Shown: in pieces, positions 1 to 64,000 of the stretch
Position numbering within the stretch: position 1 is the first letter of the stretch
Layout of the letters: each line of letters begins with the position of its first letter
DNA from: an uncultured Methanosarcinales archaeon
GTDB taxonomy: Archaea > Nanobdellota > Nanobdellia > Woesearchaeales > ARS49
Assembly (NCBI GenBank): GCA_964353335.1
Contig: CAYGVI010000003.1
Coordinates: 419,694 to 483,693 of the forward strand
Reading direction: 5' to 3'
Length of the DNA stretch: 64,000 nt
Made by a program: the position numbers and the translations under genes
Notes under the pieces: model-generated
The model's input: the letters and a program-made list of their open reading frames with translations, nothing else
The model's database searches: none
What the model was told of the DNA's origin: nothing

Positions 1-954
1 ACCGCCATAGCCCTGAATCCCAATCAGCGCTTTTTCCAGCGCCTTGTCAATCTGGATGTCAGCAGGAGCCCTTAATGAGCATCTTACTTCACCGCTTTTG
101 ATTCTTCCAAGCACAATAACCTTATCCTTGAACTTGTAAAGAAGCTCATTTGCAAGGTCTTTTGTCAGTGAAAGCTCGTCGTGAGAGTAAGTGTGCACCA
201 ATAATCTGTCTTTTGCAGGGTTTTGGAGTATTGTTTCAAGCATTTTTTCGTAAATGCTGTTGATGAAAGAATATTTTTTGTGGATTAATCTTCCTCGAGC
301 AGTTGTCTGCTTCAGGATTTCATCAGGATTGTCAAGCCTTGTGAGCACTTTGATGCTTTTGTTCACTTCTGAAGTCGGTCCTTTCAAATTGAATGAGAAA
401 ACCTTGACCATCTGCCCCAAAGGCGAGTTAAACAGGGCTTCCTGAACCTCTTTTATTTCAGGCAGAAGGAAGCCTGGCATTTGTTCCTGCAGTTCTTTTG
501 CGAATTTCGGCCAGTACCAGTCTCCGATTGAGCCTGTTGCCGCAATCCATAAGTCCTGAGGATTCTCTTCTCCGACTACCTGCCAGCAAAGAACTGGTGT
601 TGGAATATTGTCCCCGTTTATTCTCGGGTTGAAGTATTTCACGCCCTCCCTTTGCAATGGCGCATGGTGGTCAATCCAATAGATAGGAACTTTAACAGCA
701 TCTATGAATTCCTGGTCAACCATTGCGATGTCAAGGATAAAGACAGCGTCAGCGTCATATTCCTCAACTTTTCTCGCAAAGTCAGCAGTTATGTGCGGAA
801 ATGCCTTTACGCAGTATCCTTTTCCTTCCTTTACTTTCCTGTAGAAGAGCAAAAAGCTCGCAAGCCCATCAGGGTCGTCGTGGAAAAAGAAGATAGGATG
901 CTTGCAGTTCTCCAGTGCATCCTTTAACTGCAAGACTTCTTTTGGTGAAAGCAT
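1..954 (-). CDS. DHH-family phosphoesterase (NrnA/RecJ-like), C-terminus runs off window start
   Basis: Hand translation of the minus strand gives MLSPKEVLQLKDALENCKHPIFFFHDDPDGLASF... (DHH motif). At the window edge it reads ...DIQIDKALEKALIGIQGYGG, consistent with the DHHA1 GGGH motif continuing beyond position 1. The ORF is open to the edge in frame. Absent from the ORF track because no stop lies inside the window. Confidence 0.75.
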   Translation of the reverse strand, partial: MLSPKEVLQLKDALENCKHPIFFFHDDPDGLASFLLFYRKVKEGKGYCVKAFPHITADFARKVEEYDADAVFILDIAMVDQEFIDAVKVPIYWIDHHAPLQREGVKYFNPRINGDNIPTPVLCWQVVGEENPQDLWIAATGSIGDWYWPKFAKELQEQMPGFLLPEIKEVQEALFNSPLGQMVKVFSFNLKGPTSEVNKSIKVLTRLDNPDEILKQTTARGRLIHKKYSFINSIYEKMLETILQNPAKDRLLVHTYSHDELSLTKDLANELLYKFKDKVIVLGRIKSGEVRCSLRAPADIQIDKALEKALIGIQGYGG

Positions 955-1133
955 GCTTTTGCGTCCCCCCGCTACATTTAAAAATATATGCCTGTTTAGT
1001 CCTTTTATGAGCGATATTTGCAAAGAATGCCAGTCATTCAAGGTTTTTGGCGAAAAATGCTGGTTTTACTGGGAGCGCAAGAAAACCTGCTCGCAGTTCA
1101 AGAAAACAGAAGACGATGAGCCACACTTCTTCT

Positions 1134-1766
1134 CTATTGATTTGCATCCGGTATTTCGCTGACTGCTGACTTTACCAGCTTTTCCACATCAATTCCCTGC
1201 TCGTATTTTTCCACCTCTGCAATTCTTGACTTTGTTTTTGGGTGTTGTGCTATCATGAAGCTGCAGCAGTCCTCATAAGGCGCGTTTGAAATGTCCAGTG
1301 TGCCGAGTTCTTTTGCCATGTCCATTATTTCGCGCTTGTCCCTTCCTATTAACGGGTGCAAGACAGTGCTTTTTGTTGCAGAATAGATTGTTCTCATGTT
1401 CTCAATTGTCTGCGAAGCAACCTGGCCAATGCTGTCTCCTGTCACAAGCGCTTCTGCGCCTTCTTTTTCCCTTATTTTGTCTGCAATCCTGAACATCATC
1501 CGCCGATAAACAATCATCCTGTAATCAGCAGGAACTGCCTTGATTATTGCCATCTGGATGTCCTTGAAAGGAATCATAATCAATTTGACCTTGCCGTACT
1601 TGGACAGCTGTTCAGCAAGCCGTTCTATCTTGCTCTTTACCCCTTCCTGCTGGGGAGTCTGGTTGTAAAAATGCACAAGAACAACTTCAATGCCTTTCTT
1701 CAAGAACAAAGCTGCTGCTACAGGACTGTCAATCCCGCCGCTTAGCAATGCAACAATTTTCTTCAT
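1134..1766 (-). CDS. thiI: ThiI-like PP-loop ATP pyrophosphatase (tRNA 4-thiouridine/thiamine sulfur-transfer catalytic domain only, no THUMP or rhodanese domain)
   Basis: Has the SGGIDSPVAA PP-loop (SGGxDS) signature at the N-terminus. 210 aa. Confidence 0.65.
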   Translation of the reverse strand: MKKIVALLSGGIDSPVAAALFLKKGIEVVLVHFYNQTPQQEGVKSKIERLAEQLSKYGKVKLIMIPFKDIQMAIIKAVPADYRMIVYRRMMFRIADKIREKEGAEALVTGDSIGQVASQTIENMRTIYSATKSTVLHPLIGRDKREIMDMAKELGTLDISNAPYEDCCSFMIAQHPKTKSRIAEVEKYEQGIDVEKLVKSAVSEIPDANQ

Positions 1767-1820
1767 TCTCTTATTTGCAGTATCTAAATCCTTTTATTAA
1801 GCTCTCTATTCCTGCGGCAT

Positions 1821-3026
1821 ATGGGGCGGTGCATACATTGCAAGAGCTTGAAACATACTGAAGAGCAGTGTCCGCTCTATGCAAAAGCTCAGGCAAGGAT
1901 GAAAGTCACGCAAAAGCTTACTTCGCCTGAGTTTTTCGGAGCAGCGCCAAGCCCTTTTATCGGAAGGTTTGGCTATCCTGACGTTCAGGTCGGTATTCTA
2001 ACCCCTCCAGAAGAAAAAGAGCAGGCTTGGCTGCATGATGCTCCTAATTATTGGTCTTTTTCTGACTACAATATCCCTCAGATTGTTGATTTGCGCTCTG
2101 CTTTGGTCAATTCCAGATTCAGGGCGAATGTGAAATCACACCAGCACCAGTGGCTTGAGCTTGTTCAGGAGGTTGGAATGGCTTCGCGCCCTGTTGAAGT
2201 TGAATTATCACTGAAAGATATTCCCAAATTCAGGCTGCAGGCAGACGCTTACACCGCTCCAATGGGTCCAAATGCAGAACTTACAAAGGCAAAAATCACA
2301 AGCAACCCGAAAATTCCTACAAAAGTTGAAAAGGTTGTTTCTGACATTGATTTGAAGGCAGGGGAAGCGCTTACATCGCTATACGAGAAGGGCATTGGGG
2401 AAAATGCTCTTAGCAAGCTCTTGAGCACAGGAGTCCTTGGCGTTGGCGAGCAGAGAAAACTCGTGCCAACCAGATGGAGCATTACCGCAACAGATGATCT
2501 GCTCGGCAAGCACATCATTGAAGAAATCAAGGATTACCAGTTCGCAGACTATTCAGCATACTTCGGACACTATCTCGGAAACTATTATTTGCTGTTATTC
2601 TTCCCTGATGCATGGAGTTATGAATTATTTGAAGTCTATCTTCCCGGCGACAAAACACAGTGCTCAACAGATTATGAGCCTTTTGGAGGCAGAAAGGAAT
2701 ATGCCTTTGACACAACAGGCGGGTATTACACAGTTCGTTTGGCAATTGCAGAAAAATTAAGAGATATCAAGCGCCAGGCCAGTGTTTTGGCATTGAGATT
2801 CATAACAGACGAGTACACTTTGCCTTTGGGAGTGTGGGTTACAAGGGAAGCTTCAAGAAAATCCGCCCAAAGCAAGCCAATAACATTTGCAAGCAAGGAA
2901 TTATTGCTCCAATACGCAAGAATTTTCGTGAAAAGGCACTTTAATTATGACGCAGACTTCCTTTTAACCAAGAGCAAGCTGCTGAAAAACCTCGGAAAGC
3001 AGCAAAGATTATCCTCTTTCATCTAA
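1821..3026 (+). CDS. NreA-like DNA repair protein (DUF650/DUF651 family), N-terminal Cys4 zinc ribbon
   Basis: N-terminal CxxC...CP..C cluster. Length and overall pattern resemble the archaeal Nre family. Assigned from family recall only. Confidence 0.45.
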   Translation: MGRCIHCKSLKHTEEQCPLYAKAQARMKVTQKLTSPEFFGAAPSPFIGRFGYPDVQVGILTPPEEKEQAWLHDAPNYWSFSDYNIPQIVDLRSALVNSRFRANVKSHQHQWLELVQEVGMASRPVEVELSLKDIPKFRLQADAYTAPMGPNAELTKAKITSNPKIPTKVEKVVSDIDLKAGEALTSLYEKGIGENALSKLLSTGVLGVGEQRKLVPTRWSITATDDLLGKHIIEEIKDYQFADYSAYFGHYLGNYYLLLFFPDAWSYELFEVYLPGDKTQCSTDYEPFGGRKEYAFDTTGGYYTVRLAIAEKLRDIKRQASVLALRFITDEYTLPLGVWVTREASRKSAQSKPITFASKELLLQYARIFVKRHFNYDADFLLTKSKLLKNLGKQQRLSSFI

Positions 3027-3059
3027 ATTCTTATAAACCCCTGAATTACAGGTTAGAAT

Positions 3060-3764
3060 ATGGCTGATTTTGCCCACATTGTTGCTGATTTGAAGAAAGC
3101 GATTGAAAGCGCACGCAAGGAAAGCATTTCTTTGGCTCCTGAAAAAGCAAGCGGGTTCAAGGATTTCACAGCACAAAGGCGCGAACAGCTGAGAAGGACT
3201 ATTTTTGCAGGATTAAGCACACTCACAAATGAATCAGCAGGCGTTCTTCAGGGCAAAGCAAGCAAAATAATTCAGGAAATGCAGATTATGCAGGATTTGG
3301 AAAAGCTTGACAAGCTCGCTGACGAACTTCTCACGCTTGTTGCAGATGATGACTCGCCCCAAAGCGCGTTAATGCTGAAAAAGCCAAGGGTTCCTTTTGA
3401 AATTCACGATGAAATCCAGGCAGACATCCAGGAAATACACCGCTGCATGGAAAACCAGTGCTTCAGGTCTGCAGTTATCCTGTGCGGCAGGGTTCTTGAA
3501 ACAGCACTGCACCGCAAATACTTTGACGTAACAAAAAATGATTTATTGGAAAAATCACCAGGAATGGGTCTTGGCAATTTAGTAGCAAAGCTTTCAGAAC
3601 AGGGAGTCTTGCTTGACCCTGGTCTTGGAAACCAAATTCATCTAATCAACCAGGTCAGAATCCACAGCGTTCACCAGAAGCAGGACGCATTCAAGCCCTC
3701 AGAAGCCCAAGCTCAGGCAATAGTCTTGTACACGATTGATGTCTTGCAGAAATTATTCGCCTAA
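3060..3764 (+). CDS. HEPN-domain protein (DUF4145/Apea-like) with N-terminal coiled-coil
   Basis: C-terminal RIHSVH gives an Rx4H HEPN motif. This is preceded by a conserved helix (FRSAVILCGRVLETALHRKYF) typical of DUF4145. Confidence 0.5.
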   Translation: MADFAHIVADLKKAIESARKESISLAPEKASGFKDFTAQRREQLRRTIFAGLSTLTNESAGVLQGKASKIIQEMQIMQDLEKLDKLADELLTLVADDDSPQSALMLKKPRVPFEIHDEIQADIQEIHRCMENQCFRSAVILCGRVLETALHRKYFDVTKNDLLEKSPGMGLGNLVAKLSEQGVLLDPGLGNQIHLINQVRIHSVHQKQDAFKPSEAQAQAIVLYTIDVLQKLFA

Positions 3765-6284
3765 TTTCTTAAATTCATCAAGGTCTTTCCTGAACCGTTC
3801 TATTGTTTTTCCAATGAATTCAGGCTGTGTCTGAAGAATTTCAGATGTTTTTGCAACAACATCGCCTTCGTATTCATCTTTGGAAACAAGGGCAAACCAG
3901 TCTGAGTTAATTGGCTGCTTCTTAGACGCTGCCTTTCGCGCTTTTTTCCATTTTTCAAACAATTCCTGAGCTCTTCCAGGCACTTGTGATGGTTTGCAGT
4001 CCAAAATCTTTGCAATTTCAGACGCCCTGTCTTTTTCCTGTGAAATTACTTTCTTCGCAGCCTCGCCAGCAGCAAAATAAAGCCTTACAACACCGTCTTG
4101 CACCTTGTTTGTCTTGAGAATCTTGATTTGCTCTGCTTCAGAGGTGTTGTTCAGGTGAGTTCCTCCGCAGGCTTCAACATCAACTCCCTTGATTTCAACA
4201 ATCCTTAACTGTTTTCCTGGTACTGCGCCGCCCTGATAGATTGCAACTCCGTATTTCCGCTCAGCTTCTTCGCGGGCAACAAGCATTTTGATGACTTCTG
4301 CCTTCTTTTTGATGATTTTGTTTGCCTCTTCCTCAATGCGCGATAATTCCTCGTCGGAAACTGTCTGATAATGAGTGATGTCCAAATATGCCTTGTCAAT
4401 GTCTTTTTTCGCGCTTGCCTGGTTGCAGTGCGGTCCAAGAACGCGCCTTGCAGCTGCATTTACAATGTGCGTGCTTGTGTGGTGCTGTGAGAGCTGTTTC
4501 CTGCGGCTCAAATCCACCATTCCCTTGACTGTGTCTCCTTCCTTGAAGTCTGGCTTTTCAGCAAGAACGTGAACAATTACCCCGCCCTGCTTGAAAGCGT
4601 CAACAACATGGCCTTTGTTAAGTGTTCCGTGGTCAGCTACCTGGCCGCCAGACACAGGATAAAAGTCAGTCTTGTCCAAAACAACATTGTTTCCGATAAT
4701 CTTGAGCACTTTTGCAGAAAACTCTTTTGGCTTCCAGTCGCCCCAGTAAAGGATTTCTGTGTCAGGAATATCGTCGAGGTCAAGCTTTTCCTCTCTTTCA
4801 GTTTGTGTTTCCTGCTCTTTCTTGTCGCCTTCATGCAGTTTTGCAACCATTGAATAGAAATTCTTTGGGAAATTGACTTTTTTGCCCTGCTTTGCAGCTT
4901 CCTCAGCAACAAGTTCAGGCGCAATTCCCTGGCTGTCATAGAGCTCAATCAGTTCTTTTGTTGTAAGTTCCTTTGCAGCAATCTTTGCGAGCATTGCCTT
5001 TGTCTTTTCCTGTGTTGCCTTGTACCTTAATTTCTCAACTTCAATGATTTTGCGGACATTTGGCAATTGCTCAGACAATTCCGGGAACAATGGCTTTAAT
5101 TCTGAGGCGTGCCAGTCGCACACATCGCAAAGGTCAACCTTCCAGTTGTACTTGTCAATAAATCCGAGAGACCTGCGAAGAATAACCCTGAGGTTGTACA
5201 TTCCGCCAACATTGCTTGGCAAAGCGCCGTCAGTGAGCGCAATCAATAATGCCCTTGCATGTTCTGCGATTGCATAAACCGCGGCAATAGGCTCAACGCG
5301 CGTCCTTAACTCAGTTACATCAATTCCGATTTTGGATGCAACCTCTTTCCAGGCTTTGTCAAGGTCAGCGACTTCTCCAACATTAAGATACGGAGTCAAT
5401 GGCAAAAACTTTTTCATCAGTTCCTGGTCTATTTTCACCCCAGTTGCCTTTGTTAATTTCTTCAAAACTTCTGGGAATGTTGCGTCATAGGCAGTTGCTG
5501 TTCCCTGTGTGAACCAGGCAGCGCGTTCCTGCCCCTGCCCCATGTCAAGCACTTTAATCGAAAGTTCCTTGCTTCCAGTCGGAGTTGCTTCATACTGCAT
5601 GTAGACCTGGTTGCTTATTTCCAAGCCGTGTGAGAAGAATTCCATGCAGGGTCCGAAGTTTCCTCCTCCTGCCCAGCCGTCTTCGTGTATTGTCAAATCC
5701 TCGAGCTTAAGGCCCATTCCTTCTGTGAGCCAGGTGATGTGGTGGCTTATGTACTTGTTTATGTCATAGTCTTTTGGAGCGAAAAAGCCGTGCTGCCCCA
5801 TCATTACGAAGCAGACAAAGTGCCCTGTTATTCCGACATTGTCAATATCGCCGAATCTCAATGAAAACTGTGGTATTACCAGCGGGTTTGCAGGTGGCTT
5901 TACCTCTCCTGAAACAACATATGGCTGGAATGCAGCTATGCTCGCAATGGTGAACTCCGTGGTAGGATTCCATCTGGCGACCACTGGATAGCGTTTTATC
6001 GGAGTATAGCCCAGCTTGCTGTATACCTCTGCAAACTTCTCCCAGACGCCAATATAGCTTAATTTGTGCCCTTGTGGCTTTCCTATGAACCTGAAGCCGC
6101 CAGAACACGCAGGGTCTCCGCATACCTTTTGCTCGGGGTGTAAAGTCCAGAAGTTTCTCTTGCACTTTGTGCAGCTGTGCCTTCCAAAGCCAAGCTCCTT
6201 CAAAGTCTTTGTCGGAAAATACTTGTCAGGGCTTGCGCTTGCTGTTTTCTTGAACTTGTCCTTCAGCTCTGCATCTGTTGGCAT
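3753..6284 (-). CDS. alaS: alanyl-tRNA synthetase (archaeal type)
   Basis: 843 aa. N-terminal zinc-binding Cys pattern, class II core, and an editing domain HxxxH (HHTSTHIV) plus a CxxxH-like region. Confidence 0.9.
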   Translation of the reverse strand: MPTDAELKDKFKKTASASPDKYFPTKTLKELGFGRHSCTKCKRNFWTLHPEQKVCGDPACSGGFRFIGKPQGHKLSYIGVWEKFAEVYSKLGYTPIKRYPVVARWNPTTEFTIASIAAFQPYVVSGEVKPPANPLVIPQFSLRFGDIDNVGITGHFVCFVMMGQHGFFAPKDYDINKYISHHITWLTEGMGLKLEDLTIHEDGWAGGGNFGPCMEFFSHGLEISNQVYMQYEATPTGSKELSIKVLDMGQGQERAAWFTQGTATAYDATFPEVLKKLTKATGVKIDQELMKKFLPLTPYLNVGEVADLDKAWKEVASKIGIDVTELRTRVEPIAAVYAIAEHARALLIALTDGALPSNVGGMYNLRVILRRSLGFIDKYNWKVDLCDVCDWHASELKPLFPELSEQLPNVRKIIEVEKLRYKATQEKTKAMLAKIAAKELTTKELIELYDSQGIAPELVAEEAAKQGKKVNFPKNFYSMVAKLHEGDKKEQETQTEREEKLDLDDIPDTEILYWGDWKPKEFSAKVLKIIGNNVVLDKTDFYPVSGGQVADHGTLNKGHVVDAFKQGGVIVHVLAEKPDFKEGDTVKGMVDLSRRKQLSQHHTSTHIVNAAARRVLGPHCNQASAKKDIDKAYLDITHYQTVSDEELSRIEEEANKIIKKKAEVIKMLVAREEAERKYGVAIYQGGAVPGKQLRIVEIKGVDVEACGGTHLNNTSEAEQIKILKTNKVQDGVVRLYFAAGEAAKKVISQEKDRASEIAKILDCKPSQVPGRAQELFEKWKKARKAASKKQPINSDWFALVSKDEYEGDVVAKTSEILQTQPEFIGKTIERFRKDLDEFKKLGE

Positions 6285-6344
6285 AACGACGATTGGAGAA
6301 CGTGACAGGTTTATTAAGCTTATTGGGAAGTATGTTAGAGAAGG

Positions 6345-6722
6345 TCAAATGCCCATAATGCGCTTGAATTCTGCAATTTGCCCAGTAAGTCCGAGGTCTT
6401 TAGAAACATATTCGACTTTCTTTTCCCTGGCAGTTGCTTCTGCCTTATTGTCTGCAGAAGTAATTGCTATCTTGGCGTCTGGATGGTATTTTCTTATGAG
6501 GTCTATTGCTTCAGGCGCCAGGTAAAGAATTCGGTCTCCATCTTCGTGTGGAAAATTGCCATCAACAGCAAAAAGCTGCGCATTACAATCTTTTAGCGCA
6601 TCTTCCAGTGATTTAAGGCAGGATACGCCCATAAATGTCAGTGAATTACGCCTTATGTCCCCCTCGGCAAAGCTGAGGACATCTGGGTCATCCTCCACCA
6701 TTATTATGTCATAGTTTGGCAT
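6345..6722 (-). CDS. stand-alone response regulator receiver (CheY-like)
   Basis: IMVEDDPD acidic pocket, a putative phospho-Asp in LFAVDGNFP, and conserved T/S and K positions. 125 aa. Confidence 0.65.
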   Translation of the reverse strand: MPNYDIIMVEDDPDVLSFAEGDIRRNSLTFMGVSCLKSLEDALKDCNAQLFAVDGNFPHEDGDRILYLAPEAIDLIRKYHPDAKIAITSADNKAEATAREKKVEYVSKDLGLTGQIAEFKRIMGI

Positions 6723-6761
6723 CGGGTCGATATTTAGACGCTGTTTATTAAGCTTATTCCA

Positions 6762-7082
6762 TTAGTCAGTGTAGAGCGGGTCGTCGCTTCTTACAACCTG
6801 GTGGGTGGGTGTGTTTTGCTTCTTTGGCGCAGTGTTAGTTACTGTGCGTGCCAGTGCTTTTGCAAAAGAAAGATTGCCGCAGTTTATGCAATTGAAATAC
6901 ACACCCCAGTCGCCTTGTTTTAATTCAAGCCAGCTGCCGCACATGCACTTCATGTCAGGAAGTTTTTCCTTGTTATGGGCGTTGCAGGTCGGCACACCCT
7001 GCATATTCTGCGTTATGGCTGGCTTTTTGCAGAATGGGCAGTCCATCCTCTTTGATTCGCCATATCGCTTTGGGATGAACAT
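6762..7082 (-). CDS. zinc-ribbon protein with two C4 clusters (topoisomerase-type zinc finger-like)
   Basis: CPFCKK...CNAH and CMCGSWLELKQGDWGVYFNCINCG. Confidence 0.4.
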   Translation of the reverse strand: MFIPKRYGESKRMDCPFCKKPAITQNMQGVPTCNAHNKEKLPDMKCMCGSWLELKQGDWGVYFNCINCGNLSFAKALARTVTNTAPKKQNTPTHQVVRSDDPLYTD

Positions 7083-7154
7083 AACCGCGCGATAACTTGC
7101 AGGCTATAAAACAGTTGCGTCTCCGCTAGGAGCGCTTCAATATGAACAAATTAA

Positions 7155-7219
7155 ATGTCGGAAACCTATGGTTTTCGAGCATGCTCAAGAACCACATAGC
7201 TGAAGCTAGTGGTTCTTGA
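7155..7219 (-). repeat. family A element copy 2 (shorter variant plus extra 11-bp hairpin CAAGAACCAC/GTGGTTCTTG), upstream of the zinc-ribbon gene
   Basis: The reverse complement reads GTGGTTCTTGAGCATGCTCGAAAACCATAGGTTTCCGACAT. Confidence 0.6.
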
Positions 7220-7249
7220 CAAAAAAAGAAAGAGATAAAAAATAAAAAT

Positions 7250-8221
7250 TTACTCAGGCTGTTCGTTGCTTGAGCCCATCTTGGTAAAGCCGATTATGAG
7301 GCCGATTACAACCAAGAGTGCGACAAGGCACAACAGGATGACTTCCAAAGCCTTGCGGACTCCGCTTGTCTTTGGAACTGCGTCAACTGTGTTGTTCACA
7401 ACAGGCGGTGGCAGCTGTACTGTAGCAGTTTCCTTTTCCTGGTTGCAGGTTGGGTCTTCTGTTACTTCCATCTGTCCCTCGACGCCTGTCTTGCTGAAGC
7501 CGTCGTTGTATGCGACCTGAATGTTCATGTCGTAAACACCTGGCTTTGCGCACTTGGGAACGCGCAGGTAGAGCTCTTCAGTCTCCTTGTCCTCGTCATA
7601 CTCTATCTGATCTATGTAGTCAGATGCAGAGATTCCGAGGTCTGGAACCGAAACAGTCACCTTAACGTCTTCCTCGTCCTTCTCGCCGTAGTTGAAGACG
7701 CGCACAGTGGTCAGCAATGCCTGGCCTGCCTGAACGTGCCTTGAAGGCGTGAAGATTGCGTCAACGACCTGGAGGTCGTGGCGTGGAACATCCATCTTAA
7801 CGTTGTAGTTTTCGAATACTTCCTTTCCGTCGCGGTCAGTCACAACAACACGCACCTTGTAATTGTCCTCTTTAACCAGGTCGGGGAAGGTTATGTAGAG
7901 GGTCTTGCGGTATGTGACACCGGAGTCCATATCAAATGGTCCGACATTGTCAGAAAGTGTAAGATCCGTGCTGTGCTCAAATCCAGACACAAAGACCTGG
8001 ACTTCAACATCATCCACGTCTTCAGCTGCTTCGAGCGTGACTTCGAACTTGACCTTGCTGTCCCTGAGGACATCCAGGCGGTTGTTCTGGTCTGCGGATA
8101 TTGCGTGGTCGTCAAGCTCCACCCGAGTTATGTTAACCGGGATTGCGGCAACGGCACCGACCAGTGCCAATGCGCAGAGGAGCACAATTCCAAACATTCC
8201 AAATGCTTTGTGCGTGTTCAT
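7250..8221 (-). CDS. secreted/surface type I membrane protein (signal peptide, acidic beta-rich ectodomain, C-terminal TM anchor)
   Basis: N-terminal hydrophobic signal (GMFGIVLLCALALVGAVAA) and C-terminal TM (LEVILLCLVALLVVIGLIIGF). Confidence 0.5.
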   Translation of the reverse strand: MNTHKAFGMFGIVLLCALALVGAVAAIPVNITRVELDDHAISADQNNRLDVLRDSKVKFEVTLEAAEDVDDVEVQVFVSGFEHSTDLTLSDNVGPFDMDSGVTYRKTLYITFPDLVKEDNYKVRVVVTDRDGKEVFENYNVKMDVPRHDLQVVDAIFTPSRHVQAGQALLTTVRVFNYGEKDEEDVKVTVSVPDLGISASDYIDQIEYDEDKETEELYLRVPKCAKPGVYDMNIQVAYNDGFSKTGVEGQMEVTEDPTCNQEKETATVQLPPPVVNNTVDAVPKTSGVRKALEVILLCLVALLVVIGLIIGFTKMGSSNEQPE

Positions 8222-8556
8222 TTTTGTATTAACCCCCGACTTTAATTAGCGTGAAAAACGCTTTTGTTACCCCCAGTTAATAGTGACCTATTTATAAAGC
8301 TTCGTATCTACAACCATTATATAGTAGTAAAAACACAGGTATTAGACAAATGCCGCAATAAGGGCGCCCTACGGTCGCAGAGACCAACCATAGTGAAAGA
8401 ACTTCTCCTTATCGTTCTGTCTCTGGCGCGGTACGCGCCCGTTATTTGTAGTATCTGTTTTCTCTATGTGGTTGCGCCCGTTATTTGTATTCGTTTTTGT
8501 CGCAGTGTGCTTCCAGAGCAACTACATTTTTAAACACCGTGAAATGCCCATAATGT

Positions 8557-10311
8557 ATGATGCGACAGCCGATTGTGGCGATTATGGGCCACGTGGACCA
8601 CGGTAAAACCCTGCTTCAGGACAAGATTCGAGGTAGTGCAATCGCTGCAAGGGAAGCAGGCGGAATCACCCAGGCAATCGGAGCATCAATTATTCCATTG
8701 CAGACTATCCAGACGGTGTGCGGTCCTTTGCTTGAAGCTATGAAGCTCAAGGTTACAATTCCAGGGCTATTATTCATTGACACCCCTGGCCACGCTGCAT
8801 TCACAAACCTCAGGCGCAGAGGCGGTAACCTTGCTGACATCGCTGTTCTCGTGATTAACGTTATGGAGGGCTTTATGCCCCAGACTCTTGAGTGCGTTGA
8901 CATTCTGAAGCACTACAAGACACCTTTTATCATTGCAGCAAACAAGATTGACCTTATTTCAAGATGGCGCCCTGCTGTTAGCAAGCCTTTATTGCAGAAC
9001 ATCAAAGAGCAGGAGCCAGAAGCCCAGCGCATCCTTGACACAAAAATCTATGAAATCGTCGGCAAGATTTTCGAGCTTGGCTTTGAGTCAGAAAGATATG
9101 ACCGTGTTGACGACTACACAAAGCAGATAGCGATTGTTCCGACTTCTGCGATTACAGGCGAGGGAATCCCGGAATTGCTCGTTATGCTTACCGGTCTTGC
9201 GCAGAAATTCCTTGAAAAAGGCTTGAAAATGACAGAAAGCGGGCCTGCACAGGGAACAGTAATTGAGGTAAAGGAAGACAAGGGTTTGGGCAAGACAATG
9301 GACGCTATCCTTTACGACGGCTCATTAAAGGTCAACGACACTATTGTCATTGGCGGCCTTGAGGGTCCTATTGTAACAAGGGTAAAAGCATTGTTCACCC
9401 CTGCGCCTTTGCAGGAATTGAGGGAGAAAAAGACAAAGTTCACGTCGACAAAAGAGGTTGTTGCTGCAACAGGAGTCAAGATTGTAGCGCCTGAAACAGA
9501 AAATGTTGTCTCAGGAATGCCAATCATAGGAAACCCTGCGAACCTTGAGGAAGCAAAGGCAAAAGTCCAGCAGGAAGTTGAAAAAGTAATAATAGAGACA
9601 GGAAAAGAGGGAGTAATCATCAAGGCAGACTCTCTTGGCTCGCTGGAAGCTCTAATCACTCTTCTTACGGAAGCGAACATTCCAGTGATGCGCGCAGGCA
9701 TAGGTCCTGTCACAAAGAAAGACATTACTGACGCGTCATCTAATATAGCGAAAGACCCATTGCTTGGAGTCATCCTCGGCTTTAACATTCCGCAGCCAGA
9801 AGGCGTTCCTGAAAGTGTTTCTGTCCTCACAAACACAGTCATTTACCGTCTTATCGAGGACTACCAGAAATGGGCAGAGCACAAGAAGAAATCAATAGAG
9901 CTTTCAGCGCTTGATTTGCTCATAAAGCCGTGCAAGATTGAAATTCTCAAGGGCTATGTTTTCAGGCAGAGCAATCCTGCTGTCTGCGGAGTCCACGTCC
10001 AGGCAGGCACCCTGAAGACAGGAACTCCCTTGATGACTCATGAAGGCCGCGAATTAACAGTTGTCAAGGGTTTGCAGCAGGAGCAGGAAAACATTGAGAA
10101 GGCAGAGAAAGGAAAACAGGTCGCTGCCTCGCTGCCGCACGTCATAATCGGCCGCCAGCTTCACGAGGGGGATATATTATACTCAGCAATTCCAGAGGAG
10201 CACTACAGGAAATACAAGGAGTTCAAGGAATACCTCACACACGACGAAAAAGAGCTCCTCAAGGAAATCGGCCAAATCATGAGAAAAACTAATCCGGTTT
10301 GGGGCGTATGA
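8557..10311 (+). CDS. infB: translation initiation factor aIF5B (IF2 homologue)
   Basis: GHVDHGKTLLQDKIRG G1 motif, DTPGH G3 motif, NKID G4 motif. 584 aa. Confidence 0.9.
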   Translation: MMRQPIVAIMGHVDHGKTLLQDKIRGSAIAAREAGGITQAIGASIIPLQTIQTVCGPLLEAMKLKVTIPGLLFIDTPGHAAFTNLRRRGGNLADIAVLVINVMEGFMPQTLECVDILKHYKTPFIIAANKIDLISRWRPAVSKPLLQNIKEQEPEAQRILDTKIYEIVGKIFELGFESERYDRVDDYTKQIAIVPTSAITGEGIPELLVMLTGLAQKFLEKGLKMTESGPAQGTVIEVKEDKGLGKTMDAILYDGSLKVNDTIVIGGLEGPIVTRVKALFTPAPLQELREKKTKFTSTKEVVAATGVKIVAPETENVVSGMPIIGNPANLEEAKAKVQQEVEKVIIETGKEGVIIKADSLGSLEALITLLTEANIPVMRAGIGPVTKKDITDASSNIAKDPLLGVILGFNIPQPEGVPESVSVLTNTVIYRLIEDYQKWAEHKKKSIELSALDLLIKPCKIEILKGYVFRQSNPAVCGVHVQAGTLKTGTPLMTHEGRELTVVKGLQQEQENIEKAEKGKQVAASLPHVIIGRQLHEGDILYSAIPEEHYRKYKEFKEYLTHDEKELLKEIGQIMRKTNPVWGV

Positions 10312-10763
10312 AATCCAACCTTAGGGCGCTTTCAGGAAGGGACTTGAAGCCTGTACTTGCGAGGATAAAGGAGCAATGGGATGCTGAGATTGATTTTCCC
10401 TGGGCTTGGTATCAAAGCACCAAGAATTACTTATTCGTGATTAGCAAGGATATCACCAAGATTGACCCAACGAAATTGAGAATAAACTCAGTCGGATTGT
10501 ACATCGGCGAGTTCAAGAAAGGAGAACTAAGGCTGAGCATTGAAGGCTCGCAATTAATCGGTCCGCACGCAAAAAAGAACATTGTTGAGCTTGACCAGAA
10601 AGAATTAAGACTGTGGCTTAGAGGCGAAGATTTAATCAAGGAAGTCAAGGAAGAAGGCTATGTAATAATAAAGTCAAACACTGACTTTGTCGGCTGCGGA
10701 AGAGTTAAAGAGGGAAAAATTCTCAATTTCGTTCCAAAGGCAAGGCGCTTGCTGGTGGATTAG
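10299..10763 (+). CDS. Nip7-like ribosome-biogenesis protein with C-terminal PUA domain
   Basis: About 150 aa. The C-terminal GYVIIKSNTDFVGCGRV fits a PUA-like pattern. The ATG overlaps the infB stop (ATGA at 10308). Confidence 0.4.
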   Translation: MGRMKSNLRALSGRDLKPVLARIKEQWDAEIDFPWAWYQSTKNYLFVISKDITKIDPTKLRINSVGLYIGEFKKGELRLSIEGSQLIGPHAKKNIVELDQKELRLWLRGEDLIKEVKEEGYVIIKSNTDFVGCGRVKEGKILNFVPKARRLLVD

Positions 10764-10788
10764 CTTTTTAAGCGCAGACATTCTATGC

Positions 10789-11283
10789 ATGTTAATGAAC
10801 CCAAGAGACCCGATTACAATTCACCGCATACCCTACCGGGCAGGTGAAGGGCTGGATATTGAACGCCTGACAGCAGGAACGCTCATACCTGATGAGCGGC
10901 GCCAAAGCGCAAAAGAATACTGTTCGTTATTCAGGGCGTTTCCAGGCGAGATATCAGGGCACCAGGGATTTTTGAATTTCCAGATTGTTGAGACAGCGCT
11001 TGACAGGAGGGATTTGGGAATCACTTTGGTTTGCGTTGAGCCTTACTGCGATGCACGATACGTTGGCAGGGCGCTTATCCACGCAGCATTGGTAATTGCC
11101 CAGAATGAAGGCGCAAAGTCCCTGTTTGCTTACGTGGACCCTGACAATTTGCAATCACAGTCGTTTTTTGAGCGAAACAGCTTTTACAGGAAACAGCACA
11201 GTAACGGTGTTGAGTATACAACACCTGTTCCTTCAAAAGAAAAGCTCCCCCTTGACCAACTGCTCATACGCGCTCAAGAATAA
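10789..11283 (+). CDS. GNAT family N-acetyltransferase
   Basis: The RALIHAALVIAQNEGAKSLF acetyl-CoA binding pattern supports GNAT. I chose the internal ATG (MLMNPRD) over the track start, which overlaps the upstream gene. Confidence 0.55.
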   Translation: MLMNPRDPITIHRIPYRAGEGLDIERLTAGTLIPDERRQSAKEYCSLFRAFPGEISGHQGFLNFQIVETALDRRDLGITLVCVEPYCDARYVGRALIHAALVIAQNEGAKSLFAYVDPDNLQSQSFFERNSFYRKQHSNGVEYTTPVPSKEKLPLDQLLIRAQE

Positions 11284-11662
11284 CAACAATGTGCTCTTCA
11301 GGGTTCTTAAGAAGCTCAATCATTTTCTTTGACAAATCGCCAGCTGACTTGTCTGCATTAACAATCAGCGTGCTTGGTGACATTTGCGGCCCTTTCCTGA
11401 TAATAATGTCATTTCCAGGCATAAACCCCATATTGCACTCGCCTGTTATTGTCTCAACATAAGACTTGACTTTAAGCGTGATTTTCAGCTTTTTAGAGAC
11501 CTGCGCAAGCGCTGAAACAGCGTCTGGCTGGAAATCAGAGCGGGTTCCAATCACAGAATCCCCTTTTGGAATAACCCCTGTCTTCTGTGTTAATTCAAGA
11601 ACTCCCTTGTGCGTTCCCTCAATTCCCGCGTGTCCGTAAGCATTGAACTGCATAAAGAACAA
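11264..11662 (-). CDS. hypothetical protein (132 aa)
   Basis: Clean ORF lying between the GNAT and DRG genes. No family recognised. Confidence 0.4.
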   Translation of the reverse strand: MFFMQFNAYGHAGIEGTHKGVLELTQKTGVIPKGDSVIGTRSDFQPDAVSALAQVSKKLKITLKVKSYVETITGECNMGFMPGNDIIIRKGPQMSPSTLIVNADKSAGDLSKKMIELLKNPEEHIVVILERV

Positions 11663-11685
11663 GAAATGCCATCGAATATATTAAT

Positions 11686-12777
11686 TTACTTGATATGTAT
11701 CTCCAGAATATCGCCGTCTTCAAGCCTTTTTTCAAGGTTCCTGAACTGCTGTCCTGGGAACTTTGCTGACTTGCCCCAGATTTTGGCAAACCTGAACTTC
11801 CTTACAAAGTCCCTGTGAATCCTGCCGCAAACGTCCCCGATTGTTGTTCCCTTGCGCAAAACCATTGGCACATCCAAATCAGGCTTCTTTCCAACCTCTT
11901 TCAAAAATATCCTCATAAAGTTCAGGCGGGTAAAAATCAGCTCTTTTAAGTCAGGGATGTTCACGTTCTGCTCTGCGCTGACAGCAAGGTCAGGATTCAG
12001 CTTTTCAATCAGGTCTTCCTGCTGGAATTCATCAAGAAGGTCAAACTTTGTGACAATAGTTACTGCGGGAATATAGCGCCTGTTTCCCTCAACAGCGTCG
12101 ATAAATGTGTCAATGGTTACCGGGCTTCTGATGATGACCTCTGCGTTGTTTATCCTGAATGTCTTCAAAATCTCTGTTATTGTTTCCTTGCTGATTCCCA
12201 ATGCGACTGTTGAGCTGATGCTAATTCCTCCCTTTAATTTTTTCGCAATCTTGACATCTGGCGGATTTGTGTTTATCCTGACTCCAACATCATAGATTTC
12301 CTGCAGTATTGCCGGATAATGCTCAGGGTGCGGGGCTTCAATAAGTATCAATATCAAATCAGAAGAACGCATCATTGCGAGCACTTCTTTTCCCCTTCCT
12401 CTTCCCGAAGCAGCCCCTGCGACTATTCCTGGCACGTCAAGAATCTGGATTTTTGCCTGGTTGTACTGCATTACGCCGGGGATTACAGAGAGTGTTGTGA
12501 ATGCATAAGCAGCGGTCTTGCTTTTCGCGCCTGTAATCTTGTTAAGTAAAGTGCTTTTTCCGACAGAGGGAAAGCCCAAAAGAATAACTGTTGCATCGCC
12601 TGATTTCTTGACAAAAAATCCTGCGCCAACGCCTTTCTTTGCAGCGGCAACTTCCATTTTTTCGCGCAGCCTTGCAATCTGCGCCTTTGCGACTCCGAAA
12701 GCGTGTTCAGTTGCTTTGTTATACTGCCACTTTCTCATTGCATCTTCAATTTCCTTGATTCGTTCAGGAATACCCAT
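11686..12777 (-). CDS. developmentally regulated GTP-binding protein (DRG/Obg family, TGS C-terminus)
   Basis: GFPSVGKSTLLN, DVPG and TKFD motifs, plus a C-terminal TGS-like region. 363 aa. Confidence 0.85.
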   Translation of the reverse strand: MGIPERIKEIEDAMRKWQYNKATEHAFGVAKAQIARLREKMEVAAAKKGVGAGFFVKKSGDATVILLGFPSVGKSTLLNKITGAKSKTAAYAFTTLSVIPGVMQYNQAKIQILDVPGIVAGAASGRGRGKEVLAMMRSSDLILILIEAPHPEHYPAILQEIYDVGVRINTNPPDVKIAKKLKGGISISSTVALGISKETITEILKTFRINNAEVIIRSPVTIDTFIDAVEGNRRYIPAVTIVTKFDLLDEFQQEDLIEKLNPDLAVSAEQNVNIPDLKELIFTRLNFMRIFLKEVGKKPDLDVPMVLRKGTTIGDVCGRIHRDFVRKFRFAKIWGKSAKFPGQQFRNLEKRLEDGDILEIHIK

Positions 12778-12831
12778 TGTTATCCCACTGCTCCGAAAAG
12801 GTTTATAAAAGCATTACTGTTTTCAAGGAGC

Positions 12832-13371
12832 ATGGCATTTTTGCAGTTATGGGCAGAAGCACAGGGCTGGGTTAACACAATCGCCTCTGCAGTGATAGTC
12901 CTTCTCATAGGTTTCATTATAGGCAAGGTTTGCAGCAGGCTCGCCCAGCGCGGACTGCACGAGCTTGAACTCAATAATATCCTCGGCAAGGCAGGGATAA
13001 AGTTCGGCATGGAAGAGTTCCTCGGGCATTTGATTGAGTACCTTATCTATTTCATCGCGATTGTCATTGCCCTTGACCAGCTCGGAGTCACGGCGATAGT
13101 GCTTTACATTGTCATAGCGGCAATCCTCATAGTCCTCGCGATAGCATTCCTGCTCAGTATGAAGGACTTTATCCCGAACTTCATTGCGGGAATAAGACTG
13201 GGGCACAAGAAGCTTTTCGCAGTCGGAGACACGATAACAATCGGCTCAGTCAGCGGCAAAGTCAAGGAAATCGGCCTTCTGGAAACAAAGCTGGAAAGCA
13301 AGAACAAGGACATAATCCACGTCCCGAACGCAAACATAATGCGCCAGGAAATAAGAGTCAGGAAGCGTTAA
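12832..13371 (+). CDS. small-conductance mechanosensitive channel (MscS family)
   Basis: Three TM helices followed by a beta domain (GDTITIGSVSGKVKEIGLLET). I chose the internal ATG (MAFLQ). Confidence 0.65.
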   Translation: MAFLQLWAEAQGWVNTIASAVIVLLIGFIIGKVCSRLAQRGLHELELNNILGKAGIKFGMEEFLGHLIEYLIYFIAIVIALDQLGVTAIVLYIVIAAILIVLAIAFLLSMKDFIPNFIAGIRLGHKKLFAVGDTITIGSVSGKVKEIGLLETKLESKNKDIIHVPNANIMRQEIRVRKR

Positions 13372-13375
13372 ATCT

Positions 13376-13624
13376 CTACCTGTAAAGTGCGTTTCCTAAT
13401 TTTTTTCGCAAATAAGCAGCTTTTGAATCATATTTTTCTTTGGCCAGCTTGCCTTCTCTAAAAAGGCGTTCAATATTGGGCATTTCCAGCAGTATGACCT
13501 CGTCTATTACGCCTCGCAGTCGCGGGGTCATTTCTTCAGCGGTTCTCAGGACCAGTTCGCGCCTGAACCATGTTCTGGGGTCATACCATACGCGCAATTC
13601 TTCAGGAGTAAAGTCGTTTCGCAT
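13376..13624 (-). CDS. hypothetical protein (82 aa)
   Basis: ORF with coding-like composition. No family recognised. Confidence 0.35.
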   Translation of the reverse strand: MRNDFTPEELRVWYDPRTWFRRELVLRTAEEMTPRLRGVIDEVILLEMPNIERLFREGKLAKEKYDSKAAYLRKKLGNALYR

Positions 13625-13714
13625 CAGATGCTGTCAATTACTGGTTATTAAATATCTTCACAAAAGAATTCAGTTAAATGACTTCCAGCAAGGAAACCAA
13701 GAACTTGTTCTGTC

Positions 13715-14149
13715 TTAATGCTTTATGTGGTATTCAATGAATTTGTAGACTTCTGAGAAACCCGAATCATGAAGGCCAACACGGGCACAGACATCAGGTA
13801 TGCCCTGTTTCTTGATGCCTGCCTTGATCATTGCCTCAAATTCCCCTGCAAGCGTTTCACCAATTTTTATTCCTGACTTTTTCAGCAGGTCAACCTTTGC
13901 ATCCAGATAGCAGGTTTTAACAGTGTAAGAAATAGACCTTTCTTGTTTGTGAACCCAGACCAGCACTGTACAATCTTTATAAATCAGGTCTCCGCCATTT
14001 GGATGTTGACCAATTAAATAGGTGTTTCCCTGCCGTTCTGTCATGCCGCATTTATTTTCAACTTTCGGCAGCCTGAATTCCTTTGACAGGCGTTCAAGAA
14101 TTTGTGTCAGACTGTTTTCATCAACTTGTTTCTTAACAGCTGTTGCCAT
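13715..14149 (-). CDS. hypothetical protein (144 aa)
   Basis: ORF only. No family recognised. Confidence 0.4.
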   Translation of the reverse strand: MATAVKKQVDENSLTQILERLSKEFRLPKVENKCGMTERQGNTYLIGQHPNGGDLIYKDCTVLVWVHKQERSISYTVKTCYLDAKVDLLKKSGIKIGETLAGEFEAMIKAGIKKQGIPDVCARVGLHDSGFSEVYKFIEYHIKH

Positions 14150-14200
14150 TTACTGACGCAACCTGTCTGATTCTTATAAAGCTTCGGAAGAATGCGGTAA

Positions 14201-14449
14201 TCAGATAACTTCTAACAAACTAACAATATTGAATATCTGCGTCCTTGTGTATGCCTGCATGTTGTTGTCGTCTGTAAGCTGTTCGAGCTCCTGCAGTGCC
14301 TTTGAGACCTTTATCGGCATTTCGCCGTCCTGCTCAAGGACTGATATTGTGCTTGTGATTTTGGTCTTAATGTTCTTCGGCACCTGGTTGTCCTGCTCGA
14401 GTTCTCTCAATGCCGCAATAACCATTGTCAATTCGTCCATAGAAATCAC
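14201..14449 (-). CDS. UPF0147-family small helical protein
   Basis: DNQVPKNIKTKI and DDNNMQAYTRTQIFNIVSLLE match the conserved blocks of archaeal UPF0147 as I recall them. Confidence 0.45.
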   Translation of the reverse strand: MISMDELTMVIAALRELEQDNQVPKNIKTKITSTISVLEQDGEMPIKVSKALQELEQLTDDNNMQAYTRTQIFNIVSLLEVI

Positions 14450-14775
14450 TTCTTGAGCTTGCTCATGACCTCTTTCTGCAGCGTCTCTGCCTTGTCCTTG
14501 AGCTGCTTTTCCTGCTTGTCAATGTTCTTCAAGCGTAAATCAAGTATTTCCTTCTTTGAGCCTAATTCCGCCTTCAATGCGGTCTTGTCTGCTTTTATCA
14601 TCACATTGCCGACAATCTTGTAAGCGTCATCTGTCTTCTCAATTTCTTTCAGCGCGCTGTCAATCTCAAAAAGCTGCGCCTGGAACTGCTGTTTTTGCAT
14701 TTGAAGAGCCTGGACATTCTGCTCAATCATCTGAAGCTTGTTTATGCTTTCCTGTGTTTCTTTTGGTATGTCCAT
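14446..14775 (-). CDS. pfdB: prefoldin beta subunit
   Basis: A 109-aa two-helix coiled coil in the conserved neighbourhood with rpoP and rpl37ae. Confidence 0.65.
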   Translation of the reverse strand: MDIPKETQESINKLQMIEQNVQALQMQKQQFQAQLFEIDSALKEIEKTDDAYKIVGNVMIKADKTALKAELGSKKEILDLRLKNIDKQEKQLKDKAETLQKEVMSKLKK

Positions 14776-14782
14776 AGAACCC

Positions 14783-14920
14783 TTAAACTGCCTTGATTTT
14801 TGTCGGTGTGCTGCGGGACTTGTAAAGCATCTTGCTTCCGCAGTACGGGCACCTTACCCTCTTGCCCATCATGTCCTCTGAGATTTTCTTTCCGCAAGCA
14901 AAACAGGTGTACTTTACCAT
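14783..14920 (-). CDS. rpoP: DNA-directed RNA polymerase subunit P (Rpb12/RPC10 homologue)
   Basis: Hand translation gives MVKYTCFACGKKISEDMMGKRVRCPYCGSKMLYKSRSTPTKIKAV (46 aa), a CxxC...CxxC zinc ribbon. Too short for the ORF track. Confidence 0.75.
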   Translation of the reverse strand: MVKYTCFACGKKISEDMMGKRVRCPYCGSKMLYKSRSTPTKIKAV

Positions 14921-14922
14921 TT

Positions 14923-15228
14923 TTACGCCTCTTGTCTTTCTTCGTCAGGCTTTTCCTGCGTTTCAGCCAGTACTTCCGCGATTGGAGGCAGCGCTTCTAT
15001 GCTTGGCTTTGCCACGAATGTGTAAGCCTGCCCTGCGAATTTGTTTTTGCACTTTGTGCAGTACCAGATTCCCTTGGATTTGCGGACAACCTTGTCCTTG
15101 TTGCAGTAAGGGCACTTTGTGCTGTTCTTCTGCATTATCTCAATGGCGGCGCGCTTGAACTTTGTGGTTCTTCCATAGCGCACTCCAAACCTTTTTACAG
15201 GCCCCAAACCCTGCTTCTTTTCTGCCAT
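14923..15228 (-). CDS. rpl37ae: ribosomal protein L37Ae (L43e)
   Basis: RYGRTTKFKRAAIEIMQK...CPYCNK...CTKCK zinc ribbon. Confidence 0.85.
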   Translation of the reverse strand: MAEKKQGLGPVKRFGVRYGRTTKFKRAAIEIMQKNSTKCPYCNKDKVVRKSKGIWYCTKCKNKFAGQAYTFVAKPSIEALPPIAEVLAETQEKPDEERQEA

Positions 15229-15403
15229 AGTCCTTCGTGAAACAGCAGTTGGTTTTTAAAGGTTATTGTTTTAAACCGAAAGCACTATTGCATGCAAAGG
15301 TTAATAAACCAAGTTCCCGATTTAATTCACCATGAACACGGCAAGGCAATTCAAGGCATAGCATCTTCTTGATAGTCATTAGCCTGCCTGTCGGTCACCC
15401 AAA

Positions 15404-16504
15404 ATGAACCTTACCTCAAATGAAAAATTCCATTTGAAGAAATTTATCAAGGAATTGGATAGCTGTAAGGCTGCGCACACAGAGTTTGTCACGGTCTATG
15501 TCCCTTCAGGCTATGACCTTATCAAGATAATGCAGCACCTTGCACAGGAGCAGGGCACTGCGAGCAACATCAAGAGCGCGAGCACAAGGAACAATGTCAT
15601 TGACGCACTTGAAAGGATGATTCAGCATTTGCGCATTGTCGGAAAGACTCCGCCAAATGGCTTGGCGGTCTTTGCAGGAAACATCCTCGCAAGGGAGGGA
15701 AAGTCAGATGTCCGCGTGTGGAGCATTGAGCCGCCAGTTCCGCTGAAGATGCGCCTGTACAAGTGCGAGAAAAACTTTGACCTTGACATCCTGCGTGAAA
15801 TGATGGAGGCAAAGGAGGTTTACGGGCTTGTGGTTATGGACGCAAGGGATGCAATTATTGCGTTATTGAAAGGCAAAACAATTATTCCATTGACAAAAGC
15901 CCACTCGCACGTTCCAGGCAAGTTTAAGGCAGGAGGCCAGTCAGCGGTCAGGTTCCAGAGAAACCGCGAAATCGCAGTCAGGGAGCATTTTGGCAAAATT
16001 GCAGAAGTGATGAAAGGCCAGTTTTTCACAATGGAGGGGCTGAAGGGAATCATTGTCGGAGGTCCAGGGCCGACAAAATACGATTTCGTTGACAGCGGCT
16101 TAATCACCACAGACCTCAAGAAAAAGATTCTCGGCATCAAGGACCTGAGCTATACAGAGGAATTCGGGCTTGAAGAGCTTGTTGACAAGTCCCAGGACAT
16201 CCTTGCGCAAGAGGAGATTGCAGATGAGAAAAAGATTGTCACAAGGTTCCTTGAGCTTTTGGCGACAAAGCCCAACATGGTCGCGTATGGCGAGGCAGAA
16301 GTCAGGAGGATGCTTGAGATGGGTACAGTTGACACCCTGCTTCTTTCAGAGCAGCTGCCTGACGAGAAGATTGAGGAGTTTGAGCAGATCGCGAAGAAGT
16401 TCAGCACAACTATCAAGATTATCTCAACAGAAACAAGGGAAGGGTCGCAGTTGAAAGACCTTGGAAAAATGGGCGCGATACTGAGATACGAAGCAGGATA
16501 TTAA
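15404..16504 (+). CDS. prf1: peptide chain release factor aRF1
   Basis: NIKS (TASNIKSAST) and GGQ (KFKAGGQSAVRF) motifs are present. Confidence 0.9.
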   Translation: MNLTSNEKFHLKKFIKELDSCKAAHTEFVTVYVPSGYDLIKIMQHLAQEQGTASNIKSASTRNNVIDALERMIQHLRIVGKTPPNGLAVFAGNILAREGKSDVRVWSIEPPVPLKMRLYKCEKNFDLDILREMMEAKEVYGLVVMDARDAIIALLKGKTIIPLTKAHSHVPGKFKAGGQSAVRFQRNREIAVREHFGKIAEVMKGQFFTMEGLKGIIVGGPGPTKYDFVDSGLITTDLKKKILGIKDLSYTEEFGLEELVDKSQDILAQEEIADEKKIVTRFLELLATKPNMVAYGEAEVRRMLEMGTVDTLLLSEQLPDEKIEEFEQIAKKFSTTIKIISTETREGSQLKDLGKMGAILRYEAGY

Positions 16505-17124
16505 GCAATGTTCTTGATGATGTTTTCCTGTTCCACACGCGAGTTCTCAGCCCTTCCGTTAACCATCATTGTCGTGATGTTGTTAACGCGCTGTATGTTC
16601 ACGCTTCCCTGATAGTCCCTGAAGCTGACCTGCGTCTGGTTGAGCTTTATTGTGAACCTGTTCTCAAGCCTTATGCTTCCTGTCAGCTTCTCGCTGAACG
16701 AGGACATGTTGACAGTGAGCGCCTCAACGCTTCCGACTTTCATTACTATTGTCGCGCTTTCCCTGTTTGTGAACTTGATATTCAGCTGGTTGCCGCTAAG
16801 GCTTTCCATGTTTCCTTCAAGGACGATGTTCTTTGTGTCCCACCTTATCGTGCCGACAAAGTCAGCCACCATGAAGTTTCCTGAGCTGTTGATTTCATCA
16901 GTCCTTGTGGTAATGCGCGCAGATTCTGGCGCTGAGAACTTGATTGCGGTGTGGTCTGCAGAGATAATCACGTCGCTCTTGGTAATGTCAAATGTGCCTG
17001 AAACAGTGCTGTTGTCCAGAGCAACAAGGCCTGTGGGGCTCAAAAGGCTGAATCCGCCTCGGAATGCAAGGAAGCCCAGCAAAAGGATTAGCACCACTGT
17101 CAGTCCAGGAACCAATCCTCTCAT
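16501..17124 (-). CDS. membrane-anchored beta-rich protein, hypothetical
   Basis: Internal start at MRGLVPGLTVVLILLLGF (TM anchor), followed by a Ser/Thr/Asn-rich beta domain. The longer track ORF extends over the neighbouring gene. Confidence 0.45.
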   Translation of the reverse strand: MRGLVPGLTVVLILLLGFLAFRGGFSLLSPTGLVALDNSTVSGTFDITKSDVIISADHTAIKFSAPESARITTRTDEINSSGNFMVADFVGTIRWDTKNIVLEGNMESLSGNQLNIKFTNRESATIVMKVGSVEALTVNMSSFSEKLTGSIRLENRFTIKLNQTQVSFRDYQGSVNIQRVNNITTMMVNGRAENSRVEQENIIKNIA

Positions 17125-17199
17125 TGCCCCGTTTTTAACCAACCAAACCACCAGTGCAGTATTTTGAACAGCATTATATAAACATTTCGCGGAATATTT

Positions 17200-17889
17200 A
17201 TGTATCGCGCCAATAAGCAGTCTTCCATGGACCTTGTTAGGGAGGCATTTAACGCGGTTTTTCCTGAAAAGCCGTATGTTTATTCTGCAGAGGTGAAGTA
17301 CTCTGGAAAGTTCAAGGGCTACAATGCGAACATCAGGCTCAGCAGGATGCAGAAGCATATCGTCCTTAATCTCAGCAGGCAGTGGAAAACAGTCTCAAGG
17401 GACATCCAGCTCGGCTTGGTCCAGCATTTGCTGTGCAGGCTGTTCAAGGAAAGGCGGGGCTCAACGCCGATGGACCTGTATAATTATTTCATCAAGAGCG
17501 TCCCAAGGACAATTGCAAAGACAAAAACAAATCCTGTCCTTGAAGCCAGCTTCAGGCGCGTAAATGATGGCTTTTTCAGCGGGATTGTCGAGCAGCCAAA
17601 CCTTGTGATTGGCAATGGAGTCACAAAGCTCGGCTCCTATGACCTTGGCACTGACACTGTAAGCATAAGCTCAATCCTTTTTGAGCATCCGCATTTGATG
17701 GACTATGTGATGTACCACGAATTACTGCACAAAAAGCACCAGTTCAAGGGCGCAGGATTAAAGCGCACTTTCCACAGCTCACAGTTCAGGAAAGACGAAA
17801 AGTCATACCCGAATTCAGCGCATCTGGAAAGGGAGCTTTCACAGCTTGTTTCAAGGGCAAAGAGAAGCTCATTCTGGGACTGGTTATGA
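17200..17889 (+). CDS. SprT/DUF45-like HExxH zinc metallopeptidase
   Basis: YVMYHELLHKKH motif near the C-terminus. Confidence 0.45.
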   Translation: MYRANKQSSMDLVREAFNAVFPEKPYVYSAEVKYSGKFKGYNANIRLSRMQKHIVLNLSRQWKTVSRDIQLGLVQHLLCRLFKERRGSTPMDLYNYFIKSVPRTIAKTKTNPVLEASFRRVNDGFFSGIVEQPNLVIGNGVTKLGSYDLGTDTVSISSILFEHPHLMDYVMYHELLHKKHQFKGAGLKRTFHSSQFRKDEKSYPNSAHLERELSQLVSRAKRSSFWDWL

Positions 17890-17944
17890 TTAACACCATA
17901 TTCTAACGAAAACTATTTAAATAGCCCTCTTTCCGAAAAGGATA

Positions 17945-18346
17945 ATGTCGACGAAACTTGTGGGAGCAACGTCTATCAAGGAAGGAAGCTTTATCCTTGT
18001 TGACGGCGTTGCGTGCAAAGTCGTAAACACTGACATAAGCAAGTCAGGAAAGCACGGCCACGCAAAAGTCCGCATTGTCGCAATAGGCTTGATAGATGAA
18101 AAGAAGCGCGAAGTCATCATGCCAGGCCACGACAACGTCGAAGTTCCACTCATAGAGAAGAAGACAGCCCAGGTCCTCAGCGTTACCGGAGACAAGGCAA
18201 ACGTTATGGACACAGAGACATACGAAACATTTGATTTGGCAATACCTGCGGATATAAAGGAAGGCGTTGTCGAGGGATGCCAGGTTTTGTACTGGATCAT
18301 ACTGGGCGATAAGGTAATGAAGCAAATCAAGAGCAGTGCTGACTAA
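17945..18346 (+). CDS. eif5a: translation initiation factor 5A (aIF5A)
   Basis: Hypusine loop SKSGKHGHAK. 133 aa. Confidence 0.9.
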   Translation: MSTKLVGATSIKEGSFILVDGVACKVVNTDISKSGKHGHAKVRIVAIGLIDEKKREVIMPGHDNVEVPLIEKKTAQVLSVTGDKANVMDTETYETFDLAIPADIKEGVVEGCQVLYWIILGDKVMKQIKSSAD

Positions 18347-18507
18347 TGGTCAAGTTCCCCGAAGCTGACGCGCGGATGTTCCGCAACAAGTTTGTCTGCA
18401 GGAGATGCAAGTCTGTAATCAATGCTCCGAACAGGAAGATAGCAGAAGGCGCGGTTAAGTGCAGGAAATGCCAGAACAAGCACTTCAAGCCAAAGCGCAA
18501 GAAGTAA
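18346..18507 (+). CDS. rpl40e: ribosomal protein L40e
   Basis: Hand translation gives MVKFPEADARMFRNKFVCRRCKSVINAPNRKIAEGAVKCRKCQNKHFKPKRKK, a C4 zinc ribbon. The ATG overlaps the aIF5A stop (TAATG). Confidence 0.7.
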   Translation: MVKFPEADARMFRNKFVCRRCKSVINAPNRKIAEGAVKCRKCQNKHFKPKRKK

Positions 18508-18539
18508 ACCTTTTATACGAGTAGATTGCCTGTTCTCTA

Positions 18540-19712
18540 ATGGACTCCCAATACATTCTGCTTATCGCGTTTATCCTCCTGATGATTCTCTTTTCTATCC
18601 TGCAGCGCAAGAACATCCAGATGCAGGGGATTTTCCCAATATTGTACTTTGTGATGTGGCGCACCCAGAAGGGGCTGAAGTTCATGGACAGGCTCGCGCA
18701 GATGATGCCGAGGTTCTGGTCGTGGTTTTTCGGCATCGGGATTGTAGCAGGCTTTGCAGGAATGCTGATGATAAGCTATGAGCTAATCAGGACCACTGCC
18801 CTGCTTTTCATTTCACCCGGATCAGCCCCGGGAATCCAGCCAGTGCTTCCATTCCAGGCAGAGGGTGTGTTTTTTGTGCCGTTTGTCTACTGGCTGTTGA
18901 GCATTTTCCTTATCGCAGGAGTGCACGAGTTCTGCCACGGCATTGCTGCGAGGATTTACAAAATGCCTGTCAGGAACGCAGGGCTTGCATTCCTTGGGGT
19001 GATTGTCCCGATTGTTCCTGCTGCTTTTGTCGAGCCTGACGAAGCATACCTGCAGAAGCAGTCCAAATTCAGGCAGTTGAGCGTTTTTGCCGCAGGACCT
19101 TTCGCAAACCTTGTCATGGCGGGGATTATTTTCCTGATTGTCATTTTTGCCGCAAACCCATTGGCGCAGTCAATGCTTTTGCCTGACGGCGTTAGGATAA
19201 CCAGCGTAGAAACAGGAAGCCCTGCTGCTTTGGCAGGAATGCAGAAAGACGAGATTATAACATCAATTGACAGCCTTCCAACAGCTTACCTTGACAACCT
19301 CAGCACAGCACTATCCGCAAAAAAGCCAGGTGACACAATTGCATTGCAGACAAGGAACGCAACATACAATGTTGCGCTCGTAAAAAACCCGAAGAATGAG
19401 TCCAAAGTCTATCTAGGGGTGTTTTCAAGGCAGCACGCAGAGATAAAACCGCCATTCAAGGAAAAATACGGCGAGTGGTCTGTGCCGATAATCTTGTGGC
19501 TTTTCGGCCTGCTGTACTGGCTCTTCCTTTTGAGCCTCGGCATCGGCTTGTTCAACCTCCTGCCCATTGGCCCGATTGACGGCGGAAGGATGCTGCAGCT
19601 CGCAATGCAAAAGCTTTTTAAGCTACCGATTGGTTTGAAAGTCTCGAGGTTTATCAGCATCGCGTTTTTGCTGCTGGTGGTTATCAATGTTGTCAAAGGC
19701 TTCATTCATTAG
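18540..19712 (+). CDS. site-2 protease (M50 family, RseP-like) with PDZ domain
   Basis: HEFCHG (HExxH) motif, LLPIGPIDGG (LDG) motif, and a PDZ-like ITSVETGSPAALAGM region. Multiple TM helices. Confidence 0.8.
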   Translation: MDSQYILLIAFILLMILFSILQRKNIQMQGIFPILYFVMWRTQKGLKFMDRLAQMMPRFWSWFFGIGIVAGFAGMLMISYELIRTTALLFISPGSAPGIQPVLPFQAEGVFFVPFVYWLLSIFLIAGVHEFCHGIAARIYKMPVRNAGLAFLGVIVPIVPAAFVEPDEAYLQKQSKFRQLSVFAAGPFANLVMAGIIFLIVIFAANPLAQSMLLPDGVRITSVETGSPAALAGMQKDEIITSIDSLPTAYLDNLSTALSAKKPGDTIALQTRNATYNVALVKNPKNESKVYLGVFSRQHAEIKPPFKEKYGEWSVPIILWLFGLLYWLFLLSLGIGLFNLLPIGPIDGGRMLQLAMQKLFKLPIGLKVSRFISIAFLLLVVINVVKGFIH

Positions 19713-20172
19713 CATTGTGGCATGCGTTCTTGTGATAGCCCTGCTTGGCTGCCAGACATCGCCAACAGGCGGTGCAATAATCACTCAGGAGCAGACAGGC
19801 CCAAAGGATGTTGTTGTTACCAGCGAGCCAGTGCCACAGCCAGCCGCACAGCCAGCAAAGCCTGTGCCAGTTCCTCCGAGCGGAATTCCCACTAATGTTC
19901 TTCCAAGGCCAGAGCCTCAGGTAATAATCATACCTGAAAGCAAGCCTGCAGCAGACCCTTACAAGGCGTGCGTTGACAATTGCGATGCCTCGTGCACAAC
20001 TTCTGCGACATTCTCCTGCAGCAAGCCAAGCGGCACTGACTGCAAGGCAGCCTGCGGCAACATAATTGACCCGTCTGCCTGTTCCACAGCGTGCTCATTG
20101 AGGAGCGCGAGAATCTGCGAGCCAAAGTTCATAGAATTCTGCACAGCGCAATGCGTCGGCAAGTGTCATTAA
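19687..20172 (+). CDS. Cys-rich secreted lipoprotein-like protein (lipobox LLGC)
   Basis: Signal peptide ending ALLGC|QT, a Pro-rich linker, then a Cys-rich C-terminal domain. Confidence 0.45.
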   Translation: MLSKASFISIVACVLVIALLGCQTSPTGGAIITQEQTGPKDVVVTSEPVPQPAAQPAKPVPVPPSGIPTNVLPRPEPQVIIIPESKPAADPYKACVDNCDASCTTSATFSCSKPSGTDCKAACGNIIDPSACSTACSLRSARICEPKFIEFCTAQCVGKCH

Positions 20173-20214
20173 TTATTTCTTGCCTTCAAAGAACTTCTTA
20201 ACACGCTCATTTTT
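20173..20214 (-). pseudogene. remnant 3' end of a PadR-like gene (encodes ...KNERVKKFFEGKK*)
   Basis: The reverse complement reads NERVKKFFEGKK-stop. This matches the C-terminus (NERVKKFFEGRKENH) of the intact PadR-like gene at 20667..21008. Confidence 0.35.
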
Positions 20215-20238
20215 AATAGTGCATGGTTCCTTCCTCAA

Positions 20239-20670
20239 ATGTCTAAAGTGTTAAATATTACGAAACCTTTCGGGGGTATTGTGAGTCAAACCCTGAAATA
20301 TAATACACAACGAAATGTTGCGCTGGAAGAACGTCTGGGCAATATAGTTAACGATGCAATCAATGGAAAAATTGATTGCAACGAGCTTTACGAACGTTCT
20401 GAAGGCCTAAAGTATGAATTTCTTGAGCAGGATCCCGCAGGCTATGACGCACCTCTTGCGCACATCCTTTTGAAAGAATCGCTTGGCGATCTGCATCTTT
20501 TGCATGATCCTGATACGGGTTTACCGCTTGAAAGTCTTAGAAACTCATTGTTAGGAAATAGATCATGTGTTTTTGTGCGGGAGTGTGAAAATAAGACATT
20601 TGAAATCACATATCACCCATATCGTGACCCTAAATATCGTGCGAATCCAGTCAGTATTAAAGAACTTTAA
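20239..20670 (+). CDS. hypothetical protein (143 aa)
   Basis: ORF flanked by duplicated PadR 3'-end sequence (see findings). Confidence 0.4.
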   Translation: MSKVLNITKPFGGIVSQTLKYNTQRNVALEERLGNIVNDAINGKIDCNELYERSEGLKYEFLEQDPAGYDAPLAHILLKESLGDLHLLHDPDTGLPLESLRNSLLGNRSCVFVRECENKTFEITYHPYRDPKYRANPVSIKEL

Positions 20671-21008
20671 TGATTCTCTTTCCTCCCCTCAAAGAACTTC
20701 TTCACTCGCTCGTTTCCAACAGGCTTTGCATTTGGTCCAAGGGCATAATACTTCTTCTCAACAACAGAGCCCCAGGAATATTCGCCGTGCTCCTCTTTTA
20801 TCTCCTTGACGACAAACTCGCCTATTGCAGTTCCCTTGCGCAGGTGATAATATACATTTTCGCGCGTGCACTGCGGGAAAATCGCATTGTAAATCTTGGC
20901 AAGCTCATAACCATACGCAGAGCCCTTTACCGCGAGAATTTCAACCATACCTTGCCGAATCTCTGACTTTATAGGTCTTCCTCTTGGCATAGTTCTGTTT
21001 CCGCCCAT
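20667..21008 (-). CDS. PadR-like winged-helix transcriptional regulator
   Basis: ILAVKGSAYGYELAKIY wHTH pattern. 113 aa. Confidence 0.55.
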   Translation of the reverse strand: MGGNRTMPRGRPIKSEIRQGMVEILAVKGSAYGYELAKIYNAIFPQCTRENVYYHLRKGTAIGEFVVKEIKEEHGEYSWGSVVEKKYYALGPNAKPVGNERVKKFFEGRKENH

Positions 21009-21038
21009 TAAGTATTAATATTTTTCCATATTGTAAAT

Positions 21039-21851
21039 GTGAAGCTTTTTATTGACCTTGCCAGTTGCGTTTTTGTGAGCAAAACCAACTCTTCGGAAGA
21101 CACTGTGTTCTTAATCAGTCCTGTTCGTGATTCACAATATCCTGATGAAGTCTTTCTGATGTATTATGTGGCGCAGCTTGAGGCTCAGGGCAAAAAAGTG
21201 CATTATCCGCTCTGGGACACAAAACAGGGCGATCCTATCGGGATGAAAATATGCGAGCAGAACAGGGATGTAATAAGAAATGCAAGCGAGGTCCATTTGT
21301 ACTGGACCCCTGGCAGCGACGGAAGCAAGTTTGACCTGGGGATGGTTTTTATGGCAAGAACGCCTTTGAAAATAATCAATAAGGAAGCTGTTAAAACAAC
21401 ACCCTATCCAAGCCTTGCAAACTTTGTGCTTGCGCTTGACAGTCTTTCTGGTGTGCAGCCAAACCCTGTTGCCAGAAAATGGCCTGATGAGCACATGGCT
21501 TACATTCTTTGCCCTGAATGGAAGGATTTTCTTAACAGGGATTTTATTGAGGATTACGTGCATGCTCTTGAGTCCTTTGGCACTCATGTGTATTATCCGC
21601 CAAGAGAAGATGCAATTGACGACGTAACCTGCATTGCGGCATATAGCGCGCGCAGGGCTGCAATGGAAAAATCAAAGGATGTTCATGTTTTGTGGACAGG
21701 CAATAATAATGACAACAAGTTTGACCTTGGAATGGCATTCATGGCAGAAAAGCCAGTCTGCCTGACACGCAGTATTCCTGCAACAGACGGCAAAAAGAGT
21801 TTTAACAATGTGCTTCGCGCACTTGACGCAAAATACAAGGCAAACAGTTAA
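21039..21851 (+). CDS. tandem-duplicated nucleoside 2-deoxyribosyltransferase-like (NDT/TIR-like flavodoxin-fold) protein
   Basis: There is an internal repeat. ...VHYPLWD...GSDGSKFDLGMVFMARTP and ...VYYPPRED...NNDNKFDLGMAFMAEKP each fit the NDT signature (S/D)G(T).F(E/D).G.A.A..KP, with the nucleophile at an Asp. Confidence 0.45.
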   Translation: MKLFIDLASCVFVSKTNSSEDTVFLISPVRDSQYPDEVFLMYYVAQLEAQGKKVHYPLWDTKQGDPIGMKICEQNRDVIRNASEVHLYWTPGSDGSKFDLGMVFMARTPLKIINKEAVKTTPYPSLANFVLALDSLSGVQPNPVARKWPDEHMAYILCPEWKDFLNRDFIEDYVHALESFGTHVYYPPREDAIDDVTCIAAYSARRAAMEKSKDVHVLWTGNNNDNKFDLGMAFMAEKPVCLTRSIPATDGKKSFNNVLRALDAKYKANS

Positions 21852-21882
21852 ATTTATAATCCCCCCTTCTTAACTTACCGCT

Positions 21883-22407
21883 ATGGCAAACTGGCTAAAA
21901 CTCTTGTATGTATTGGTTATCGCACTGCTCTATGTCCCGATGGTATTCCTTGGGGCTAATGTATTCTTCCCGAAGTTCACGGGAACAGAATCATACTGGC
22001 GCGGCGCAGAGGAGTGCTATGCACAATATGCTCCGAACGCTCAGATGACTGCAGAAGAACAGAAAGTAATGACAGCAGAACAGCAGGCAAAGACAAACGA
22101 GTGCCTTGCAAAGCAGCGCGTTGCAGAACAGGCATGGAACGAGGAGCGCAATGTTTACAATGGATGGAAATATTCGCTGATAACTGGCTTCAACCTTGTG
22201 ATTTTGGTTCTCGCGATACTGCTTCCGCTTACTGACGCAGTGCTTATGGGAGTCTTCATCGGTACGGTAATCACTGCATTTGCTGGAACTGTCAGCTACT
22301 GGGATTATGCAAGGACAAAGCTCGGCTTTGCGCTGATGCTGGTAACATTCTTTGTCGTGATATGGATAGTTAACAAGCAGGCAAAGAAGCTTCTCAAGAA
22401 GAAATGA
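21883..22407 (+). CDS. membrane protein, hypothetical (174 aa)
   Basis: Three to four predicted TM helices. Confidence 0.4.
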   Translation: MANWLKLLYVLVIALLYVPMVFLGANVFFPKFTGTESYWRGAEECYAQYAPNAQMTAEEQKVMTAEQQAKTNECLAKQRVAEQAWNEERNVYNGWKYSLITGFNLVILVLAILLPLTDAVLMGVFIGTVITAFAGTVSYWDYARTKLGFALMLVTFFVVIWIVNKQAKKLLKKK

Positions 22408-23348
22408 AAGTTTTCTTCCAACTGTACAAGCGCTACGCAGATATTGCCTCAGCTGAAGCCTTGGAAGTTGCCAAGGGAAGGAAAATCGGGCTTTATGGCA
22501 ATGAAATTCTTGTTGCAGATGCCAAATCCGCTGATTTTCACCGCCTTGGGCTCTCGCATTCTGCTTATGAGTTTCTTTTTGCCTGCAACCGCTCTCAACT
22601 GGGCAGAAAAATCTCAGGATTCAACTGGCAGAAGCATTACAGGAAGAACTTCAAGGTCACCTGCCACCATGTTGACTCCTGCATTGAGCGCGCAATAGCC
22701 AAGCAGGTTGCGGAAAAAATCAAAAACTCAAAGGCAGAGATGAAAAAACCTGTTTCCTGGTTTAATTTCTTCTTTATTGACGGCAAAGTGATTGCAGGAA
22801 AGCTCTTGTGGCAGAACACAGAGGACTTTGAAAGCAGGAAAGTGCACCGCTGGCCAGCCCCGCACCCGACAGGAACACACCCGCAGCTGGCCAGGGCAAT
22901 GGTAAACCTCACAGGAATCACAAAAGGAGAGCTTGTTGACCCGTTTTGCGGAGCAGGAGGAACCTTAATCGAAGCAGGCTTGATGGGATTAACTCCAGTT
23001 GGCTATGACATTGAGCCTGAATTATTGTCAAAAGCAGTCAAAAACCTTGAGGGCTACGGAATAAAGCGCTACAAACTGCAAAAAAAGAACGCATTGACCA
23101 TCAGCAAAGCAAAATATCTTGTCGCAGACCTTCCATATGGCAGGAATACGCCGAGAAAAGGCTTGGAATTGCTTTATGCTAAGTTCCTTGCAAGGCTGAA
23201 GCAGGTCCTGACAGGCAAAGCAGTCCTTGGCTTCCCTGACACAATCAATTACAAACCATTAATCAGGAAAGCAAAGCTGAAAATCCTCAATGAATTCTCG
23301 TGGGAAATAAACAGAAACCTGAACAAGAAGATAGTTGTTGTCGAGTGA
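22404..23348 (+). CDS. tRNA (guanine-N2)-methyltransferase, Trm11/Trm-G10-like
   Basis: DPFCGAGGTLIEAG SAM motif I and DLPYG (D/N-PP-Y-like) motif IV. The N-terminal ~150 aa is THUMP-like. Confidence 0.6.
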   Translation: MKVFFQLYKRYADIASAEALEVAKGRKIGLYGNEILVADAKSADFHRLGLSHSAYEFLFACNRSQLGRKISGFNWQKHYRKNFKVTCHHVDSCIERAIAKQVAEKIKNSKAEMKKPVSWFNFFFIDGKVIAGKLLWQNTEDFESRKVHRWPAPHPTGTHPQLARAMVNLTGITKGELVDPFCGAGGTLIEAGLMGLTPVGYDIEPELLSKAVKNLEGYGIKRYKLQKKNALTISKAKYLVADLPYGRNTPRKGLELLYAKFLARLKQVLTGKAVLGFPDTINYKPLIRKAKLKILNEFSWEINRNLNKKIVVVE

Positions 23349-23385
23349 TTTCTTCCATAAGTTTTAAATACAGAACATATCTAGC

Positions 23386-23802
23386 ATGCGTATGCAAGCA
23401 GACGGCATTAGTCGAAGCAAGTATTTCTGGGTTTCGTCATTTATTCTTCCGTTGATTGTTACAATTTATTATGCGATTAGTTTTGCAAGCTCACACTACA
23501 CGCCTTGGTATCAGATACTTATTTTGTTACTCGTGGTCTGCACTTTTATAGAATTTAAAATAATACAAGAAGAAACTTGGGGCAAATCAGTAGTGTCATT
23601 GCTTTTATTCGGGTTGGCAAATGTTCTGGCAAGTTTTGTTATGTTTTCTGTAATGCTTGTTATTATGAACCAAATCTATCCAACTTTTGGCGGTGATATG
23701 GCAGGTTATGGAATTATTTTAATACCTATTTTATTTGCTGCATCGACAATCATATCTGGAATATTTGCTCTTATTGCAAAAGCAGTTGCAGGGAAGCGCT
23801 AA
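23386..23802 (+). CDS. membrane protein, hypothetical (138 aa)
   Basis: Four predicted TM helices. Confidence 0.4.
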   Translation: MRMQADGISRSKYFWVSSFILPLIVTIYYAISFASSHYTPWYQILILLLVVCTFIEFKIIQEETWGKSVVSLLLFGLANVLASFVMFSVMLVIMNQIYPTFGGDMAGYGIILIPILFAASTIISGIFALIAKAVAGKR

Positions 23803-23813
23803 ATAATTGACAA

Positions 23814-26231
23814 TCAGCGCCTGAGCTTCTTTTCCATTTCAGCAATCTTCAAAGTCGTCTTGACAACTGCGTCTGGGCTGAGAGAAATTGAGTCAATTCC
23901 GCACTTCACAAGGAACTGCGCAAAGTCAGAGTGTGTTGACGGCGCGTCTCCGCAGATTCCAATCTTCCTGTGGCAGGATTTTACTGTCTTTATTGCGTAC
24001 TCAACCATTCGCTTTACTGCCTCATTGCGTTCATCAAACAGGTCTGCGACAATCGCGCTGTCCCTATCAAGACCAAGTGTCAATTGCGTCAAGTCATTTG
24101 AGCCTATGCTGAATCCGTCAAATATCTTGCTGAACTCTTCTGCAAGTATTACATTGCTTGGAATCTCGCACATGACATAAATCTGAAGGTCATTTTTGCC
24201 CTGTTTCAATCCGTGCTTGCTCATTTCTGCGATAACATTCTTTCCTTCCTCAACTGTCCTGCAGAATGGCACCATTGCTTTCAAATTGGTCAATCCGAAT
24301 TCATCACGGACTCGTTTAAGCGCTTTGCATTCAAGTGCAAACGCCGGACTGTAGCCATCGCGGTAATACCTGCTTGCCCCGCGCCAGCCTATCATGGGGT
24401 TTTCCTCTTTCGGCTCGTAAACAGCGCCGCCAATCAGGTTTGCGTATTCATTTGTCTTGAAATCGCTCATTCTGACAATAACGTCATTGGGGTAGAACGC
24501 TGCTGCAATCATTCCGATTCCCTGCGCCAATTTGTCAACGAAAAAGTCAGCCTTGTTTGCATAGCCGTAAGTCAATTGCTCAATCTTTCTTTTGACATCA
24601 GAATCAGTTATGTTTTTGAAATTCAGCAAAGCCATCGGGTGTATCCTGATGAATTCGTTAATCACAAACTCCATTCTTGCAAGCCCGACTCCCTGATTCG
24701 GGATAAAGCTCAGCTCAAACGCCTCGTCAGGGTTGCCCACATTCATCATAATCTTGGTTTTTGTCTTTGGCATCTGCTTCAGGTCAAGCCTCTGCACCTC
24801 AAACTTGAGAATGCCCTCATAGACCCTGCCTTCCTCGCCTTCTGCGCAGCTTACAGTGACCTTCTGCCCGCTCCTTATCTTGTCAGTTCCGTTAAGAGTC
24901 CCAACGACACAGGGAATTCCCATTTCGCGCGAAACAATTGCCGCGTGGCAGGTGCGGCCGCCTTTATTCGTGACAATTGCCTTTGCCATTCTCATTATCG
25001 GAACCCAGTCAGGGTCTGTCATTTCTGTGACAAGCACATCTCCTGGCTTGAAGTGTGAGATTTCCTTTACATCCTTGATTACCTGTGCGACTCCCTGTCC
25101 TATCTTGTTGCCCACGCTCTTGCCGCAAGCCAGAACTTTTCCTTTTTCCTTCAGCTTGTATTCCTCAAGAACATTCTTTGCCTTCTGGCTCTGGACTGTT
25201 TCAGGGCGCGCCTGCACAATGAAAAGCTTTCCTGACTGCCCATCCTTTGCCCACTCTATGTCCATCGGAGTCCACTTGCCTTTTTTCTGCGAATAGTGCT
25301 CCTCAATTATTACCCCCCACTTTGCCAGCTGCAATGCCTCGTCATCTGTAATGCAGAACTTTTTCCTGTCTTCATCAGGGGTTGGAATGTTTTTTGTCGG
25401 ACGGGGGCCTTCATTTGCATAAATCATCTTTATTGCCTTTTCGCCGATTATTTTCTGTATGAGTGGTTTGTATCCTTCTTTCAAAGTCGGCTTGAAAACG
25501 TAGAATTCGTCAGGGTTGACTGCTCCCTGCACTACATTCTCGCCAAGCCCATAGCTTCCTGTCACAAAGCAGACATGCGGGAATCCTGTCTCTGTGTCTA
25601 GTGTGAACATCACTCCTGAGCTTGCCAGGTCAGACCTCGCCATCTTCTGGACGCCTATGCTCAGGTAGACCTTGAAGTGGTCAAAGCCTTTTTCTGCCCT
25701 GTATGCAATCGCCCTGTTTGTGAACAATGATGCAAAGCAGTTCCTGCAGGCGTCAAGCAGTGCGTGCTCGCCGACTATGTTAAGATAAGTCTCCTGCTGG
25801 CCTGCGAAGCTTGCTTCAGGCAGGTCTTCTGCTGTTGCAGAGCTCCTGACAGCAACATCAACCTCATTAGAGCGGTATTCCTTGCTCAAAAGCGTGTATG
25901 CCCTGAATATTGCATCCCTGAGGTCGTCTGGGAACTCTGCCCTGCGTACCAGCTCGCGGATTTTCCTTCCCCTTTCCGAAAGCTGTCTCATGTTTTTCAC
26001 GTCAAGACCTTCGAGAAGGGCCTTCATCTCTTTCTCAATTCCTGATTGCTTCAAAAGATGCTTGTAAGCGTGAGCAGTGATTGCAAATCCGTTTGGAATC
26101 CTTACCCCTTTTCTTGTTAGCTCCCTGTACATCTCTCCAAGGGATGCATTCTTTCCGCCAACCAGCGGCACATCCTCTATCCTTAAGTCCTTGAACCAGA
26201 GAATGAAATCAGTTTCGCGTGTCATTGTCAA
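23814..26231 (-). CDS. ppsA: phosphoenolpyruvate synthase (pyruvate, water dikinase)
   Basis: 805 aa. An N-terminal ATP-grasp region, a central phosphohistidine domain (GGRTCHAAIVSREMGIPCVVG) and a C-terminal PEP-utilising TIM barrel. Confidence 0.9.
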   Translation of the reverse strand: MTMTRETDFILWFKDLRIEDVPLVGGKNASLGEMYRELTRKGVRIPNGFAITAHAYKHLLKQSGIEKEMKALLEGLDVKNMRQLSERGRKIRELVRRAEFPDDLRDAIFRAYTLLSKEYRSNEVDVAVRSSATAEDLPEASFAGQQETYLNIVGEHALLDACRNCFASLFTNRAIAYRAEKGFDHFKVYLSIGVQKMARSDLASSGVMFTLDTETGFPHVCFVTGSYGLGENVVQGAVNPDEFYVFKPTLKEGYKPLIQKIIGEKAIKMIYANEGPRPTKNIPTPDEDRKKFCITDDEALQLAKWGVIIEEHYSQKKGKWTPMDIEWAKDGQSGKLFIVQARPETVQSQKAKNVLEEYKLKEKGKVLACGKSVGNKIGQGVAQVIKDVKEISHFKPGDVLVTEMTDPDWVPIMRMAKAIVTNKGGRTCHAAIVSREMGIPCVVGTLNGTDKIRSGQKVTVSCAEGEEGRVYEGILKFEVQRLDLKQMPKTKTKIMMNVGNPDEAFELSFIPNQGVGLARMEFVINEFIRIHPMALLNFKNITDSDVKRKIEQLTYGYANKADFFVDKLAQGIGMIAAAFYPNDVIVRMSDFKTNEYANLIGGAVYEPKEENPMIGWRGASRYYRDGYSPAFALECKALKRVRDEFGLTNLKAMVPFCRTVEEGKNVIAEMSKHGLKQGKNDLQIYVMCEIPSNVILAEEFSKIFDGFSIGSNDLTQLTLGLDRDSAIVADLFDERNEAVKRMVEYAIKTVKSCHRKIGICGDAPSTHSDFAQFLVKCGIDSISLSPDAVVKTTLKIAEMEKKLRR

Positions 26232-26272
26232 CCTTTTTTTAAATAAAAATAAAAAAAGAAAATAAAATTTTC

Positions 26273-26593
26273 TTAGTCCTCTGCCAGGTCCCAGATAGCC
26301 CTGAGTGCGACAAGCAGTGCTGCTGGCGCGACAAAGGCAATCATGTTGGTCAGGATTGTTCCGAGTGTCCTTCCCAATGGGGGAAGCCCGCCCATGCCTG
26401 AGACAACCAGGATTGCGATGCAGGCGACAAGGAATTCCTGTGCCTCACGTGCCCTGATGTTCAGGAACCCAACCACTAGGCCGAGAATGACGAGCACCCA
26501 TGCAACCTGTGCTGCTGGCAAGCTCGGTATAAGTCCGGCCACAACGGCGATGAGTACGCCAATCAAGAATGCCCATGTTCCTATCTTTTCCAT
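26273..26593 (-). CDS. membrane protein, hypothetical (106 aa)
   Basis: Three predicted TM helices. Confidence 0.4.
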   Translation of the reverse strand: MEKIGTWAFLIGVLIAVVAGLIPSLPAAQVAWVLVILGLVVGFLNIRAREAQEFLVACIAILVVSGMGGLPPLGRTLGTILTNMIAFVAPAALLVALRAIWDLAED

Positions 26594-26669
26594 TTTATCC
26601 CTCCATATATTGATTTAAGCAAAATAGGCGGCAGAGTGTATAAAATTATTAGTAACCACTACAGAATAG

Positions 26670-27311
26670 TCAAGCTTTGTACTTCTTCTTGTGCCAGCGG
26701 TGGCTTATTAATTCCCATACCAGCGGGACAAAAGAAATGATTATTATTGCGAGGATGACAAGTGAAAAATTCTCCTTCACATAGTTGATTGCTCCGAACC
26801 AGTAGCCCGCAAGCACAAACAGCAGCGTCCATGCAATTCCGCCAACCACGTTGTAAACCAAGAATTTTGGATATGGCATCTTTCCAATGCCTGCCACAAA
26901 AGGCGCAAATGTCCTGATAATCGGAATAAAGCGCGCGAGCACTATTGTCTTTGCGCCGTATTTCTCATAGAAAAGGTGTGTGCGTTCCAGGTATTCCTTT
27001 CTGAAGAACAATCCTTTCTTCTGCCTGAACACCTTTGGGCCGAGAATGCTGCCAACCCAGTAATTTACAGTGTCGCCGAGTATTGCCGCGATTGCAATCA
27101 ATGCAATCAGGAGTCCGATGCTGAATGAGCCCCTTGCGGCAAATGTTCCTGCGGCAAACAATAAAGAGTCTCCTGGCAAAAATGGCGTTGCAACAAACCC
27201 TGTCTCAAGGAAAACTATAATGAACAGGAGTGCGTAAGTCCATACGCCGTAATTCTGTATGATTAAGTCAAGATACTTGTCCACGTGCAGTATTATGTCA
27301 ATGATGTTCAT
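26670..27311 (-). CDS. DedA/SNARE-associated family membrane protein
   Basis: FLETGFVATPFLPGDSLLFAAG motif. Confidence 0.7.
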   Translation of the reverse strand: MNIIDIILHVDKYLDLIIQNYGVWTYALLFIIVFLETGFVATPFLPGDSLLFAAGTFAARGSFSIGLLIALIAIAAILGDTVNYWVGSILGPKVFRQKKGLFFRKEYLERTHLFYEKYGAKTIVLARFIPIIRTFAPFVAGIGKMPYPKFLVYNVVGGIAWTLLFVLAGYWFGAINYVKENFSLVILAIIIISFVPLVWELISHRWHKKKYKA

Positions 27312-28549
27312 CCGTGCGTCTCCTGCAAAAGGATTATGCTTATTGTTATGCTGCGCTGTTTCAGGTAGCTGTCTTTTGCCGCTGCATTAACAGCTGCTTC
27401 CGGAGTGCGCCACTCCCGTTTTACCTCTGCCATCACCCTGTGGTCTGAAACAAAAGTCTTCTTGTGCACTTTTTTGAATTTTGCAACAGCTTCCTTGAGC
27501 TCAAGCGGAGGTCCGGGGTGTATCATCACCGCAGGCAGTTTGCTTTCCTTGACAACATACCATAACTCTGCCTCTGGCCCCTTGTTCCAGCGCCAGCCTG
27601 CTATCTTTATTTCAAAGTCCTCAAGGTATCTCTTGATGTATTCAAACACGTGCAAAAGCCTTGTTCCGACAACATCTTCCTTACCTTTTGGCACTTTTGC
27701 GCAGACATGCACAAGGTGCCCGAGCTTTGCGAGCTTTCCAAGGTCAACCTCTGTTTCGACAAATGCCTCTTTTGACTGCTTTTTCAAAAACTTCTGCGCT
27801 GCTTTTACAAGCCCGTCATATTTTTCCTGGCTCAGGGCTGCTGCAGAGTTTCTTTCCTTTTGAACAGGGTCAATTATTATCAACGGCCCCTGAATCTTGC
27901 TGCGGTTAAGGACAAACAATGCTTTTTTGTCAAAATGATGGTAGTAATCAACAATTGTCTTAGGCTTCCATTGCGATGCTGCCTTCAGCAATGGCAAAAA
28001 TCCCTTGTAGTACCCGACAAGTATGTCAACAACGTGGCCTGAGAATCCGCGGATGTAGCTTTCTGCGCCGTAAACCCCCTGCGCCTTGCAGAATTTCTTG
28101 AAAAGCCTGATGTCATCCTTGTATTTTTTGCAGTTTTTGTTGACCCACTGCACGTGCAGCGGCGAAAAATCAGTCACGTTTTCTGCGTCGCTGCCTTTTT
28201 TGATTGCGAGCACAGGGATTATCTCAAACCTGAACCTTTTTTCGTGCACCCAGAAATAATCCCTTGAGCCGTGCACCCTTTCTGTCTTCCAGGGCTTCAA
28301 TGCCTTTGTAAGCAGGTTGCTCAGGTTCTCTTTCCTGTGCTTCAGCGAGAACCGCACGAAAACATCAACATCATAGTCGCCCTTGAGCCAGGTGTCCTTT
28401 GCATAGCTTCCGCCAAGAACCGCCTCTGCAGAGCACTTGTTCTTTTTCAATGACCTGTTGAGTTGTGAAATGAAAGTGTCAACTAATTGAAATGTAGCTG
28501 CGCGCTCTTCCCTGCACGGCGTGATGCCATTCAGGACTTCCTTTAGCAT
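27308..28549 (-). CDS. cca: CCA-adding enzyme (class I tRNA nucleotidyltransferase, archaeal)
   Basis: LGGSYAKDTWLKGDYDVDVFVRF (GS...D.D class I polymerase-beta motif). I chose the internal start MLKEVL. Confidence 0.75.
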   Translation of the reverse strand: MLKEVLNGITPCREERAATFQLVDTFISQLNRSLKKNKCSAEAVLGGSYAKDTWLKGDYDVDVFVRFSLKHRKENLSNLLTKALKPWKTERVHGSRDYFWVHEKRFRFEIIPVLAIKKGSDAENVTDFSPLHVQWVNKNCKKYKDDIRLFKKFCKAQGVYGAESYIRGFSGHVVDILVGYYKGFLPLLKAASQWKPKTIVDYYHHFDKKALFVLNRSKIQGPLIIIDPVQKERNSAAALSQEKYDGLVKAAQKFLKKQSKEAFVETEVDLGKLAKLGHLVHVCAKVPKGKEDVVGTRLLHVFEYIKRYLEDFEIKIAGWRWNKGPEAELWYVVKESKLPAVMIHPGPPLELKEAVAKFKKVHKKTFVSDHRVMAEVKREWRTPEAAVNAAAKDSYLKQRSITISIILLQETHG

Positions 28550-28647
28550 TTGTTTTTCATTAGCCACGCTTTGCCAAACGCAAAGGGTGGTATAAAAAGC
28601 TACTTGTTGCCGAAACGCTTTTATAAGAGAAGGCATAAGCAGGCAGT

Positions 28648-29070
28648 ATGCAAAAAAGAGGCAATATCGCGGTGTTTTTCGTAGTGCTGTTCATAGCGGT
28701 TATTGGCGTGCTTGTTATTTTCTCAGGCCCAAGCACCACAGGAATGGCATTCTGGGGTGCGCGCATGTCAAACCTTCCAGGAACCTGCGGAAGTGTCTGC
28801 CTGCATGACAGGGAATGCTCAGGCGAATGCGACAAGTGCTCGCCCTCAATGGGCAGGTGCATATCACTGAAAAAGAACTCGCCCGTCCAGCTTACAGAAA
28901 GGTATTCCTGGCGCAACATTGTGCGCTGCCAGAACAACTGCAATGACGCTTACAAGTGGTGCATGATGGCTGTGAAACGCCAGGCAGATATCACGAAATG
29001 CACTGCAAACAAGCCTTTGTGCATGAAGCAGTGTGACATCTTCCACATCCCTGGCGGAAAGACAGCATAG
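28648..29070 (+). CDS. small Cys-rich secreted protein with class III (pilin-like) signal peptide, family member
   Basis: MQKRGNIAVFFVVLFIAVIGVLVIFSG N-terminus, then about 100 aa containing 12 Cys. Confidence 0.45.
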   Translation: MQKRGNIAVFFVVLFIAVIGVLVIFSGPSTTGMAFWGARMSNLPGTCGSVCLHDRECSGECDKCSPSMGRCISLKKNSPVQLTERYSWRNIVRCQNNCNDAYKWCMMAVKRQADITKCTANKPLCMKQCDIFHIPGGKTA

Positions 29071-29173
29071 GCAAGCTTTAATTACCCCTTCTCGTTAATC
29101 TTTGTTGTCAAGAACCACCTGCTACCGCAGGTGGTGTGGTGACTATGATGAACAATTACGCAAGGAGGAGCAA

Positions 29174-29257
29174 GTGGTTCTTGAGCATGCTCGGAAACCG
29201 CTGGTACTCCTCCCACAGGTTTAAGCCAGAGGTGTCCGCACAAGCGGTTTCCGACAT
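29174..29257 (+). repeat. conserved structured 5' element, family A copy 1 (GTGGTTCTTGAGCATGCTCGGAAACCGCT...AGCGGTTTCCGACAT), immediately upstream of the PIN gene ATG
   Basis: Seen in sequence. Shares a 19-nt identical block with the copy at 7155-7219 and has a stem (GGAAACCGCT/AGCGGTTTCC) homologous to the copy at 62924-62990. Confidence 0.6.
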
Positions 29258-29650
29258 ATGAAAACAATTATCCTTGACACAAACTTCCTTGTAGACTGCC
29301 TTTCGTGGAAGGTTGACTTCTTCAGGGAGCTTGAGAGGATTATCCCATTCACTTACCGGCTGATGTCAGTTGACAAGACTCTTGACGAGCTTGATACCAT
29401 AATCACCAAGGGAAAGCCAGATGTCAAAATCGGTGCAAGGCTCGCAAACCAGCTCATAATGAAAAAGCGCATCGGAATAATAATTACAGACAAAAAAGGC
29501 TACACAGACACGCTTATTCTCAACGCCGCTGACAAGGACACGATTGTCGCAACACAGGACCAGGACCTGAAGCGCAAGCTGAAGGCAAAGGGAATTCCTG
29601 TTGTAATCATACGCCAGAAAAAATATCTGGAAATCATCCCCAAACCATAA
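29258..29650 (+). CDS. PIN-domain ribonuclease (Fcf1/Utp24-like)
   Basis: MKTIILDTNFLV N-terminus with the acidic residues expected of a PIN domain. 130 aa. Confidence 0.55.
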   Translation: MKTIILDTNFLVDCLSWKVDFFRELERIIPFTYRLMSVDKTLDELDTIITKGKPDVKIGARLANQLIMKKRIGIIITDKKGYTDTLILNAADKDTIVATQDQDLKRKLKAKGIPVVIIRQKKYLEIIPKP

Positions 29651-29740
29651 CCTTTAAAAAGCAACCTCTGTCCTCTCAGTCTATAATGAGATGCTTCGGC
29701 TTCTTTGGCTCGGGGCATTGATGCAAACCGAGGAAACAAA

Positions 29741-30328
29741 ATGTTTTACAAAATAACCGTGCAGGACCACATCAGGGTATCGCCAAGGTTCTTTGGCAAA
29801 GACCTGAAGGATGCAGTCAAGGCAGGAATCAAGCTAAAGTATGACGGCCTTATCGACCAGTCAATGGGTGTTGTTGTTGACGTCATTGATGTCAAGGAAG
29901 TCGGCGAGGGAGTCATAATCCCAGGAGACGGCGCAAGCTATTACGAGACAACTTTCGAGATACTCTCTTACAAGCCTGAACTGCAGGAAGTCGTTGTCGG
30001 CAGGATAAAGGACATCGCTGACTTCGGCGCGTTCATAACTTTGGGTCCGATTGACGGAATGATTCACATTTCGCAGACAATGGATGACTTTGTCTCATTC
30101 GCAAAGGACAAGGTCCTTACAGGAAGGGACTCAAAGAGATTCCTGAAGGTTGGAGACGTCTGCAGGGCTCGTGTCATTGCAGTGTCGTTCAAGGACCCGA
30201 ACAACCCGAAGATTGGATTGACAATGCGCCAGCTTGGAATGGGCAAGACAGACTGGGCAGCGGTTGCGGCACCGCCTGTAGCTGCAAAGGAAGAGAAAAA
30301 GGAAAAGAAGTCCAAGAAGGAGAAGTGA
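29741..30328 (+). CDS. rpoE: DNA-directed RNA polymerase subunit E' (Rpb7 homologue, S1 domain) with Lys-rich tail
   Basis: MFYKITVQDHIRVSPRFFG N-terminus and a C-terminal S1 fold. The tail reads AAKEEKKEKKSKKEK. Confidence 0.85.
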   Translation: MFYKITVQDHIRVSPRFFGKDLKDAVKAGIKLKYDGLIDQSMGVVVDVIDVKEVGEGVIIPGDGASYYETTFEILSYKPELQEVVVGRIKDIADFGAFITLGPIDGMIHISQTMDDFVSFAKDKVLTGRDSKRFLKVGDVCRARVIAVSFKDPNNPKIGLTMRQLGMGKTDWAAVAAPPVAAKEEKKEKKSKKEK

Positions 30329-30332
30329 AAAC

Positions 30333-30521
30333 ATGTCCAAAAAGAAATCATGCAAGAAATGCAAGCTTTTTGTCGATGGCGATGAATGCCCTGTCTGCCA
30401 CAGCGCCCAGTTTGTTTTGAACTGGAAGGGCAGGATTCACATACTTGACGCTAACAAGAGCGATATCGCAAAGAAAATGGGAATTGATGTCAAGGGCGAA
30501 TACGCAATTAAGGTGACTTAA
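30333..30521 (+). CDS. spt4: RNA polymerase subunit E''/Spt4
   Basis: CKKCKLFVDGDECPVCHS zinc ribbon. 62 aa, immediately downstream of rpoE. Confidence 0.75.
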   Translation: MSKKKSCKKCKLFVDGDECPVCHSAQFVLNWKGRIHILDANKSDIAKKMGIDVKGEYAIKVT

Positions 30522-31112
30522 ATGGACATTTCAATAAGCAAGACAAATGAAAATCCGTATCTTCAAAGGAAGGAAGTGCATGGCGAAATAAGCTTTACCG
30601 GCGCGACTCCTTCACAGAAGCAGTTGGCTGACGCTTTGGCGACAAAGCTCGGTGCAAAGGCTGAGGCAATATTTATCGTGCATGTTTTCACGAACTTCGG
30701 CAGCCAGAAGGCAGGTTTCGAGGCTCACATTTACCCAAGCAAGGAACTGCTTGAGAAAGTTGTAAAGCTTGGCAAGAAGGCAAAGGAAAAGATAGCAGGC
30801 AAGGCAGCTCCAGGAGCAGCCCCTGCAGCAGCGCCAGCAGCGGCTCCGGCAGCAGCACCGGCACCAGCGCCAAAAGCAGAAGAGAAGAAAGAGGCGCCCA
30901 AGAAGGAAGAGCCTAAAGCAAAGCCGGCAGAAAAGCCAGCTGAAGCAAAGCCTGCTGAAGCTAAGAAGGAAGAGCCGAAGAAAGAAGCAAAGCCTGCTGA
31001 AGCTAAGAAGGAAGAGCCGAAGAAAGAGGAGCCAAAGAAGGAAGCAAAGCCGGCAGAAAAGCCAGCAGAAGCTAAGAAAGAAGAACCCAAAAAGGCAGAG
31101 GTAAAGGTCTAA
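30522..31112 (+). CDS. rps24e: ribosomal protein S24e fused to a ~100-aa K/P/A/E-rich low-complexity tail
   Basis: The N-terminal 95 aa (NPYLQRKEVHGEISFTGATPSQKQLADALATKLG...FGSQKAGFEAHIYPS) match S24e. The tail is built from AAPAAAP and AKPAEAKKEEPKKE repeats. Confidence 0.75.
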   Translation: MDISISKTNENPYLQRKEVHGEISFTGATPSQKQLADALATKLGAKAEAIFIVHVFTNFGSQKAGFEAHIYPSKELLEKVVKLGKKAKEKIAGKAAPGAAPAAAPAAAPAAAPAPAPKAEEKKEAPKKEEPKAKPAEKPAEAKPAEAKKEEPKKEAKPAEAKKEEPKKEEPKKEAKPAEKPAEAKKEEPKKAEVKV

Positions 31113-31113
31113 A

Positions 31114-31305
31114 ATGGCAGACAAGAAAGCACCGAAAGGAATCTGGAACACGTACAAGAAGGAAGGCGACAAAGTCGTGAAAAAGAACAAGTACTGCCCG
31201 AAGTGCGGCTCTGGATTTGCTCTTGCCAGCCACAAGGACCGCCTTGTCTGCGGCGCATGCAACTACGCAGAATTCATCAAGGTTGAAAAGCAGGAAAAGA
31301 AGTAA
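31114..31305 (+). CDS. rps27ae: ribosomal protein S27ae
   Basis: CPKCGSGF...CGACN zinc ribbon. 63 aa. Confidence 0.8.
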   Translation: MADKKAPKGIWNTYKKEGDKVVKKNKYCPKCGSGFALASHKDRLVCGACNYAEFIKVEKQEKK

Positions 31306-32190
31306 TTAATTTTCTCCCTGCATTATAATAATGTCTTCTGTTGTTAATTTCTGGCCTTTTGCAAACTTTTCCTTGACTTCTGCCAATTTCTCAGAGAATT
31401 TCTTCTGCCTTTGATTGACGGTTGCGGCTTCTTTTTCCTTTCGCTCGGCAAAAAGCTTGGTATTCAGCTCTGCTGCCTGCTTCAAAAGCGCTCCAAGCTC
31501 TTCTGAGAGCTTTGCAATCTCTGATTTCCTGTGGCCAATGTCCTTTGTGAACGTGTCTCCCTGTCCGCGAAGCCCGTCAACTTTCCTGCTCTCCTCAACA
31601 AGCTGTTCGTGCTTCTGCTGGCTTAATTTTGCCTTTTGCTGAATCTGCCGGTGAATGTCATCTGCCTGCTCCTGCATTGTGTCAATGTCCTTGCTCATCT
31701 GGTGCGCAGCGTCCCAGACAGCGCTTGATGCCTTTGCCTCGTTATAGCGCTTCTTCAATTCCTTGATTTCCTTCATTATCGCCTTTTCTTTTTCAAAAGA
31801 AATCACATCTGTCTCTATTCTGTGCTCAAGCTTGTCCATCATCATCTTCAGATTGCCTGGATTTTCTTTCAGCCCGAGCTTTGCAGTGGCCTTTTTCTTC
31901 TCTGCATTGAGCTTTTTGGCTTCCTCAATCTTCTTCTTGATTATCTCATTCAGCCCTGTGCGGTTCTCCTTGAGCTTCTTGACTTCATCTGTCAAGGAAT
32001 CCCGCCCCTGCTTGAGCTGCTTTATGTCGTGTATTAAAGAAGAAATCTCCTTGCCGACAGGATTGCGCTGCTGGAAAGCCTTTTCCTTCTGGTCGTTTAA
32101 CTCGTTAAGTCTCTGCTTCAGCGCTTTGATACGTGGTTGAAGCTCATCCAGTTGTGCTTGAACAGCTTTTCTTTCCTCTAGTGTCAGCAT
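31306..32190 (-). CDS. coiled-coil protein, hypothetical (294 aa)
   Basis: Heptad-rich and K/E-rich along its whole length. Confidence 0.45.
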   Translation of the reverse strand: MLTLEERKAVQAQLDELQPRIKALKQRLNELNDQKEKAFQQRNPVGKEISSLIHDIKQLKQGRDSLTDEVKKLKENRTGLNEIIKKKIEEAKKLNAEKKKATAKLGLKENPGNLKMMMDKLEHRIETDVISFEKEKAIMKEIKELKKRYNEAKASSAVWDAAHQMSKDIDTMQEQADDIHRQIQQKAKLSQQKHEQLVEESRKVDGLRGQGDTFTKDIGHRKSEIAKLSEELGALLKQAAELNTKLFAERKEKEAATVNQRQKKFSEKLAEVKEKFAKGQKLTTEDIIIMQGEN

Positions 32191-32263
32191 AGAGCAGTGC
32201 CCCTAGCTCGTTGTAGGCTCGCAGCCGCTAGGCGCGTATAACTACGAGCCCTCAGCGTTCTTC

Positions 32264-32575
32264 TTATCCGAAGAGCGCGCTGAGGCCCGCAGCTGCAGCT
32301 TCTTCCTGCTTCTTGCCTTCCTCTGCGGACTTCTTTTCTTCTTTCTTATCTGCCTTTGCTTCGCCACCCGCGGGCGCAGCAGCAACAGCGACAGGTGCAA
32401 CAGCTGCTTTCTTCACTGCTTCGTCAATGTCGACGCCCTGCAATGAAGCAACCAGTGCCTTGATGCGCGCTTCGTCTGACTTGACGCCTGCTGCATCCAG
32501 CACTTTCTTGACTGTTGCCTCGTCCACCTTGCCGCCTGCCTTGTGTATTAGCATGGCCGCATAGATGTATTCCAT
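32264..32575 (-). CDS. rpl12: ribosomal stalk protein L12/P1
   Basis: [11 protein letters not shown]...[14 protein letters not shown]-terminal stalk motif. Confidence 0.85.
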
Positions 32576-32697
32576 TTTTCATACCTCCTAAACATTATTG
32601 ATTGATTTTGATGTTTTGGAGACCCGCTGACCGCACTTGGCCTCAGCCAAGTCCGCCGACCGAAGTCGGCGACAGTCAGCGATGCCTCCGATAATTG

Positions 32698-33573
32698 TTA
32701 TTTTGGTATTTCTGATTGTAATGACATTGCCTCGCGCTCTGCCTTTGCCAAAAGGTCTCCCATAAGCTCTGGCTCTGTGACTCCGCCCTCAAGCGCAACC
32801 GCCTTTGCCTCCCTAAATGCCTTCTGGAGCAATGGCTCTGTTGTGTCCTTTGAAATATAGACAGATTCCATTGCGAGGTTGAACGCCCAGCTTGCTGCTG
32901 TTGTCAAATCACTCATGAACTTAACTTCGTCAATGTCAAGGACTGTCTTTGGATAGATTGTGCCTGCTTCGTAGACAGCGACAAGGTCAAGCCCGATTTC
33001 CATTGGCTCTATGCCAAGCCTTGCGAGCATTGACGCGAGCGCCAGCTTGATTGGCTGCCCTTCCTTGCATACCGTGCAGTCCTGCTTGACAGCAACCTTT
33101 CCGCCTTCCACTCCTGCCTTGATTCCAAGCTGTGCGAGCTCGCTGAGAACAGGTCCTGGCGCAAATGCCGTCGGTCCTGCAGGAACAATAAGGTCAAATG
33201 GGGCAAGCTGTCCTGCCTTTGCAGGTGCCTTGCTCTTGTTCTTCTTGATTGTCTTGTAAACCGCGAATGGGTTGTCTTTTGTGAAAATCAGCGCAGGCAT
33301 GTCTGGCAGTATTTTTTCAAGGTTTTCAACGCCCTTGTGCGTTGCCTTTAATTTTTCAAGCGCGAGCAGGATAAGGCTCTTCTTGCACATCATCATCTCG
33401 ACATTCTGCCTTAACTGCCCCCTCATTCGTGCCAGCTGTGCTGCAGGCAATGAGTGCATGTTAAGTATGCCTATGATTGGGAATTTCTTTGCCAGGTCCT
33501 GTATCTTCTTGATTACTGCCTTTTTCTCAGGCGCTGCATTGGAGGTTTTCTTTCCACGGTCCTTGCGGCTCAT
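32698..33573 (-). CDS. rpl10: ribosomal protein L10/P0
   Basis: The position between L1 and L12, the length, and the conserved N-terminal L10 region all agree. Confidence 0.8.
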   Translation of the reverse strand: MSRKDRGKKTSNAAPEKKAVIKKIQDLAKKFPIIGILNMHSLPAAQLARMRGQLRQNVEMMMCKKSLILLALEKLKATHKGVENLEKILPDMPALIFTKDNPFAVYKTIKKNKSKAPAKAGQLAPFDLIVPAGPTAFAPGPVLSELAQLGIKAGVEGGKVAVKQDCTVCKEGQPIKLALASMLARLGIEPMEIGLDLVAVYEAGTIYPKTVLDIDEVKFMSDLTTAASWAFNLAMESVYISKDTTEPLLQKAFREAKAVALEGGVTEPELMGDLLAKAEREAMSLQSEIPK

Positions 33574-34391
33574 GGTTTCGCCTCTGCCTTCTTTGTTTTT
33601 GGAGCTTTCTTTGGTTTTTCTTCGGCAGGCTTTTCCTTGGGAGCTTCCTTTGCCGGCTCTTCCTTCTTTTCAGGAGCTTCTTTATTTGCAACTGCGTGCG
33701 CAGCCTTTTTCTTTCCTGCCCTTTCCTCTGCTGTGGCTCCAACCTTGAAAGGCGGACCCATTGAAAGCTTGAGTATTATTGACTTGATGTTGTTGATTTC
33801 CTGTGGTAGTGCGTGCAGGACTGCATTGTAAACCAGCAGTATGTTCTCAATCAGCTTTTCATCAGGCATATCTTCCTTTCCGATTGAGCACTTTGCAGAC
33901 AATTGCGTCTTTGCGACAACGTGGAGAGTCCTCTTGAGCTTCTCTGTCAATGCCTTGAGGTTTGCGTTTGGCGGTACGACACATCCTGCCTTGGGGTTTG
34001 GCATCTTTCCCCGCGGGCCGAGAACGCGACCAAAGAATTTTGCAACGTCTGGCATGATGTTTGCCTGGGCGATGAACATGTCATTTGTCTTTGCGAGCTT
34101 CCTGATTTCTTTTTTCTTGCCTTCATACTTCTTGAACTCGTCGTGCATGATGACAAGGTCGCAGTTTGCCTTTGCCTGCTCCTGCATTTCAGGGCCGACA
34201 AGGGCGGCAATCTTGATAACATTGCCCTTAGGGTTTACCAAAGGAACCCAGACATCAACCTGTTCCTCTGGCTTCTTCAGGTCAAGCTCTTTGAGATTGA
34301 TAATAAGGTCAACGCTCTGCGCAAACTTTCTCTTAGGAGAACTAGCTTTCACTTGCTGCAATGTTTGGATGAATTCTTCTTTGCTAACCAT
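33570..34391 (-). CDS. rpl1: ribosomal protein L1 with ~50-aa K/E/P/A-rich C-terminal extension
   Basis: MVSKEEFIQTLQQVKASSPKRKFAQSVDLIINLK N-terminus. The tail is KEAPEKKEEPAKEAPKEKPAEEKPKKAPKTKKAEAKP. Confidence 0.85.
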   Translation of the reverse strand: MVSKEEFIQTLQQVKASSPKRKFAQSVDLIINLKELDLKKPEEQVDVWVPLVNPKGNVIKIAALVGPEMQEQAKANCDLVIMHDEFKKYEGKKKEIRKLAKTNDMFIAQANIMPDVAKFFGRVLGPRGKMPNPKAGCVVPPNANLKALTEKLKRTLHVVAKTQLSAKCSIGKEDMPDEKLIENILLVYNAVLHALPQEINNIKSIILKLSMGPPFKVGATAEERAGKKKAAHAVANKEAPEKKEEPAKEAPKEKPAEEKPKKAPKTKKAEAKP

Positions 34392-34508
34392 TATTCGACC
34401 CTCCTACTCAATTAAGAGTAGTTGACGGGAAGTAACTCTGGCTCACAGGGGGGTATTTATAAAACTTTCTGATACTGTCTGCATTGACAAAGCATTTTAA
34501 TAGTTGAA

Positions 34509-35138
34509 TTGTTCTCAAATGCGGATATGGCACAGATGCACCACAAAGACCTGCTTCGCCAGCTCGGTTTGATTGAGGATGCTGTTAAGCGGACACAAAC
34601 AGCAACTATGGGTTTGAAAGGAGCATTTGCTGCAGGGGTTGGCGAGGGATATGTTACAGGGCAGCGCGAACGCCTGAAAAGAGAATGCACTTTGCTGATT
34701 GGACTGATGAATCAGTTTGTTGATTCTCTGAATAATGTTCTTACGGAGTGCGATGTAATGCTCAAGTGGTTTATGAGCCTGCCAAAATCAGACCAAAGAA
34801 AAAGCCTGACCGGATACGGCTCCCCGCAGATTTCAGCGTCGCTGGACAGCGCCAAATCATCTGCAAACAAATTAATCCCCAAAGTCAAGACTTACCTCCA
34901 GGCATTCTTGCGATGCACGGCAAAACCATACCCTGATGCTTCAGAAGTTGAAGAATTAATAAACGCCTTGTTTAGGGATGTTGCAATTGTTTCTTTGACC
35001 AAAGGTGTGGTTGAAGATATGGACCAGGCAATGGAACTGCAAAGGGCTCTTGCCCCTGAACCCAGGGGCGCAAAGGAACGCGGGTCCTTTTTTGGCCGTC
35101 TTTTCGGCTTCAAGCCCAAGCCTGCTTATGCCAGATAA
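34509..35138 (+). CDS. hypothetical protein (209 aa)
   Basis: ORF only. No family recognised. Confidence 0.4.
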   Translation: MFSNADMAQMHHKDLLRQLGLIEDAVKRTQTATMGLKGAFAAGVGEGYVTGQRERLKRECTLLIGLMNQFVDSLNNVLTECDVMLKWFMSLPKSDQRKSLTGYGSPQISASLDSAKSSANKLIPKVKTYLQAFLRCTAKPYPDASEVEELINALFRDVAIVSLTKGVVEDMDQAMELQRALAPEPRGAKERGSFFGRLFGFKPKPAYAR

Positions 35139-35140
35139 AT

Positions 35141-35824
35141 TCACGCTTTCTGATACATTCCGACCTTGCCGAACTTGCCGATGTATTTCATCCCTTCAGC
35201 ACAGTCAAGATTGTCTCCTGGATTAAGCAGAAGCACGCTCTTTGGGGCAGTTCTTGGAAGTGCGCAATCCTGCAGGACCTTCTGCCAGTCATCCAACCCT
35301 GTCCTTTTGGGGTCATCAAGATATACTATGTGGTATTTTTTGTCGGTCGCTGTTGAGGGGTCGCGTTCTTTATTGGCAAAGTTTCCTATCGCACTGGGAA
35401 AGTTGTGTGGGAAGTTATATCTCATCAATTCAAGGCAGGGTATTGTCCGCAAATATTCCATCAGCTGTCCGTGATTGTGCTCTTTCTCAAAGTGGTTGTA
35501 ATCCAGTCTGCCTTCCCTGACAACTTTTTGCGGTGAATTGACAAGCAAATTGAGGATTATATTGTTGACTGCATCCTCCAGCTCAGAACGTGCGCAAATG
35601 TGCCTTTTTAGAAGGGGCATAATTCCTTCATACTGGGAAAAGTCCAGCTTTACAATATCAGGAAATCCTTCGAATTTAACAATGTCAATCTTGCCTGGAA
35701 CCGCGGCAAGGCGGCGTGAAGAAGTGCTTGGCAATACCTGCTTTGCTGGCTTGTATGGCCTTGGCGGCTGAGGTGCACCTGCTGCAGGCGGTCTTATGAT
35801 GTGTTTTCTCGGGTCAAATGGCAT
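35141..35824 (-). CDS. hypothetical protein (227 aa), Pro-rich N-terminus
   Basis: ORF only. No family recognised. Confidence 0.4.
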   Translation of the reverse strand: MPFDPRKHIIRPPAAGAPQPPRPYKPAKQVLPSTSSRRLAAVPGKIDIVKFEGFPDIVKLDFSQYEGIMPLLKRHICARSELEDAVNNIILNLLVNSPQKVVREGRLDYNHFEKEHNHGQLMEYLRTIPCLELMRYNFPHNFPSAIGNFANKERDPSTATDKKYHIVYLDDPKRTGLDDWQKVLQDCALPRTAPKSVLLLNPGDNLDCAEGMKYIGKFGKVGMYQKA

Positions 35825-35927
35825 TTTGCATCACTGCCTTCTTTTTCTCTGTATAGAAAGTAACCTTGATGGTCATTATAAAGATTTGCAGCGCTATCTG
35901 CAAATGCGTAGATAAGAATCCTGAAAA

Positions 35928-36368
35928 TTAGTTGTCGTACTGGCCGCCCTGCTGATATTCTTTTGGCAGGTTTGATGCGTCCTGATAGTTAGGGAAGCTG
36001 GTGGTGACGCCTGAGACGTCCTTTACTCCTGTGCTTTGAGTCATCAGCGCGCGTGTCCTTGCAAGAAGCGCATCCTTTCCGGTTACGCCTGTAGGTGCCG
36101 GAGGCATTCCTGTTGTCGCGACCTTGGGGCCTGTTGAAATAGTAACATTCTTCATCTGCTGCTGAAGCTCCTTAAGGGCATCTGCTGCTGACACGCCTGA
36201 ATCCTGAGCTGGAGTCGGTGTTGGCTGAGGCGCAGGTGCTGCTGCTTCGTTGACTGCTGCTGCTGTCGGTGTCCTTGCGCTCAATGGCTTTGCCTTCATC
36301 TGGTTTCCGCCACATGCTGCCAAAAGAACAAGCATCGCAATCACTGCCAAAACAATCACTTTCCTCAT
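35928..36368 (-). CDS. lipoprotein (lipobox LAAC|GG), Thr/Pro/Ala-rich
   Basis: Internal start MRKVIVLAVIAMLVLLAACGG. Confidence 0.45.
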   Translation of the reverse strand: MRKVIVLAVIAMLVLLAACGGNQMKAKPLSARTPTAAAVNEAAAPAPQPTPTPAQDSGVSAADALKELQQQMKNVTISTGPKVATTGMPPAPTGVTGKDALLARTRALMTQSTGVKDVSGVTTSFPNYQDASNLPKEYQQGGQYDN

Positions 36369-36473
36369 AACTCTTGCGAAGTAGAAACAAGTATTTATAG
36401 CTTTCGCATCAGGAGGGCAAACTTTATATACACAGTTTGGCAAGCTATCTAAAAAACATAAGAGAGGTGTATT

Positions 36474-36815
36474 ATGGACAAAAGAGGTTCGATTGAGCTT
36501 ATAATTCTGGGCTTGGTCGCGGTGATTGCACTTGTCGGACTTGTCATGCTTTTCTCAGGCAAGATTACTGGAGAGGCAACAGGGCCAATGACACGGGACA
36601 CATTCCCAACATCAGAGCCATTCCGCATTGTACAGCCAGGCGGATATGCCTGCGGATGCGACGGAGTATGCGCATACAGCAGCAAGATTGTCAGGGCTTC
36701 GCCAACAGTCACATCAGCGATTGCAGATGGAGAATCCACCTGCAGGACCATGCTTGAATCAATCTGCGGCGGACAGCCGATACTAAGATTCAACTTCGGC
36801 TGCGGAACAAGGTAA
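36474..36815 (+). CDS. small Cys-rich secreted protein with class III (pilin-like) signal peptide, family member
   Basis: MDKRGSIELIILGLVAVIALVGLVMLFSGK N-terminus, with a GAGAGG-type ribosome-binding site upstream. Confidence 0.5.
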   Translation: MDKRGSIELIILGLVAVIALVGLVMLFSGKITGEATGPMTRDTFPTSEPFRIVQPGGYACGCDGVCAYSSKIVRASPTVTSAIADGESTCRTMLESICGGQPILRFNFGCGTR

Positions 36816-36849
36816 ATTTTTACTTCTTTTTCTTTATGTTTTAGAATTC

Positions 36850-37563
36850 TTACTTCCCAAACCTTCTTTCCCTTTGCGAGAATTCCTGAATCACTTTTAC
36901 CAGGTCTTCCTTTTCCATTTCAGGCCAGGTTTTGTCTACGAAGAACCACTCGCTGTAATGGCTCTGCCAGATTAGGAAGTTGCTTGTCCTGTGCTCTCCG
37001 CCTGTCCTGATTATCAGGTCAGGCTCTGAGTTAAGATACAAATACTTGCCAAACACCTCTTCATTCAGCTTTTCAATGTCAACTTTTCCTGCCTTTATGT
37101 CCTCTCCAAGCTTTTTCGCGGCGTCAATAACTTCCTCACGGCCGCCATATGCCATCGCGAAGTTGGCCACGAACGGCTTGTTTTCCTTGGTCAGTCCCAT
37201 TAACGTTCTCATTCCCTTCTGGATATTCTCTGGGAACATCCCAATCCTGCCGATAAAATTGATCCTGACCCCGTTTTTCCTCAATTCCTCAACTTGCTCA
37301 GGTGTGGAAAGCGCGGTAAATTCCTTGTCAAAGGTGTCCATCAGGAAATCAAACTCCTGTTTTGGCCTGTTGAAGTTCTGCATTGAAAAGCAGTATGCGG
37401 TTACCTCCTGCACTCCGAGCTCCCGGCTCCAGTCAAGGAACTGCCTGATTTTTTTAGCGCCCCAATCATGCCCCATCCACGGCTTCATCACCAGTTTTTT
37501 CGCAAACCTTCTGTTTCCGTCAAGGATAACTCCGATGTGCCTTGGAACTTTTTCCGGAATCAT
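36850..37563 (-). CDS. uppS: undecaprenyl/di-trans,poly-cis-prenyl diphosphate synthase (cis-prenyltransferase)
   Basis: HIGVILDGNRRFA and the RTGGEHRTSNFLIWQ motif. Confidence 0.9.
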   Translation of the reverse strand: MIPEKVPRHIGVILDGNRRFAKKLVMKPWMGHDWGAKKIRQFLDWSRELGVQEVTAYCFSMQNFNRPKQEFDFLMDTFDKEFTALSTPEQVEELRKNGVRINFIGRIGMFPENIQKGMRTLMGLTKENKPFVANFAMAYGGREEVIDAAKKLGEDIKAGKVDIEKLNEEVFGKYLYLNSEPDLIIRTGGEHRTSNFLIWQSHYSEWFFVDKTWPEMEKEDLVKVIQEFSQRERRFGK

Positions 37564-38084
37564 GGTGCCTCTGGATTAATATTTTGTTTATAAGTATTGT
37601 GAATTTTTTCAAAAAGCTGGACGAAAACCTCGTGAGGGACACTAAGCCCTGCCTCAAGGAGCACATTTGCGAGCTCTTTTCCAACAACTTCTTCTGTGTT
37701 TTCTGATGGTATGAATCCAACTGCCTGTTGCAGGGTATGCTGGCAGAGGAATCCTTCGTGCATTGAAATAACAGCAGGGTTTGTCCTGTTGATTACTTTC
37801 AGCTCAGCAAGGTCTGCAAGCACCGTTCCTTGCATCAGCATACTTTGCGAGCCTTCCTGAAAGCCATACTGCAAAAGAGTCCATTTTGCAATAGCCCTTA
37901 CTGCATCAGAGTAAGAAGTTTCTTTCAGTTCAGGCGCAGGAAGCTCTGCTGATTTGACTGGCTTGATAATCTTTCCAAGATATGCCTTGACTTTCTGCCT
38001 CGAGCCCTTGGCTGTCCATGTATTCTCAACAAGATAGCCGTATTCGCTTCCTTTGATTTTCTTGATTCGTACAAACCCGCCCAT
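37560..38084 (-). CDS. hypothetical protein (174 aa)
   Basis: ORF overlapping the uppS start by 4 nt, which suggests an operon. Confidence 0.4.
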   Translation of the reverse strand: MGGFVRIKKIKGSEYGYLVENTWTAKGSRQKVKAYLGKIIKPVKSAELPAPELKETSYSDAVRAIAKWTLLQYGFQEGSQSMLMQGTVLADLAELKVINRTNPAVISMHEGFLCQHTLQQAVGFIPSENTEEVVGKELANVLLEAGLSVPHEVFVQLFEKIHNTYKQNINPEAP

Positions 38085-38137
38085 CGTAAAACAAAGAAGT
38101 CCTTAGGCACTATATAAAGTTTTAGGATGAGAAAAAC

Positions 38138-38437
38138 TTATTTTTTTGATATGTCTTTTATTTTCTGTTCAATCGTTGAGTCGCTTATCTGTTTGAAGCT
38201 GCCGTCCTTTTGGCCAAGAAATGTCATGTATTTTCCGTTTTTCTGCATTACAACATCAGGAATCCAGTCTTCATTAATGTCAAGAATGTGTGTTTTGTCT
38301 GGTTTTTGCGCAATTATCAGTTCTGCAAGCTCTTTTTTTGCCTGCTCTGAACGCTGGAAAGTCAAATATGTCCCTGCATAAGCGCCTATCAGTCCTGCCA
38401 CGCCGCAGGTTACCAGTGTTTTTGTCCAGTATAACAT
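38138..38437 (-). CDS. small membrane-anchored protein (99 aa)
   Basis: N-terminal TM helix. Confidence 0.4.
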   Translation of the reverse strand: MLYWTKTLVTCGVAGLIGAYAGTYLTFQRSEQAKKELAELIIAQKPDKTHILDINEDWIPDVVMQKNGKYMTFLGQKDGSFKQISDSTIEQKIKDISKK

Positions 38438-38488
38438 AAGGAGTGCTATCTTTTGTCAGCTTATAATTCTTAGATGTAGTGGCAAGGA

Positions 38489-38761
38489 CTACTTCAGAGC
38501 CTTTGCTTCGTCCTTGAACTTCTCAACTGACTTGGCTATTCGCTTTATTGCTGCAGAAACAGTCTTCTTTGGGTCTGCGCCGTCTGTCTCAACAATAAAT
38601 GTCGGGATGTTAATCAGCGGGTGCTCAACATTGAATCCTGCTGCCTTGACGTGCTCGTCATTCCAAAGCTCTTTCTTGAGCATATTTGCCATTGTGGAGC
38701 CGTCTCCCTCTATGTTGAAAACAAGCCTGCTCTTCTTTTCCTCAAGAATCTTGACTTCCAT
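38489..38761 (-). CDS. rpoL: DNA-directed RNA polymerase subunit L (Rpb11 homologue)
   Basis: Internal start MEVKILEEKKSRLVFNIEGDGSTMANMLKKELWNDEHVKAAGFNVEHPLINIPTFIVETDG (90 aa). The upstream part of the 182-aa track ORF is non-coding promoter sequence. Confidence 0.7.
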   Translation of the reverse strand: MEVKILEEKKSRLVFNIEGDGSTMANMLKKELWNDEHVKAAGFNVEHPLINIPTFIVETDGADPKKTVSAAIKRIAKSVEKFKDEAKALK

Positions 38762-38780
38762 AATAAGGAGGGATAGTGGA

Positions 38781-38835
38781 CTGTTTAAAAAGCTTGCGTA
38801 GCAAGCCTCGTCAGCTCTGCTGACCGCTAGCTTGC
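38781..38835 (-). promoter_or_regulatory. family B two-hairpin promoter-proximal element upstream of rpoL (includes TTTTTAAA TATA-like box ~23 nt before the ATG)
   Basis: CTGTTTAAAAAGCTTGCGTAGCAAGCCTCGTCAGCTCTGCTGACCGCTAGCTTGC. The two stems are GCTTGC/GCAAGC and GTCAGC/GCTGAC. Confidence 0.55.
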
Positions 38836-38879
38836 GTGTGGAAAAGATTATATACGGATTTGGCATTCGAGTTAATACG

Positions 38880-39218
38880 ATGAACAAGAAAGCATCTGTT
38901 GAGCTGGTTATTCTCGGCATAGTCGCGGTTATTGCGCTGGCAGGGCTTATTTTGCTGTTCTCAGGAATGACAGGCAAGGCAGCAGAGCCGTTTTGCATTG
39001 ACACTGATAACGGGCTGAATTTCACTGTAAAGGGCACTGTTTATTCCCTTGACCGCCCTTATGTTGACACGTGCGTGAATGCCCACGGCTCAGAGGCTCC
39101 AAGCGGTGATGGCTTGTGGGAATTTATCTGCAAGGATAACAAGATGAAGAAGATATATTACAGGTGCCCCCGTTTCTGCGTAGACGCAATATGCAGGCCC
39201 AGCAAGTTCTTGCAGTAA
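38880..39218 (+). CDS. pilin-like signal peptide Cys-rich secreted protein, tandem family member 1
   Basis: MNKKASVELVILGIVAVIALAGLILLFSG N-terminus. C-terminal motif YRCPRFCVDAIC. Confidence 0.55.
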   Translation: MNKKASVELVILGIVAVIALAGLILLFSGMTGKAAEPFCIDTDNGLNFTVKGTVYSLDRPYVDTCVNAHGSEAPSGDGLWEFICKDNKMKKIYYRCPRFCVDAICRPSKFLQ

Positions 39219-39244
39219 TGTTTTAAGTAAAAGAGGAACGTCCC

Positions 39245-39580
39245 ATGAACAAGAAAGGCTCAATAGCATTGGTTATTCTCGGGATTATTGCGGTTATTGC
39301 GCTGGTCGGAATGATTTTGCTGTTTACCGGCAAGATAACAGGCAATGCTGCGATCCCGCCGTGCACTGATTCAGACGGAGGCTTAAACTATCCTGTTAGG
39401 GGGATTGTTACTGTTGTCGGCGACTATGGCGTTCCTGTCAAATTCATAGACCAGTGCGAACGTGCAATGTCTGGCGTTGCGAAAGTTTACGGCCTTTCAG
39501 AGAACTATTGCGCTGGCAGCAAAAGGAATTTCGCATATTACACCTGCCCGCGCGGCTGTCTCAATGGCGCCTGCATTTAG
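39245..39580 (+). CDS. pilin-like signal peptide Cys-rich secreted protein, tandem family member 2
   Basis: MNKKGSIALVILGIIAVIALVGMILLFTGKITGN N-terminus. C-terminal motif YTCPRGCLNGACI. Confidence 0.55.
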   Translation: MNKKGSIALVILGIIAVIALVGMILLFTGKITGNAAIPPCTDSDGGLNYPVRGIVTVVGDYGVPVKFIDQCERAMSGVAKVYGLSENYCAGSKRNFAYYTCPRGCLNGACI

Positions 39581-39648
39581 GAGATTTGAGGAAACGTTTT
39601 AATACGCATACATGATAACTCCTACAAATAAGTAAAAGAGGTATTTTC

Positions 39649-40011
39649 ATGAACAAGAAAGGCTCAGTTGCATTGATTATTCTTGGAATTGTGGCAGTTA
39701 TTGCTCTTGTCGGGCTCATATTGGTTTTCACAGGCAAAGGGTCTGTAACAGGAAATGCGCTGGCAACAAGCTGTACTGATTCAGACAACGGTAAAAACTA
39801 CAAGTCAAGGGGCTCAGTGGGTCTGGGAATATCTTCATTTGAGGATACTTGCCTGCGCTTTCCCAGTGTTTCATATGACGGGCCTGGAAATTTTGTTAAA
39901 GAAGGGCTTTACCTTGCAGAAGGATATTGCGAGAATGGCAATATTCTGCGATTTGATGTTTACACCTGCCCGCGCGGCTGTGTTAACGGCGCCTGCATTC
40001 AGGATTTTTAA
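39649..40011 (+). CDS. pilin-like signal peptide Cys-rich secreted protein, tandem family member 3
   Basis: MNKKGSVALIILGIVAVIALVGLILVFTGK N-terminus. C-terminal motif YTCPRGCVNGACIQDF. Confidence 0.55.
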   Translation: MNKKGSVALIILGIVAVIALVGLILVFTGKGSVTGNALATSCTDSDNGKNYKSRGSVGLGISSFEDTCLRFPSVSYDGPGNFVKEGLYLAEGYCENGNILRFDVYTCPRGCVNGACIQDF

Positions 40012-40073
40012 GGAAACGTTTTAATACTTATACACGATAACTTCAAAAAATCAGTCAAAAAGAGGTGCATTTT

Positions 40074-40406
40074 ATGAACAAAAGAGCTTCAGTGGAATTG
40101 GTTATTCTCGGGCTTGTTGCGGTCATCGCGCTGGTCGGAATGATTTTGCTGTTTACAGGCAAGATAACAGGAAATAGCGTGGGAAACTACGTTTGCACAG
40201 ACACAGAGCGGGACATGGACTTTTACACAAGGGGAGTCACGACTTATGCAAGCGCCCCCTTTACAGACACCTGTGCAGATAACAACAATGTCGCGATTGG
40301 AGGTGCCGGACCCAAGCTTATTGAGTATTACTGCAGGGACGGAGCCATGTATACCAACACCCAAAGGTGCATAAATGGCTGTGTGAACGGCGCGTGCATT
40401 ATTTAA
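40074..40406 (+). CDS. pilin-like signal peptide Cys-rich secreted protein, tandem family member 4
   Basis: MNKRASVELVILGLVAVIALVGMILLFTGKITGN N-terminus. C-terminal motif RCINGCVNGACII. I preferred the ATG at 40074 over the track's GTG at 40065 by paralogue alignment. Confidence 0.55.
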   Translation: MNKRASVELVILGLVAVIALVGMILLFTGKITGNSVGNYVCTDTERDMDFYTRGVTTYASAPFTDTCADNNNVAIGGAGPKLIEYYCRDGAMYTNTQRCINGCVNGACII

Positions 40407-40408
40407 GT

Positions 40409-41170
40409 TTATTTTAACATTCCGGCAATGGCTGCAATTGCCATTGCCGCAGTTTCTATTCTTAGAATATTCCTGCCAAGAGATGCGGGAATGCAGCCTG
40501 CCTTCTTCAGGGCTGCTTTTTCCTCGTCGGTAAAGCCCCCTTCTGGCCCGATAAAGGCAATAGCGCTCTTTGGCTTTTCCTGAAGGGCTTCAAGTATTGG
40601 CTTGCCTTCCTGGTCAAGCAGAAGCTTTAGCTTTGCGTCCTGCTTCAAAGCCTCTTCTATCGTCGATAAGGGTTTAAGTTCAGGTATCCAGGCCTGCTTG
40701 CTTTGCTTGCAGGCTTCTATCAGGATTCTTTGCCAGCGCTCCTGCTTTGCCTCGCGCGGAAGCACTACAGAATGCTCTGTTTTAAGGGGAATTATCGTCG
40801 ATACTCCTAATTCTGTGAGCTTTTGGAGCATCCAGTCAGCGCGGTCTCCTTTTGGCACTGCTACTGCTATTGCAAGGGAAAACTCGCTTTGGGCAACTTC
40901 ATGGCTTTCCAGAAGCCTTGCCTTACCTTCTTCAATAAGCTCTGCTATGTTTACTGTGCCCTTTCCGTTGAACAAGCTCACTTTATCCTTTGTTTCTAGC
41001 CTTTGAGCCTTCAAGTGCCTAACTTCTTCTGGGTCAAGCACTATTTCGCCCGTCTGGGGCAGTTCTGGTGCGTAAAACCAAGGATTGTCGTTTGGGTTCA
41101 TCATATACTCATTTGCCTCAAAATGCTTGCATTTTGATGACTTGCCGAACGCTGTTCGGCATCGCCTCAC
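40409..41170 (-). CDS. rsmE: 16S rRNA methyltransferase RsmE-like
   Basis: GPEGGFTDEE...LGRNILRIETAAMA C-terminal motif. The true start may be the internal MMNPNDNPW. Confidence 0.65.
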   Translation of the reverse strand: MRRCRTAFGKSSKCKHFEANEYMMNPNDNPWFYAPELPQTGEIVLDPEEVRHLKAQRLETKDKVSLFNGKGTVNIAELIEEGKARLLESHEVAQSEFSLAIAVAVPKGDRADWMLQKLTELGVSTIIPLKTEHSVVLPREAKQERWQRILIEACKQSKQAWIPELKPLSTIEEALKQDAKLKLLLDQEGKPILEALQEKPKSAIAFIGPEGGFTDEEKAALKKAGCIPASLGRNILRIETAAMAIAAIAGMLK

Positions 41171-41517
41171 TTTTGATGAATAATACCCCTATATTTAACC
41201 CTTTTGCTCCCTCAAATTGCTCACTTTTGGTCAAAAGCACTAGTTTTAGATAGTGCCTAACCTATCCTAAACCCTTTCTGAACTCTCACTTTTCACTCAC
41301 AAAGTCCCTCTTTCTGGCTCCTTCTTTACCCTTCAGGACGCCTCACTTTGACGCATATAGGCATTATGTGTTTTATTGGTTCTTAGGCACCAGCATTAGG
41401 CACTAGTAAGCCCTCCTGAAGGCCCCTTTTGCCCTGGGCCAAGATTGGCAACGGTTAGACCTTGCCTTCCCCCGTCTTGGCTCTCTTATGACATTCTTGT
41501 CGCACTATATTATATGG

Positions 41518-41960
41518 GCGCCACTGCCTCATTCCCAGTCATTCCCAGTCCCATTCTCATTCCCAGATAATCCCTGCCGGGAATAACCCTGCTTCGTTCC
41601 CAGTCCCAAACTTTTCGCAGCAGTTCCACAGATCAGTATTGCCCCATTGAGCGTTAGCGAAATGGGGCCAGCCAGCTTGCTGGCGCTGCCTCATTCCCAA
41701 CACCACATTCTCATTCCCAAACGTTCCCAGATAGTCCCACTCATTCCCAGCCTGTCGTCACGGAAAGTTTCCGATAGTCCCACTCTCATTCCCACTCATT
41801 CCCAGGATATTCCCGCCTCCGTCTCAACTCATTCCCAGCTCATTCCCAGATAGTCCCAAGTGGGAATGTGGGAATGACGTTTTACCGACGATAAAACGTT
41901 CCCAAAAGGCAGCTGATAGTCCCAAAACAGTCCTGGGAACGTCATGGGAAGGTCCTGGGA
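41518..41960. repeat. iteron/ORB-like repeat array: >=13 copies of (C)TCATTCCCA(G), 3 of ACGTTCCCAG and 4 of GATAGTCCCA in direct orientation, followed by inverted copies (TGGGAATGTGGGAATGACG; CTGGGAACGTCATGGGAAGGTCCTGGGACC)
   Basis: Seen directly in the sequence. There is also an 8-bp hairpin, GCCCCATT-12nt-AATGGGGC, at 41641-41668. The whole array sits in a ~770-bp non-coding region upstream of wHTH paralogue A. Confidence 0.7.
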
Positions 41961-42750
41961 CCGTCCCAAAAACAGCAGAAAAGAGGACAAAACAGGGTAT
42001 TGGAAAACTTTTTATACCTGCCCTTGTTTTCACTTTGCCATGGGGTGGCTTTTCGGAAAAGAGGTTGACGACAAGGTTGCGCAGCTTGACCGCGCTTTAA
42101 AGGACAGCTTTGCGCATGTCAAGCAGGACACGAACGCGATATACCAATGGCTCGCGTACTTCCAGCAGCAGACAGCCCGCCAAAACCAGCTCATAGAGGA
42201 GCAGCAGCACGACCTCGACGACTACGAGCAGGAAATAGTCAGGCAGAAACAGCTTATCGAGAGGATGCAAACGGAATTAAGGGATGTTCCAAAGGATTCT
42301 GAGACAATAAAGCGTATTATTGACGCGTATTACGATTTCGACACCATGGTAGAGCGTATGAGACAAATAGAGGATAAATTGCGCCATTTGGAGCACCAAA
42401 AGGCAGCTCCAGCAGTTCAGCAGATAAGGCACGAGGTCGAGGCATTGCCTCACATTGCCCCTCCACCGTCGAGAACACAGGCTTTGAGGGACAAGATTGT
42501 CCAGAGGATAACCAGGAATTCGAAGGAATACCTGAAGGGGCTTATCATGAGCATGATCACGAAATATGGCAAGATATCGGCGCTGCAGCTCAGGGAAATG
42601 CTCGTCGAGGAACAGGGCCTTGCCAGCAAGAGCAGCTTCTACAGGCTCTTAGAGGAGCTTGAGGATGAGTCTGCAATAGGAGTTATTCACGAAGGAAAGG
42701 AAAAGCTGCTTATGGTCGGAGGGCACCTGAAAAAGGCTGTTGGAAGATAG
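41944..42750 (+). CDS. coiled-coil protein with C-terminal winged-helix DNA-binding domain (putative regulator), paralogue A
   Basis: Gln/Glu-rich heptads, then ISALQLREMLVEEQGLASKSSFYRLLEELEDESAIGV (wHTH). The start may be the internal MGWLFGKEV. Confidence 0.45.
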   Translation: MGRSWDRPKNSRKEDKTGYWKTFYTCPCFHFAMGWLFGKEVDDKVAQLDRALKDSFAHVKQDTNAIYQWLAYFQQQTARQNQLIEEQQHDLDDYEQEIVRQKQLIERMQTELRDVPKDSETIKRIIDAYYDFDTMVERMRQIEDKLRHLEHQKAAPAVQQIRHEVEALPHIAPPPSRTQALRDKIVQRITRNSKEYLKGLIMSMITKYGKISALQLREMLVEEQGLASKSSFYRLLEELEDESAIGVIHEGKEKLLMVGGHLKKAVGR

Positions 42751-42818
42751 GGTTTCCAGCACAAAAATCCTTTTAAAGGAGCCAATCACAAGCAGCACAG
42801 TTATCGAGGATAGTTGGG

Positions 42819-43388
42819 GTGGAAAGTTTGAAGTCAAAACAAGCAGTGTTAGTGCACAGGGACGAGGCAGGCGCAGAGCTTGCCATGAACTCAATTTTCG
42901 ACGCATTCAGGGAGGAGCTCGACGACCACAGGGCAGCGATTAACGAGAACACAAACGAGCTCCAGTCAAACCACGAATACATCCGTTCTGTCGAGGAAAA
43001 GGTCGACAAGATTCACGCCCGCATAGAGGAGCTTTTCCTTCTTGTCGAGGGCAAAAAAGCAGAGCAAAAAATCGAAATCCAGCCTTTGACAAAGCGCGAA
43101 CAGGAGGTCTTCCAGGCGCTTTATATCGTCGGAGAAGGCATCCCTTTTGTCAGCTACAAGCAGCTCGCCAGGAAGCTCAACATCTCTGACACGCTTATTT
43201 CAGGATTTATCACAAACCTCGTCGAGAAAGGGGTTCCAATCCTGAAAAAGTATGACGAAGGGCAGGCATTTGTGCAATTGGAGCCCAAATTCAGGCAGAA
43301 ACAGGCAAAAGAGGTAGTTATTGGCCTGAATTCTCTGTTGTCACACTGGATGCAGGCTCCTCAGGCTGTTCAGAAGCCCCAGCCCTGA
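42819..43388 (+). CDS. coiled-coil protein with C-terminal winged-helix DNA-binding domain, paralogue B
   Basis: LTKREQEVFQALYIVGEGIPFVSYKQLARKLNISDTLISGFITNLVEKGVPIL wHTH. The N-terminal ELDDHRAAINENTNELQ is similar to paralogue A. Confidence 0.45.
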   Translation: MESLKSKQAVLVHRDEAGAELAMNSIFDAFREELDDHRAAINENTNELQSNHEYIRSVEEKVDKIHARIEELFLLVEGKKAEQKIEIQPLTKREQEVFQALYIVGEGIPFVSYKQLARKLNISDTLISGFITNLVEKGVPILKKYDEGQAFVQLEPKFRQKQAKEVVIGLNSLLSHWMQAPQAVQKPQP

Positions 43389-43842
43389 GCTTTTCCTTCT
43401 TTATCTCGCTTTGAAGCTGTTCGATAAGCTTGAAAGAGCCATCCAAATGGGTTTTTATCGTCGATTCTGCCTTTCTGAACGCCCCTTCCAGGTTTGTGCC
43501 GTTCAGCTCATAACCGATGACAACTTTTCCATTGTTCACAAAGCTGGTTTTCTTGAGGATATTCAGGTCAAGCCAGCGGTGCAGATACTCGTACATTGTC
43601 TGGCGCTTTATGCCTGCGAAAGAGCCCATATCCTCGACGGGCATTACTGCCAGCTCAGGCTTTTTCTCCCTATTGGCAGCCTTCTTGCGCTCTGATAGCT
43701 CGAGAAGGAGCTTGTGCATCTGGGCGCTGCCGTCTTTTTTCCTCGGCAAAAGCCCAAAGCGGGCCAGAAGTGTCTTTGCGATATCCTCGGGAACTGCCTG
43801 TTCAGGCGCCTCTGAATGTTCGAGTTGGATTTTCATTTTCAA
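43318..43842 (-). CDS. hypothetical protein with putative wHTH (174 aa)
   Basis: MYEYLHRWLDLNILKKTSFVNNGKVVIGYEL. Confidence 0.4.
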   Translation of the reverse strand: MKMKIQLEHSEAPEQAVPEDIAKTLLARFGLLPRKKDGSAQMHKLLLELSERKKAANREKKPELAVMPVEDMGSFAGIKRQTMYEYLHRWLDLNILKKTSFVNNGKVVIGYELNGTNLEGAFRKAESTIKTHLDGSFKLIEQLQSEIKKEKLRAGASEQPEEPASSVTTENSGQ

Positions 43843-44327
43843 GGCGTTTAGACCTTCTGGTTAAAAAGCCTTGCGTAATCCCGACCAGTGTCCAGTGAAA
43901 CCCCAGAAAGTCGCACTTTGTGGAGTTTGCCGATGCCTCAGCGTCGGCATTAACCCGACAAAGGATGATTGAAACTGTCGCCAAAATGCCAGAATTTAGC
44001 CGTTTTCGCGTTTAAACCGCTTTAGAGCAGACTTTTTTCTCAAAATGGCTCAGAATACGGTACTTCAATGCATTTTTGAGCCATCAAACCCCAGATTAGC
44101 TAAAAATCCCGACTAAAACCACCTACCATCCCCATTCCAGATGTGCACAAAATTGTGGTTTCAGCGAAAATCCAGTCGGAGTCGGCAAAAACGCTGACTT
44201 TTCCTGATTTTCCCGACGAATAAGGTCAAGGTCGACCTGCTGCATACCCGTGGTTCTACACCAAAAGACCCACTTCGAGGCCCCACTATGAGTAATTCTG
44301 GCATTTTCCCTGACAAGTTTGAGTGCC

Positions 44328-44600
44328 TCAAAAACCTTTCAAAACCCTTGATTTGGTCAAAAACTGTTTCTGTAAAAAATTCATTTTAAATCGGTTGCTT
44401 TTTTTCGCCATTTTGCCGACGGAGCGCAGAACAATTACCTTTCGCAAGTGACAGTTGTAGCATAAAATAGAAATTAGGAAAATTGTTTCACAGAATATTC
44501 TTTTACAAAATATCTTTAACAAAAGTTGTCTTGCAAAGAATATTATCCAAAGCATATTTTCGTCTATATTTTTCTAAATAAGGAAAATAAAAACCAACCA
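44328..44600. other. AT-rich non-coding stretch (candidate DNA-unwinding element or promoter-rich region) within a 930-bp ORF-free region (43860..44793)
   Basis: Seen in sequence as long A/T runs. The track has only short low-complexity ORFs here. Confidence 0.4.
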
Positions 44601-44793
44601 TGAACAAAAGTGAGGGTAAGAAAGAAAGCATGAGCAAACGCAAAGTGCCTAACTTCCAGCAACATCCCAAGAGTCGCAGGCCAGAATCAGCCAAGATACC
44701 GACTCAGGAGCCAGAACGCCCTTAGGCACCAGAAAAATTGGGCATTAAAACATAAGAAAGTGACAGGGTTGAAGAACGAAAGTGAGAGAATGC

Positions 44794-45537
44794 CTATCCG
44801 ATGTATCCAACCTGCTTTTGTTCCTTTAGTTCCTGGGCTTTCATTGTCTGGCTGAGCATGCCTTTGAGCTTCTTTTCAAACTCCTCTGCCTGCTTCAGCA
44901 ATGGTGTGTAATTCACCTTTAATCCCAGTATTTTGTCGAGAATTTCAATGATTTTAGCAGCTGCCTTGCTGTCAGGCAGTTTTGAGTGTGTTTCAGCGAA
45001 TAATGAGAGTATTGGAAGCTGGTTGCGGAGCAGTATTGCAGCTGTGACGCCCATTATGATTCCTTCGCCAAGGCAGTCAACTCCCATTTTTTCCATTGTG
45101 CTCTTCAGCTGGGGATGGTCTGTGTAGAAGAACCCGCGGGTTTCCTCAGTTTCAGAGCTGCCAACCCCTTCAAGCGTGATAACCTCTGCAGCATCAATCT
45201 GCTTGCACAGGGTAAGTATCAGGTCTGCTGCGTGGAATTCCAATCCCTGCGCAGATGTTATTGCGTGGACAATCACAAGGTTGTATTCCTTGTTGTAGTA
45301 AATGCCAATCGGGTCAACTATCTTGTCGCCGTGCACAGCCAAAGTCGCAGGCGGGTCTTCAAAGTAGTAGCTTCCTATTTTCTCGCACTTCAGATGGTCA
45401 AGCAGAAAACCTGTTGCTATTGTTCCAACAAGCCCAAGCCCGGGGAACCCTTCAATTACCGTCGCTCCCTTTGGCTTCTTTGTCAGCACGAGCTCAGCGT
45501 GCAAAGGGTGCGGACCGTGAGCCTCTTTTTTCTGCAT
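44794..45537 (-). CDS. PAC2-family (proteasome assembly chaperone-like) protein
   Basis: VIEGFPGLGLVGTIATGFL N-terminal motif. 247 aa. Confidence 0.45.
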   Translation of the reverse strand: MQKKEAHGPHPLHAELVLTKKPKGATVIEGFPGLGLVGTIATGFLLDHLKCEKIGSYYFEDPPATLAVHGDKIVDPIGIYYNKEYNLVIVHAITSAQGLEFHAADLILTLCKQIDAAEVITLEGVGSSETEETRGFFYTDHPQLKSTMEKMGVDCLGEGIIMGVTAAILLRNQLPILSLFAETHSKLPDSKAAAKIIEILDKILGLKVNYTPLLKQAEEFEKKLKGMLSQTMKAQELKEQKQVGYIG

Positions 45538-45616
45538 GCACCATTGCTTCTTTAATAAGTTTAAATACCTTTCTTTTCCGCACCTTTAAAACGAGCGCGC
45601 AATTTTCACTACTGGC

Positions 45617-48600
45617 ATGCCCGAAAACGCAGTGTTTGCGGTAGTGAACGACGCGAATGGTGACATTGATTTTCTCAGGAATCTTTTCTCAAAGCTTCCG
45701 CAGGCGGTCAGCAATGAAACAGAGAAAAAACTGGACTTAATTGCGCTTATCGGAAACACTCCTGGCTCGCAAATGAGCACTGAAGAGCTCAAGGAATTTG
45801 ACGAGCGCGCATGGCAATTGCTTTGTGACGAGTTTAATGCCAACCGCGAAGGCTGGCAAAAGAAAAAAGTAATGAATGCCGCAGACCTTGGCAGCATTTA
45901 CGCAGTTGACCCTTGCGGCAATCCTGCCAGCAAGCCTTTTAGGCATTACATCGGCGCTGTTGACACAGGCGGAATCCCTGTGGAAGGGATTCTTGTTCCG
46001 AGGTTCCGTAAATTCTACCGCGACCTTGGCGAGGCAATGAGGACTGCGAGGGGCGAGGGAATAAAAGTCAAGGTTATGGGAAACAATATCTTCCAAGTAG
46101 AGGCGCTTTCATCAGACAGTTATCTTGACTGGCAGAAGGTTGTAATCAACAGGCTGGGCATAACCAGCTCAGGGCTTGATGAAATCACAGATGCTGCTGA
46201 TGCGCCGCTGCTCGCTTATCGCAGCGGAAAATCAATTGAAGAGGACGAAGCTCTGAAAAGCACGTTCTTTTCAGATATGAAGGAATCAGGCGTGATTATA
46301 TGCAATTCAAACATACCTTCCAAGGAAAGGCTTATGACCGGCGAACGCTACATGATTATTGCAGGTCAAAAAAATCCAATTGCGCACGGCAAAATCGCGA
46401 TACGCGAATCAAACTACCTCCCAAGCAAGATTTTTGACGAGATTGCCCACAAGCTTCCGCACTCGCCTGTGGGTGTTTATGTTTTCGACGGCAGGGCAGG
46501 CGCGCACTTGCAGTTTGTCTGGCATACTGAGACAGGCGCGTTCCAAAAGGCATCAAAACACAACTTCAGGCTTCATGAGGACGCTGATGCAGAACAGACA
46601 CGGAATTTCAGCGGTGAACGCGTGCCTATTCGTCCGCCGGATGCAGACACTCCTCCCCCGGTTCCGAGCAGTGAACCAGCCCATTTCTCGCAGCCTGAAG
46701 CCGGCCAGGGAACACGGCCTTTGGCTCTTGAAGCGAGAATTCAGCAACTTGAAGGGCAGCTGGCTGCCGCTGAAAAAATACAGGGGCAGCTTGAGGATGA
46801 GAATGAAGCGATTGTAAGCAGGTCAATGAGGGTTATTGGAAAAGTAAAGCGGTGGGCCACTGAAAGAGTTGCAGCTGCAAAGAAGGATGCAGATGATGCA
46901 GATGCCTACCTGATGGATCACGTTGATGTTTTTACTCTTGTCAAGGATCTTGATGGTTATGTGACTGAGAAACATCCTGAATTCAAAGGAAAAAAGCCTG
47001 TTGAAAGGGTTCTTGGATACTTGAAATGGTTCACTGGTCTGGGAGCAACCATTGACGAGCTGAGGGCAAAGGCACAGGAGGGGCTTTCTTCAAAGGCAAG
47101 GGTCAGTGAGCTCGAGCAGCAAATTGGTGCTAAAAATCAGGAGTTTGAATCAATACAATCGCTCTATGAGCAGGCAGTTGAGCCTCTTGCCAAGCGCCTG
47201 AAGGCAATATGTGGCGGCAGAATCCAGGCTGAAAATCCCCGCGATATACTGGAACAGGTTGCAGGGCTTGTCCAAAGCGGCGAGTTTGAACCTGAATCTG
47301 ATGATAAGTTGAAGCAGCAGTACGAAGCGTTTGAGCGGCAGCGTGTTGGATACGAACAGTCTGCTGCGAAAATACAGGAAGGGCACAAAAAGGCGCGCGA
47401 AGCTGACAAAAAGGAACATGATGCAGAAATTGAGAGGCTCACCAGCGAGCAAGTCACACAATTGAATTCCCGTAATGATGATGTTGATAGCGCACGCGAA
47501 GAGCGCGACCAGGAAAAAGAAAAAGCATTGAACCTGGAAAGAACTGCTGAAAGAAAACAAAAAGAACACGCAGCGCTTGAACAACGACTTGAAACCGCAG
47601 CCACAGAACTTGAAGCACTGCGAAAAGGCCAGCCAGACGCCGGAGAATTATCCAAGCTCAGGCAGGGGCGCGAAGCTGACAAACAGACGTATGATACCGA
47701 AATCGCTGCCAAACAAAAGGAAATTGACAGCCACAAAACCGAGTTGGAAACCAGGCGCAAGAAGCTTGAACACGCAGACAAAATGTTCGGCGCAGTTGCG
47801 AAAATCATTGAATCTGTTGCTCCCTATCTGAAAACAAGGTTTGGAAACAAACTGGTTGAAACAGACCCCATGAAAGTACTTGTAGAATTCAAAACTAAGG
47901 CGCTGAAGGCAGGAGATGAGCCAGGAGCAGGCGAAATTGAGAAGCGCATTGCAGAAATTGAAGCACAGCGTGCGGCTCTTGAACAAGAAAACAACAAACT
48001 GAAAGGCGATTATGCGACAGCCCAAACAAGTATTGGGCAAGTCAAGAATGCTGCTGAACTCCAGCTTACAGAAGTGCGAAAGGGCTATGATGAACAGCTT
48101 GCTGTAAAAGTAAGGGAATACGCTGCCCTTGAACAGAGGCGCCAAACCTCAGAACAAAAGTATGGCAAGGCTGTGGAGGATCGCACTGATCTTGAAGAAC
48201 GGTTGAAAAAGACGCGCGAAGAACATGGCAAAGCGCTTGGTGAACAGCGCACAGGCTTTGAAAAACAGCTTGGCGATGCGCGCAAGCAGTATGAAGCAGA
48301 CCTTAAACGCGCAAGGGAAGAGAAAGGCGAGCCAGACACTAAGCTTGCTGCAAAAGTTACTGAGCTTGAACAGAAGCTGGAGAAAGCAGGCAAGGACTTG
48401 GCTGCAAATCGCAAAAAAATGCAGGAAGCGCATGCAAAAGCTCTTGCAGAAAAGGACAAGTCACACACTGATGCTCTTACAAGGAAGGACACTCAGCGCG
48501 AGGCAATGGAGACTCAGTATCGCCGCGAAGTTGGGAAGAAGGATCAGGAATTGCAGGAGAAGGCAGATGAAATATTGCGCATTCGCAGGAATGCTGCAGC

Positions 48601-49414
48601 GCCTGACGACCTTGTCGCGATTGTGCGCAACTGGGCATCAGCCCATCCTGTGAAGGCGCCAAGGGTCAATATCCCGAAAGGAGCGCGCTTTGAAAAAGTG
48701 CTGGAAGGCATGCGGGCAAGAATTGAGAAAAACAAGGCATATGATAATTTCAAGGAGCCACTGCTTGAAGCTTATGACGCGATGCTGCACGGCGGCGGTT
48801 ATGCAAAGCGCATCAATAACCTGAAGGAAGTTATCGGCAGTAATGCATGCGAACTGGTGAATACGCGAGCGAACCGCGAGCTCAGGACACTTGTCGCGGT
48901 AAGCAGGATGTATCTTGGCAGGACTTCATTTGCGAAGAACAATCCGAAGGAATATGCCCTGCTTTGCGAGCTCCAGTCAGGTCTGCCATTGGGCTATGTT
49001 GCCTCATTGTGGGACCAAATCCGCGCCATTGAAAATGACAAGGATGAGCTTGAGGGCAGGATTTCAAGGCTGCACGACGATTACAACTCAGCACGCTCAA
49101 TAGCAGACTACGCAGACAAAGCACTGTATGCTTCGACAGGGCTTTCTGGCAATGCAAAAATCAGGAAGCTTCAGTATGCGTGCAGGAACTACAGGGTGGC
49201 GCGCGAGGGTGTTCCATTTGATGCTGCAAAGCAGAACTGCTCTTTCAATATTGGAATGTGCCTTGCATTGATTGCAAGCGAAACGCACAATGAGGATAAG
49301 TTTGAGGAAGCACTAAGCGAGTTTAAGCTGGCGCCAAAGAGTGCTTCGAGAAAAGACTGGATGGATTATTGCAAAGGGGAGATTAAATTTGCGCCGGTCG
49401 CACGGGTGGCATAG
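45617..49414 (+). CDS. giant coiled-coil protein (1265 aa) with globular N- and C-terminal domains
   Basis: Continuous ORF. The N-terminal ~330 aa is globular with a possible degenerate calcineurin-like pattern (VVNDANGDIDF ... LIALIGNTPG). A Pro-rich linker is followed by ~600 aa of K/E/A/Q/R-rich heptads and a ~250-aa C-terminal globular domain. Confidence 0.6.
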   Translation: MPENAVFAVVNDANGDIDFLRNLFSKLPQAVSNETEKKLDLIALIGNTPGSQMSTEELKEFDERAWQLLCDEFNANREGWQKKKVMNAADLGSIYAVDPCGNPASKPFRHYIGAVDTGGIPVEGILVPRFRKFYRDLGEAMRTARGEGIKVKVMGNNIFQVEALSSDSYLDWQKVVINRLGITSSGLDEITDAADAPLLAYRSGKSIEEDEALKSTFFSDMKESGVIICNSNIPSKERLMTGERYMIIAGQKNPIAHGKIAIRESNYLPSKIFDEIAHKLPHSPVGVYVFDGRAGAHLQFVWHTETGAFQKASKHNFRLHEDADAEQTRNFSGERVPIRPPDADTPPPVPSSEPAHFSQPEAGQGTRPLALEARIQQLEGQLAAAEKIQGQLEDENEAIVSRSMRVIGKVKRWATERVAAAKKDADDADAYLMDHVDVFTLVKDLDGYVTEKHPEFKGKKPVERVLGYLKWFTGLGATIDELRAKAQEGLSSKARVSELEQQIGAKNQEFESIQSLYEQAVEPLAKRLKAICGGRIQAENPRDILEQVAGLVQSGEFEPESDDKLKQQYEAFERQRVGYEQSAAKIQEGHKKAREADKKEHDAEIERLTSEQVTQLNSRNDDVDSAREERDQEKEKALNLERTAERKQKEHAALEQRLETAATELEALRKGQPDAGELSKLRQGREADKQTYDTEIAAKQKEIDSHKTELETRRKKLEHADKMFGAVAKIIESVAPYLKTRFGNKLVETDPMKVLVEFKTKALKAGDEPGAGEIEKRIAEIEAQRAALEQENNKLKGDYATAQTSIGQVKNAAELQLTEVRKGYDEQLAVKVREYAALEQRRQTSEQKYGKAVEDRTDLEERLKKTREEHGKALGEQRTGFEKQLGDARKQYEADLKRAREEKGEPDTKLAAKVTELEQKLEKAGKDLAANRKKMQEAHAKALAEKDKSHTDALTRKDTQREAMETQYRREVGKKDQELQEKADEILRIRRNAAAPDDLVAIVRNWASAHPVKAPRVNIPKGARFEKVLEGMRARIEKNKAYDNFKEPLLEAYDAMLHGGGYAKRINNLKEVIGSNACELVNTRANRELRTLVAVSRMYLGRTSFAKNNPKEYALLCELQSGLPLGYVASLWDQIRAIENDKDELEGRISRLHDDYNSARSIADYADKALYASTGLSGNAKIRKLQYACRNYRVAREGVPFDAAKQNCSFNIGMCLALIASETHNEDKFEEALSEFKLAPKSASRKDWMDYCKGEIKFAPVARVA

Positions 49415-51638
49415 GCCTTCTTAGCACAGTTATTCCTGCAAGCGCATTGATGGCTGCATCAAGCTGGTCTGCAAGCCTGAGAAGCTTGTTTTTGACTGCA
49501 TCTGTGATTATCTGGCCTGACACCATCACTGTCTTTTTCTTTCTGAGAGTCTCAATAACTTCCTTGTTGATTGTTTCCTGCAGGTTCACAAGCACAGGCA
49601 GGACTGCTGTTTGCTCATATCTCTCAAACGTCTTGAGGTTTTGTTCCAGCTCCCTGAGTGTCCTTGATTCTGCAGGGCTGTTTTGCATCATTAGCCTTGT
49701 GCGGACATGCTCTGCTGCAGTGTGAATCTCATTGATTATTCTCTGTGAAACACTCGCAGCATCAATATCAAATCTTGCCTCTTCAACAGCCTTTTGTATT
49801 GCGTCCAAAAATGCCTGTTCTGATTTTGCGTCTATTGTCTTTTGGCCGCTCTTTCTCTTTACTGATTCTGCAAATACAATTCTGTTAATAACATCGCGCG
49901 TCTGGGCTGCGAGGCTGGCCAGGAGGCGCCTTTGTTTGTCGATGTTTCTAATTATCTCGTCAATTTCAGGAACAAGAACTACGGCTGCAGGCGGCTGGAC
50001 AGGGGCTGGCGCGCGCCTTCTGGCAGGTACCGGTGCTTGAACCCTTGCTGCAGGCGGCACAGCAACCCTTCCTGCGATTGCCGCTCTTCTCTCGTTAATT
50101 GCAGCCTGCAATGCCAAAATGCCGCTTTCAACAGCATCAAGTGCCTTTTTGACAAGCCCTTCGAAAATCTCTTTCCAGTGCTTTATCTCTGCCTGGATTT
50201 CCTTGACCTGCGCCGTGTTGAATGTGGATGCTGCAGTGAATGCCTGGCACTTGGCAGTTATCTGGCCCAGCTTGTTTTCAAGCCACTCAATCAGTTGAAT
50301 CACTTCGCGTCTGAGCGCCTCTGCCTCTTCTGGCGTTCTTGCCGCGCCTTCTTTTCTGATAAACGCCCTGATTGAATTTTTCATGGCATTAATGTCCACT
50401 TCATTTATGCTTTTTATCGCATCATCGTAAAGCGACTGCAGCTGCGCGTCTTTAAGCACAAGGAGGTGCTTTTCAAGGCGCAAAATTATATCATTTAATT
50501 GCTTCAATGAATTCTCAAGGATTTGGAGATCTCGCTTCAGGAGCGCAAGCTTCACAAGCAGTTCTGCCTGCTCAGGCCTTCCTGCAAATGTTTTTACTTC
50601 CTTCTCAATCGCTTCAACCATCTGCCCATACTGCACCATGGTGGTCCTGATTTCACTGTAATACTTCTTGAGAATTGCTTCTATCGCTGCTTTCAGGCCC
50701 ATTATCTTGGCAATGGCTGTCTTTTGTCCCTGTATTGCCTTGATTATTGATTCAATCCTTACAATAAGGTCAGTGATGTGCGCTTCTGTGTTCTTGGAGT
50801 CGCCCTGCTCAGCTGACTTGATTGCATTTTCCGCGTCTGCAATTGCAAGGTTCAATGCCTGCAGGATGTTTGCATTTCTGATATCAATATCATTGGTGGC
50901 ATTGCTTGCGGAATTGACATTCACATTGATGTTGTTAATATCCTGCCCAAGTCGTTCTCCAGGGTTTGGCGGAACAGGGGGTACAGGTCCTGGTGGTACG
51001 GGTGGAACAGGTTCTGGCGGGACAGGTTCAGGTGGAACTGGTTCTGGCGGTTCAGGTGGTCTTGGTTCTGGCGGGGTTGGTCTAGGTTCTGGTCCTGGTG
51101 CCCCTCTGAGCTTTGGCAAAAACAGCCAGAGTATGAACAAAAAGATGAGTATTGGCGCGAGAAGGGAGAGGAAGCCGAACAGGTTCCTTACTGTCTCGCT
51201 GTTTGATGTCACAAACCACGAGTCCATAATCATCCACGCCAGCAGTGCGCAGATTAGCCCTGCGACAAGCGGTGGAACATGGAGCTTTTTCAGCATGACG
51301 AAAAGTACTGCCCCAAGCAGGGCGGCAGATGCGACTGTTGTCAGCCAGTATTGGAACAAGGTTATTCCTGCTGCGCGCAGTGCGAACGCCGCAGAGGCGC
51401 CAAGGATGATTCCAAGGATTGCGCCGAACTTCCTGCCTGCGCCTTTCTTTCCTTCACCAACTCCGCCTTCGCCCCTTTCAAAAATCATAGAGCCGAGAGG
51501 CGCGAGAAGCGCAGCGAACAATCCGCAAAGGAGTATGAGGTCAACAAAGAAGCTGAATCCAGGGTTGCTGGCATACATTTGGGGGATGTCAGGCAAAGAA
51601 CTCATCAATGGTATGTTCTGGAGTCCTGCGCGTACCAT
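49383..51638 (-). CDS. multi-TM membrane protein with polyproline (PEPRP/PEPVP repeats) linker and long coiled-coil domain (751 aa)
   Basis: Four to five N-terminal TM helices, then PEPRPTPPEPRPPEPPEPVPPEPVPPEPVPPVPPGPVPPVPPNP, Asn-rich and coiled-coil segments, and an Ala/Pro/Arg-rich stretch. Confidence 0.6.
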   Translation of the reverse strand: MVRAGLQNIPLMSSLPDIPQMYASNPGFSFFVDLILLCGLFAALLAPLGSMIFERGEGGVGEGKKGAGRKFGAILGIILGASAAFALRAAGITLFQYWLTTVASAALLGAVLFVMLKKLHVPPLVAGLICALLAWMIMDSWFVTSNSETVRNLFGFLSLLAPILIFLFILWLFLPKLRGAPGPEPRPTPPEPRPPEPPEPVPPEPVPPEPVPPVPPGPVPPVPPNPGERLGQDINNINVNVNSASNATNDIDIRNANILQALNLAIADAENAIKSAEQGDSKNTEAHITDLIVRIESIIKAIQGQKTAIAKIMGLKAAIEAILKKYYSEIRTTMVQYGQMVEAIEKEVKTFAGRPEQAELLVKLALLKRDLQILENSLKQLNDIILRLEKHLLVLKDAQLQSLYDDAIKSINEVDINAMKNSIRAFIRKEGAARTPEEAEALRREVIQLIEWLENKLGQITAKCQAFTAASTFNTAQVKEIQAEIKHWKEIFEGLVKKALDAVESGILALQAAINERRAAIAGRVAVPPAARVQAPVPARRRAPAPVQPPAAVVLVPEIDEIIRNIDKQRRLLASLAAQTRDVINRIVFAESVKRKSGQKTIDAKSEQAFLDAIQKAVEEARFDIDAASVSQRIINEIHTAAEHVRTRLMMQNSPAESRTLRELEQNLKTFERYEQTAVLPVLVNLQETINKEVIETLRKKKTVMVSGQIITDAVKNKLLRLADQLDAAINALAGITVLRRPMPPVRPAQI

Positions 51639-51748
51639 AGTCTGTCAACTCTTTTAGTCTGCGTTCGTCAACTGTGTATATAAATATTTTGGCGAATACC
51701 CTCTATATTGAGTAACCGAAAAGCTTATATAGTAGTATTCACTACGTA

Positions 51749-52327
51749 GTGACAACAAAGGTGATAACTATGCCAAATCCACAACCAGTTCCCGTACAAG
51801 GGGGAGCGCCTCAGGGCGCACAGAATACTAATCCTCAGCAGTCCATACGCGATTATTTCGGGAGCCTTAGCCCTATGACAAGGCTTGCTGCCGGAACAAT
51901 TGCATTGATTGGCGCTGCTTACATGCTTACAGGACCATTTCCAAGGCACTTCTTTTACCGCAACCCGACTGCACAGGTACAAAGGGTTCAGGGAAAACAG
52001 GCTTCTGGCGATGAAGTTCAGAACACGCCTTACGCAATCAACAACAAGAACGAAATCCGCTTTATTGACGGTACTGTTGTTTCCTGCGATGATGTCGAGA
52101 CAGCATCACGCGCCGCAATCCAATACGACCTTGTAATTGACAATTTGCCGAAAACAAAAACGCTTTATGACCAGGCAAGGAGCGCAAAGCTTTCAATGTA
52201 TGAAGCTATAAAAGACGGCCACATTTCAAGGCAGGAAATGGGGCTGGCGCCGAAGCCGGTCAGCGAGGTTAAGCCTGCTGAGGCACAGTACGGCAAATGC
52301 ACAATCCACAAGACGAGAGGGGAATAA
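51749..52327 (+). CDS. hypothetical protein with one TM segment (192 aa)
   Basis: ORF only. Confidence 0.4.
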   Translation: MTTKVITMPNPQPVPVQGGAPQGAQNTNPQQSIRDYFGSLSPMTRLAAGTIALIGAAYMLTGPFPRHFFYRNPTAQVQRVQGKQASGDEVQNTPYAINNKNEIRFIDGTVVSCDDVETASRAAIQYDLVIDNLPKTKTLYDQARSAKLSMYEAIKDGHISRQEMGLAPKPVSEVKPAEAQYGKCTIHKTRGE

Positions 52328-52328
52328 A

Positions 52329-52805
52329 ATGCCGCTTATTCAAAAGTTAAAAAATACAGCAGCCGCGGTTTGGAATCAGAAGAAAAAGGCAGCAATTGCC
52401 ACAGCCTGCGCTTTCACGATTTCAGTCTGTTACCATGGTTTTCCTGATACCATGGGCTACCTGTGGTATGCAGGCAAGGAAACAGCAAAGTTTGGCGCAG
52501 ACATTTTCTGGAATGGCGCCAAGCGTGTTTTTCCGAGCGGGGACAGCCGCAGTTACATCAAATTTGAATATGGCGGCAAGACATCCTGGTTGGACGTTCC
52601 TGCGCCTTATGCGGCAAGAATTGAGGAACTTGCCAACAAGTACCCACATGGTTCAGAGGTTCACCAGGTTATGTATGACACCGATAATGCTGACTCCAAG
52701 GCGGACGGGGTTGCAACCGCACTGAATATTGAGAACATCCTGCTTAACAAGTTGAATACTGACAAGACGCCAAGGGCGACGATACATAGGGAAAAACCCA
52801 AATAG
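52329..52805 (+). CDS. hypothetical protein (158 aa)
   Basis: ORF tightly coupled to the upstream gene. Confidence 0.4.
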   Translation: MPLIQKLKNTAAAVWNQKKKAAIATACAFTISVCYHGFPDTMGYLWYAGKETAKFGADIFWNGAKRVFPSGDSRSYIKFEYGGKTSWLDVPAPYAARIEELANKYPHGSEVHQVMYDTDNADSKADGVATALNIENILLNKLNTDKTPRATIHREKPK

Positions 52806-52840
52806 GATTTTTTTCAAAGAAAACGTTTATATATTAGCAT

Positions 52841-53287
52841 TTGCCCTGCGTAGTTATGGCAGCAGCAACAGCGGCATTGATGGTTATTCCGCCAATTATC
52901 GCGGGCATTATTATCGGCATTTACGAGATTATTCTCCTGCACCGCGACGTCACTGTACCGACGCACAGGTTCGGGCACGGCATTCACGCTGTTGTTTTCG
53001 CAATCATTGCCTGCTTCGTGACAATGAACACGCCGTGGGTTTTGCAGAATTTCTCATTCCTTCAGGGCATACCGTACATGTCTGCAATAACGTTGCAGAT
53101 TATTGTCGGAATAATAACAATGGTCAAGATTCACGGAGTCAGCGCTGCAATCAAGACAAGTATGGGCGGAATGTCCCTTGGGCTTAGAGAGACCTGGTTC
53201 CACAGCGCAATGGTCGCTGCTCTTGTCGTCGCAGCGCCTTATGTCTGGCCTTTTGTGGCTCCTGTTCTGCCTTCTTGGGCTAAGTGA
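52841..53287 (+). CDS. membrane protein, hypothetical (148 aa)
   Basis: Four predicted TM helices. Confidence 0.4.
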   Translation: MPCVVMAAATAALMVIPPIIAGIIIGIYEIILLHRDVTVPTHRFGHGIHAVVFAIIACFVTMNTPWVLQNFSFLQGIPYMSAITLQIIVGIITMVKIHGVSAAIKTSMGGMSLGLRETWFHSAMVAALVVAAPYVWPFVAPVLPSWAK

Positions 53288-53314
53288 TAAAAATACCTGC
53301 TTTCTCTCACGTGT

Positions 53315-54412
53315 GTGGAGGGCTGCTTTATGAACAAACAATACCGCGTTGGAATCATCGCCGCAACAGGCGCAGTCGGACAGAGGGCAATAGATTTTTT
53401 GATTGGACATCCTAATTTCAAGGTGACCCATCTCGCAGCATCAAAGGAATCGCCGAATTATGTTGAGGCTGTCAAGGAGCGCGGGTGGGGAATAATTGAG
53501 CACGATATCCCTGAAGATATCGCAAGGATGAAGGTTCACGACGCTAAAGATATCAGCTCTGCCATAGCAAACTGCGACTTTGTTTTCAGCACGCTTGACA
53601 CTGCGCCTGCAAAAGAGCTTGAGCCAGCATATGCTGAAGTGATGCCTGTTGTCTCAACATCTGCCGCATTCAGGTGGGATCCTTTTGTGCCTATGGTGAT
53701 TCCAGAGGTGAACTCCGAGCATTTGCAGGTTATTCCGCTGCAGCAGAAAAGATACAACTGGAAAGGCTGGATGGTTACAAAGCCAAACTGCAGCCTGCAG
53801 TCATATGTGCAGCTTTTCAAGCCTCTTATTGACAAAGGCTACCCTCCCAAGGCTATCGTGCTGGCAACACTCCAGGCGCTTAGCGGAGCAGGCCGCCCTG
53901 GTGAGTCTGCGATTGACTTTACTGACAACTGGCGGCCGTATATAGGCGGCGAAGAGGAAAAGACCACAAAAGAGCCGTTGAAAATCCTCGGCCATGTTAC
54001 AGCAGATGGAATAAAGAATTATGAAGGGCTTAAAATATCCGCAACCTGCACGAGGGTGAATGTTACAGAAGGACATGGCGCCCTAATGTGGTTTGATTTT
54101 GCTGACAAGAAGCCAGAGCTTGAGGAGATAATCTCTCTTTGGGAGAATTTCAGGGCGCTTCCGCAGCAGTACAATTTGCCTTCTGCGCCTGCAAAGCCGA
54201 TAATTTACCGCAGGGAAGCCACAAGGCCACAGCCAAAATATGACAGGGATACTGCCAAAGGAATGGTGCTCACTGTTGGCAGGCTGGAAAAGGACAGTGT
54301 ATTTGATTACAAGGCTGTCGGCTTGTCGCACAACACAAAGCGCGGAGCTGCAGGCGGTGCTGTCCTTACAGCAGAACTGCTCGCTGAGCTTGGATATTTT
54401 GACAAGAAGTAA
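53315..54412 (+). CDS. asd: aspartate-semialdehyde dehydrogenase
   Basis: GIIAATGAVGQR Rossmann motif and the KPNCS active-site Cys motif. The start may be the internal MNKQYRVGII. Confidence 0.75.
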   Translation: MEGCFMNKQYRVGIIAATGAVGQRAIDFLIGHPNFKVTHLAASKESPNYVEAVKERGWGIIEHDIPEDIARMKVHDAKDISSAIANCDFVFSTLDTAPAKELEPAYAEVMPVVSTSAAFRWDPFVPMVIPEVNSEHLQVIPLQQKRYNWKGWMVTKPNCSLQSYVQLFKPLIDKGYPPKAIVLATLQALSGAGRPGESAIDFTDNWRPYIGGEEEKTTKEPLKILGHVTADGIKNYEGLKISATCTRVNVTEGHGALMWFDFADKKPELEEIISLWENFRALPQQYNLPSAPAKPIIYRREATRPQPKYDRDTAKGMVLTVGRLEKDSVFDYKAVGLSHNTKRGAAGGAVLTAELLAELGYFDKK

Positions 54413-54420
54413 GAAAACAA

Positions 54421-54684
54421 TTATTCAATCTTGACTACTTCGCCGAGGCTTTGCCCTGGCATTCCTGTCTCGAAGATTGCCCTGACAGCTCCCTTGCCGC
54501 CGTGGATTGCAGCAATCTTTCCTTTCAGCTGCTTCTTGTTTTTGCCAGGGGATGTCCAGATTACTGTCTTTCCGACAAGGGCTTTTGCCTTGTCCTTGGT
54601 GTCAACAGTGTCGACAACAATTATCATGTGGTTTCCTCTCTTTCTTCGGAAAGTTCCCCTGAATGCACTTATTCTTGCTTCCAT
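54421..54684 (-). CDS. rpl35ae: ribosomal protein L35Ae
   Basis: About 87 aa with the pattern ...ALVGKTVIWTSPGKNKKQLKGKIAAIHGGKGAVRAIFETGMPGQSLGEVVKI. Confidence 0.65.
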   Translation of the reverse strand: MEARISAFRGTFRRKRGNHMIIVVDTVDTKDKAKALVGKTVIWTSPGKNKKQLKGKIAAIHGGKGAVRAIFETGMPGQSLGEVVKIE

Positions 54685-54704
54685 AACATTGCAGAATTCA
54701 GGGT

Positions 54705-54760
54705 CTGTTTAAAAAGGTTGTGCAAGCAACCTTCGTCAGCTTTGCTGACCGCTAGCTTGC
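54705..54760 (-). promoter_or_regulatory. family B element copy 2 between the lrp stop and the rpl35ae start
   Basis: CTGTTTAAAAAGGTTGTGCAAGCAACCTTCGTCAGCTTTGCTGACCGCTAGCTTGC. Stem 1 has become AAGGTTG/CAACCTT, a compensatory change relative to copy 1. Confidence 0.55.
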
Positions 54761-55230
54761 TAGTATGACGACAGGGAAATCATTGTCTGGGTTTTGTCAA
54801 CGCCTGCCACATGGCGAAGCTTTCTGACGACAAATTCATTGAGCTCGTCAAGGTCTTTTGCGCGGACTTTTACAAGCATGTCTGCTCCGCCTGTGAGAAT
54901 GCTGACTTCCTCGACATCAGGCATTCCCCTGATTTCCTTTGCTGCGTCCTCCTGCTGGACTTTTCCTCCTGTCGGCAGGATGTATTCAAAAGAAACAAGG
55001 ATAAAAGCGAGGATTTGCTTGCCTGCTTTTCTCCAGTCAATGTCAGCAGTGTAGCGCCTGATTATGCCAAGCTGTTCGAGTTTTTTAATCCTGTTGTGCA
55101 CTGTTGTCGGCGGAAGCCCTGTTTCTTTCGCAAGGCTTTGCACTGACAGCTTGGAATTCTCCTTAATCAGTCTTAACAGCTTTTGGTCATTATTATCCAA
55201 TTTATTCATAAAAATGGAATAATATTCCAT
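54760..55230 (-). CDS. lrp: Lrp/AsnC family transcriptional regulator
   Basis: N-terminal HTH (DQKLLRLIKENSKLSVQSLAKETGLPPTTVHNRIKKLEQLGII) and a C-terminal RAM domain. Confidence 0.8.
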   Translation of the reverse strand: MEYYSIFMNKLDNNDQKLLRLIKENSKLSVQSLAKETGLPPTTVHNRIKKLEQLGIIRRYTADIDWRKAGKQILAFILVSFEYILPTGGKVQQEDAAKEIRGMPDVEEVSILTGGADMLVKVRAKDLDELNEFVVRKLRHVAGVDKTQTMISLSSY

Positions 55231-55254
55231 ATATTTAAAGATTTCGGAATATAA

Positions 55255-56499
55255 TCACAAATAATAAGTAAGGGTGGGAATGAGCAAACAGCCCATTGCG
55301 TGCGCCCTGCTCACTTTCAGCCATGGTGCAAGAAGCCCGAGCAAAGCACTTATTATCAAAATGCAAAGCCCGCGCCAGCCAACAAGGAAAGTGCACAATA
55401 CGACGAGAAAAAGCAAAATTGACGCGCTGAGCATGGGATAATTCACGCGCTCGACAAGCTCTGAAAATCCTTTTGCGCAGAGCAATGCGAGCACTGCTGC
55501 GATTAGCCCTGCTGCCAGTGCAACACCGCCGAGCAGCCATAAGTCATTTGAAGTTGTTTCAATCAATTGCTCCATCACTGCTATTGCGCCGTTCCTTGCC
55601 TTGCCCAAAACAACAAGCGTCACAAGCGATGACAAAAAGTCTGCTGTGTGCAGCCCTCCGACAAGCACAAGGTAAGAATGGCTTGATGACTTGAATATCG
55701 TCGTGGAAAGTGCTCCTGCGTGCCCTGGCCCAAGCCCTGGGAAAAGCGTCACAAGAGTTCCGCCCACGAGCCCGCCAAGGATTCCTTTTGCAGCCTCTTT
55801 TTTCTTCAGCCGCGCAAACCTGCCGATTTGGACAGGGATTTTTGTGTTCTCAAAAAGCGCCAGCGCCAAAGAGCTGGCTCCGAACAGCCCTGAGAGCAAT
55901 GGCAGCAAAGGCTGGCTGAGCTCGAGCTTTTTTAAGACAATAAAACCCAGCAAACCTGTTGCGCCGAACACAATTGCTGCCTTCCAGAAGTCCTTTCCTT
56001 CTTTCGCGATTAGCACGATTATCAGGGCAATAAGCAGCCATCCTATGAACGGCTTAAGCGCGCTGAAAAGTATTGGAAACGCCCATATTAACAATGGAAA
56101 TGCAGCAAGAGTCAGGACAAGGCAGCCTAATGCGCCGATTGTTGCAAACCTGACAGCATCATAGCCAAGCCCCTTGTGGAGCATTTTGTGGCCAGGCAGC
56201 ATTATAAGGGCAGAGCTGTCATCAGGAGCTCCGAGGAATATCGACGGCACAACCTCGACAAATGCGTGGGTTATGCCCATTGCCACGATAAAAACCGCAA
56301 TGTCTGTGTCTGCAAAATAGTCAAGCAGGTATGAGCTTCCTGCGAGTACAAGCGAGGCAATCAGGTTGATGTGGATGCCTGGCACAAGCCCTGCGATTAC
56401 GCCGAAGAAAATGCCAAGGATGAAGGCGGTTATCATTATTATTGTGCGGAAATTATTCCGGGTTTTCCGCAAGCTTTCCGACGACAGCCGCTTTGCCAT
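55255..56499 (-). CDS. TctA-family (DUF112) tripartite tricarboxylate transporter-like membrane protein
   Basis: Polytopic, with two GxxPG(I/L) repeats (GLVPGIHINL and FPGLGPGHAGAL). Confidence 0.5.
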   Translation of the reverse strand: MAKRLSSESLRKTRNNFRTIIMITAFILGIFFGVIAGLVPGIHINLIASLVLAGSSYLLDYFADTDIAVFIVAMGITHAFVEVVPSIFLGAPDDSSALIMLPGHKMLHKGLGYDAVRFATIGALGCLVLTLAAFPLLIWAFPILFSALKPFIGWLLIALIIVLIAKEGKDFWKAAIVFGATGLLGFIVLKKLELSQPLLPLLSGLFGASSLALALFENTKIPVQIGRFARLKKKEAAKGILGGLVGGTLVTLFPGLGPGHAGALSTTIFKSSSHSYLVLVGGLHTADFLSSLVTLVVLGKARNGAIAVMEQLIETTSNDLWLLGGVALAAGLIAAVLALLCAKGFSELVERVNYPMLSASILLFLVVLCTFLVGWRGLCILIISALLGLLAPWLKVSRAHAMGCLLIPTLTYYL

Positions 56500-56726
56500 G
56501 TTTTTGCGCTCTCGTCGGGACAGAACTAATCATGTTTTGATTCTTTATGTGCGTTTTGCTAAAGATTTTCGACGATATCGGAGATTTTCCGGCAGAATTG
56601 TTCCTATCTTGTAGCCACTAAATAGTGGCTACAAACCGAAAGATTTATATAGGGGAAAATGCTATTTTACACGTATCGTGAGAGAAGCTTAAGATTTATA
56701 AGAAAGCTCATAAAGGTGTTATTAAA

Positions 56727-57440
56727 ATGCAAGAATACCCGTCGCCACAAAGGAGAAGGATGGCTTCTGAGACTGCAACAGTCATGTTTGTCGACCTGGT
56801 TGAATACACACGAACAACCACTGGTTTGACGCGCGAGCACATTGACCAGCTTCTCAACGCTTTTGAGACTTTGCCTATGCCTGTCCTTGAAAGGTATGGC
56901 GGAACCATTGTCAAGAAAATCGGCGACGCTTTGCTTATCACGTTCAAATCTCCAACAGACGCAGTCCTTTGCGGAATCGCATTGCAGCACACCTTCAAGC
57001 GCTACAATGTCACAAACAGGCTCAGGCACCCGTTGCGCATACGTGTCGCAATCCACTCAGGAGAGGTTTTGAAGCGCGACAATGACGTTTTCGGCGACGC
57101 TGTCAACACAGCCTCGCGCATTGAGTCTCTTTCAAAGCCAGGGCAGGTTGTTTTCAGCGACGCTGTCTTCTCGGCTATGAACAAGAATGAGGTTCCTTTT
57201 GTCCAGCTTGGCTGGCAGCAGCTCAGGGGAGTCAAGTACCCGATAAGGCTGTTCCGCGTCAAGACGCGGGAAGATGAGGTAACGCAGCGCAGGCAGATGA
57301 TAAAGGGCTACATAAGAAGGATAATTGCAATAATCATTGTTGTCGGATTGCTTGCACTGATAGGACACTACCTCTGGCTCAACTTCGGGCTTTCCCAGCA
57401 GATGCAGGAGACTATTGAGAATCTTACGTCTATAGGCTGA
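56727..57440 (+). CDS. class III nucleotidyl (adenylate/guanylate-type) cyclase with C-terminal TM helix
   Basis: VMFVDLVEYTRTT, GGTIVKKIGDALLITF, RIRVAIHSGEV and GDAVNTASRIES motifs (CHD domain), followed by a C-terminal TM helix IIAIIIVVGLLALIG. Confidence 0.8.
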   Translation: MQEYPSPQRRRMASETATVMFVDLVEYTRTTTGLTREHIDQLLNAFETLPMPVLERYGGTIVKKIGDALLITFKSPTDAVLCGIALQHTFKRYNVTNRLRHPLRIRVAIHSGEVLKRDNDVFGDAVNTASRIESLSKPGQVVFSDAVFSAMNKNEVPFVQLGWQQLRGVKYPIRLFRVKTREDEVTQRRQMIKGYIRRIIAIIIVVGLLALIGHYLWLNFGLSQQMQETIENLTSIG

Positions 57441-57504
57441 GCCCCACTGGACATTCTAATCTCTTTGCATAAAGCATATAAATGACTGTTTTGGACACAG
57501 TCAT

Positions 57505-58359
57505 ATGCCTCGTGTGCAAAGCCCAAGCTCGATAGGCTGCTTCAAGCAGTGCCGAAGGAAGTATTATTACCAGTACATTGCCGCGCTTGAGACAAAGCCA
57601 AACGTGCACCAGGTCCGCGGCAACATCGCGCACTCTGTCCTTGAGACTTTCTTTGACCAGGATGTTACAAGGCTCACGCTTGACTCATTTGAGCTTGGTT
57701 TGATGGAGATAATGCAGGACCTTTTGCTGCGCGAGTGGCAGAAGGCAGACGCAAAGCTGAAATCACTGGGCCTTACACCTGTGCAAAGGCAGTTCTATTT
57801 CGAGGACACATTGCTTATGCTTCTCAACTGGCTAAATCATTTTGTCCGCAAGGTCTACACTCTTGCAGGCTCTTTCCCTGAGCGTTTTGCAAAGCTCACC
57901 CCAATCCGCGAGGAATTGATTATGAGCGACACATTGAAGGCAAAGGGAATCATTGACGCGATTGAGGAATACGAAGGGCAGGTAAGGATAATGGACTACA
58001 AGACAAGCAGCCACAGCGACGAGGAGGAATACCGCCTGCAATTGGCAATTTACACTTTGCTGTATCACGAAAAGCACGGAAAGCTGCCTGACAAGGCAGG
58101 GATTTACTTCCTGAAAGACAGGCCGAAGTTTATTGACGTTGACGAGTCATTGCTTGCTCTTGCAAGGAGGGAAATCGGGCTGATTCACAAGCACACCCAG
58201 TCAGACAAGGTCATTGACTATCCCCGAAGCCCGAGCAAGCTTTGCAAGTGGTCAACAGGGCAGTGTGATTTCTTGGCGGTCTGCAAGCCGTTTGACCCGC
58301 ACCCTGACGAGCAGGCATTTATTTCAGAGGCTGAGATGATAAAGAAGGCAGCCGACTAA
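57505..58359 (+). CDS. Cas4-like/RecB-family PD-(D/E)xK nuclease (DUF83-like) with Cys cluster
   Basis: N-terminal Cys residues (SIGCFKQCRRKYYYQY), a D..K catalytic pattern (IMDYKTS) and a C-terminal CKWSTGQCDFLAVC. Confidence 0.55.
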   Translation: MPRVQSPSSIGCFKQCRRKYYYQYIAALETKPNVHQVRGNIAHSVLETFFDQDVTRLTLDSFELGLMEIMQDLLLREWQKADAKLKSLGLTPVQRQFYFEDTLLMLLNWLNHFVRKVYTLAGSFPERFAKLTPIREELIMSDTLKAKGIIDAIEEYEGQVRIMDYKTSSHSDEEEYRLQLAIYTLLYHEKHGKLPDKAGIYFLKDRPKFIDVDESLLALARREIGLIHKHTQSDKVIDYPRSPSKLCKWSTGQCDFLAVCKPFDPHPDEQAFISEAEMIKKAAD

Positions 58360-58390
58360 TTTTTATACTCAATTATTCGCACATAGGGGT

Positions 58391-59005
58391 ATGGCTATCA
58401 AGGATGTCATTCTCGCGATGGAAGAGATAGGATTTACCAGCGTCATCCTGCCATTTGTTATAATATTCACTGTCGTATTCGCTGTCCTGCAGAAGAGCAG
58501 GGTTCTTGGCGCTGATTCCAAAGGCAATCCGAAAGCCAACTACAACGCGATGGTTGCGTTTATTATCGCTTTCTTTGCGCTGATAATGTTTAAGACATTG
58601 AGCGTGATGAACTATTTCATACGCTATGTCGCGGTTTTGCTTTTTATCTTCATAATCTTGGGGATAGTCCTGTCTTTTATCGGCGGGCACGTTCATATGA
58701 GCGGAGCGATAAAATCAATCGCGCTCGGCCTGATACTTATAGTCCTGCTTGAGGCGCTTGTGATGGGCGGAATGATTCCTGAAGACATCGCCTATAGGGT
58801 TATCATGCCGTTATTGGTGGCATTGCTTATCGCAGCAGGGCTCATAGCAATGATGACAAGCGGAAAAGGCGAGAAGAAAAAGCAGGAAAAAAGATCAGAG
58901 GAAAAAGTGGAGAAGAAACAGGAGAAAAGGCCAGAGAGTAAAGGGAAGAAAGTTATTGGCCCTGAATTGCCTGAGTCAGAAATGACTGAACTCCTGAGGC
59001 AATAG
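58391..59005 (+). CDS. membrane protein with K/E-rich C-terminal tail
   Basis: Four to five TM helices and the tail GKGEKKKQEKRSEEKVEKKQEKRPESKGKK. Confidence 0.45.
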   Translation: MAIKDVILAMEEIGFTSVILPFVIIFTVVFAVLQKSRVLGADSKGNPKANYNAMVAFIIAFFALIMFKTLSVMNYFIRYVAVLLFIFIILGIVLSFIGGHVHMSGAIKSIALGLILIVLLEALVMGGMIPEDIAYRVIMPLLVALLIAAGLIAMMTSGKGEKKKQEKRSEEKVEKKQEKRPESKGKKVIGPELPESEMTELLRQ

Positions 59006-59007
59006 AA

Positions 59008-59961
59008 TTAATTGTAAAATACGCTCTCGAAAGTATGCGGTTTATTGTCTGCTGTGAACTCTACCTTAACAGTTGCATTTGGACCCACATAAAGAAAATA
59101 CCTGTCTTTTTTGCGCATAACTATCGGTGCTCTAAGGTGATAGTGCCCGAATACGTTTAATGCCGGCTTGAATTTTTCATCAACTTCAACAGCGCCCTTG
59201 TCAACTCCGAATTTTGCCATGGGTTGTCCTTCCTTGTAATGAGGGTCCCATTGCTGGATTTCTGGCTTGTAAGCTTTGTGTGTGACAAAGACGTCAATTT
59301 TCCCAGTGTGCTTAAGCAGCATTTTGGCTAATTCAGATGTTTCTTTAGTGTCATAAAATTGCAAGTGCTGGTATAAATCAGGGAATTTGTTTGCTGCCTC
59401 AAAGGCTTCACCTGTTGCAGGAAGGCCTGCTATAACAAGTCCTTTGAATTCAGCGGTTTTTCCGAGCAGGTAATTGACTGCGCTTAGGCTTTTACGAGCT
59501 GAAAGAGGGTCGTGATTTCCTGATGTCCCAAATCCCAGAATGCCTGCCTGTTTGTAGTACTTGTTTATGCCTTCTGCGCGCGTATTGTAGTGGTTTATGA
59601 ATTCCTGCTTTGCTTCTTCCTCTGCGTTTAATACTTCGTTCACTGTAGGGTGATTTTGCAGGAAGTTCTGGACCTGTGCCTTTTTTCCCTCTGTTGGAGA
59701 CTCACTAAACTCCTGATAAAGCGCATTAAATTGCTGCAGTTCCTCTTCACTTGCCTTGCTTTCTGGCTGGTGCTTCCTTTTGAGCTCTTCAAGAATAATG
59801 TCTGACTCGAATCCAGCAATGTTGCCTTCTTCGTCTTGAACCTGCTGGTCAAGGTCGTCGCCTGCTGTTATCAGCGCGTCGCAGCCTTTTGCAAAGCCTG
59901 CTATCTGCTTTAATTTCTTCTCGTCGTTGTGGACGTCAGAAATGCACAGCAGGGTTGTCAT
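59008..59961 (-). CDS. calcineurin-like metallophosphoesterase
   Basis: CISDVHND, ITAGDDLD, GTSGNHD and FGHYH motifs. Confidence 0.7.
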   Translation of the reverse strand: MTTLLCISDVHNDEKKLKQIAGFAKGCDALITAGDDLDQQVQDEEGNIAGFESDIILEELKRKHQPESKASEEELQQFNALYQEFSESPTEGKKAQVQNFLQNHPTVNEVLNAEEEAKQEFINHYNTRAEGINKYYKQAGILGFGTSGNHDPLSARKSLSAVNYLLGKTAEFKGLVIAGLPATGEAFEAANKFPDLYQHLQFYDTKETSELAKMLLKHTGKIDVFVTHKAYKPEIQQWDPHYKEGQPMAKFGVDKGAVEVDEKFKPALNVFGHYHLRAPIVMRKKDRYFLYVGPNATVKVEFTADNKPHTFESVFYN

Positions 59962-59972
59962 CGCTGACCCCC

Positions 59973-61694
59973 TTATAGCTGGTCAATGTACTTGCGCCTG
60001 CGTGTGAGCACCCAGATTTCTGTTGCCAGCACTCCTACAAGCACGAGTATGACCAAGCCAAGCAGCATTGCATAGCTGTTGCTGTTCTTGAACCCTGTGC
60101 TCTTAACCTCTGCAGTCGGCGTGATTACGTCAACGCTTTCCTGCCTTGGCTCTGGCTGTGGCTGGACAGCAGGCTGGACAGTCTGATTCTTTGCTACAGG
60201 CTTTGTAGGCTCAAGCGGTATGAATGTTATCGGCTGAGTCTTGTTTTGCTGTGTGACTGTGCGGGTTGTTCCAAGGACATTGAACCTTGCAACTGACTGT
60301 TCACAGTACAGTGCGCCGTTCTCGTCCTCTCCTTTTGCAGTCAGGATGAGCCTTATGCTTCCCTTTGCATCATCTTCAACAGTGCCGCTGAGTGTTGCCT
60401 CTTCCTCATCGTCAGCGTCTATCTCCACATTGTCGCTGTCGTCAAGGTCAAGCTCATCAGTGTCGCCTGTTGCGCTGACTTCTGCTTCAATCATCGGGTC
60501 GTCATTGCCGCTGAAGCGGTTCTTCAGCTCAACTATGACATCAACATCATCATTTGCGTAAACGTCGGCAAAACCTGACTCGATTTCTTTCTTCTGCCCG
60601 CCTGCAATCTCTGCGTAGACTGAAAGTATTGCGAGCTGGTTTTCAGCCTGCATCTTTACTTCCTGTGCTGCGCTTGCGTTCTGGCTGGTGCGGACTGTCA
60701 GGGTGCCGATGCTCATTGCTTTCTTGTTGCAGTCGCTGTCGACAGCGTCAAGGTCAAGCGGGACATATGCATTCAATGTTATTGTGGCTGTCTGCCCTGA
60801 AGCAAGGCTTGCAGGGATGCCTGTAAAGTTAAGCTTGTATTTTGCGTCAATTCCGCTGAAAGTGAATCCTGTCAATGCAGCAGTTCCTGTGTTTTGCACT
60901 GTGAACTGCGTGCTGATATTCTCTCCGCGCGTCTGTGAAGAGGAACCGAGTGTTGAAATCTGCGAAATGCTGAATGCAGCTCCCGGTGTTGGGGTTATCG
61001 GATTGCCTCCTGTCTGGTTTCCGCCAGTTTGATTTCCACCAGTCTGGTTGCCCCCTGTCTGGTTTCCACCGGTCTGGTTTGCAGGCGGTGTTACAGGCGG
61101 CTGAACAGGCGTGATAACAGGGAAATACTGCAACAGGTAAGTGCTTTCGCACGGCTGTGACCAGTTGCGACCATAGCCATATGTCTGGTTGTTGCATGAA
61201 TAGTCAATAAGCGGGATAAACTTTGACAGTGTGATGTTCTGGAGAGTGCCTCCAATAACTATGTCAGATGTCTGCAGTGGGAATGTTTTCCAGTTTGCAA
61301 GCACATATGCTGCTTTCCTGGTGTCATCTGCAGTGTTTCCAAATGCGACAATCTGGGCTGTGCCATTATGGTCGTAAAGCTTGATGCGGGCGTTTCCGTT
61401 TGCAACGCTGATGCTGTTATTTGTTATCTGAGTTGTGATGCTGTTCTTTCCGACGCTGATTATGTTCCTTCCGGTAATGTTGCTTATTTCGCTTGCAAGG
61501 ACTATGCTGTTCTGGATTCCCTGCTCGTTAAGTGAGTTTACTATTGTGTTGACGCTGACAACATCCTGTGTTGTTGCATTGTCGCCGACCACAACTGAAA
61601 CCTCGCTGAAAAAAGAGGGATAATTAGACAAATCAACTGCGAAAACCGCAGGTATTGTGAACAAAATTGCAAGGAATAAAGCAAGCTTTTTCAT
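59973..61694 (-). CDS. cell-surface (S-layer-like) glycoprotein: signal peptide, GGNQT sequon repeats, C-terminal TM anchor
   Basis: MKKLALFLAILFTIPAVFA signal peptide, (GGNQT)x5 N-glycosylation sequons, and a C-terminal LLGLVILVLVGVLATEIWVL anchor followed by basic residues. Confidence 0.55.
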   Translation of the reverse strand: MKKLALFLAILFTIPAVFAVDLSNYPSFFSEVSVVVGDNATTQDVVSVNTIVNSLNEQGIQNSIVLASEISNITGRNIISVGKNSITTQITNNSISVANGNARIKLYDHNGTAQIVAFGNTADDTRKAAYVLANWKTFPLQTSDIVIGGTLQNITLSKFIPLIDYSCNNQTYGYGRNWSQPCESTYLLQYFPVITPVQPPVTPPANQTGGNQTGGNQTGGNQTGGNQTGGNPITPTPGAAFSISQISTLGSSSQTRGENISTQFTVQNTGTAALTGFTFSGIDAKYKLNFTGIPASLASGQTATITLNAYVPLDLDAVDSDCNKKAMSIGTLTVRTSQNASAAQEVKMQAENQLAILSVYAEIAGGQKKEIESGFADVYANDDVDVIVELKNRFSGNDDPMIEAEVSATGDTDELDLDDSDNVEIDADDEEEATLSGTVEDDAKGSIRLILTAKGEDENGALYCEQSVARFNVLGTTRTVTQQNKTQPITFIPLEPTKPVAKNQTVQPAVQPQPEPRQESVDVITPTAEVKSTGFKNSNSYAMLLGLVILVLVGVLATEIWVLTRRRKYIDQL

Positions 61695-61702
61695 TTTTTA
61701 CC

Positions 61703-62731
61703 TCATGCAGGCGCCACAGCAATGTCAGTCAGGGTTGTTCCTGTGACTTTGAGTGCGCTTGCGTTCATGTTGTACAAATCGTGCGTTGCGAGTGCGCGGC
61801 TAGCCTGCCTGACTTTCAGGTCATCAGAGCCGCTGACCATAAGGTACACGCTGCCGTCTGCGAGTTCAGCTGCCTGGATAAGCCCGCATCCCGGAGGAAG
61901 GACTTTTCCAACGCCGTCCCAGAGTGCTTTTACAGCAGGGTTGATTCCATACTGCCCGACAGCAAATCCATTGCTGCCTTTCAGGTCAGGAACCTCGCTC
62001 GCGAGCTTTCCTGTAACAATAGGCGCGGTGTAACCATAGTTTGTCTTTGCGTCTGCTATGAAGCGGTTTGAAATTTCAGTAGCAGCGACAATATCGCTTG
62101 CCGGAGCTGTGTCACCCACGACATTTATGATGCCTGGGTTTGGTCCGAACTGGAACAGCCTGTTAAGATAGTCAATTGCCTCAGAAGCATACATTGTGCT
62201 TGCGACCTGCTTGCCATTCCAGACCACATTTGGTTCCAGCGCGACAAGCGTGTCCTCTTCACTGCCTTTCTTCACAAGCCATTCGAGCTTGTAATTTCCA
62301 TTAGGTCCGTTCTTGACAGGGAAAACAAAAGGAGGTGTTGCAAGTCCAACGTCTTTTGTGAAGTTAAGACTTGGCGAGTAAAACTGCCAGTCAACCTTGC
62401 CTGTCGGGCTTGTGAGCCTCAAACCGACCATTGCGTCAGTAATGTCTTCTTTAGGATTGACAATAATATTGGAGTAGTGGCGCAGGTTTGTCTGCAGTGG
62501 CGGCTGTTCGTCCTGCTTGTATTTCAGCCCATCAACATTTGTTTCAAGAACATCAAACTTGCTTGCGAGCCCTGGTACAGGCGCTGTATAAGAGTCATCA
62601 TTAGAACTGTTGCATCCTGTGATTGCGTGCAATGGCGCAAGGAGTATCATTCCTGCTCCTGCTTTGCCCATATACCTAAGGAAATCGCGTCGATTGTAAT
62701 TAGTGTTCTGAGTCATTTTGGTCCACCCCAA
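61703..62731 (-). CDS. Tat-signal secreted lipoprotein, hypothetical (342 aa)
   Basis: RRDFLRYMG twin-arginine motif, then an ITGC lipobox-like site. Confidence 0.5.
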   Translation of the reverse strand: MGWTKMTQNTNYNRRDFLRYMGKAGAGMILLAPLHAITGCNSSNDDSYTAPVPGLASKFDVLETNVDGLKYKQDEQPPLQTNLRHYSNIIVNPKEDITDAMVGLRLTSPTGKVDWQFYSPSLNFTKDVGLATPPFVFPVKNGPNGNYKLEWLVKKGSEEDTLVALEPNVVWNGKQVASTMYASEAIDYLNRLFQFGPNPGIINVVGDTAPASDIVAATEISNRFIADAKTNYGYTAPIVTGKLASEVPDLKGSNGFAVGQYGINPAVKALWDGVGKVLPPGCGLIQAAELADGSVYLMVSGSDDLKVRQASRALATHDLYNMNASALKVTGTTLTDIAVAPA

Positions 62732-62841
62732 TAATGTTACTACTGTCAGGTTAGTATTAACCCCTATATAAATCTTTCTATTTTAACTACTGCGTGGGGG
62801 TAAAAGTATCTTTGTGTTTGTTCCCGCAAGGCTTTTAAATC

Positions 62842-64000
62842 ATGAGAGGCTCAGGCAAAGCAATGGCCAAAAGTTCTACTGATGTCAAGAATCGCAAGTC
62901 AGAGCGCTTTAGAAATAATGCGATTCTTGAGCACTCTCGGAAATCCGCTCAATCATATGACAAATCAGCGGATTTCCAAAGGTTTAAGACCACTGCTGAC
63001 CTGAAAGTCCCTGAGAGTATTGTTGACCAGGTCATAGGGCAGGAGGGCGCTGTTGAGATTATCCGCAAGGCAGCGATGCAGAGAAGGCACGTCCTGCTTA
63101 TTGGCGAGCCAGGCACAGGAAAGTCAATGCTCGGGCTGGCTCTTGCTGAATTGCTGCCAAAAGAGAAGCTTGTTGACGTGCTTGCACTGCCCAATCCAAA
63201 TGACGAGAACCAGCCTGTTATCCGCATTGTTCCTGCCGGCAAGGGCCGCGAGGTTGTGGCGCGCAGCAGGATGCAGATATCAGGAGCGTTCAGCGGAACA
63301 AACTGGTTCCTGCTGATACTTGCCATTATTATATCGCTGATTCCTTATTACCTGTATGCCAGAAAGATGTTTCCTTTTGACAATGCTGTTGTTTATGCAG
63401 CCTCAATGATTACAGGGATGGTTTTTGTCCTTGGCATTGCCCTTATAATTAGCCTGAGCAAACGCATAATGCCCCAGCAGAGGGTTGAGGTGCCAAAGGT
63501 TATCGTCGATAATTTCGGCAGGAAGACAGCGCCGTTCTGGGACGCGACAGGAGCCCACGCAGGAGCGCTTTTAGGCGATGTTTTGCACGACCCATTGCAG
63601 TCAGGCGGGCTTGGAACCCCTGCGCACGAAAGGGTTGTTGCTGGAATGATTCACAAGGCAAACATGGGAGTCCTTTTTGTTGACGAAATAGCGACTTTGC
63701 AGCCTGCGACACAGCAGGAATTATTGACTTCTTTGCAGGAAGGCAAGTATTCCATAACAGGCCAGTCTGAGAGGAGCTCTGGCGCAATGGTCCGCACAGA
63801 GCCAGTGCCGTGCAACTTTATTTTAGTCGCTGCTGGCAATGTTGAAACAGTCTCGCACATGCATCCTGCTTTGCGTTCAAGGATTCGCGGTTATGGCTAT
63901 GAAGTGTTCATGAAGGACACAATGCCTGACACTCCTGAAAACCGGCTAAAGATTGCCCGCTTTATCGCCCAGGAAGTTGAAAAGGACAAGAAAATCCCGC
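62842..64000 (+). CDS. lon: archaeal membrane-bound Lon protease LonB (partial, continues beyond window end)
   Basis: Hand translation gives ...[40 protein letters not shown] (Walker A) with a TM insertion in the AAA+ domain ([18 protein letters not shown] ... [12 protein letters not shown]). Not in the ORF track because no stop lies in the window. The exact start is uncertain (ATG at 62842 or 62864). Confidence 0.85.
62924..62990 (+). repeat. family A element copy 3 (TTCTTGAGCACTCTCGGAAATCCGCT-17nt-AGCGGATTTCC AAAGGTTTAAG), in the 5' region of lonB
   Basis: An 11-bp stem with compensatory T/A insertions relative to copy 1. Confidence 0.55.

Follow-up and report, generated by a model that had tools for sequence, protein, structure and literature searches.

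A palindromic 38- to 39-nt unit, probably a recently spread mini-insertion, between the BRE-like box and TATA box of two promoters in a Woesearchaeota-like archaeon

Introduction

Archaeal Lrp/AsnC operators, such as those of FL11 or LrpB, are A+T-rich dyads of 13 to 15 bp, and transcription termination in archaea depends mainly on oligo-T. In the REP/IS200-IS605 (HUH Y1) family, known pairings between guide and target span ~4 nt and are located 5′ of the hairpin foot. For archaeal tRNA introns, Fujishima et al. are said to have proposed transposition between tRNA genes in Thermoproteales.

Bacterial REPs usually exceed 100 copies per genome and often form inverted pairs (PMC2817692). MITE detection relies on terminal inverted repeats (TIRs) and target site duplications (TSDs), and pneumococcal elements insert into one another (PMC10969869). 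SPRITE is a repeat that mimics a hairpin plus T-run terminator and lies in regulatory intergenic DNA (PMC10969869).

A preliminary description of a 64-kb window (the whole stretch of DNA analyzed) reported a two-hairpin element shared by the promoters of rpoL and rpl35ae and read it as an operator or a structured RNA. Here, comparison with related strains suggests that the element is probably a low-copy, recently spread palindromic mini-insertion of 38 to 39 nt, gained and lost and copied between promoters, and not a selected regulatory site.

Results

Both copies of the ~55-nt element are present as first described, at 38781-38835 and 54705-54760, and both read on the minus (gene) strand. The 28-nt core GCAAGCTAGCGGTCAGCARAGCTGACGA matched only 38808-38835 and 54733-54760 in the 64-kb window; against these two real matches, 0 of 100 dinucleotide-preserving shuffles contained one (chance expectation, 0). 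The block of similarity runs for ~55 nt from GCAAGCT to TTTTTAAACAG, and the likeness ends on both flanks. The expected start codon does follow shortly 3′ of the element, 19 to 20 nt past ...AAACAG at both genes.

Within the element lies a unit of 38 to 39 nt, whose invariant core, AGCG-GTCAGC-nnn-GCTGAC-GA, carries a 6-bp hairpin (P2). A second hairpin (P3) follows the core. Since the 3′ arm of P3 repeats the BRE-like box, an 8- to 9-nt direct repeat flanks each filled site, whose core promoter is thereby restored. The unit appears to consist of the invariant core (P2) plus two copies of the local BRE-proximal sequence, the first inverted and the second direct (X′-loop-X, P3), and a filled site would read X0-core-X′-loop-X1-TATA. 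The features of the two loci are as follows.

38489 to 38761, minus strand: rpoL, RNA polymerase subunit L, 90 aa (Pfam RNA_pol_L_2 on an identical protein; homologues named subunit L)
38759 to 38761, minus strand: ATG of rpoL (38761-38759)
38784 to 38791, minus strand: TTTTTAAA, taken as the rpoL TATA box; doubles as the T-run after P3
38791 to 38828, minus strand: copy 1, one 38-nt unit, AGCGGTCAGCAGAGCTGACGAGGCTTGCTACGCAAGCT, absent from the closest relatives outside the strain cluster
38791 to 38799, minus strand: second ACGCAAGCT, the last 9 nt of the copy 1 unit
38791 to 38807, minus strand: predicted hairpin P3 of copy 1, GGCTTGC-TAC-GCAAGCT, with its 3′ arm being the BRE-like box that adjoins the TATA box
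38810 to 38824, minus strand: predicted hairpin P2 of copy 1, GTCAGC-AGA-GCTGAC
38829 to 38837, minus strand: X0, the upstream copy of the 9-nt direct repeat ACGCAAGCT flanking unit 1, read from the sequence
38880 to 39218, plus strand: divergent gene for a small secreted protein, with its own TATA (TTATATA) at ~38849-38855
54421 to 54684, minus strand: rpl35ae, ribosomal protein L35Ae, 87 aa (Pfam PF01247, Ribosomal_L35Ae; homologues)
54682 to 54684, minus strand: ATG of rpl35ae (54684-54682)
54708 to 54715, minus strand: TTTTTAAA, taken as the rpl35ae TATA box
54714 to 54733, minus strand: predicted hairpin P3 of copy 2, AAGGTTG-CTTGCA-CAACCTT, with its 3′ arm being the BRE-like box
54715 to 54753, minus strand: copy 2, one 39-nt unit of type alpha, AGCGGTCAGCAAAGCTGACGAAGGTTGCTTGCACAACCT
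54735 to 54749, minus strand: predicted hairpin P2 of copy 2, GTCAGC-AAA-GCTGAC
54754 to 54760, minus strand: X0 of copy 2, the BRE-like box GCAAGCT, overlapping the last base of the lrp stop
54760 to 55230, minus strand: lrp/asnC-family regulator gene (open reading frame; HTH_AsnC-type and AsnC_trans_reg domains)

The TATA of the secreted-protein gene lies ~12 nt beyond X0, which places copy 1 between two divergent promoters. At the other locus, lrp is co-directional and immediately upstream of copy 2, and its stop TAG (54762-54760) touches the element. All relatives keep the gene order TctA-Lrp-L35Ae, whether they carry the unit or not. The block TTTTTAAA had been likened to an archaeal TATA box; with the BRE-like box, it is kept ~20 nt before the ATG in every relative examined, which leaves little doubt that it is the TATA box of both rpoL and rpl35ae. 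The promoter motif AACCTTTWWAAA has 10 matches in the 64-kb window, compared with 2.4 expected, and the TATA-proximal likeness of the two loci is the common promoter consensus of the organism.

Strains with identical proteins differ in what they carry at the two promoters. Among strains with identical L35Ae, the rpl35ae site is empty in L005, holds one unit in the window and in L004, and holds two in L002, while L001 and L003 retain only a 15-nt 3′ remnant behind an inserted bPH_2 gene. Among those with identical RpoL, the rpoL site holds one unit in the window and L040, two in L042 and L043, and one chimeric unit in L044. Empty rpoL sites with the BRE-like box and TATA intact occur in L143/L144 and L164-L167 (RpoL, 93%), whose alleles read ...ACGCAAGCT or ...CCATAAGCT followed directly by TTTTAAAT. 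In L145-149 (RpoL, 87 to 90%), the rpoL site is also empty, and the rsmE open reading frame leads straight to CACAACCT and then TTTTAAAT. Empty rpl35ae sites, again with intact BRE-like box and TATA, were found in L151-153, L156, and L157-159; L157 reads ...CATACTAACACAAGCT followed by TTTTAAAC. In empty rpl35ae alleles, including that of L005, the lrp stop (TAA) falls within the TATA box.

A flanking repeat resembling a target site duplication is present at both rpoL and rpl35ae. ACGCAAGCT occurs twice in the filled rpoL site but once, before TTTTAAAT, in the empty L143/L144 site; at rpl35ae, CACAACC(C/T) is repeated in L002 in comparison with the empty L151. The occurrence of zero, one, or two copies in close relatives suggests a small repeat that inserts and duplicates beside the TATA box, and not a conserved control site of a regulon. 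Two-unit arrays at rpl35ae are beta plus alpha in L002 and alpha plus beta in L154/L155; arrays of differing unit types in both orders argue against simple local duplication. At empty sites the box already forms part of a weak proto-hairpin (GATTGT..ACAACC; TTTGC..GCAAG), which the 3′ half of the unit seems to copy.

The distribution of the unit does not track relatedness. Nucleotide identity to the window is 93 to 100% in the window cluster (which has a unit at rpl35ae or, in L001 and L003, the remnant), 80 to 84% in the empty relatives, 76 to 78% in L154 (filled, alpha plus beta), and 74% in L157 (empty). The rpoL copy occurs only in strains at least 96% identical to the window, and the rpl35ae copy is more widespread.

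Minimum free energy folding predicts both hairpins in each copy, at −22.5 and −20.6 kcal/mol (z = −2.8 and −2.3 versus shuffles). Stem 2, GTCAGC/GCTGAC, is the same in both window copies, as had been stated. Across units, five of the six P2 pairs never vary and one varies one-sidedly, with 100% of cells paired and a variable loop. Stem 1 was said to have covaried: the compensatory difference between GCTTGC/GCAAGC and (AA)GGTTG/CAACC(TT) is there, but support for covariation across units is weak. Only two pairs covary among nine distinct units from related strains, two of the nine are mismatched at exactly the changed stem 1 pair, and the observed score was reached in 104 of 500 shuffles. The box copy upstream of the unit serves just as well as a partner for the 5′ arm of stem 1 (94% of cells paired). 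P3 varies with the box allele, and chimeric units with mismatches exist. The covariation argument is weakened by these chimeras and by the 3′ arm being the BRE-like box, whose alleles AAGCT and AACCT occur at empty sites too.

The preliminary description had envisaged a regulon that a genome search with the consensus would enumerate. Neither the rest of the 64-kb window nor 311 kb of related archaeal DNA yielded another copy, and exactly two promoters share the site there. A covariance model run on the same 311 kb returned only the rpoL and rpl35ae loci, L009, and tRNA-Leu introns. A metagenome-wide scan for the exact pattern returned only the rpoL and rpl35ae loci for the clade. In L009, a different Nanoarchaeia genome, the core lies within the loop of another hairpin, and this outer hairpin is uninterrupted in L160. 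In L006, L046, and L137, which are other Woesearchaeota, the core lies in a 46- to 47-nt anticodon-loop intron of tRNA-Leu(CAA) predicted by ARAGORN; the syntenic tRNA-Leu(CAA) gene of L160 has no intron. The 21-nt core AGCGGTCAGCnnnGCTGACGA is identical in the promoter copies and the tRNA-Leu(CAA) introns, and the X0-core-X′-loop-X1 layout is common to L009, the tRNA-Leu introns, and the promoter copies.

Searches against known families returned little. Rfam gave nothing at the gathering threshold across the window, only sub-threshold SNORD50 and microRNA matches (taken as chance) in a permissive search around copy 1, and nothing relevant on L006, L009, and 13 bacterial look-alike loci. No tRNA or tmRNA was found in the window, and a full-text literature search for the core sequence returned no paper.

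Discussion

We favor the reading of these data as a small hairpin insertion unit. In this Woesearchaeota-like (DPANN) archaeon, the unit would have lodged exactly between the BRE-like box and TATA of two consensus-type promoters and, since BRE and TATA are regenerated intact, it would be tolerable before essential genes. As strains diverge, units seem to come and go, to be added in tandem, and to recombine. They may have spread by insertion or by copying between similar promoters driven by microhomology or recombination, presumably with no selection for a regulatory site behind the spread. Unit number may affect transcription; the only plausible activity is, at most, that of a dispensable hairpin plus U-run terminator or insulator between the upstream lrp transcript and the downstream promoter.

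Some observations sit uneasily with this reading. Two genomic loci are unusually few for a mobile repeat. The P2 stem and AGCGG flank are identical across ~22% divergence of flanking DNA and also in other genera, so the core could be selected, e.g., as a protein-binding palindrome. The patchy distribution could also come from one old insertion and repeated precise loss across direct repeats. Both hosts are small information-processing genes, as a regulon would predict, and both also share the consensus promoter.

It is possible, although we consider it somewhat unlikely, that no mobile machinery was involved. In a single event, microhomology-mediated template switching would have copied the core from a tRNA-Leu(CAA) intron or some other source. 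Recombination or gene conversion of near-identical BRE/TATA boxes would then have carried it from the rpl35ae promoter to that of rpoL and from strain to strain, with arrays altered by unequal exchange. CAAGC precedes AGCGG in both the tRNA (anticodon loop, CTCAAGC-AGCGG) and the element (CAAGCT-AGCGG), and the core ends in GACGA, which the native lrp 3′ end also contains (..CAGACGATGATTG..); the 3′ half of the unit resembles that native end as well. These microhomologies are, however, short (5 nt). The chimeric units (L042 uA/uB and L044) are consistent with recombination, as are the confinement of the rpoL copy to strains at least 96% identical while the rpl35ae copy ranges wider and the AACCT allele that ends the window's rpl35ae unit where the local box is AAGCT. 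A donor intron is nevertheless missing from the syntenic relative, and finding this architecture again in L009, within an unrelated hairpin of another genus, points to insertion as a recurrent process, not a single accident.

Selection for a cis-acting RNA is also unlikely. Here, the hairpins and U5 run would terminate or insulate transcription or stabilize a 3′ end, shielding a leaderless promoter from read-through. The order P2, P3, T5 does lie on the strand of a co-directional upstream gene both at rpl35ae, where that gene is lrp, and in L009, where it encodes 356 aa, with the unit at the 3′ end of the gene in each case; at rpoL the upstream gene is divergent, and thus no co-directional transcript is there to terminate. 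Predicted folding is stable, with energies from −20 to −43 kcal/mol (z from −2.3 to −4.7), and P3 is followed by TTTTT, the stable hairpin then T-run of an intrinsic-terminator-like element. A simple consensus scan for terminators nonetheless does not call the site, probably because the G-T extension of the stem consumes the first T of the run, and hairpin plus T-run sites are not enriched in the region (30 versus 22.7 expected). P3 pairing is kept by double changes in most units but is mismatched in two of nine. A point in favor is that in empty alleles the lrp stop lies in the T-run with only a weak hairpin; a point against is that many lineages lack the unit. A conserved structured RNA, as originally suggested, is difficult to reconcile with relatives whose proteins are 87 to 93% identical and whose orthologous promoters lack the hairpin part. 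The further suggestion of a terminator for lrp at the second locus is possible.

A broader idea, which we regard as doubtful, is that the 21-nt core is a tiny Woesearchaeota-like insertion module that acquires a target duplication and a complementary arm, enters promoters, hairpin loops, and the anticodon loop of tRNA-Leu(CAA), and is spliced from the last as an intron by virtue of the helices that its entry creates. If true, such a module would be a DNA-level route to the gain of archaeal tRNA introns.

The operator originally proposed is very improbable. A dimeric factor, with the adjacent Lrp/AsnC as a candidate, would bind palindromes upstream of BRE/TATA and coregulate transcription and translation genes. 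P2 is indeed a 6-3-6 palindrome just upstream of the promoters of two informational genes, one of them adjoined by lrp/asnC, and its conserved half-sites and variable spacer are what a DNA site bound by a dimer, not an RNA hairpin, would be expected to show. The site is not, however, conserved at orthologous promoters. It is missing in relatives with 87 to 93% identical proteins and in at least one strain with identical L35Ae, and identical-protein strains carry zero, one, or two units or a remnant. No third promoter carries the unit in the window or the 311 kb of related DNA, carriers and noncarriers alike have conserved the lrp-rpl35ae order, and the core also lies within a tRNA intron and another hairpin.

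There is likewise only a slight chance that the unit is a transposase-mobilized single-hairpin mini-element of the REP/IS200-IS605 (HUH Y1) type, with P2 as the recognized hairpin and X′ as a target-pairing guide, which would insert on the 3′ side of a copy of its own 3′-terminal sequence, mimicking target duplication and permitting head-to-tail arrays. This would account for an invariant P2 stem with a free loop, an X′ complementary to both flanking boxes, head-to-tail arrays of differing unit types in both orders, precise excision-like empty sites, and one copy nested in another repeat; against it stand the very low copy number, the short guide/target pairing 5′ of the hairpin foot in known members, and the poor pairing of L009 X0 with X′ by hand count.

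Other identities were considered and set aside. A bulge-helix-bulge (two 3-nt bulges and a 4-bp helix) was rejected for the intergenic copies on hand inspection, X0:X′ being a continuous 6- to 7-bp helix; the sole bulge-like arrangement (CAAG/CUUG with CUA on its flanks) would give a product other than the empty site. The defining nucleotides of a kink-turn, box C/D, a hammerhead core, and group II domain 5 do not fit the P2 junction by hand, which has no tandem G.A, no CUGA at guide distance, and no GAAA. A CRISPR-like mini-array (core as repeat, X′-loop-X as spacer) would have at most two units, spacers that are variants of one sequence, and lengths that are too short, and an integron attC-like site is rejected because GTTRRRY/RYYYAAC boxes are absent. 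The core-pattern scan of viral contigs, bearing on a virus or plasmid origin, gave one unrelated high-GC match. A bacterial look-alike motif, followed into plasmid records, showed no tie to the archaeal core, its loci having been selected by the search pattern itself. Linking tRNA contig L046 to the window's organism through PCNA gave only an intronless syntenic relative. Gene conversion of AAACAG from rpl35ae to rpoL is suggestive, since empty rpoL sites read AAATAA, but not decisive, since the whole spacer differs between lineages.

These comparisons remove a tempting false lead: there is no evidence of a hairpin-marked transcription and translation regulon in this DPANN archaeon. An essential core promoter (BRE-like box and TATA with leaderless spacing) stays intact while the adjoining upstream DNA turns over between strains, and the variable unit number beside the BRE could supply natural alleles for studies of spacing and insulation at divergent promoters. 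Should the unit prove to be an active insertion module, few of those described in archaea would be as small, and with a core common to a polymorphic tRNA-Leu intron it would make an origin of archaeal tRNA introns directly testable.

The unit can be set against several known systems. Like known archaeal Lrp sites, it offers a 15-bp dyad (6-3-6) with conserved half-sites, by a promoter and an lrp gene; unlike them, it comes and goes at orthologous promoters, sits at the 3′ end of lrp instead of at its promoter, and has a G+C-rich P2 where known Lrp sites are A+T-rich. Archaeal bulge-helix-bulge tRNA introns share the identical 21-nt core, in an intron that is itself present or absent between relatives. 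The intergenic copies differ in having no convincing bulge-helix-bulge on hand check and in being lost at the DNA level; since they lie upstream of TATA, they are probably not in the mRNA at all.

Among mobile repeats, REP/BIME sequences are similar in being short (20 to 40 nt), extragenic, hairpin forming, placed by gene ends or promoters, and strain variable, and P2 and P3 are short G+C-rich extragenic palindromes. The unit nevertheless was found at two loci only, far from >100 copies, and runs head to tail in one orientation, not alternating, flanked by a direct target repeat. With MITEs, it shares a noncoding, intergenic nature, inverted repeats, a TSD-like direct repeat, presence and absence between strains, and one nested copy. 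It is far smaller (38 to 39 nt) and of very low copy number, with two copies in 64 kb and no others in the 311 kb of related DNA, and its "terminal" repeat is target sequence: X0 and X′ form a 6- to 7-nt inverted pair around the core, with X0 being the target itself, and the true insert ends (AGCGG... and ...TTGCT) share only AGC/GCT. SPRITE resembles the unit in that both mimic a hairpin plus T-run terminator in regulatory intergenic DNA. SPRITE is bacterial and multicopy, whereas the unit is archaeal, its T-run doubles as the TATA box, and the BRE is regenerated.

A two-hairpin block precedes rpoL and rpl35ae

Sequence comparison within the window identified a block of about 55 nt shared on the minus strand by 38781-38835 and 54705-54760, reading GCAAGCT-AGCGGTCAGCA(R)AGCTGACGA-(hairpin)-TTTTTAAACAG in both copies. 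The features are as follows.

38781-38835, minus strand: copy 1, upstream of rpoL
38489-38761: rpoL, encoding the 90-aa RNA polymerase subunit L
38880-39218: divergent gene, next upstream of copy 1, with a separate TATA some 12 nt away from that copy
54705-54760, minus strand: copy 2, upstream of rpl35ae
54421-54684: rpl35ae, encoding the 87-aa L35Ae
54760-55230: Lrp/AsnC-family gene (lrp), its stop codon touching copy 2

The 28-nt core matched twice in the window and not once in 100 shuffles. Two hairpins form the predicted minimum-energy fold of copy 1 (-22.5 kcal/mol; z, -2.8) and of copy 2 (-20.6 kcal/mol; z, -2.3), and the block ends 19 to 20 nt before both ATGs. The preliminary description of a shared two-hairpin block at this position was thus confirmed. 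No tRNA gene was found in the window, and an Rfam family was ruled out, with zero matches at gathering scores over its whole length. Judged by the names of homologues, the organism belongs with Woesearchaeota-like DPANN archaea.

The same description placed a TATA box here, correctly. The window contains 10 matches to the motif AACCTTTWWAAA where 2.4 were expected, an enrichment indicating that the TATA-proximal likeness of the two genes reflects the organism's common promoter type, and this sequence is kept, without any hairpin, in relatives lacking the insert. More promoter-like pairs occur at 15242-15271/29642-29671 and 56633-56664/62752-62783 (AACCTTTAAAAA type; AAAGATTTATATAGGGG type). 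A second intergenic hairpin pair, GGTTTTCGAGCATGCTCAAGAACCAC ... GTGGTTCTTGACAA, lies at 7170-7226 and 29101-29199, the latter copy with about 50 nt inserted in its loop; it is probably the "Family A" described previously. In-frame 15-nt periodic repeats (translations Lys/Glu/Ala/Pro-rich and Gly/Thr/Ser-rich) lie within long ORFs, at 30870-31100 and 50950-51080.

The insert varies among close relatives

Loci from other contigs (L numbers) were compared for the 38- to 39-nt insert (unit). For rpoL, the set encoded identical RpoL (L040, L042, L043, L044, and the window); for rpl35ae, a first set encoded identical L35Ae (L001 to L005) and a second comprised more distant relatives (L35Ae 87-91% identical).

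Table. Percent nucleotide identity with the window across the flanking DNA, and state of the site.
L040: 100% (over 17.8 kb); rpoL, one unit
L044: 99.4%; rpoL, one chimeric unit
L042/L043: 97%/96%; rpoL, two units
L002/L004: 95%; rpl35ae filled (two tandem units/one unit, as in the window)
L001: 93%; rpl35ae, remnant
L005: 84%; rpl35ae empty
L151: 82%; rpl35ae empty
L143/L156: 80-82%; both loci empty
L154: 76-78%; rpl35ae filled (two units, as in L155)
L157: 74%; rpl35ae empty

Only the immediate strain cluster thus carries the rpoL copy, and the rpl35ae copy is patchy across roughly equidistant lineages. The unit is missing from relatives whose RpoL is 93% identical and whose divergent genes are arranged in the same way; they join CCACACGCAAGCT (L143/L144) or CCATAAGCT (L164-167) directly to TTTTAAATAA. 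Relative to L143, the window carries a 38-nt insert flanked on both sides by a 9-nt direct repeat, ACGCAAGCT. Where RpoL is 87-90% identical (L145-149), the rsmE ORF continues directly into CACAACCT followed by TTTTAAATA, and 19 nt separate the neighbouring genes rsmE and rpoL. In the window, a tandem family of cysteine-rich proteins of about 110 aa, with a pilin-like N terminus (MNKKGS..LVILG..AVIAL.G.ILLF), is inserted between them on the opposite strand (window 36474-36815, 38880-39218, 39245-39580, 39649-40011, and 40074-40406, plus strand); paralogue number differs among strains.

At rpl35ae, L001 and L003 (about 93-94% identical to the window) carry a 150-aa bPH_2-domain gene between lrp and rpl35ae (L001:9500-9952, L003:1983-2435). 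The right boundary of this insertion falls within a beta-type unit, of which only the last 15 nt, TTGTTTACACAACCT, remain. Empty sites in the second set (L151-153, L156, L157-159) read CACAA(C/G)CT and then TTTTAAAC. Type alpha units, AGCGGTCAGCAAAGCTGAC(G/A)AAGGTTGCT(T/G)GC(A/G)CAACC(T/C), and type beta units, AGCGGTCAG(C)(C/T)GAGCTGACCAGGGTTGTTTACACAACCT, occur in either order (beta plus alpha in L002, alpha plus beta in L154). In L005, the lrp ORF ends in TCACAAGCTTTTTAA. There and in L151 and L156 (L005:150-175, L151:6790-6810; orthologous to window ~54710-54765), the lrp stop TAA lies within the rpl35ae TATA box (..CAA CCT TTT TAA AC), so that gene end and promoter overlap completely.

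With empty promoters in relatives and zero to two units among strains encoding identical proteins, the proposed operator, regulon, or conserved structured RNA was not supported.

The probable insertion regenerates the promoter

All filled sites read X0-core-X'-loop-X1-TTTTAAA, where X is a BRE-like box abutting the TATA box on its upstream side and X' is the complement of X. Both X alleles (..CAAGCT and ..CAACCT) also occur at empty sites. Nine distinct units were aligned for covariation. The core hairpin, P2, was paired at all six positions in every unit with zero covariation, its loop varying (AGA, AAA, CGA, TGAG). The compensatory change described earlier for stem 1 stood in that P3 (X':X1; 92% of cells paired) has double changes at two pairs, but exactly the changed pair is mismatched in two of the nine, and 104 of 500 shuffles matched the score. 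An alternative helix, X0:X', enclosing P2, fits at least equally well (94% paired; score matched by 4/500 shuffles).

A weak proto-hairpin that takes in the box is present even at empty sites (lrp 3' end, GATTGT-TTTGTC-ACAACC; rpoL, TTTGC-CACAC-GCAAG), and the unit's 3' half can be aligned to it. The event thus resembles core arrival plus target duplication: a core of about 21 nt would arrive and 9 to 20 nt of target would be duplicated. Since X1 reproduces X0, the BRE and TATA promoter is unaltered, which explains tolerance of the insert ahead of essential genes.

The core at other loci

Scanning a single genome of each species for the pattern AGCGGTCAGCNNNGCTGACGA returned 34 hits, most of them from high-GC bacterial genomes and regarded as chance, plus two in DPANN (L006, L009). 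A slightly wider pattern gave 98 hits in metagenomes, those from this clade being the rpoL and rpl35ae loci and one tRNA contig; viral contigs scanned with the core pattern yielded nothing relevant. A covariance model searched against 311 kb of related archaeal DNA recovered only the known sites, three tRNA introns, and L009 (all other matches, E >= 0.08); E values for the L009 and tRNA loci (1e-6 to 1e-7) overstate independence because these loci were selected by containing the core. Across these searches and the window, this clade's promoter copies were limited to rpoL and rpl35ae.

In the Nanoarchaeia contig L009, the core and X'-loop-X1 arm lie within a long hairpin (GGCAGCGCCAATC...GATTGGCTGGTC) between two codirectional genes; TTTTTTATAAATA, a Shine-Dalgarno-like box, and ATG follow immediately. 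The outer hairpin is uninterrupted in L160 (GGCAGCGCCAAC-TGTG-GTTGGCTGGTC), and the L009 copy looks like a nested insertion.

In some Woesearchaeota, ARAGORN with introns allowed found a 46- to 47-nt anticodon-loop intron containing the same 21-nt core in tRNA-Leu(CAA); default tRNA and Rfam scans missed these genes.

L006:1883-2011: intron-bearing tRNA-Leu(CAA)
L046:~3610-3782, minus strand: the same
L137:~3370-3540, minus strand: the same

After exon end ..CTCAAG the intron starts C-AGCGGTCAGCGGAGCTGACGA.. and finishes with a near-repeat of that end (CTCGAGAG, then AGCTG). The syntenic gene beside RNase J and PCNA in L160 (4297-4380; GCA_974447225.1) has no intron. Partial copies of the tRNA-Leu 5' end (GCGCCGGTGCCGG) and 3' end (TCTGTCCGGCGCA) flank it (L160:4225-4300 and 4380-4470), as around integration sites of mobile elements, and the hairpin shared with L009 lies in this flanking sequence. 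Additional common flank (tRNA, CAAGC; L009, GGCT) and common layout suggest that these copies may be kin to the unit.

In bacteria, a compact motif some 45-50 nt long, GCTCCCC-loop-GGGGAG(C/A)(G/T)GTCAGCGAAGCTGAC(T/A)GAGGGG, occurs in metagenome contigs (L045, L047, L059, L064, L065, L081, L086, L092, L104, L140), a Deinococcus aetherius plasmid (L161:1501-1531), Rhizobium (L162), and Vescimonas (L163). It is intergenic, single copy per replicon, and found in several phyla, with conservation limited to these ~50 nt and no Rfam match; since the search pattern itself selected these loci, its kinship with the archaeal core is unproven.

Possible origin and function, and likeness to known repeats

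A low-copy palindromic mini-insertion is the account with the best support. As strains diverged, it would have been gained, lost, added head to tail, and recombined, at a site that restores the promoter. Of three routes considered, one is recombination or gene conversion between BRE/TATA boxes that are nearly identical, preceded by an initial template switch from some donor, for instance a tRNA intron; the junction microhomologies CAAGC and GACGA fit it. The second is a single-hairpin element moved by an enzyme and bearing an arm complementary to its target, and the third is a single ancient insertion that was then lost, precisely, more than once.

The data require no function for the unit. 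The sole plausible one is to terminate or insulate the upstream gene by means of a hairpin plus U-run, which suits rpl35ae and L009 and does not suit rpoL. Many lineages manage without the unit, the site is absent from the output of a consensus terminator scan, and sites of that kind show no enrichment (30 versus 22.7 expected).

The unit's notable points are its unusual architecture and the link to a polymorphic tRNA-Leu intron. We consider it improbable that this link is real and bears on archaeal tRNA intron gain; if true, it would inform how such introns are gained.

A canonical bulge-helix-bulge intron was rejected for the intergenic copies, and the unit does not behave as a conserved operator. 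It is rated a small palindromic repeat. As far as the accounts in PMC2817692 and PMC10969869 go, it resembles REPs, MITEs, and SPRITE, a terminator-like repeat (PMC10969869), in being a strain-variable extragenic hairpin with a flanking direct repeat and possible nesting, but those families are defined by a copy number that the unit, with two promoter loci in the DNA searched, does not reach. MITEs are further defined by size, in which the unit differs from them, and by true terminal repeats, which it probably lacks.

Follow-up and report, generated by a model that had tools for sequence, protein, structure and literature searches.

Six small genes in the window analysed here (the whole stretch of DNA, 64,000 nucleotides in length) encode proteins of 110–140 aa that have one N-terminal module of ~33 aa in common. 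Our committed reading, to which we assign a probability of about 0.4, is that they are surface-display proteins in which this module serves as a class III (type IV pilin-like) signal. The DNA belongs to a Woesearchaeota/Nanoarchaeia archaeon (DPANN). Members of DPANN grow attached to other cells, and most of their surface proteins lack annotation. A preliminary description of this DNA had proposed a tandem family of small Cys-rich exported proteins, possibly from a host-associated archaeon with a small genome; all six of the open reading frames that it listed are present, and the outline of the family is supported by our results. The six are real genes, with orthologues in related MAGs at dN/dS ratios of 0.07–0.31. 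An origin of the reading frames as antisense artefacts was considered and ruled out by these syntenic, conserved orthologues with dN/dS below 1.

Four of the genes lie in tandem on the forward strand between rpoL and rsmE, namely g1 (38880..39218, 112 aa), g2 (39245..39580, 111 aa), g3 (39649..40011, 120 aa) and g4 (40074..40406, 110 aa). The g1 product consists of the N-terminal module (MNKKA↓SVELVILGIVAVIALAGLILLFSGMTGKAA, where the arrow marks the candidate cleavage site) and one 6-Cys module, and the other three have the same architecture. Two further members, also on the forward strand, are dispersed. The gene at 36474..36815 (113 aa) joins the N-terminal module seen in g1–g4 to another kind of 6-Cys head, of alpha/beta type. 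Present in a single copy, this gene is syntenic beside uppS, and two of its 16 homologues (113–115 aa) bear the source name ‘Candidatus Woesearchaeota archaeon’. The gene at 28648..29070 (140 aa) has a more divergent module (MQKRG↓NIAVFFVVLFIAVIGVLVIFSGPSTTG) and a 12-Cys head; its orthologues at two other loci (L023 and L025) are syntenic, 3′ of the gene for the CCA-adding enzyme. When the window was scanned in six frames for a methionine, a short basic stretch, [KR][GA] and ~22 hydrophobic residues, the six members were recovered together with two unrelated ORFs.

The N-terminal module has the layout M-x-K-K/R-G/A-S/N, ~22 hydrophobic residues and then F-S/T-G-K-x-T-G, so that a basic tip of four to five residues (M-N/D-K-K/R) is followed by a small residue (G/A). 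In five of the proteins the N-termini are 66–83% identical over 29 residues, with K3, I18, A19, G22, F27, G29, T31/32 and G32/33 invariant, whereas that of the 28648–29070 product is loosely similar (38–44%) and keeps the KRG, the hydrophobic run and the FSG..TTG hinge. The shared module of a short basic region, K/R-G/A and a hydrophobic helix is therefore upheld, but the near-identical N-terminus previously ascribed to all six holds for five of them. The helix displays a stripe of small residues, G-xx-A-xx-A-xx-G (G13, A16, A19 and G22 are invariant), and in the 36474 subfamily Glu occupies +3 with at least 90% conservation; g1 and g4 have it too. The same module is common to three unrelated heads.

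Comparison of the paralogues reveals that the N-terminal module is kept by purifying selection. Over the 29 N-terminal codons dS ranges from 0.9 to >2 and dN from 0.09 to 0.22, and in the mature parts dN reaches 0.6–0.87. Gene conversion was also examined as a cause of the N-terminal identity and was ruled out on the grounds that synonymous sites are saturated, the exception being the g2–g4 pair (dS 0.29). Since selection acts on its sequence, the module, including the hydrophobic helix, is probably retained in the mature protein and not discarded as a Sec leader. A profile of the N-terminal module alone, which is too short and hydrophobic a query for such a search, gave 134 word candidates among 5.8 billion proteins and none at E ≤10.

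Class III processing of this module is plausible, although unproven. In the six window genes a charged residue at −2 is combined with G/A at −1 (KA↓S, KG↓S, KG↓S, RA↓S, RG↓S and RG↓N), and K/R-G/A followed by ~22 hydrophobic residues is found in all six and in nearly all the orthologues that we retrieved. A charged −2 residue is reported to be critical for archaeal prepilin peptidases (PMC4371748), and five residues suffice as a leader for PibD or FlaK (PMC4307647). A 22-residue hydrophobic run comes directly after the candidate cleavage site, and AlphaFold2 predicts a helix at residues 4–27. Ordinary Sec leaders in the same window differ, being of the form MKKLALFLAILFTIPAVFA↓VD or of lipobox type; the lipobox [L][AS][GA]↓C, seen in similar form in window ORFs 35928–36368 and 19687–20172, is absent from all six proteins, in which no Cys precedes residue 39. 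We favour the class III reading because the module is common to unrelated heads, for which Haloferax PilA1–6 offer a precedent, and because the predicted arrangement of helix, tether and head resembles that of class III sugar-binding proteins (described in a 2026 TFF preprint). The reading is weakened by the fact that the head module is elsewhere carried mostly on Sec-type leaders.

Several observations count against the class III assignment as first made. The FlaFind 1.2 motif, [KRDE][GA][ALIFQMVED][ILMVTAS] (PMC4307647), applied as a regular expression to the first 20 residues, matches none of the six window genes, because +1 is Ser or Asn in every one; it does match window ORF 16501–17124 (RGLV). 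None of the six matches a curated pilin, archaellin or class III N-terminal model at E ≤1 (Pfam) or E ≤10 (NCBIfam), where the pilin N-terminal models are short and HMMER filters may mask weak matches. The −2 Lys of g1 is polymorphic, being replaced by Asn both in the sister species (L007) and in L002, a variant from the population, and two distant members (L010a and L011, beginning MSEAKSVAAL... and MSKEHSHALILL...) keep the helix and lack K/R-G/A. No gene for a peptidase A24, a T2SSE ATPase or a TadC-like protein was detected in the 64-kb window and a few kb at each end (~70–75 kb), either by a Pfam search of 20 larger unassigned ORFs, by regular expressions for Walker-A and GxGDxK run on the window and every locus, or in the Pfam annotations already computed for contigs that overlap or extend both window ends. 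In favour of the class III reading, type IV filament loci are common in DPANN archaea (bioRxiv 10.64898/2026.04.22.720090).

If the class III reading is correct, the Sec/SRP pathway would insert the N-terminal module in an N-in/C-out orientation and a PibD-type peptidase would clip it after K/R-G/A. The retained helices could then allow the proteins to pack together. They would be major or minor subunits of a pilus-like fibre, or else stubs held in the membrane and comparable to the Sulfolobus class III sugar-binding proteins, with the Cys-rich heads providing the exposed contact surface. In the predicted architecture a short flexible tether of 12–30 residues carries one small disulfide-rich head outside the cell. 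We read the tandem array as an expansion within one lineage, by unequal recombination at a single fixed site, that supplies several alternative heads for one stalk.

Among the closest parallels is the set of Haloferax volcanii adhesion pilins PilA1–PilA6 (arCOG02416), which likewise comprises several small paralogues with a near-identical H-domain and divergent C-terminal parts, has a charged residue and G/A site before the H-domain, and is encoded away from pilB and pilC (PMC4371748). However, the PilA motifs read (R/D)A↓VS and match Pfam Pilin_N, whereas here +1 is Ser or Asn with no curated match, a flexible tether holds a disulfide-rich mini-domain, and processing and assembly are predicted. 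Class III sugar-binding proteins of Sulfolobales (bindosome, GlcS) share the succession of class III-type N-terminus, helix, linker and globular extracellular domain and are also encoded apart from the filament machinery (bioRxiv 10.64898/2026.04.22.720090), but they have large solute-binding domains and lie beside ABC transporters, in contrast to Cys-rich heads of 55–100 aa with no transporter nearby. The modular type IV pilin PilB of Streptococcus sanguinis, to take one example, is similarly a stalk with a grafted functional module (PMC8179133), although that protein is bacterial and keeps the full pilin fold, and no pilin globular fold is seen here.

The head of g1–g4 is not a pilin domain. 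It corresponds to a single copy of an unnamed extracellular repeat module with a large membership. Each of these four proteins contains exactly six Cys, in the common pattern C.D(S/T)D.G.N(Y/F)...G...D.C...L.E.(Y/I)C...C..(G/F)C.(N/D)(G/A)(A/I)C; the 36474 and 28648 products have six and 12 Cys, respectively, in unrelated mature domains. The repeat module spans ~65–80 residues with the signature CTDSDGG.NYY.KG...D.C...L.EYYC...Y.CPNGC.NGAC, and its hallmarks (six Cys, D.D.G, E.(Y)C and GC.(N/D)G.C) are found in g1–g4 only, not in the 36474 and 28648 products. A profile built from g1–g4 and their orthologues retrieved 5,867 cluster representatives at E ≤1e-3, including 194 at E ≤1e-30, with best E-values down to 1e-91. 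In an alignment of 87 module sequences C40, C71, E86, C89, C101, C105 and C110 are invariant, and the Cys2–Cys3 loop varies in length and sequence, a trait of the whole module superfamily and not of this array. Up to 24 copies occur in one protein, some proteins also having S-layer domains, and most other proteins with the module deliver it through a Sec-type leader.

No curated model or solved structure covers this module. Scans of the six proteins against Pfam (E ≤1) and NCBIfam (E ≤10) gave sub-threshold noise only, a profile HMM search with the mature domains against PDB sequences found no relative (best E-value 1), and the 6-Cys module is without a Pfam or NCBIfam model or a PDB fold match; no paper on the CTDSDGG motif turned up in a literature search. 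AlphaFold2 modelled g2 (pLDDT 89) as a helix at 4–27, a 12-residue linker at 28–39 and an all-beta domain at 40–111, and the 36474 product as a helix at 3–27, a disordered linker at 28–57 and a small domain at 58–112. The ~24-residue helix is joined through a Gly/Pro-rich tether and, unlike in solved pilins, is not packed on the head; the pilin-type globular fold, in which a beta-sheet or Ig-like domain rests on the helix's C-terminal half, was thus not observed, and no pilin or archaellin was among the fold matches to the models. The mature domain of g1–g4, which had been described as pilin-like proteins, is thus not itself pilin-like; it belongs to a generic type of extracellular repeat module, and no relative of it has a solved structure.

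The same 6-Cys module occurs in large S-layer-like or adhesin-like proteins of DPANN and Altiarchaeota (the sole organism name retrieved for the large module proteins was Candidatus Altiarchaeota), some of which have an F..K-I-T-G-K-A hinge. These proteins differ from ours in having 400–3,700 aa, 3–24 modules and mostly Sec-like leaders, with S_layer_C, subtilase, FG-GAP and CARDB as frequent extra domains, whereas the window genes encode single-module proteins of ~110 aa with a long conserved N-terminal helix. Large relatives that do combine the module with a similar long N-terminal hydrophobic segment carry PF05124 (S_layer_C) and match TIGR01564 (S_layer_MJ) just under the cut-off.

These large relatives also lend weight to a second explanation, which we consider a serious possibility though short of even odds. 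The N-terminal module might be an uncleaved signal-anchor, a plain type II (N-in/C-out) helix that is never clipped or polymerised. The proteins would then be monomers or small oligomers whose Cys-rich module stands ~12 residues off the lipid, either beneath the S-layer or inside it, where it may dock large module-rich envelope proteins, and the conservation of the helix would reflect a specific contact with a shared membrane partner or of the helices with each other. The S-layer domains of the large 6-Cys relatives with a similar N-terminal segment are consistent with this, as are the FlaFind-negative +1 residue, the K4N variant of g1, the distant members without K/R-G/A, and the absence of both a curated pilin model match and pilus machinery nearby; the G-xx-A-xx-A-xx-G stripe would suit helix packing within the membrane. 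Also among the closest known systems are the monotopic archaellum proteins of the FlaF/FlaG type, which are small and membrane-held, with an N-terminal hydrophobic helix and a beta-rich domain outside the cell that touches the S-layer (PMC4425475). The window proteins have no sequence or fold similarity to them, no archaellum genes lie near the window genes, and the heads of the latter are Cys-rich. Against the anchor reading, such conservation across unrelated ectodomains is rare for transmembrane anchors, a mere anchor leaves the invariant small residue after the basic pair and the Glu at +3 without an obvious role, and the leader length fixed throughout the family (M, three residues and G/A) is more typical of a processing site.

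We then consider the history of the array. A scan of GTDB genomes with the family alignment found one locus only, that of the sister species (L007); the window's own genome is apparently not a species representative, and the host taxon given above is based on L007 and on the source names of the 36474 homologues. Its g1 orthologue is 95.5% identical to ours (dN/dS 0.07, as constrained as a housekeeping gene), and those of g3 (P0004) and g4 are 83% and 85.5% identical (dN/dS 0.31 and 0.26, respectively). The sister-species array has no g2. By blastn, 38700–39226 and 39593–40393 align with it and the stretch between does not, so that a 366-nt cassette on the forward strand (39227..39592, comprising g2 and its flanks) marks the gain or loss of one unit. 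Depending on the relative, the syntenic rpoL–rsmE site holds 0, 1, 2, 3 or 4 copies, and in the distant relatives L025 and L026 the sole gene at the site is of the g4 type; g4 is the probable founder of the array. The copy-number series supports the origin by cassette duplication put forward in the preliminary description, but for the gene bodies this duplication cannot be called recent, since dS between the mature domains of the paralogues is saturated (≥1.5) and the sister species has orthologues of three of the four genes.

Duplication is also visible in the spacers, as had been noted before: 39538–39640 and 39960–40062 are 84% identical over 103 nt. Inside this block, on the forward strand, lies GGAAACGTTTTAATAC (39590..39605, 5′ of g3), which looks like an archaeal BRE/TATA promoter when judged by the archaeal TATA consensus; a second BRE/TATA-like copy precedes g4 (40012..40027, same strand), and a variant of this promoter-like element, GGAAAAGATTATATAC, is found 5′ of g1 (38840..38855, same strand). 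Shine–Dalgarno sequences are present on the forward strand before g2 (AAAGAGGA, 39230–39237), g3 (AAAAGAGGT, 39634–39642) and g4 (40057–40067). The AAGAGGT element that had been assigned to every gene is found before these three and 36474, but not before g1 (38880) or 28648. Upstream of g1 there is a TATA-like TTATATA (38848–38854), 25 nt 5′ of the ATG, and no Shine–Dalgarno sequence, from which we infer that its transcript is probably leaderless. As g2 starts 26 nt behind g1 and has its own Shine–Dalgarno sequence, it is probably co-transcribed with g1.

A further explanation, compatible with any topology, is that the locus is a rapidly diversifying host-interaction cassette array. The presence of 0–4 copies at rpoL–rsmE among relatives would fit this, as would the dN values of g3, g4 and 36474 (0.09–0.11, compared with 0.003–0.06 for neighbouring genes) and the Cys2–Cys3 loop, variable in both length and sequence. 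Nevertheless, we regard it as unlikely. Every orthologue pair has a dN/dS of 0.07–0.31, with g1 at the level of a housekeeping gene, the array DNA is 98.8–100% identical in contigs from at least six metagenomes, five of the seven within-gene population SNPs are synonymous, and the loop variation belongs to the whole module superfamily. Within the population the array is stable, positive selection is not seen at the level of whole genes, and the earlier description of the family as diversifying was therefore an overstatement.

The least probable alternative is that these are ordinary Sec substrates, cut by signal peptidase I after T-G-x-A/S (Gly at −3, Ala/Ser at −1) to free soluble Cys-rich mini-proteins of ~75 aa that would act as effectors, toxins or signalling peptides. 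In its favour, all six window proteins have a small amino acid at both −3 and −1 of T-G-x-(A/S), MxKRG-type n-regions are also found on clear Sec leaders of module-bearing proteins (e.g. MQKRGLLILILLIIPVLLASFAFA↓AS), and in most proteins secretion of this module is by Sec. However, signal peptidase I substrates have an h-region of ~7–15 residues, small −3/−1 residues close to it and an unconserved leader, whereas here the hydrophobic stretch has 22 residues, about twice the typical h-region, the cut would fall 8–10 residues past it, the −1 residue in orthologues is Tyr, Phe or Thr (TGNY↓M, TGQF↓M and TGNT↓V), and purifying selection on the amino acid sequence of the leader is strong, which is unexpected if the leader is discarded. 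In the large proteins, moreover, the ITGKAV motif is located downstream of a normal VSA-type cleavage site and is therefore not itself a cleavage site. The outcome that had been named beforehand as refuting the class III proposal, ordinary Sec secretion with cleavage by signal peptidase I, thus looks unlikely from the selection on the leader and the −1 residues of the orthologues.

Overall, the six genes constitute a compact and tractable family, with one conserved stalk and three kinds of small Cys-rich head. If class III processing in DPANN archaea tolerates Ser at +1, a class of substrates escapes the pilin finders that work by rules. With its single copy, the head of g1–g4 represents the smallest form of a module known from several thousand sequence clusters, giant S-layer-like proteins included. 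As neither Pfam nor NCBIfam has a model for this module and no structure of it has been solved, the ~75-residue versions would offer the easiest entry to its fold and binding partner. A more far-reaching proposal, which we hold to be doubtful but worth stating, is that Woesearchaeota-type DPANN archaea possess an undescribed, FlaFind-negative class of pilin-like stalks bearing interchangeable disulfide-rich mini-domains, among them the S-layer/adhesin 6-Cys unit, as a modular ‘display pilus’ or pseudopilus whose repertoire grows by tandem duplication at one locus and which would make contact with host cells or the cell's own envelope. Were this true, the 6-Cys module would be a new fold family with neither a curated model nor a solved structure. 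If the proteins are instead plain membrane anchors, they would form an ordinary lineage-specific family of small envelope proteins. The series from 0 to 4 copies at one syntenic site is a clean example of the growth of a surface repertoire.

All six small open reading frames announced in the preliminary description were found in the window: the tandem genes g1 to g4 (38880-39218, 39245-39580, 39649-40011 and 40074-40406) and two dispersed genes, 36474 (36474-36815) and 28648 (28648-29070). The window is archaeal, with a G+C content of 47%, and the neighbours of the array are rpoE', spt4, S24e, S27ae, L12, L10, L1, uppS, rpoL and rsmE. A six-frame scan for Met, a short basic stretch, [KR][GA] and about 22 hydrophobic residues yielded these six frames and two unrelated ones. 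The near-identical N-terminus ascribed to the whole family holds for five proteins, which share M-(N/D)-K-(K/R)-(G/A)-S-(I/V)-(A/E)-L-(V/I)-I-L-G-x-(V/I)-A-V-I-A-L-x-G-x-(I/V)-x-L-F-(S/T)-G-(K)-x-T-G; the 28648 protein carries only a more distant version. Each of the g1 to g4 products has exactly six Cys in one common mature pattern. The 36474 and 28648 proteins (6 and 12 Cys, respectively) have only the N-terminal module in common with them. Positions G13, A16-L20, G22, F27, G29, T32 and G33 are invariant across three unrelated mature domains, or heads.

We consider it probable (roughly 0.75) that the N-terminal helix is retained, either after class III processing by a prepilin peptidase or as an uncleaved anchor, and we tentatively place pilin-like class III processing slightly ahead. 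The class III signal would consist of a K/R-G/A cleavage site directly before the H-domain, and K/R-G/A followed by an H-domain of about 22 residues is found in each of the six genes and in almost every orthologue. A five-residue leader is adequate for PibD or FlaK (PMC4307647), and the 36474 subfamily conserves Glu at +3 to at least 90%. These points favour the proposal of class III signal peptides, but the family departs from the FlaFind 1.2 motif (PMC4307647) at +1, which is Ser or Asn, and the curated pilin N-terminal models gave no match.

A plain signal anchor, whose conserved helix would contact a shared membrane partner, is possible and only a little less favoured. Both of these departures speak for it, as does every other point against class III. 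The Lys at −2 of g1 is replaced by Asn in one population variant and in the sister species (L007), and a charged −2 residue is reported to be critical (PMC4371748). Two distant members keep the helix and lack K/R-G/A, and in the predicted structure the helix does not pack on the head. The proposed check for a prepilin peptidase and a pilus ATPase came back empty: genes for an A24 peptidase or a T2SSE ATPase and genes of TadC-like type are all missing from the ~70-75 kb inspected. Pilin genes often stand alone, however, so their absence nearby is a weak counter-argument. An anchor does not account for the small residue fixed behind the basic pair, for the conserved Glu or for the conservation of the helix across unrelated heads. 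It is unlikely that the N-terminal module is a Sec leader that signal peptidase I removes after T-G-x-A and that is then lost: the −3/−1 rule is satisfied in the six window proteins, but the cut would fall 8-10 residues past a hydrophobic run of 22, the would-be −1 residue is Tyr, Phe or Thr in orthologues, and a throw-away leader would not be so conserved, either in its first 29 codons among paralogues (dN only 0.09-0.22 at dS 0.9 to >2, against dN 0.6-0.87 in the mature parts) or at the invariant positions that persist over three unrelated heads.

By analogy, the family would function most like those archaeal class III proteins whose H-domain is conserved (PilA1-6; bindosome binding proteins). 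Haloferax PilA1-6 and the Sulfolobales class III binding proteins likewise combine one conserved H-domain with varied C-terminal parts, encoded away from the machinery (PMC4371748; bioRxiv 10.64898/2026.04.22.720090), and this shared pattern also counts in favour of class III processing. Since the published motif is not matched, the curated models find nothing and the machinery search spanned ~70-75 kb only, the family should not be filed as a class III member.

Elsewhere in the window, a 207-aa open reading frame (16501-17124, minus strand) starting MRGLVPGLTVVLILLLGFLAFRGGFSLLSPTG... does match FlaFind 1.2 (RGLV). It has several N-x-S/T sequons, a similar 'xTG' hinge past the helix, a beta-rich appearance by eye and no Pfam match, and it is a better canonical pilin-like candidate than the six-gene family. 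Two further small proteins without Pfam matches (35928-36368, minus strand, and 19687-20172, plus strand) have lipobox-like N-termini, MRKVIVLAVIAMLVLLAAC followed by GG and ...VLVIALLGC followed by QTS, which suggests lipoprotein-type anchoring in this archaeon.

For the heads, we searched a profile of the mature parts of g1 to g4 and their orthologues against 1.84 billion cluster representatives. It matched 5,867 proteins at E <= 1e-3, 1,869 at E <= 1e-10 and 194 at E <= 1e-30; the best-scoring proteins are 345-3,760 aa long with 3-24 matched copies. The module consensus is C-T-D-S-D-G-G-x-N-Y-Y-x-K-G ... D-x-C ... L-x-E-Y-Y-C ... Y-x-C-P-N-G-C-x-N-G-A-C, with a Cys2-Cys3 loop of variable length. 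Neither Pfam nor NCBIfam holds a model for it, and a literature search found no paper mentioning the motif. In the large proteins the module is accompanied by subtilase, FG-GAP, CARDB or Ig-like domains, among others, and in four whose N-terminal hydrophobic segment is long it occurs with PF05124, an archaeal S-layer domain; TIGR01564 falls just below cut-off in two of these four. Among the large module proteins, an organism name could be recovered for one only, Candidatus Altiarchaeota. The g1 to g4 family is thus a member of an unnamed 6-Cys module family, and its head is the single-copy form of an envelope module that is very common in archaea. The model of the 36474 protein (mean pLDDT 69) comprises a helix (3-27), a disordered stretch (28-57) and a domain (58-112); this predicted head is small and alpha/beta, unlike the tandem heads, in the same overall layout, and like the tandem head it gave no significant fold match. 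Rather than pilin globular domains, the heads are therefore small disulfide-rich modules outside the cell.

A 284-aa metagenomic protein (L011, 50-904) has the conserved helix (LVAVIALVGLIL) without K/R-G/A, followed by a single 6-Cys module, a spacer rich in Pro, Thr, Val and Gln, and a tail that again contains Cys; the stalk is therefore also used on longer proteins. Just past the N-terminal hydrophobic region, 28 of 150 large module proteins carry (F/W)..(K/R)(I/L)TG(K/E/R)(A/V), against a background of ~0.03 per 55-residue window, or roughly 5 proteins. Carriers include P0027, P0032, P0049, P0054, P0061, P0076, P0078, P0090, P0101, P0113, P0123, P0150 and P0157, and the motif is often lengthened to SA-GFFS.FW.KITGKAV. 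The small-family hinge F-(S/T)-G-K-x-T-G (residues 27-35) looks like a version of it.

The number of family genes at the rpoL-rsmE site differs between relatives: none in L023 (GCA_038884635.1), one of g4 type in L025 and L026 (GCA_037445145.1), two (g3 and g4 types) in L010, three (g1, g3, g4) in L007 and four in the window. The L007 array lacks exactly the 366-nt unit with g2 (39227-39592). Genes of the 36474 and 28648 types are single-copy and syntenic in all the relatives compared. Between paralogues, mature-domain dS is saturated (>= 1.5), against ~0.3 between window and L007, so the duplications are old relative to that split. Later homogenisation has affected g2 and g4 over their first ~118 nt (84-87% identical, dS 0.29) and g2 and g3 at their 3' ends with the spacers (84%). 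Cassette duplication is thus upheld, as are the duplicated intergenic spacers (a 103-nt 3'-end-plus-spacer block at 84% identity); 'recent' applies only to the homogenised patches and the one-unit gain or loss of g2.

The host is a DPANN archaeon. L007, the sole syntenic locus from the GTDB species-genome scan, is recorded as 'MAG: Candidatus Nanoarchaeia archaeon isolate OBJ1_062018_130_26', and two homologues of the 36474 protein are recorded under the source name 'Candidatus Woesearchaeota archaeon'. Neighbouring housekeeping proteins are 93-99% identical between window and L007. In this comparison dN/dS is 0.07 for g1, 0.31 for g3, 0.26 for g4 and 0.27 for 36474, against 0.02-0.17 for seven neighbouring genes; the family genes are therefore coding and under purifying selection. 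Three of them have 2-4 times the non-synonymous rate of the neighbours, and none approaches a dN/dS of 1. The four-gene array recurs at 98.8-100% DNA identity on contigs from at least six metagenomes, with five of seven within-gene SNPs synonymous, so it is not hypervariable; 'diversifying', as first proposed, is an overstatement.

An AAGAGGT ribosome-binding site does not precede every gene as had been described, being absent upstream of g1 and 28648. The element GGAAACGTTTTAATAC before g3 and g4, with a variant before g1, resembles a BRE/TATA promoter. At g3 and g4 a promoter-like element lies ~45-60 nt upstream of the ATG, with a Shine-Dalgarno sequence. At g1 a TATA-like TTATATA (within 38840-38879) is only 25 nt 5' of the ATG and a Shine-Dalgarno is lacking, so its mRNA may be leaderless. 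The g1-to-g2 spacer is only 26 nt, and g2 is probably co-transcribed with g1.

At the other end of the array, g4-type orthologues close with a conserved tail, ...(S/A)GLAFNPD(V/I) (L007 10427-10792; L025 12039-12428; P0005, P0007; L010 1912-2283). Window g4 (40074-40406) lacks this tail and stops just after GACII, 2 nt short of where the opposite-strand rsmE ends; either a C-terminal signal has been lost or there was a local deletion. Between rsmE (40409-41104, minus strand) and a 268-aa gene (41944-42750) lies a non-coding gap of ~840 nt. A dense short-repeat cluster (41500-41970, plus strand) is built there on (C)TCATTCCCAG / GTCCCA, some copies being inverted (GGGAAT); of the nine occurrences of ATTCCCAG in the window (2.4 expected by chance), seven lie in this gap. 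The syntenic gaps of L007, L010, L015, L017, L023, L025 and L026 hold clusters of the motif as well. Rfam gave no match in the gap, nor any family at gathering score, tRNA included, over 1-64000 on both strands. The cluster may serve as an array of binding sites for the neighbouring coiled-coil and putative winged-helix protein (a domain guessed from the sequence by eye), or it may be a replication origin.

With either topology of a retained helix, several alternative Cys-rich heads would be displayed on one stalk near the membrane. Giant S-layer-like or adhesin-like proteins are built from the module of the tandem heads, and the simplest guess is therefore that these heads make module-module or module-glycan contacts, whether inside the envelope or to a host cell. 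The family is not evidence of a new mechanism; it lends itself to testing class III processing in DPANN archaea, and its tandem heads represent a large 'dark' surface module in minimal form.

Follow-up and report, generated by a model that had tools for sequence, protein, structure and literature searches.

A conserved array of helically phased TCCCA repeats at the promoter of an orphan winged-helix gene in Woesearchaeales

The window analyzed in this study, a 64-kb stretch of DNA from a Woesearchaeales contig, contains a gene for an rsmE-type RNA methyltransferase (40409..41101, minus strand), whose start is most likely located at 41101 (230-aa gene call, sister contigs) and which forms the left border of a non-coding region. 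A preliminary description of the sequence had found no credible open reading frame in this intergenic DNA, and indeed the whole of 41102-42039 is non-coding. Substitutions both in this region and in a second non-coding region further downstream lack 3-nt periodicity, and hence neither was found to hide a protein gene. Between the two regions lie three genes, here called A, B, and C. Gene A (42040..42750, plus strand) encodes a protein of 236 aa; its start had previously been placed at 41944, which is replaced here by the ATG at 42040 as the most likely start, located after a TATA box. Gene B (42828..43388, plus strand) starts at either 42828 or 42885, and gene C (43318..43836, minus strand) encodes a protein of 172 aa. 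The second, likewise conserved, non-coding region (43843..44793) is located upstream of gene C.

Protein A consists of an 80-residue N-terminal helix forming a coiled coil, a disordered linker, and a C-terminal winged helix. It represents an orphan family of Woesearchaeales, for which searches yielded neither a Pfam or NCBIfam family nor a match to a Rep/initiator profile nor a sequence relative in the PDB. Protein B combines a helical N-terminus with a GerE/HTH-like C-terminus and shares with protein A the presence of a long coiled coil; similarity that would identify A and B as paralogues was undetectable. Protein C, a winged helix followed by a long C-terminal helix, is strongly conserved (65-90% identity) and is encoded at the locus in 36 out of 80 genomes. 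Structure searches returned only generic winged-helix matches for protein A (MecI, ArsR, PadR, Hop2, and TubR) as well as for protein C (TFE-alpha, MarR, and ArsR). All three genes are lineage-specific orphan HTH genes.

Within the first non-coding region, 25 sites with a TCCCA core were found at 41533-41968, where about 0.8 are expected (window average 0.77 per 476 bp), and this density is approached nowhere else in the 64-kb window. 20 of these sites are on the plus strand (direct) and five on the minus strand (inverted). The distances between pairs of sites revealed a period of 11.0 bp (resultant R = 0.53 at T = 11.0), a value equaled by none of 2000 random placements; the period of 10 bp given in the preliminary description was not reproduced. 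Similarly, 12 of the 16 window copies of CATTCCCA are located inside the array region, compared with 2.6 expected and none of 100 shuffles as high, and in the rest of the 64 kb the array 7-mer occurs at chance frequency and without phased pairs. The TCCCA repeat array is thus genuine and far above the chance level. Based on enrichment, periodicity, and the homologous arrays upstream of gene A in relatives, it comprises 25 units (41528..41970, plus strand) of the approximate form A-Y-A-[G/T]-TCCCA-[A/G], repeated every 11 bp. An inverted iteron pair, TGGGAATGTGGGAATGACG, is found at 41861..41879 on the minus strand. Next to the promoter of gene A, three inverted sites (TGGGA) at 11-bp spacing, spanning 41932-41962, and one direct TCCCA site following them constitute an operator-like block (41932..41968, no strand assigned).

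The sequences quoted in the preliminary description, namely CTCATTCCCAGTCATTCCCAG (41528), TGGGAATGTGGGAATGACG (41861), and CCTGGGAACGTCATGGGAAGGTCCTGGGACC (41932), were all found at these positions, and its four copies of GATAGTCCCA were counted again. Its number of at least 13 direct copies is too high, with TCATTCCCAG occurring seven times in direct orientation and TCATTCCCA ten times directly and once inverted. Of the three reported copies of ACGTTCCCA, all exist, but only two are direct while the third is inverted. The arms of the reported 8-bp hairpin are also present (GCCCCATT at 41641 and AATGGGGC at 41661), although the hairpin itself is not conserved: a segment of about 49 nt that carries it is missing from the near-identical strains L001 and L006, which contain another hairpin-bearing insert elsewhere. 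In general, hairpin-bearing segments of approximately 50-70 nt are gained or lost from strain to strain, and array copy number differs as well. Between near-identical strains, the array gains or loses single units of 11-12 bp, which implies that its register is maintained.

For comparison, 12-kb loci of 80 fetched Woesearchaeales genomes were used, with array density being evaluable in 76 of them. These evaluable relatives span identities of protein A down to 35% and a genome GC content from 29% to 55%. A TCCCA array is located directly upstream of gene A in all 80 genomes (76/76 evaluable loci by density), so that gene A always adjoins the array, and gene B follows gene A in 78 of the 80 loci. 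In each of the 76 evaluable relatives, TCCCA density within the 12-kb locus was highest just upstream of gene A, at a median of eight sites per 200 bp vs. two elsewhere. Altogether, the arrays of the relatives contain 881 TCCCA sites, 80% of them direct, and individual arrays comprise 3-29 phased sites. Their spacings peak at 11 (212 pairs), 10 (78), 22 (49), 33, 44-45, and 55 bp; peaks at multiples of 11 suggest that a protein docked along a single side of the DNA duplex is responsible, and not an RNA. The iteron core is invariant across relatives while the flanking bases drift. The synteny of the locus is formed by core genes, and the array occurs once per 12-kb locus and once in the 64-kb window. 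It had been considered before that the repeats might belong to a dispersed MITE-like family unrelated to the neighboring genes; instead, the motif is restricted to this locus and always accompanies the same gene. The earlier assessment that the element is lineage-specific and differs from canonical ORBs was borne out, and limited literature searches yielded no published description of it.

All loci share the same order of modules, namely distal iterons, a palindrome of the consensus TTATCGTCGATAA, proximal iterons, mostly promoter-proximal inverted sites, BRE/TATA, and the ATG of gene A. In the window, a putative BRE (GGAAAAC) together with a TATA box (TTTTTATA) at 42002..42016 on the plus strand was read from the sequence according to the archaeal promoter consensus. 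The TATA box itself is found at 42009-42016, 40 bp behind the end of the array, and the ATG follows only about 24 nt further on, which predicts that the mRNA of gene A is leaderless or nearly so. A cgaaa-tttaaata element occupies the same position in relatives, in which the iterons are placed at fixed positions relative to the BRE/TATA of the putative regulator's own gene, with the final iteron only a few bp before the BRE. Inverted sites crowd into the 120 bp before the start of gene A across loci: at 20-40 bp from the start, 62% of the sites are on the minus strand, compared with 7-12% at 120-280 bp. A TGGGA at most 14 nt behind the TATA box was found in 15 of 80 loci.

The palindrome within the array of the window, ACGTTTTACCGACGATAAAACGT (41877..41899, no strand assigned), has a core at 41882-41894 with one mismatch on the minus strand to the consensus TTATCGTCGATAA. 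Allowing two mismatches at most, this palindrome was detected in 47 out of 76 loci at a median position of -132 from gene A, compared with 3.5% of background tiles. It is of the dimer type and precedes not only A but also B, C, and RpoL. Further upstream, four CTCACTTT(T) boxes on the plus strand (41166..41349; at 41166, 41220, 41285, and 41342) all face gene A, and one more CTCACTTT box is found inside the rsmE gene at 40977. Among them are TTAGGCAC/GTGCCTAA boxes at 41253 (minus strand), 41383, and 41396. Across relatives, CTCACTT is present in 294 copies at -1100..-350 vs. 3.3 expected, in 74 of 74 loci, and CTCACTTTT, TTAGGCAC, and TCCCGAC are further conserved motifs of the control region. 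The CTCACTTTT boxes precede both A and C at distances of 350-1100 bp from the promoters. The region upstream of gene C contains TCCCGAC boxes, an AT-rich stretch (44440-44600, 24% GC), mirrored AAAGTGAG boxes at 44607 and 44779, and GTGCCTAA/TTAGGCAC boxes at 44645 and 44722. Together, the two non-coding regions (approximately 1.9 kb in total, about 900 bp on each side of the operon) are as constrained as the surrounding coding sequence. The array is one module of a larger constrained control region, which was kept in every Woesearchaeales genome examined.

Since the same layout is found in all 80 relatives, the array probably serves as a docking platform for a protein that controls the promoter of gene A. 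We consider it somewhat better than an even chance that the TCATTCCCAG-type repeats, i.e., the TCCCA iterons, are helically phased 11-bp binding sites for a locally encoded winged-helix protein and make up a cooperative operator/activator array. The most likely candidate, judged by adjacency alone, is protein A, possibly acting with protein B. The earlier proposal that the sites are phased with the helix, occur in both orientations, and are of the type bound by a sequence-specific protein is supported, and of the functions suggested in the preliminary description, autoregulation by a winged-helix-turn-helix protein fits best, given that in 80/80 genomes the array directly adjoins the BRE/TATA of gene A, with inverted sites near the promoter or just after the TATA box. 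In such a mechanism, protein A would dimerize via its long N-terminal coiled coil, and the two winged-helix domains of the dimer, held on flexible linkers, would contact adjacent units from the same side of the double helix. Bound one after another, such dimers might cooperatively build up a nucleoprotein array reaching as far as the BRE/TATA of the A-B operon. Transcription could be activated from the direct sites immediately before the BRE, by recruitment or stabilization of TBP/TFB, and inverted sites beside or just after the TATA box could switch the promoter off at high protein levels, resulting in autoregulation. The data show the array with its phasing, conservation, and placement at the promoter as well as the folds of A and C; from these, we infer the identity of the binder, the cooperativity, and the direction of regulation. 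Considering the array together with TTATCGTCGATAA in front of A, B, C, and RpoL and CTCACTTTT in front of A and C, the locus resembles a circuit in which three lineage-specific HTH regulators are interlocked.

Several points speak against this explanation. To our knowledge, archaeal autoregulated promoters need far less than up to 29 sites and about 900 bp of constrained non-coding DNA per side. The distance of 350-1100 bp at which the CTCACTTTT boxes are found exceeds the usual range of archaeal regulators, and a parallel coiled-coil homodimer is more naturally suited to inverted than to direct repeats. In addition, AT-rich elements of 100-150 bp beside the repeats hint at an extra, non-transcriptional role. 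A model in which two proteins bind ATTCCCA and AGTCCCA sites in turn was rejected, as alternation was only marginally above that of within-locus shuffles (123 vs. 107.6 ± 7.4). An attempt to correlate the iteron variant (G or T) with protein A residues was likewise rejected, since the arrays were mostly mixed and the signal was confounded by phylogeny. Four TCCCA at 11-bp spacing are not specific as a pattern: viral contigs contained at least 120 unrelated 11-bp tandem arrays of this kind, and no homologues of A, B, or C were found. One viral array (L140) has a gene for a transcriptional activator on one side and a small-terminase gene on the other, an arrangement that we regard as an analogy only.

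A role beyond transcription would be fulfilled if the locus were a chromosomal landmark of Woesearchaeales, i.e., an Orc1-independent iteron origin or a centromere, with cis-encoded A/B being autoregulated via the same repeats; we regard this as possible but doubtful. As an origin, it would be of the iteron type, with A or B as the initiator that melts an adjacent AT-rich element and represses its own synthesis via the inverted sites, and the arrangement of direct phased repeats followed by inverted ones at the promoter of a winged-helix gene does resemble iteron replicons. In 22 of 80 loci, the most AT-rich 100 bp of the 12-kb locus directly precede the iterons (-250..-500), and in another 24 of 80 they fall into the non-coding DNA before gene C (+2000..+3000); both positions are flanked by CTCACTTTT boxes, and both long non-coding regions are under strong constraint. 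Such AT-rich elements adjoining the repeats keep the idea of an origin alive, though promoter regions are AT-rich in any case. Uncorrected cumulative GC skew, whose inspection had been proposed, also reaches its lowest value in the window at 44-46 kb, but this minimum is explained by gene strand: it vanishes at fourfold-degenerate sites once strand is controlled for, and was rejected as evidence for an origin. Likewise, no skew switch was found at fourfold-degenerate sites at the locus across the 80 genomes (GC4 "side" effect -0.013, CI -0.044 to 0.016), and the sign of the AT4 skew does not change from one flank to the other. However, these genomes may lack replication skew altogether. The origin of the Orc1/ORB type suggested at first is further unsupported by the genes and motifs present. 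Pfam searches with 30 window ORFs revealed neither Cdc6 nor an AAA initiator, the only P-loop ORFs of the window (-42 to +22 kb) being two GTPases, and none of the 80 genomes was found to encode an Orc1/Cdc6-like Walker-A ORF of 280-520 aa within ±6 kb. The consensus of ORBs and mini-ORBs (TCCA-N-TGGAAA-type dyad, G-string) is absent from the locus, with neither CCAGTGGAAA nor TCCA..GGAAA occurring in the window; the only near-match, a single TCCAGTGAAA at 43891 at the promoter of gene C, is shared only with the closest relatives and L022. The architecture of protein A, one winged helix plus a coiled coil, is not that of a WH1-WH2 Rep protein, and Rep/initiator profile matches are lacking. Also counted against an origin here is the presence of Orc1/Cdc6 in 206 of 208 complete Nanobdellota genomes (bioRxiv 10.64898/2026.05.13.725050), and overall we consider an iteron-type origin at this locus unlikely. 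An equally improbable function is that of a centromere-like or chromosome-organizing site, on which a coiled-coil winged-helix protein would form a filament or ring (segrosome) for segregation or positioning, with autoregulation being secondary. By analogy to parC and tubC, tandem 11-bp direct repeats upstream of the operon of the presumed binder might be expected of such a site, and its single occurrence at a core syntenic position as well as the long coiled coils of A and B would suit it. It is disfavored by the lack of a ParA-, ParM-, or TubZ-type NTPase in the A-B operon or the window and by a fold similarity that is generic, and on present data a segrosome and an operator array would look the same.

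Two further explanations were considered. About 20 same-strand copies of a GGA-containing motif within a long constrained non-coding region might suggest a CsrB/RsmZ-like RNA whose repeated UGGGAAUGA (minus strand) sequesters an RNA-binding protein. This appears very unlikely, as spacings at exact multiples of 11 bp (22, 33, 44, 55) follow from the geometry of the DNA helix and are not a feature of sponge RNAs, the inverted sites (20%) cluster at the promoter, and the array terminates at a BRE/TATA facing gene A. No Rfam match was obtained either at the gathering threshold or at E = 1, and the sole fold test, performed by RNAalifold for the conserved core upstream of gene C on the plus strand, revealed neither consensus structure nor covariation (-2.4 kcal/mol). 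A functionless tandem or satellite repeat or MITE remnant could account for the strain-variable copy number and the coming and going of hairpin-bearing segments. Yet the same promoter carries the array in all 80 genomes despite deep divergence, the core stays fixed while the flanks drift, dispersed copies are absent from the 64 kb, and the neighbors are in core-gene synteny. Neutral origin is hence effectively refuted by conservation, and we regard it as barely credible.

DPANN archaea have streamlined genomes, and their regulation and chromosome biology are barely known. The locus described here brings together approximately 1.9 kb of constrained non-coding DNA, at least four families of conserved motifs, three orphan HTH genes, and core synteny. 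Its 11-bp array offers a concrete protein-DNA system with defined DNA, named candidate binders, and a predicted footprint of 11-bp periodicity. Should it be only a promoter element, it would be the most elaborate archaeal operator/activating array known to us. Should it instead be an origin or a centromere, it would reveal a lineage-specific initiator or segregation system and correct the present habit of placing the origin at orc1 in these genomes. As a chromosomal landmark, it would correspond, on the chromosomes of a whole order of DPANN archaea, to the Rep/iteron or ParR/parC systems of plasmids.

Compared with known systems, the locus shares features with the iterons of theta plasmids (RepA of pPS10, RepE of F, and pi of R6K), in which direct repeats in helical register are likewise found beside a winged-helix gene, with inverted copies at or overlapping the promoter of that gene and an AT-rich stretch adjoining the repeats, the latter being present in many of the relatives studied here. 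Inverted copies in this position suggest autorepression, as in theta plasmids. Nevertheless, plasmid iterons are about 19-22 bp long, so that the 11-bp unit has half the usual length, and their Rep proteins have a WH1-WH2 architecture, to which the single winged helix and coiled coil of protein A show no homology. The element described here is furthermore archaeal, chromosomal, and part of a core syntenic locus, with no skew switch or initiator ATPase nearby. The locus also shares features with plasmid partition sites. parC of plasmid R1 consists of ten 11-bp iterons upstream of its operon, and tubC of pBtoxis is arranged similarly; parC and tubC repeats measure 11-12 bp and are bound cooperatively on one DNA face, with the array doubling as operator, and TubR is a winged-helix protein. 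The location of short tandem repeats before the operon of the binder is thus common to our locus, parC/ParR (R1), tubC/TubR (pBtoxis, pBM400), and the omega heptads (pSM19035). In contrast to parC and tubC, the chromosomal archaeal array is not accompanied by an NTPase motor gene, is interrupted by a conserved palindrome distinct from the iterons, and belongs to a far more extensive collection of motifs.

Archaeal oriC regions with ORB or mini-ORB elements also contain a long conserved intergenic region, repeats in two orientations, and an AT-rich stretch. They differ in having a few ORBs of 20-35 bp that flank a DUE instead of long 11-bp tandem runs, and the ORB consensus, the adjacent orc1/cdc6, and the skew switch of such origins are all absent here. 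With regard to transcription in archaea, sites immediately upstream of BRE/TATA occupy the position of activating sites, as for Ptr2 of Methanocaldococcus, and those at or after the TATA box that of repressor operators overlapping the TATA box or the transcription start site. While these known activating sites and operators use one or two dimer sites, the arrays of Woesearchaeales place 3-29 phased sites at the corresponding positions.

The TCCCA-core repeats upstream of gene A, which encodes a protein with a coiled coil and a winged helix, form a genuine, order-wide array of helically phased predicted protein-binding sites that is fused to the promoter of a coiled-coil HTH operon (genes A and B). 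This array is embedded in an unusually large, constrained control region. The window is part of a metagenome-assembled genome of the Woesearchaeales (DPANN, Nanobdellota); copies of gene A identical to the one in the window were found on contigs of GCA_041480225.1 and in one 'Candidatus Nanoarchaeia' MAG, and the homologues of gene A carry the name Woesearchaeota. To the left, the array is bordered by a methyltransferase gene of the rsmE type (40409-41101, - strand); gene A occupies 42040-42750 on the + strand. The start of gene A at 41944 proposed in the preliminary description is unlikely, since ATG 42040 is the start called in the sister contigs and a putative BRE/TATA element, GGAAAAC-TTTTTATA (42002-42016, + strand), is located 24 nt before it. 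With gene A starting at 42040, the non-coding stretch therefore comprises 41102-42039. The locus shows core-chromosome synteny in the order UPP synthase, hypothetical gene, RpoL, (rsmE), non-coding region, A, B, C (- strand), non-coding region, PAC2.

All repeat strings quoted in the preliminary description are present in the array and share the core TCCCA, but their copy numbers had been inflated. A direct recount yielded 7 direct copies of TCATTCCCAG, 10 direct copies and 1 inverted copy of TCATTCCCA, 2 direct copies and 1 inverted copy of ACGTTCCCA and 4 copies of GATAGTCCCA. The segment 41533-41968 contains 25 TCCCA sites (20 on the + and 5 on the - strand), with 0.77 being expected per 476 bp, and no second cluster of similar density was found elsewhere in the 64 kb. 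Likewise, 12 of the 16 window copies of CATTCCCA fall in the array, compared to 2.6 ± 1.4 in shuffles. The helical phasing noticed earlier is real, with a period of 11.0 bp and not 10 bp: the pair-distance resultant amounted to 0.53 at T = 11.0, a value reached by none of 2000 random placements. A triplet of inverted sites spaced 11 bp apart (41932-41962) closes the array. Distal iteron runs have grown to ~450 bp in the clade of the window, and single iteron units of 11-12 bp are gained or lost between near-identical strains. The previously described 8-bp hairpin GCCCCATT/AATGGGGC does exist, but it sits in a segment of ~49 nt missing from near-identical strains, in which a different hairpin-bearing insert is found at another place. 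Comparing 41623-41686 with positions 9050-10006 of the near-identical strain L001 revealed segments of ~50-70 nt, with two hairpins each, that are present or absent between such strains.

A profile search with protein A in species-representative genomes yielded 80 loci, which belong without exception to Woesearchaeota or Nanoarchaeia-type MAGs, a few of these with wrong labels. Across these loci, the identity of protein A goes down to 35% and the GC content ranges from 29% to 55%. At every locus, the top over-represented hexamers upstream of the gene A homolog were variants of TTCCCA or GTCCCA. The densest 200-bp TCCCA window of the 12-kb locus was located just upstream of A in all 76 evaluable loci, with a median of 8 sites per 200 bp upstream of A vs. 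2 elsewhere in the locus. Pooling of the loci gave 881 TCCCA sites, 80% of them direct, with an iteron unit of approximately A-Y-A-[G/T]-TCCCA-[A/G]. The spacings of neighboring direct sites peaked at 11 bp (212), 10 (78), 22 (49) and 33 (26), as well as at 44-45 and 55 bp. Even where units are missing, the distances keep the register as integer multiples of 11 bp, which fits the needs of proteins on one face of B-DNA; such a register is a requirement of one-face protein binding and not of RNA recognition.

A common promoter plan could be read from the aligned last 170 bp before A of 29 diverse loci. It consists of distal iterons, the near-palindrome TTATCGTCGATAA, three to four proximal iterons and cgaaa-tttaaata (BRE/TATA), with the start codon following ~25-30 nt on. 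The share of inverted sites is 62% at 20-40 bp from the gene A start and 7-12% at 120-280 bp. At 15 of the 80 loci, the TATA box is followed by TGGGA within 14 nt. A position just downstream of the TATA box is the classical one for archaeal repressors. Of 76 loci, 47 contain a palindrome copy with at most two mismatches, its median position being -132; only 3.5% of background tiles match equally well. In the window, the palindrome reads ACGTTTTACCGACGATAAAACGT (41877-41899, core 41882-41894). In relatives, the palindrome also occurs upstream of A, B and C and near the RpoL start. It is over-represented throughout the window (34 vs. 8.6 at up to three mismatches), with other copies at 40657, 40792, 42801, 43455 and 63500, the last being exact. 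The palindrome may represent the operator of a small regulon.

Farther upstream, at -350 to -1100, CTCACTTTT boxes are directed toward A in 74 of 74 loci, with three to seven copies per locus in a single orientation and at variable spacing; CTCACTT occurs 294 times in this range vs. 3.3 expected. In the window, the boxes on the A side are located at 41166, 41220, 41285 and 41342, with one additional box within rsmE (40977); some of these boxes fall within the rsmE coding sequence. Loci containing gene C carry mirrored CTCACTTTT copies upstream of C that are directed toward C; those of the window are located at 44607 and 44779. TCCCGAC boxes are found in the second non-coding region, which covers ~950 bp upstream of C (43843-44793), and TTAGGCAC/GTGCCTAA boxes are present in both non-coding regions. 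Compared to relatives, 43843-44793 aligns nearly without indels at 74-78% identity, whereas fourfold-degenerate sites of the flanking genes reach 41-58% in the same comparisons. This region shows neither 3-nt periodicity nor an Rfam match, and the one conserved core tested gave no consensus RNA structure. Based on these observations, both non-coding regions are under strong selection as DNA. Elsewhere in the window, a 1265-aa ORF without Pfam domain (45617-49414) is recognizable in the closest relatives only (22-81% identity), and a further ORF-free gap of 558 bp is found at 17359-17916.

The two non-coding regions enclose the genes of three lineage-specific HTH proteins. In 78 of 80 loci, gene A is directly followed by B, whose product is helical at its N-terminus and weakly matches GerE, HTH_24 and BirA-type HTH. 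C (43318-43836, - strand) is present at the locus in 36 of 80 genomes, with 65-90% identity across the order. B and C are convergent in the window, their 3′ ends sharing ~70 nt (43318-43388). C (172 aa) comprises a winged helix and a long C-terminal helix with weak best matches to TFE-alpha, MarR and ArsR, and its top structural match is Pyrococcus TFE-alpha (Foldseek E = 2e-3); as a weak lead, C may belong to the general transcription factors as a divergent member.

The mechanism best supported by the sequence data, and somewhat favored by us, is that the adjacent winged-helix protein binds the TCCCA sites cooperatively on one DNA face, with sites at an activator position and sites at a repressor position together leading to autoregulation. 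An autoregulatory winged-helix protein had been named as one alternative in the preliminary description, and the array indeed adjoins the gene A promoter, with inverted sites clustered there. The helical spacing multiples and this clustering of inverted sites argue against a sponge RNA. A dispersed MITE-like family, as considered earlier, or a neutral satellite is contradicted by the confinement of the motif to one locus of the 64 kb together with the deep conservation.

An Orc1/ORB-type origin at the array is not supported. Neither Orc1/Cdc6 nor another initiator ATPase was found among 30 ORFs of the window, chosen as the largest or the nearest. P-loop ORFs in the window are limited to aIF5B/IF-2 and a DRG-type GTPase, and none of the 80 genomes has a Walker-A ORF of Orc1 size within ±6 kb of the locus. 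The ORB consensus was not found either. The skew check suggested previously gave a raw cumulative GC-skew minimum at 44-46 kb that is due to gene strand, and no fourfold-site switch in the window. For GC skew at fourfold sites, the "side" effect over all 80 loci was -0.013 (bootstrap CI -0.044 to 0.016), and the AT skew at these sites had equal sign on both flanks. In the loci of relatives (L007-L086), the gene A strand is T-rich at fourfold sites (AT skew about -0.15 to -0.21) on both sides and for any gene orientation; if this is replication-linked, forks traverse the locus in one direction. A preprint on complete Nanobdellota genomes (bioRxiv 10.64898/2026.05.13.725050) states that Orc1/Cdc6 is found in 206 of 208 genomes, and the same genomes were rotated to the Orc1/Cdc6 gene therein. 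An Orc1-independent origin as a further role of the array appears improbable. In favor of an origin, the most AT-rich 100 bp per locus tend to adjoin the arrays, either just before the iterons or in the region preceding C (44440-44600 in the window, a 150-bp stretch of 24% GC within the second non-coding region), and the order of direct iterons followed by inverted repeats at a winged-helix gene promoter equals the plan of plasmid Rep/iteron replicons. Similarly doubtful is a partition-type, centromere-like site: as in partition systems, 11-bp tandem repeats precede the operon of the presumed binder, but unlike there, no NTPase partner is present.

Limited literature searches yielded no published description of this element. 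In a scan of viral contigs, 11-bp phased arrays with TCCCA were common in phages, without relation to A, B or C; the IMG/VR phage contig L140 carries AGTCCCA repeats at 11-bp spacing (6540-6610) between transcriptional-activator and small-terminase genes. This phage array is no evidence on the Woesearchaeales locus, but serves as a reminder that such arrays dock oligomeric HTH proteins. By class, the array upstream of gene A is assigned as a variant of known iteron or operator arrays.
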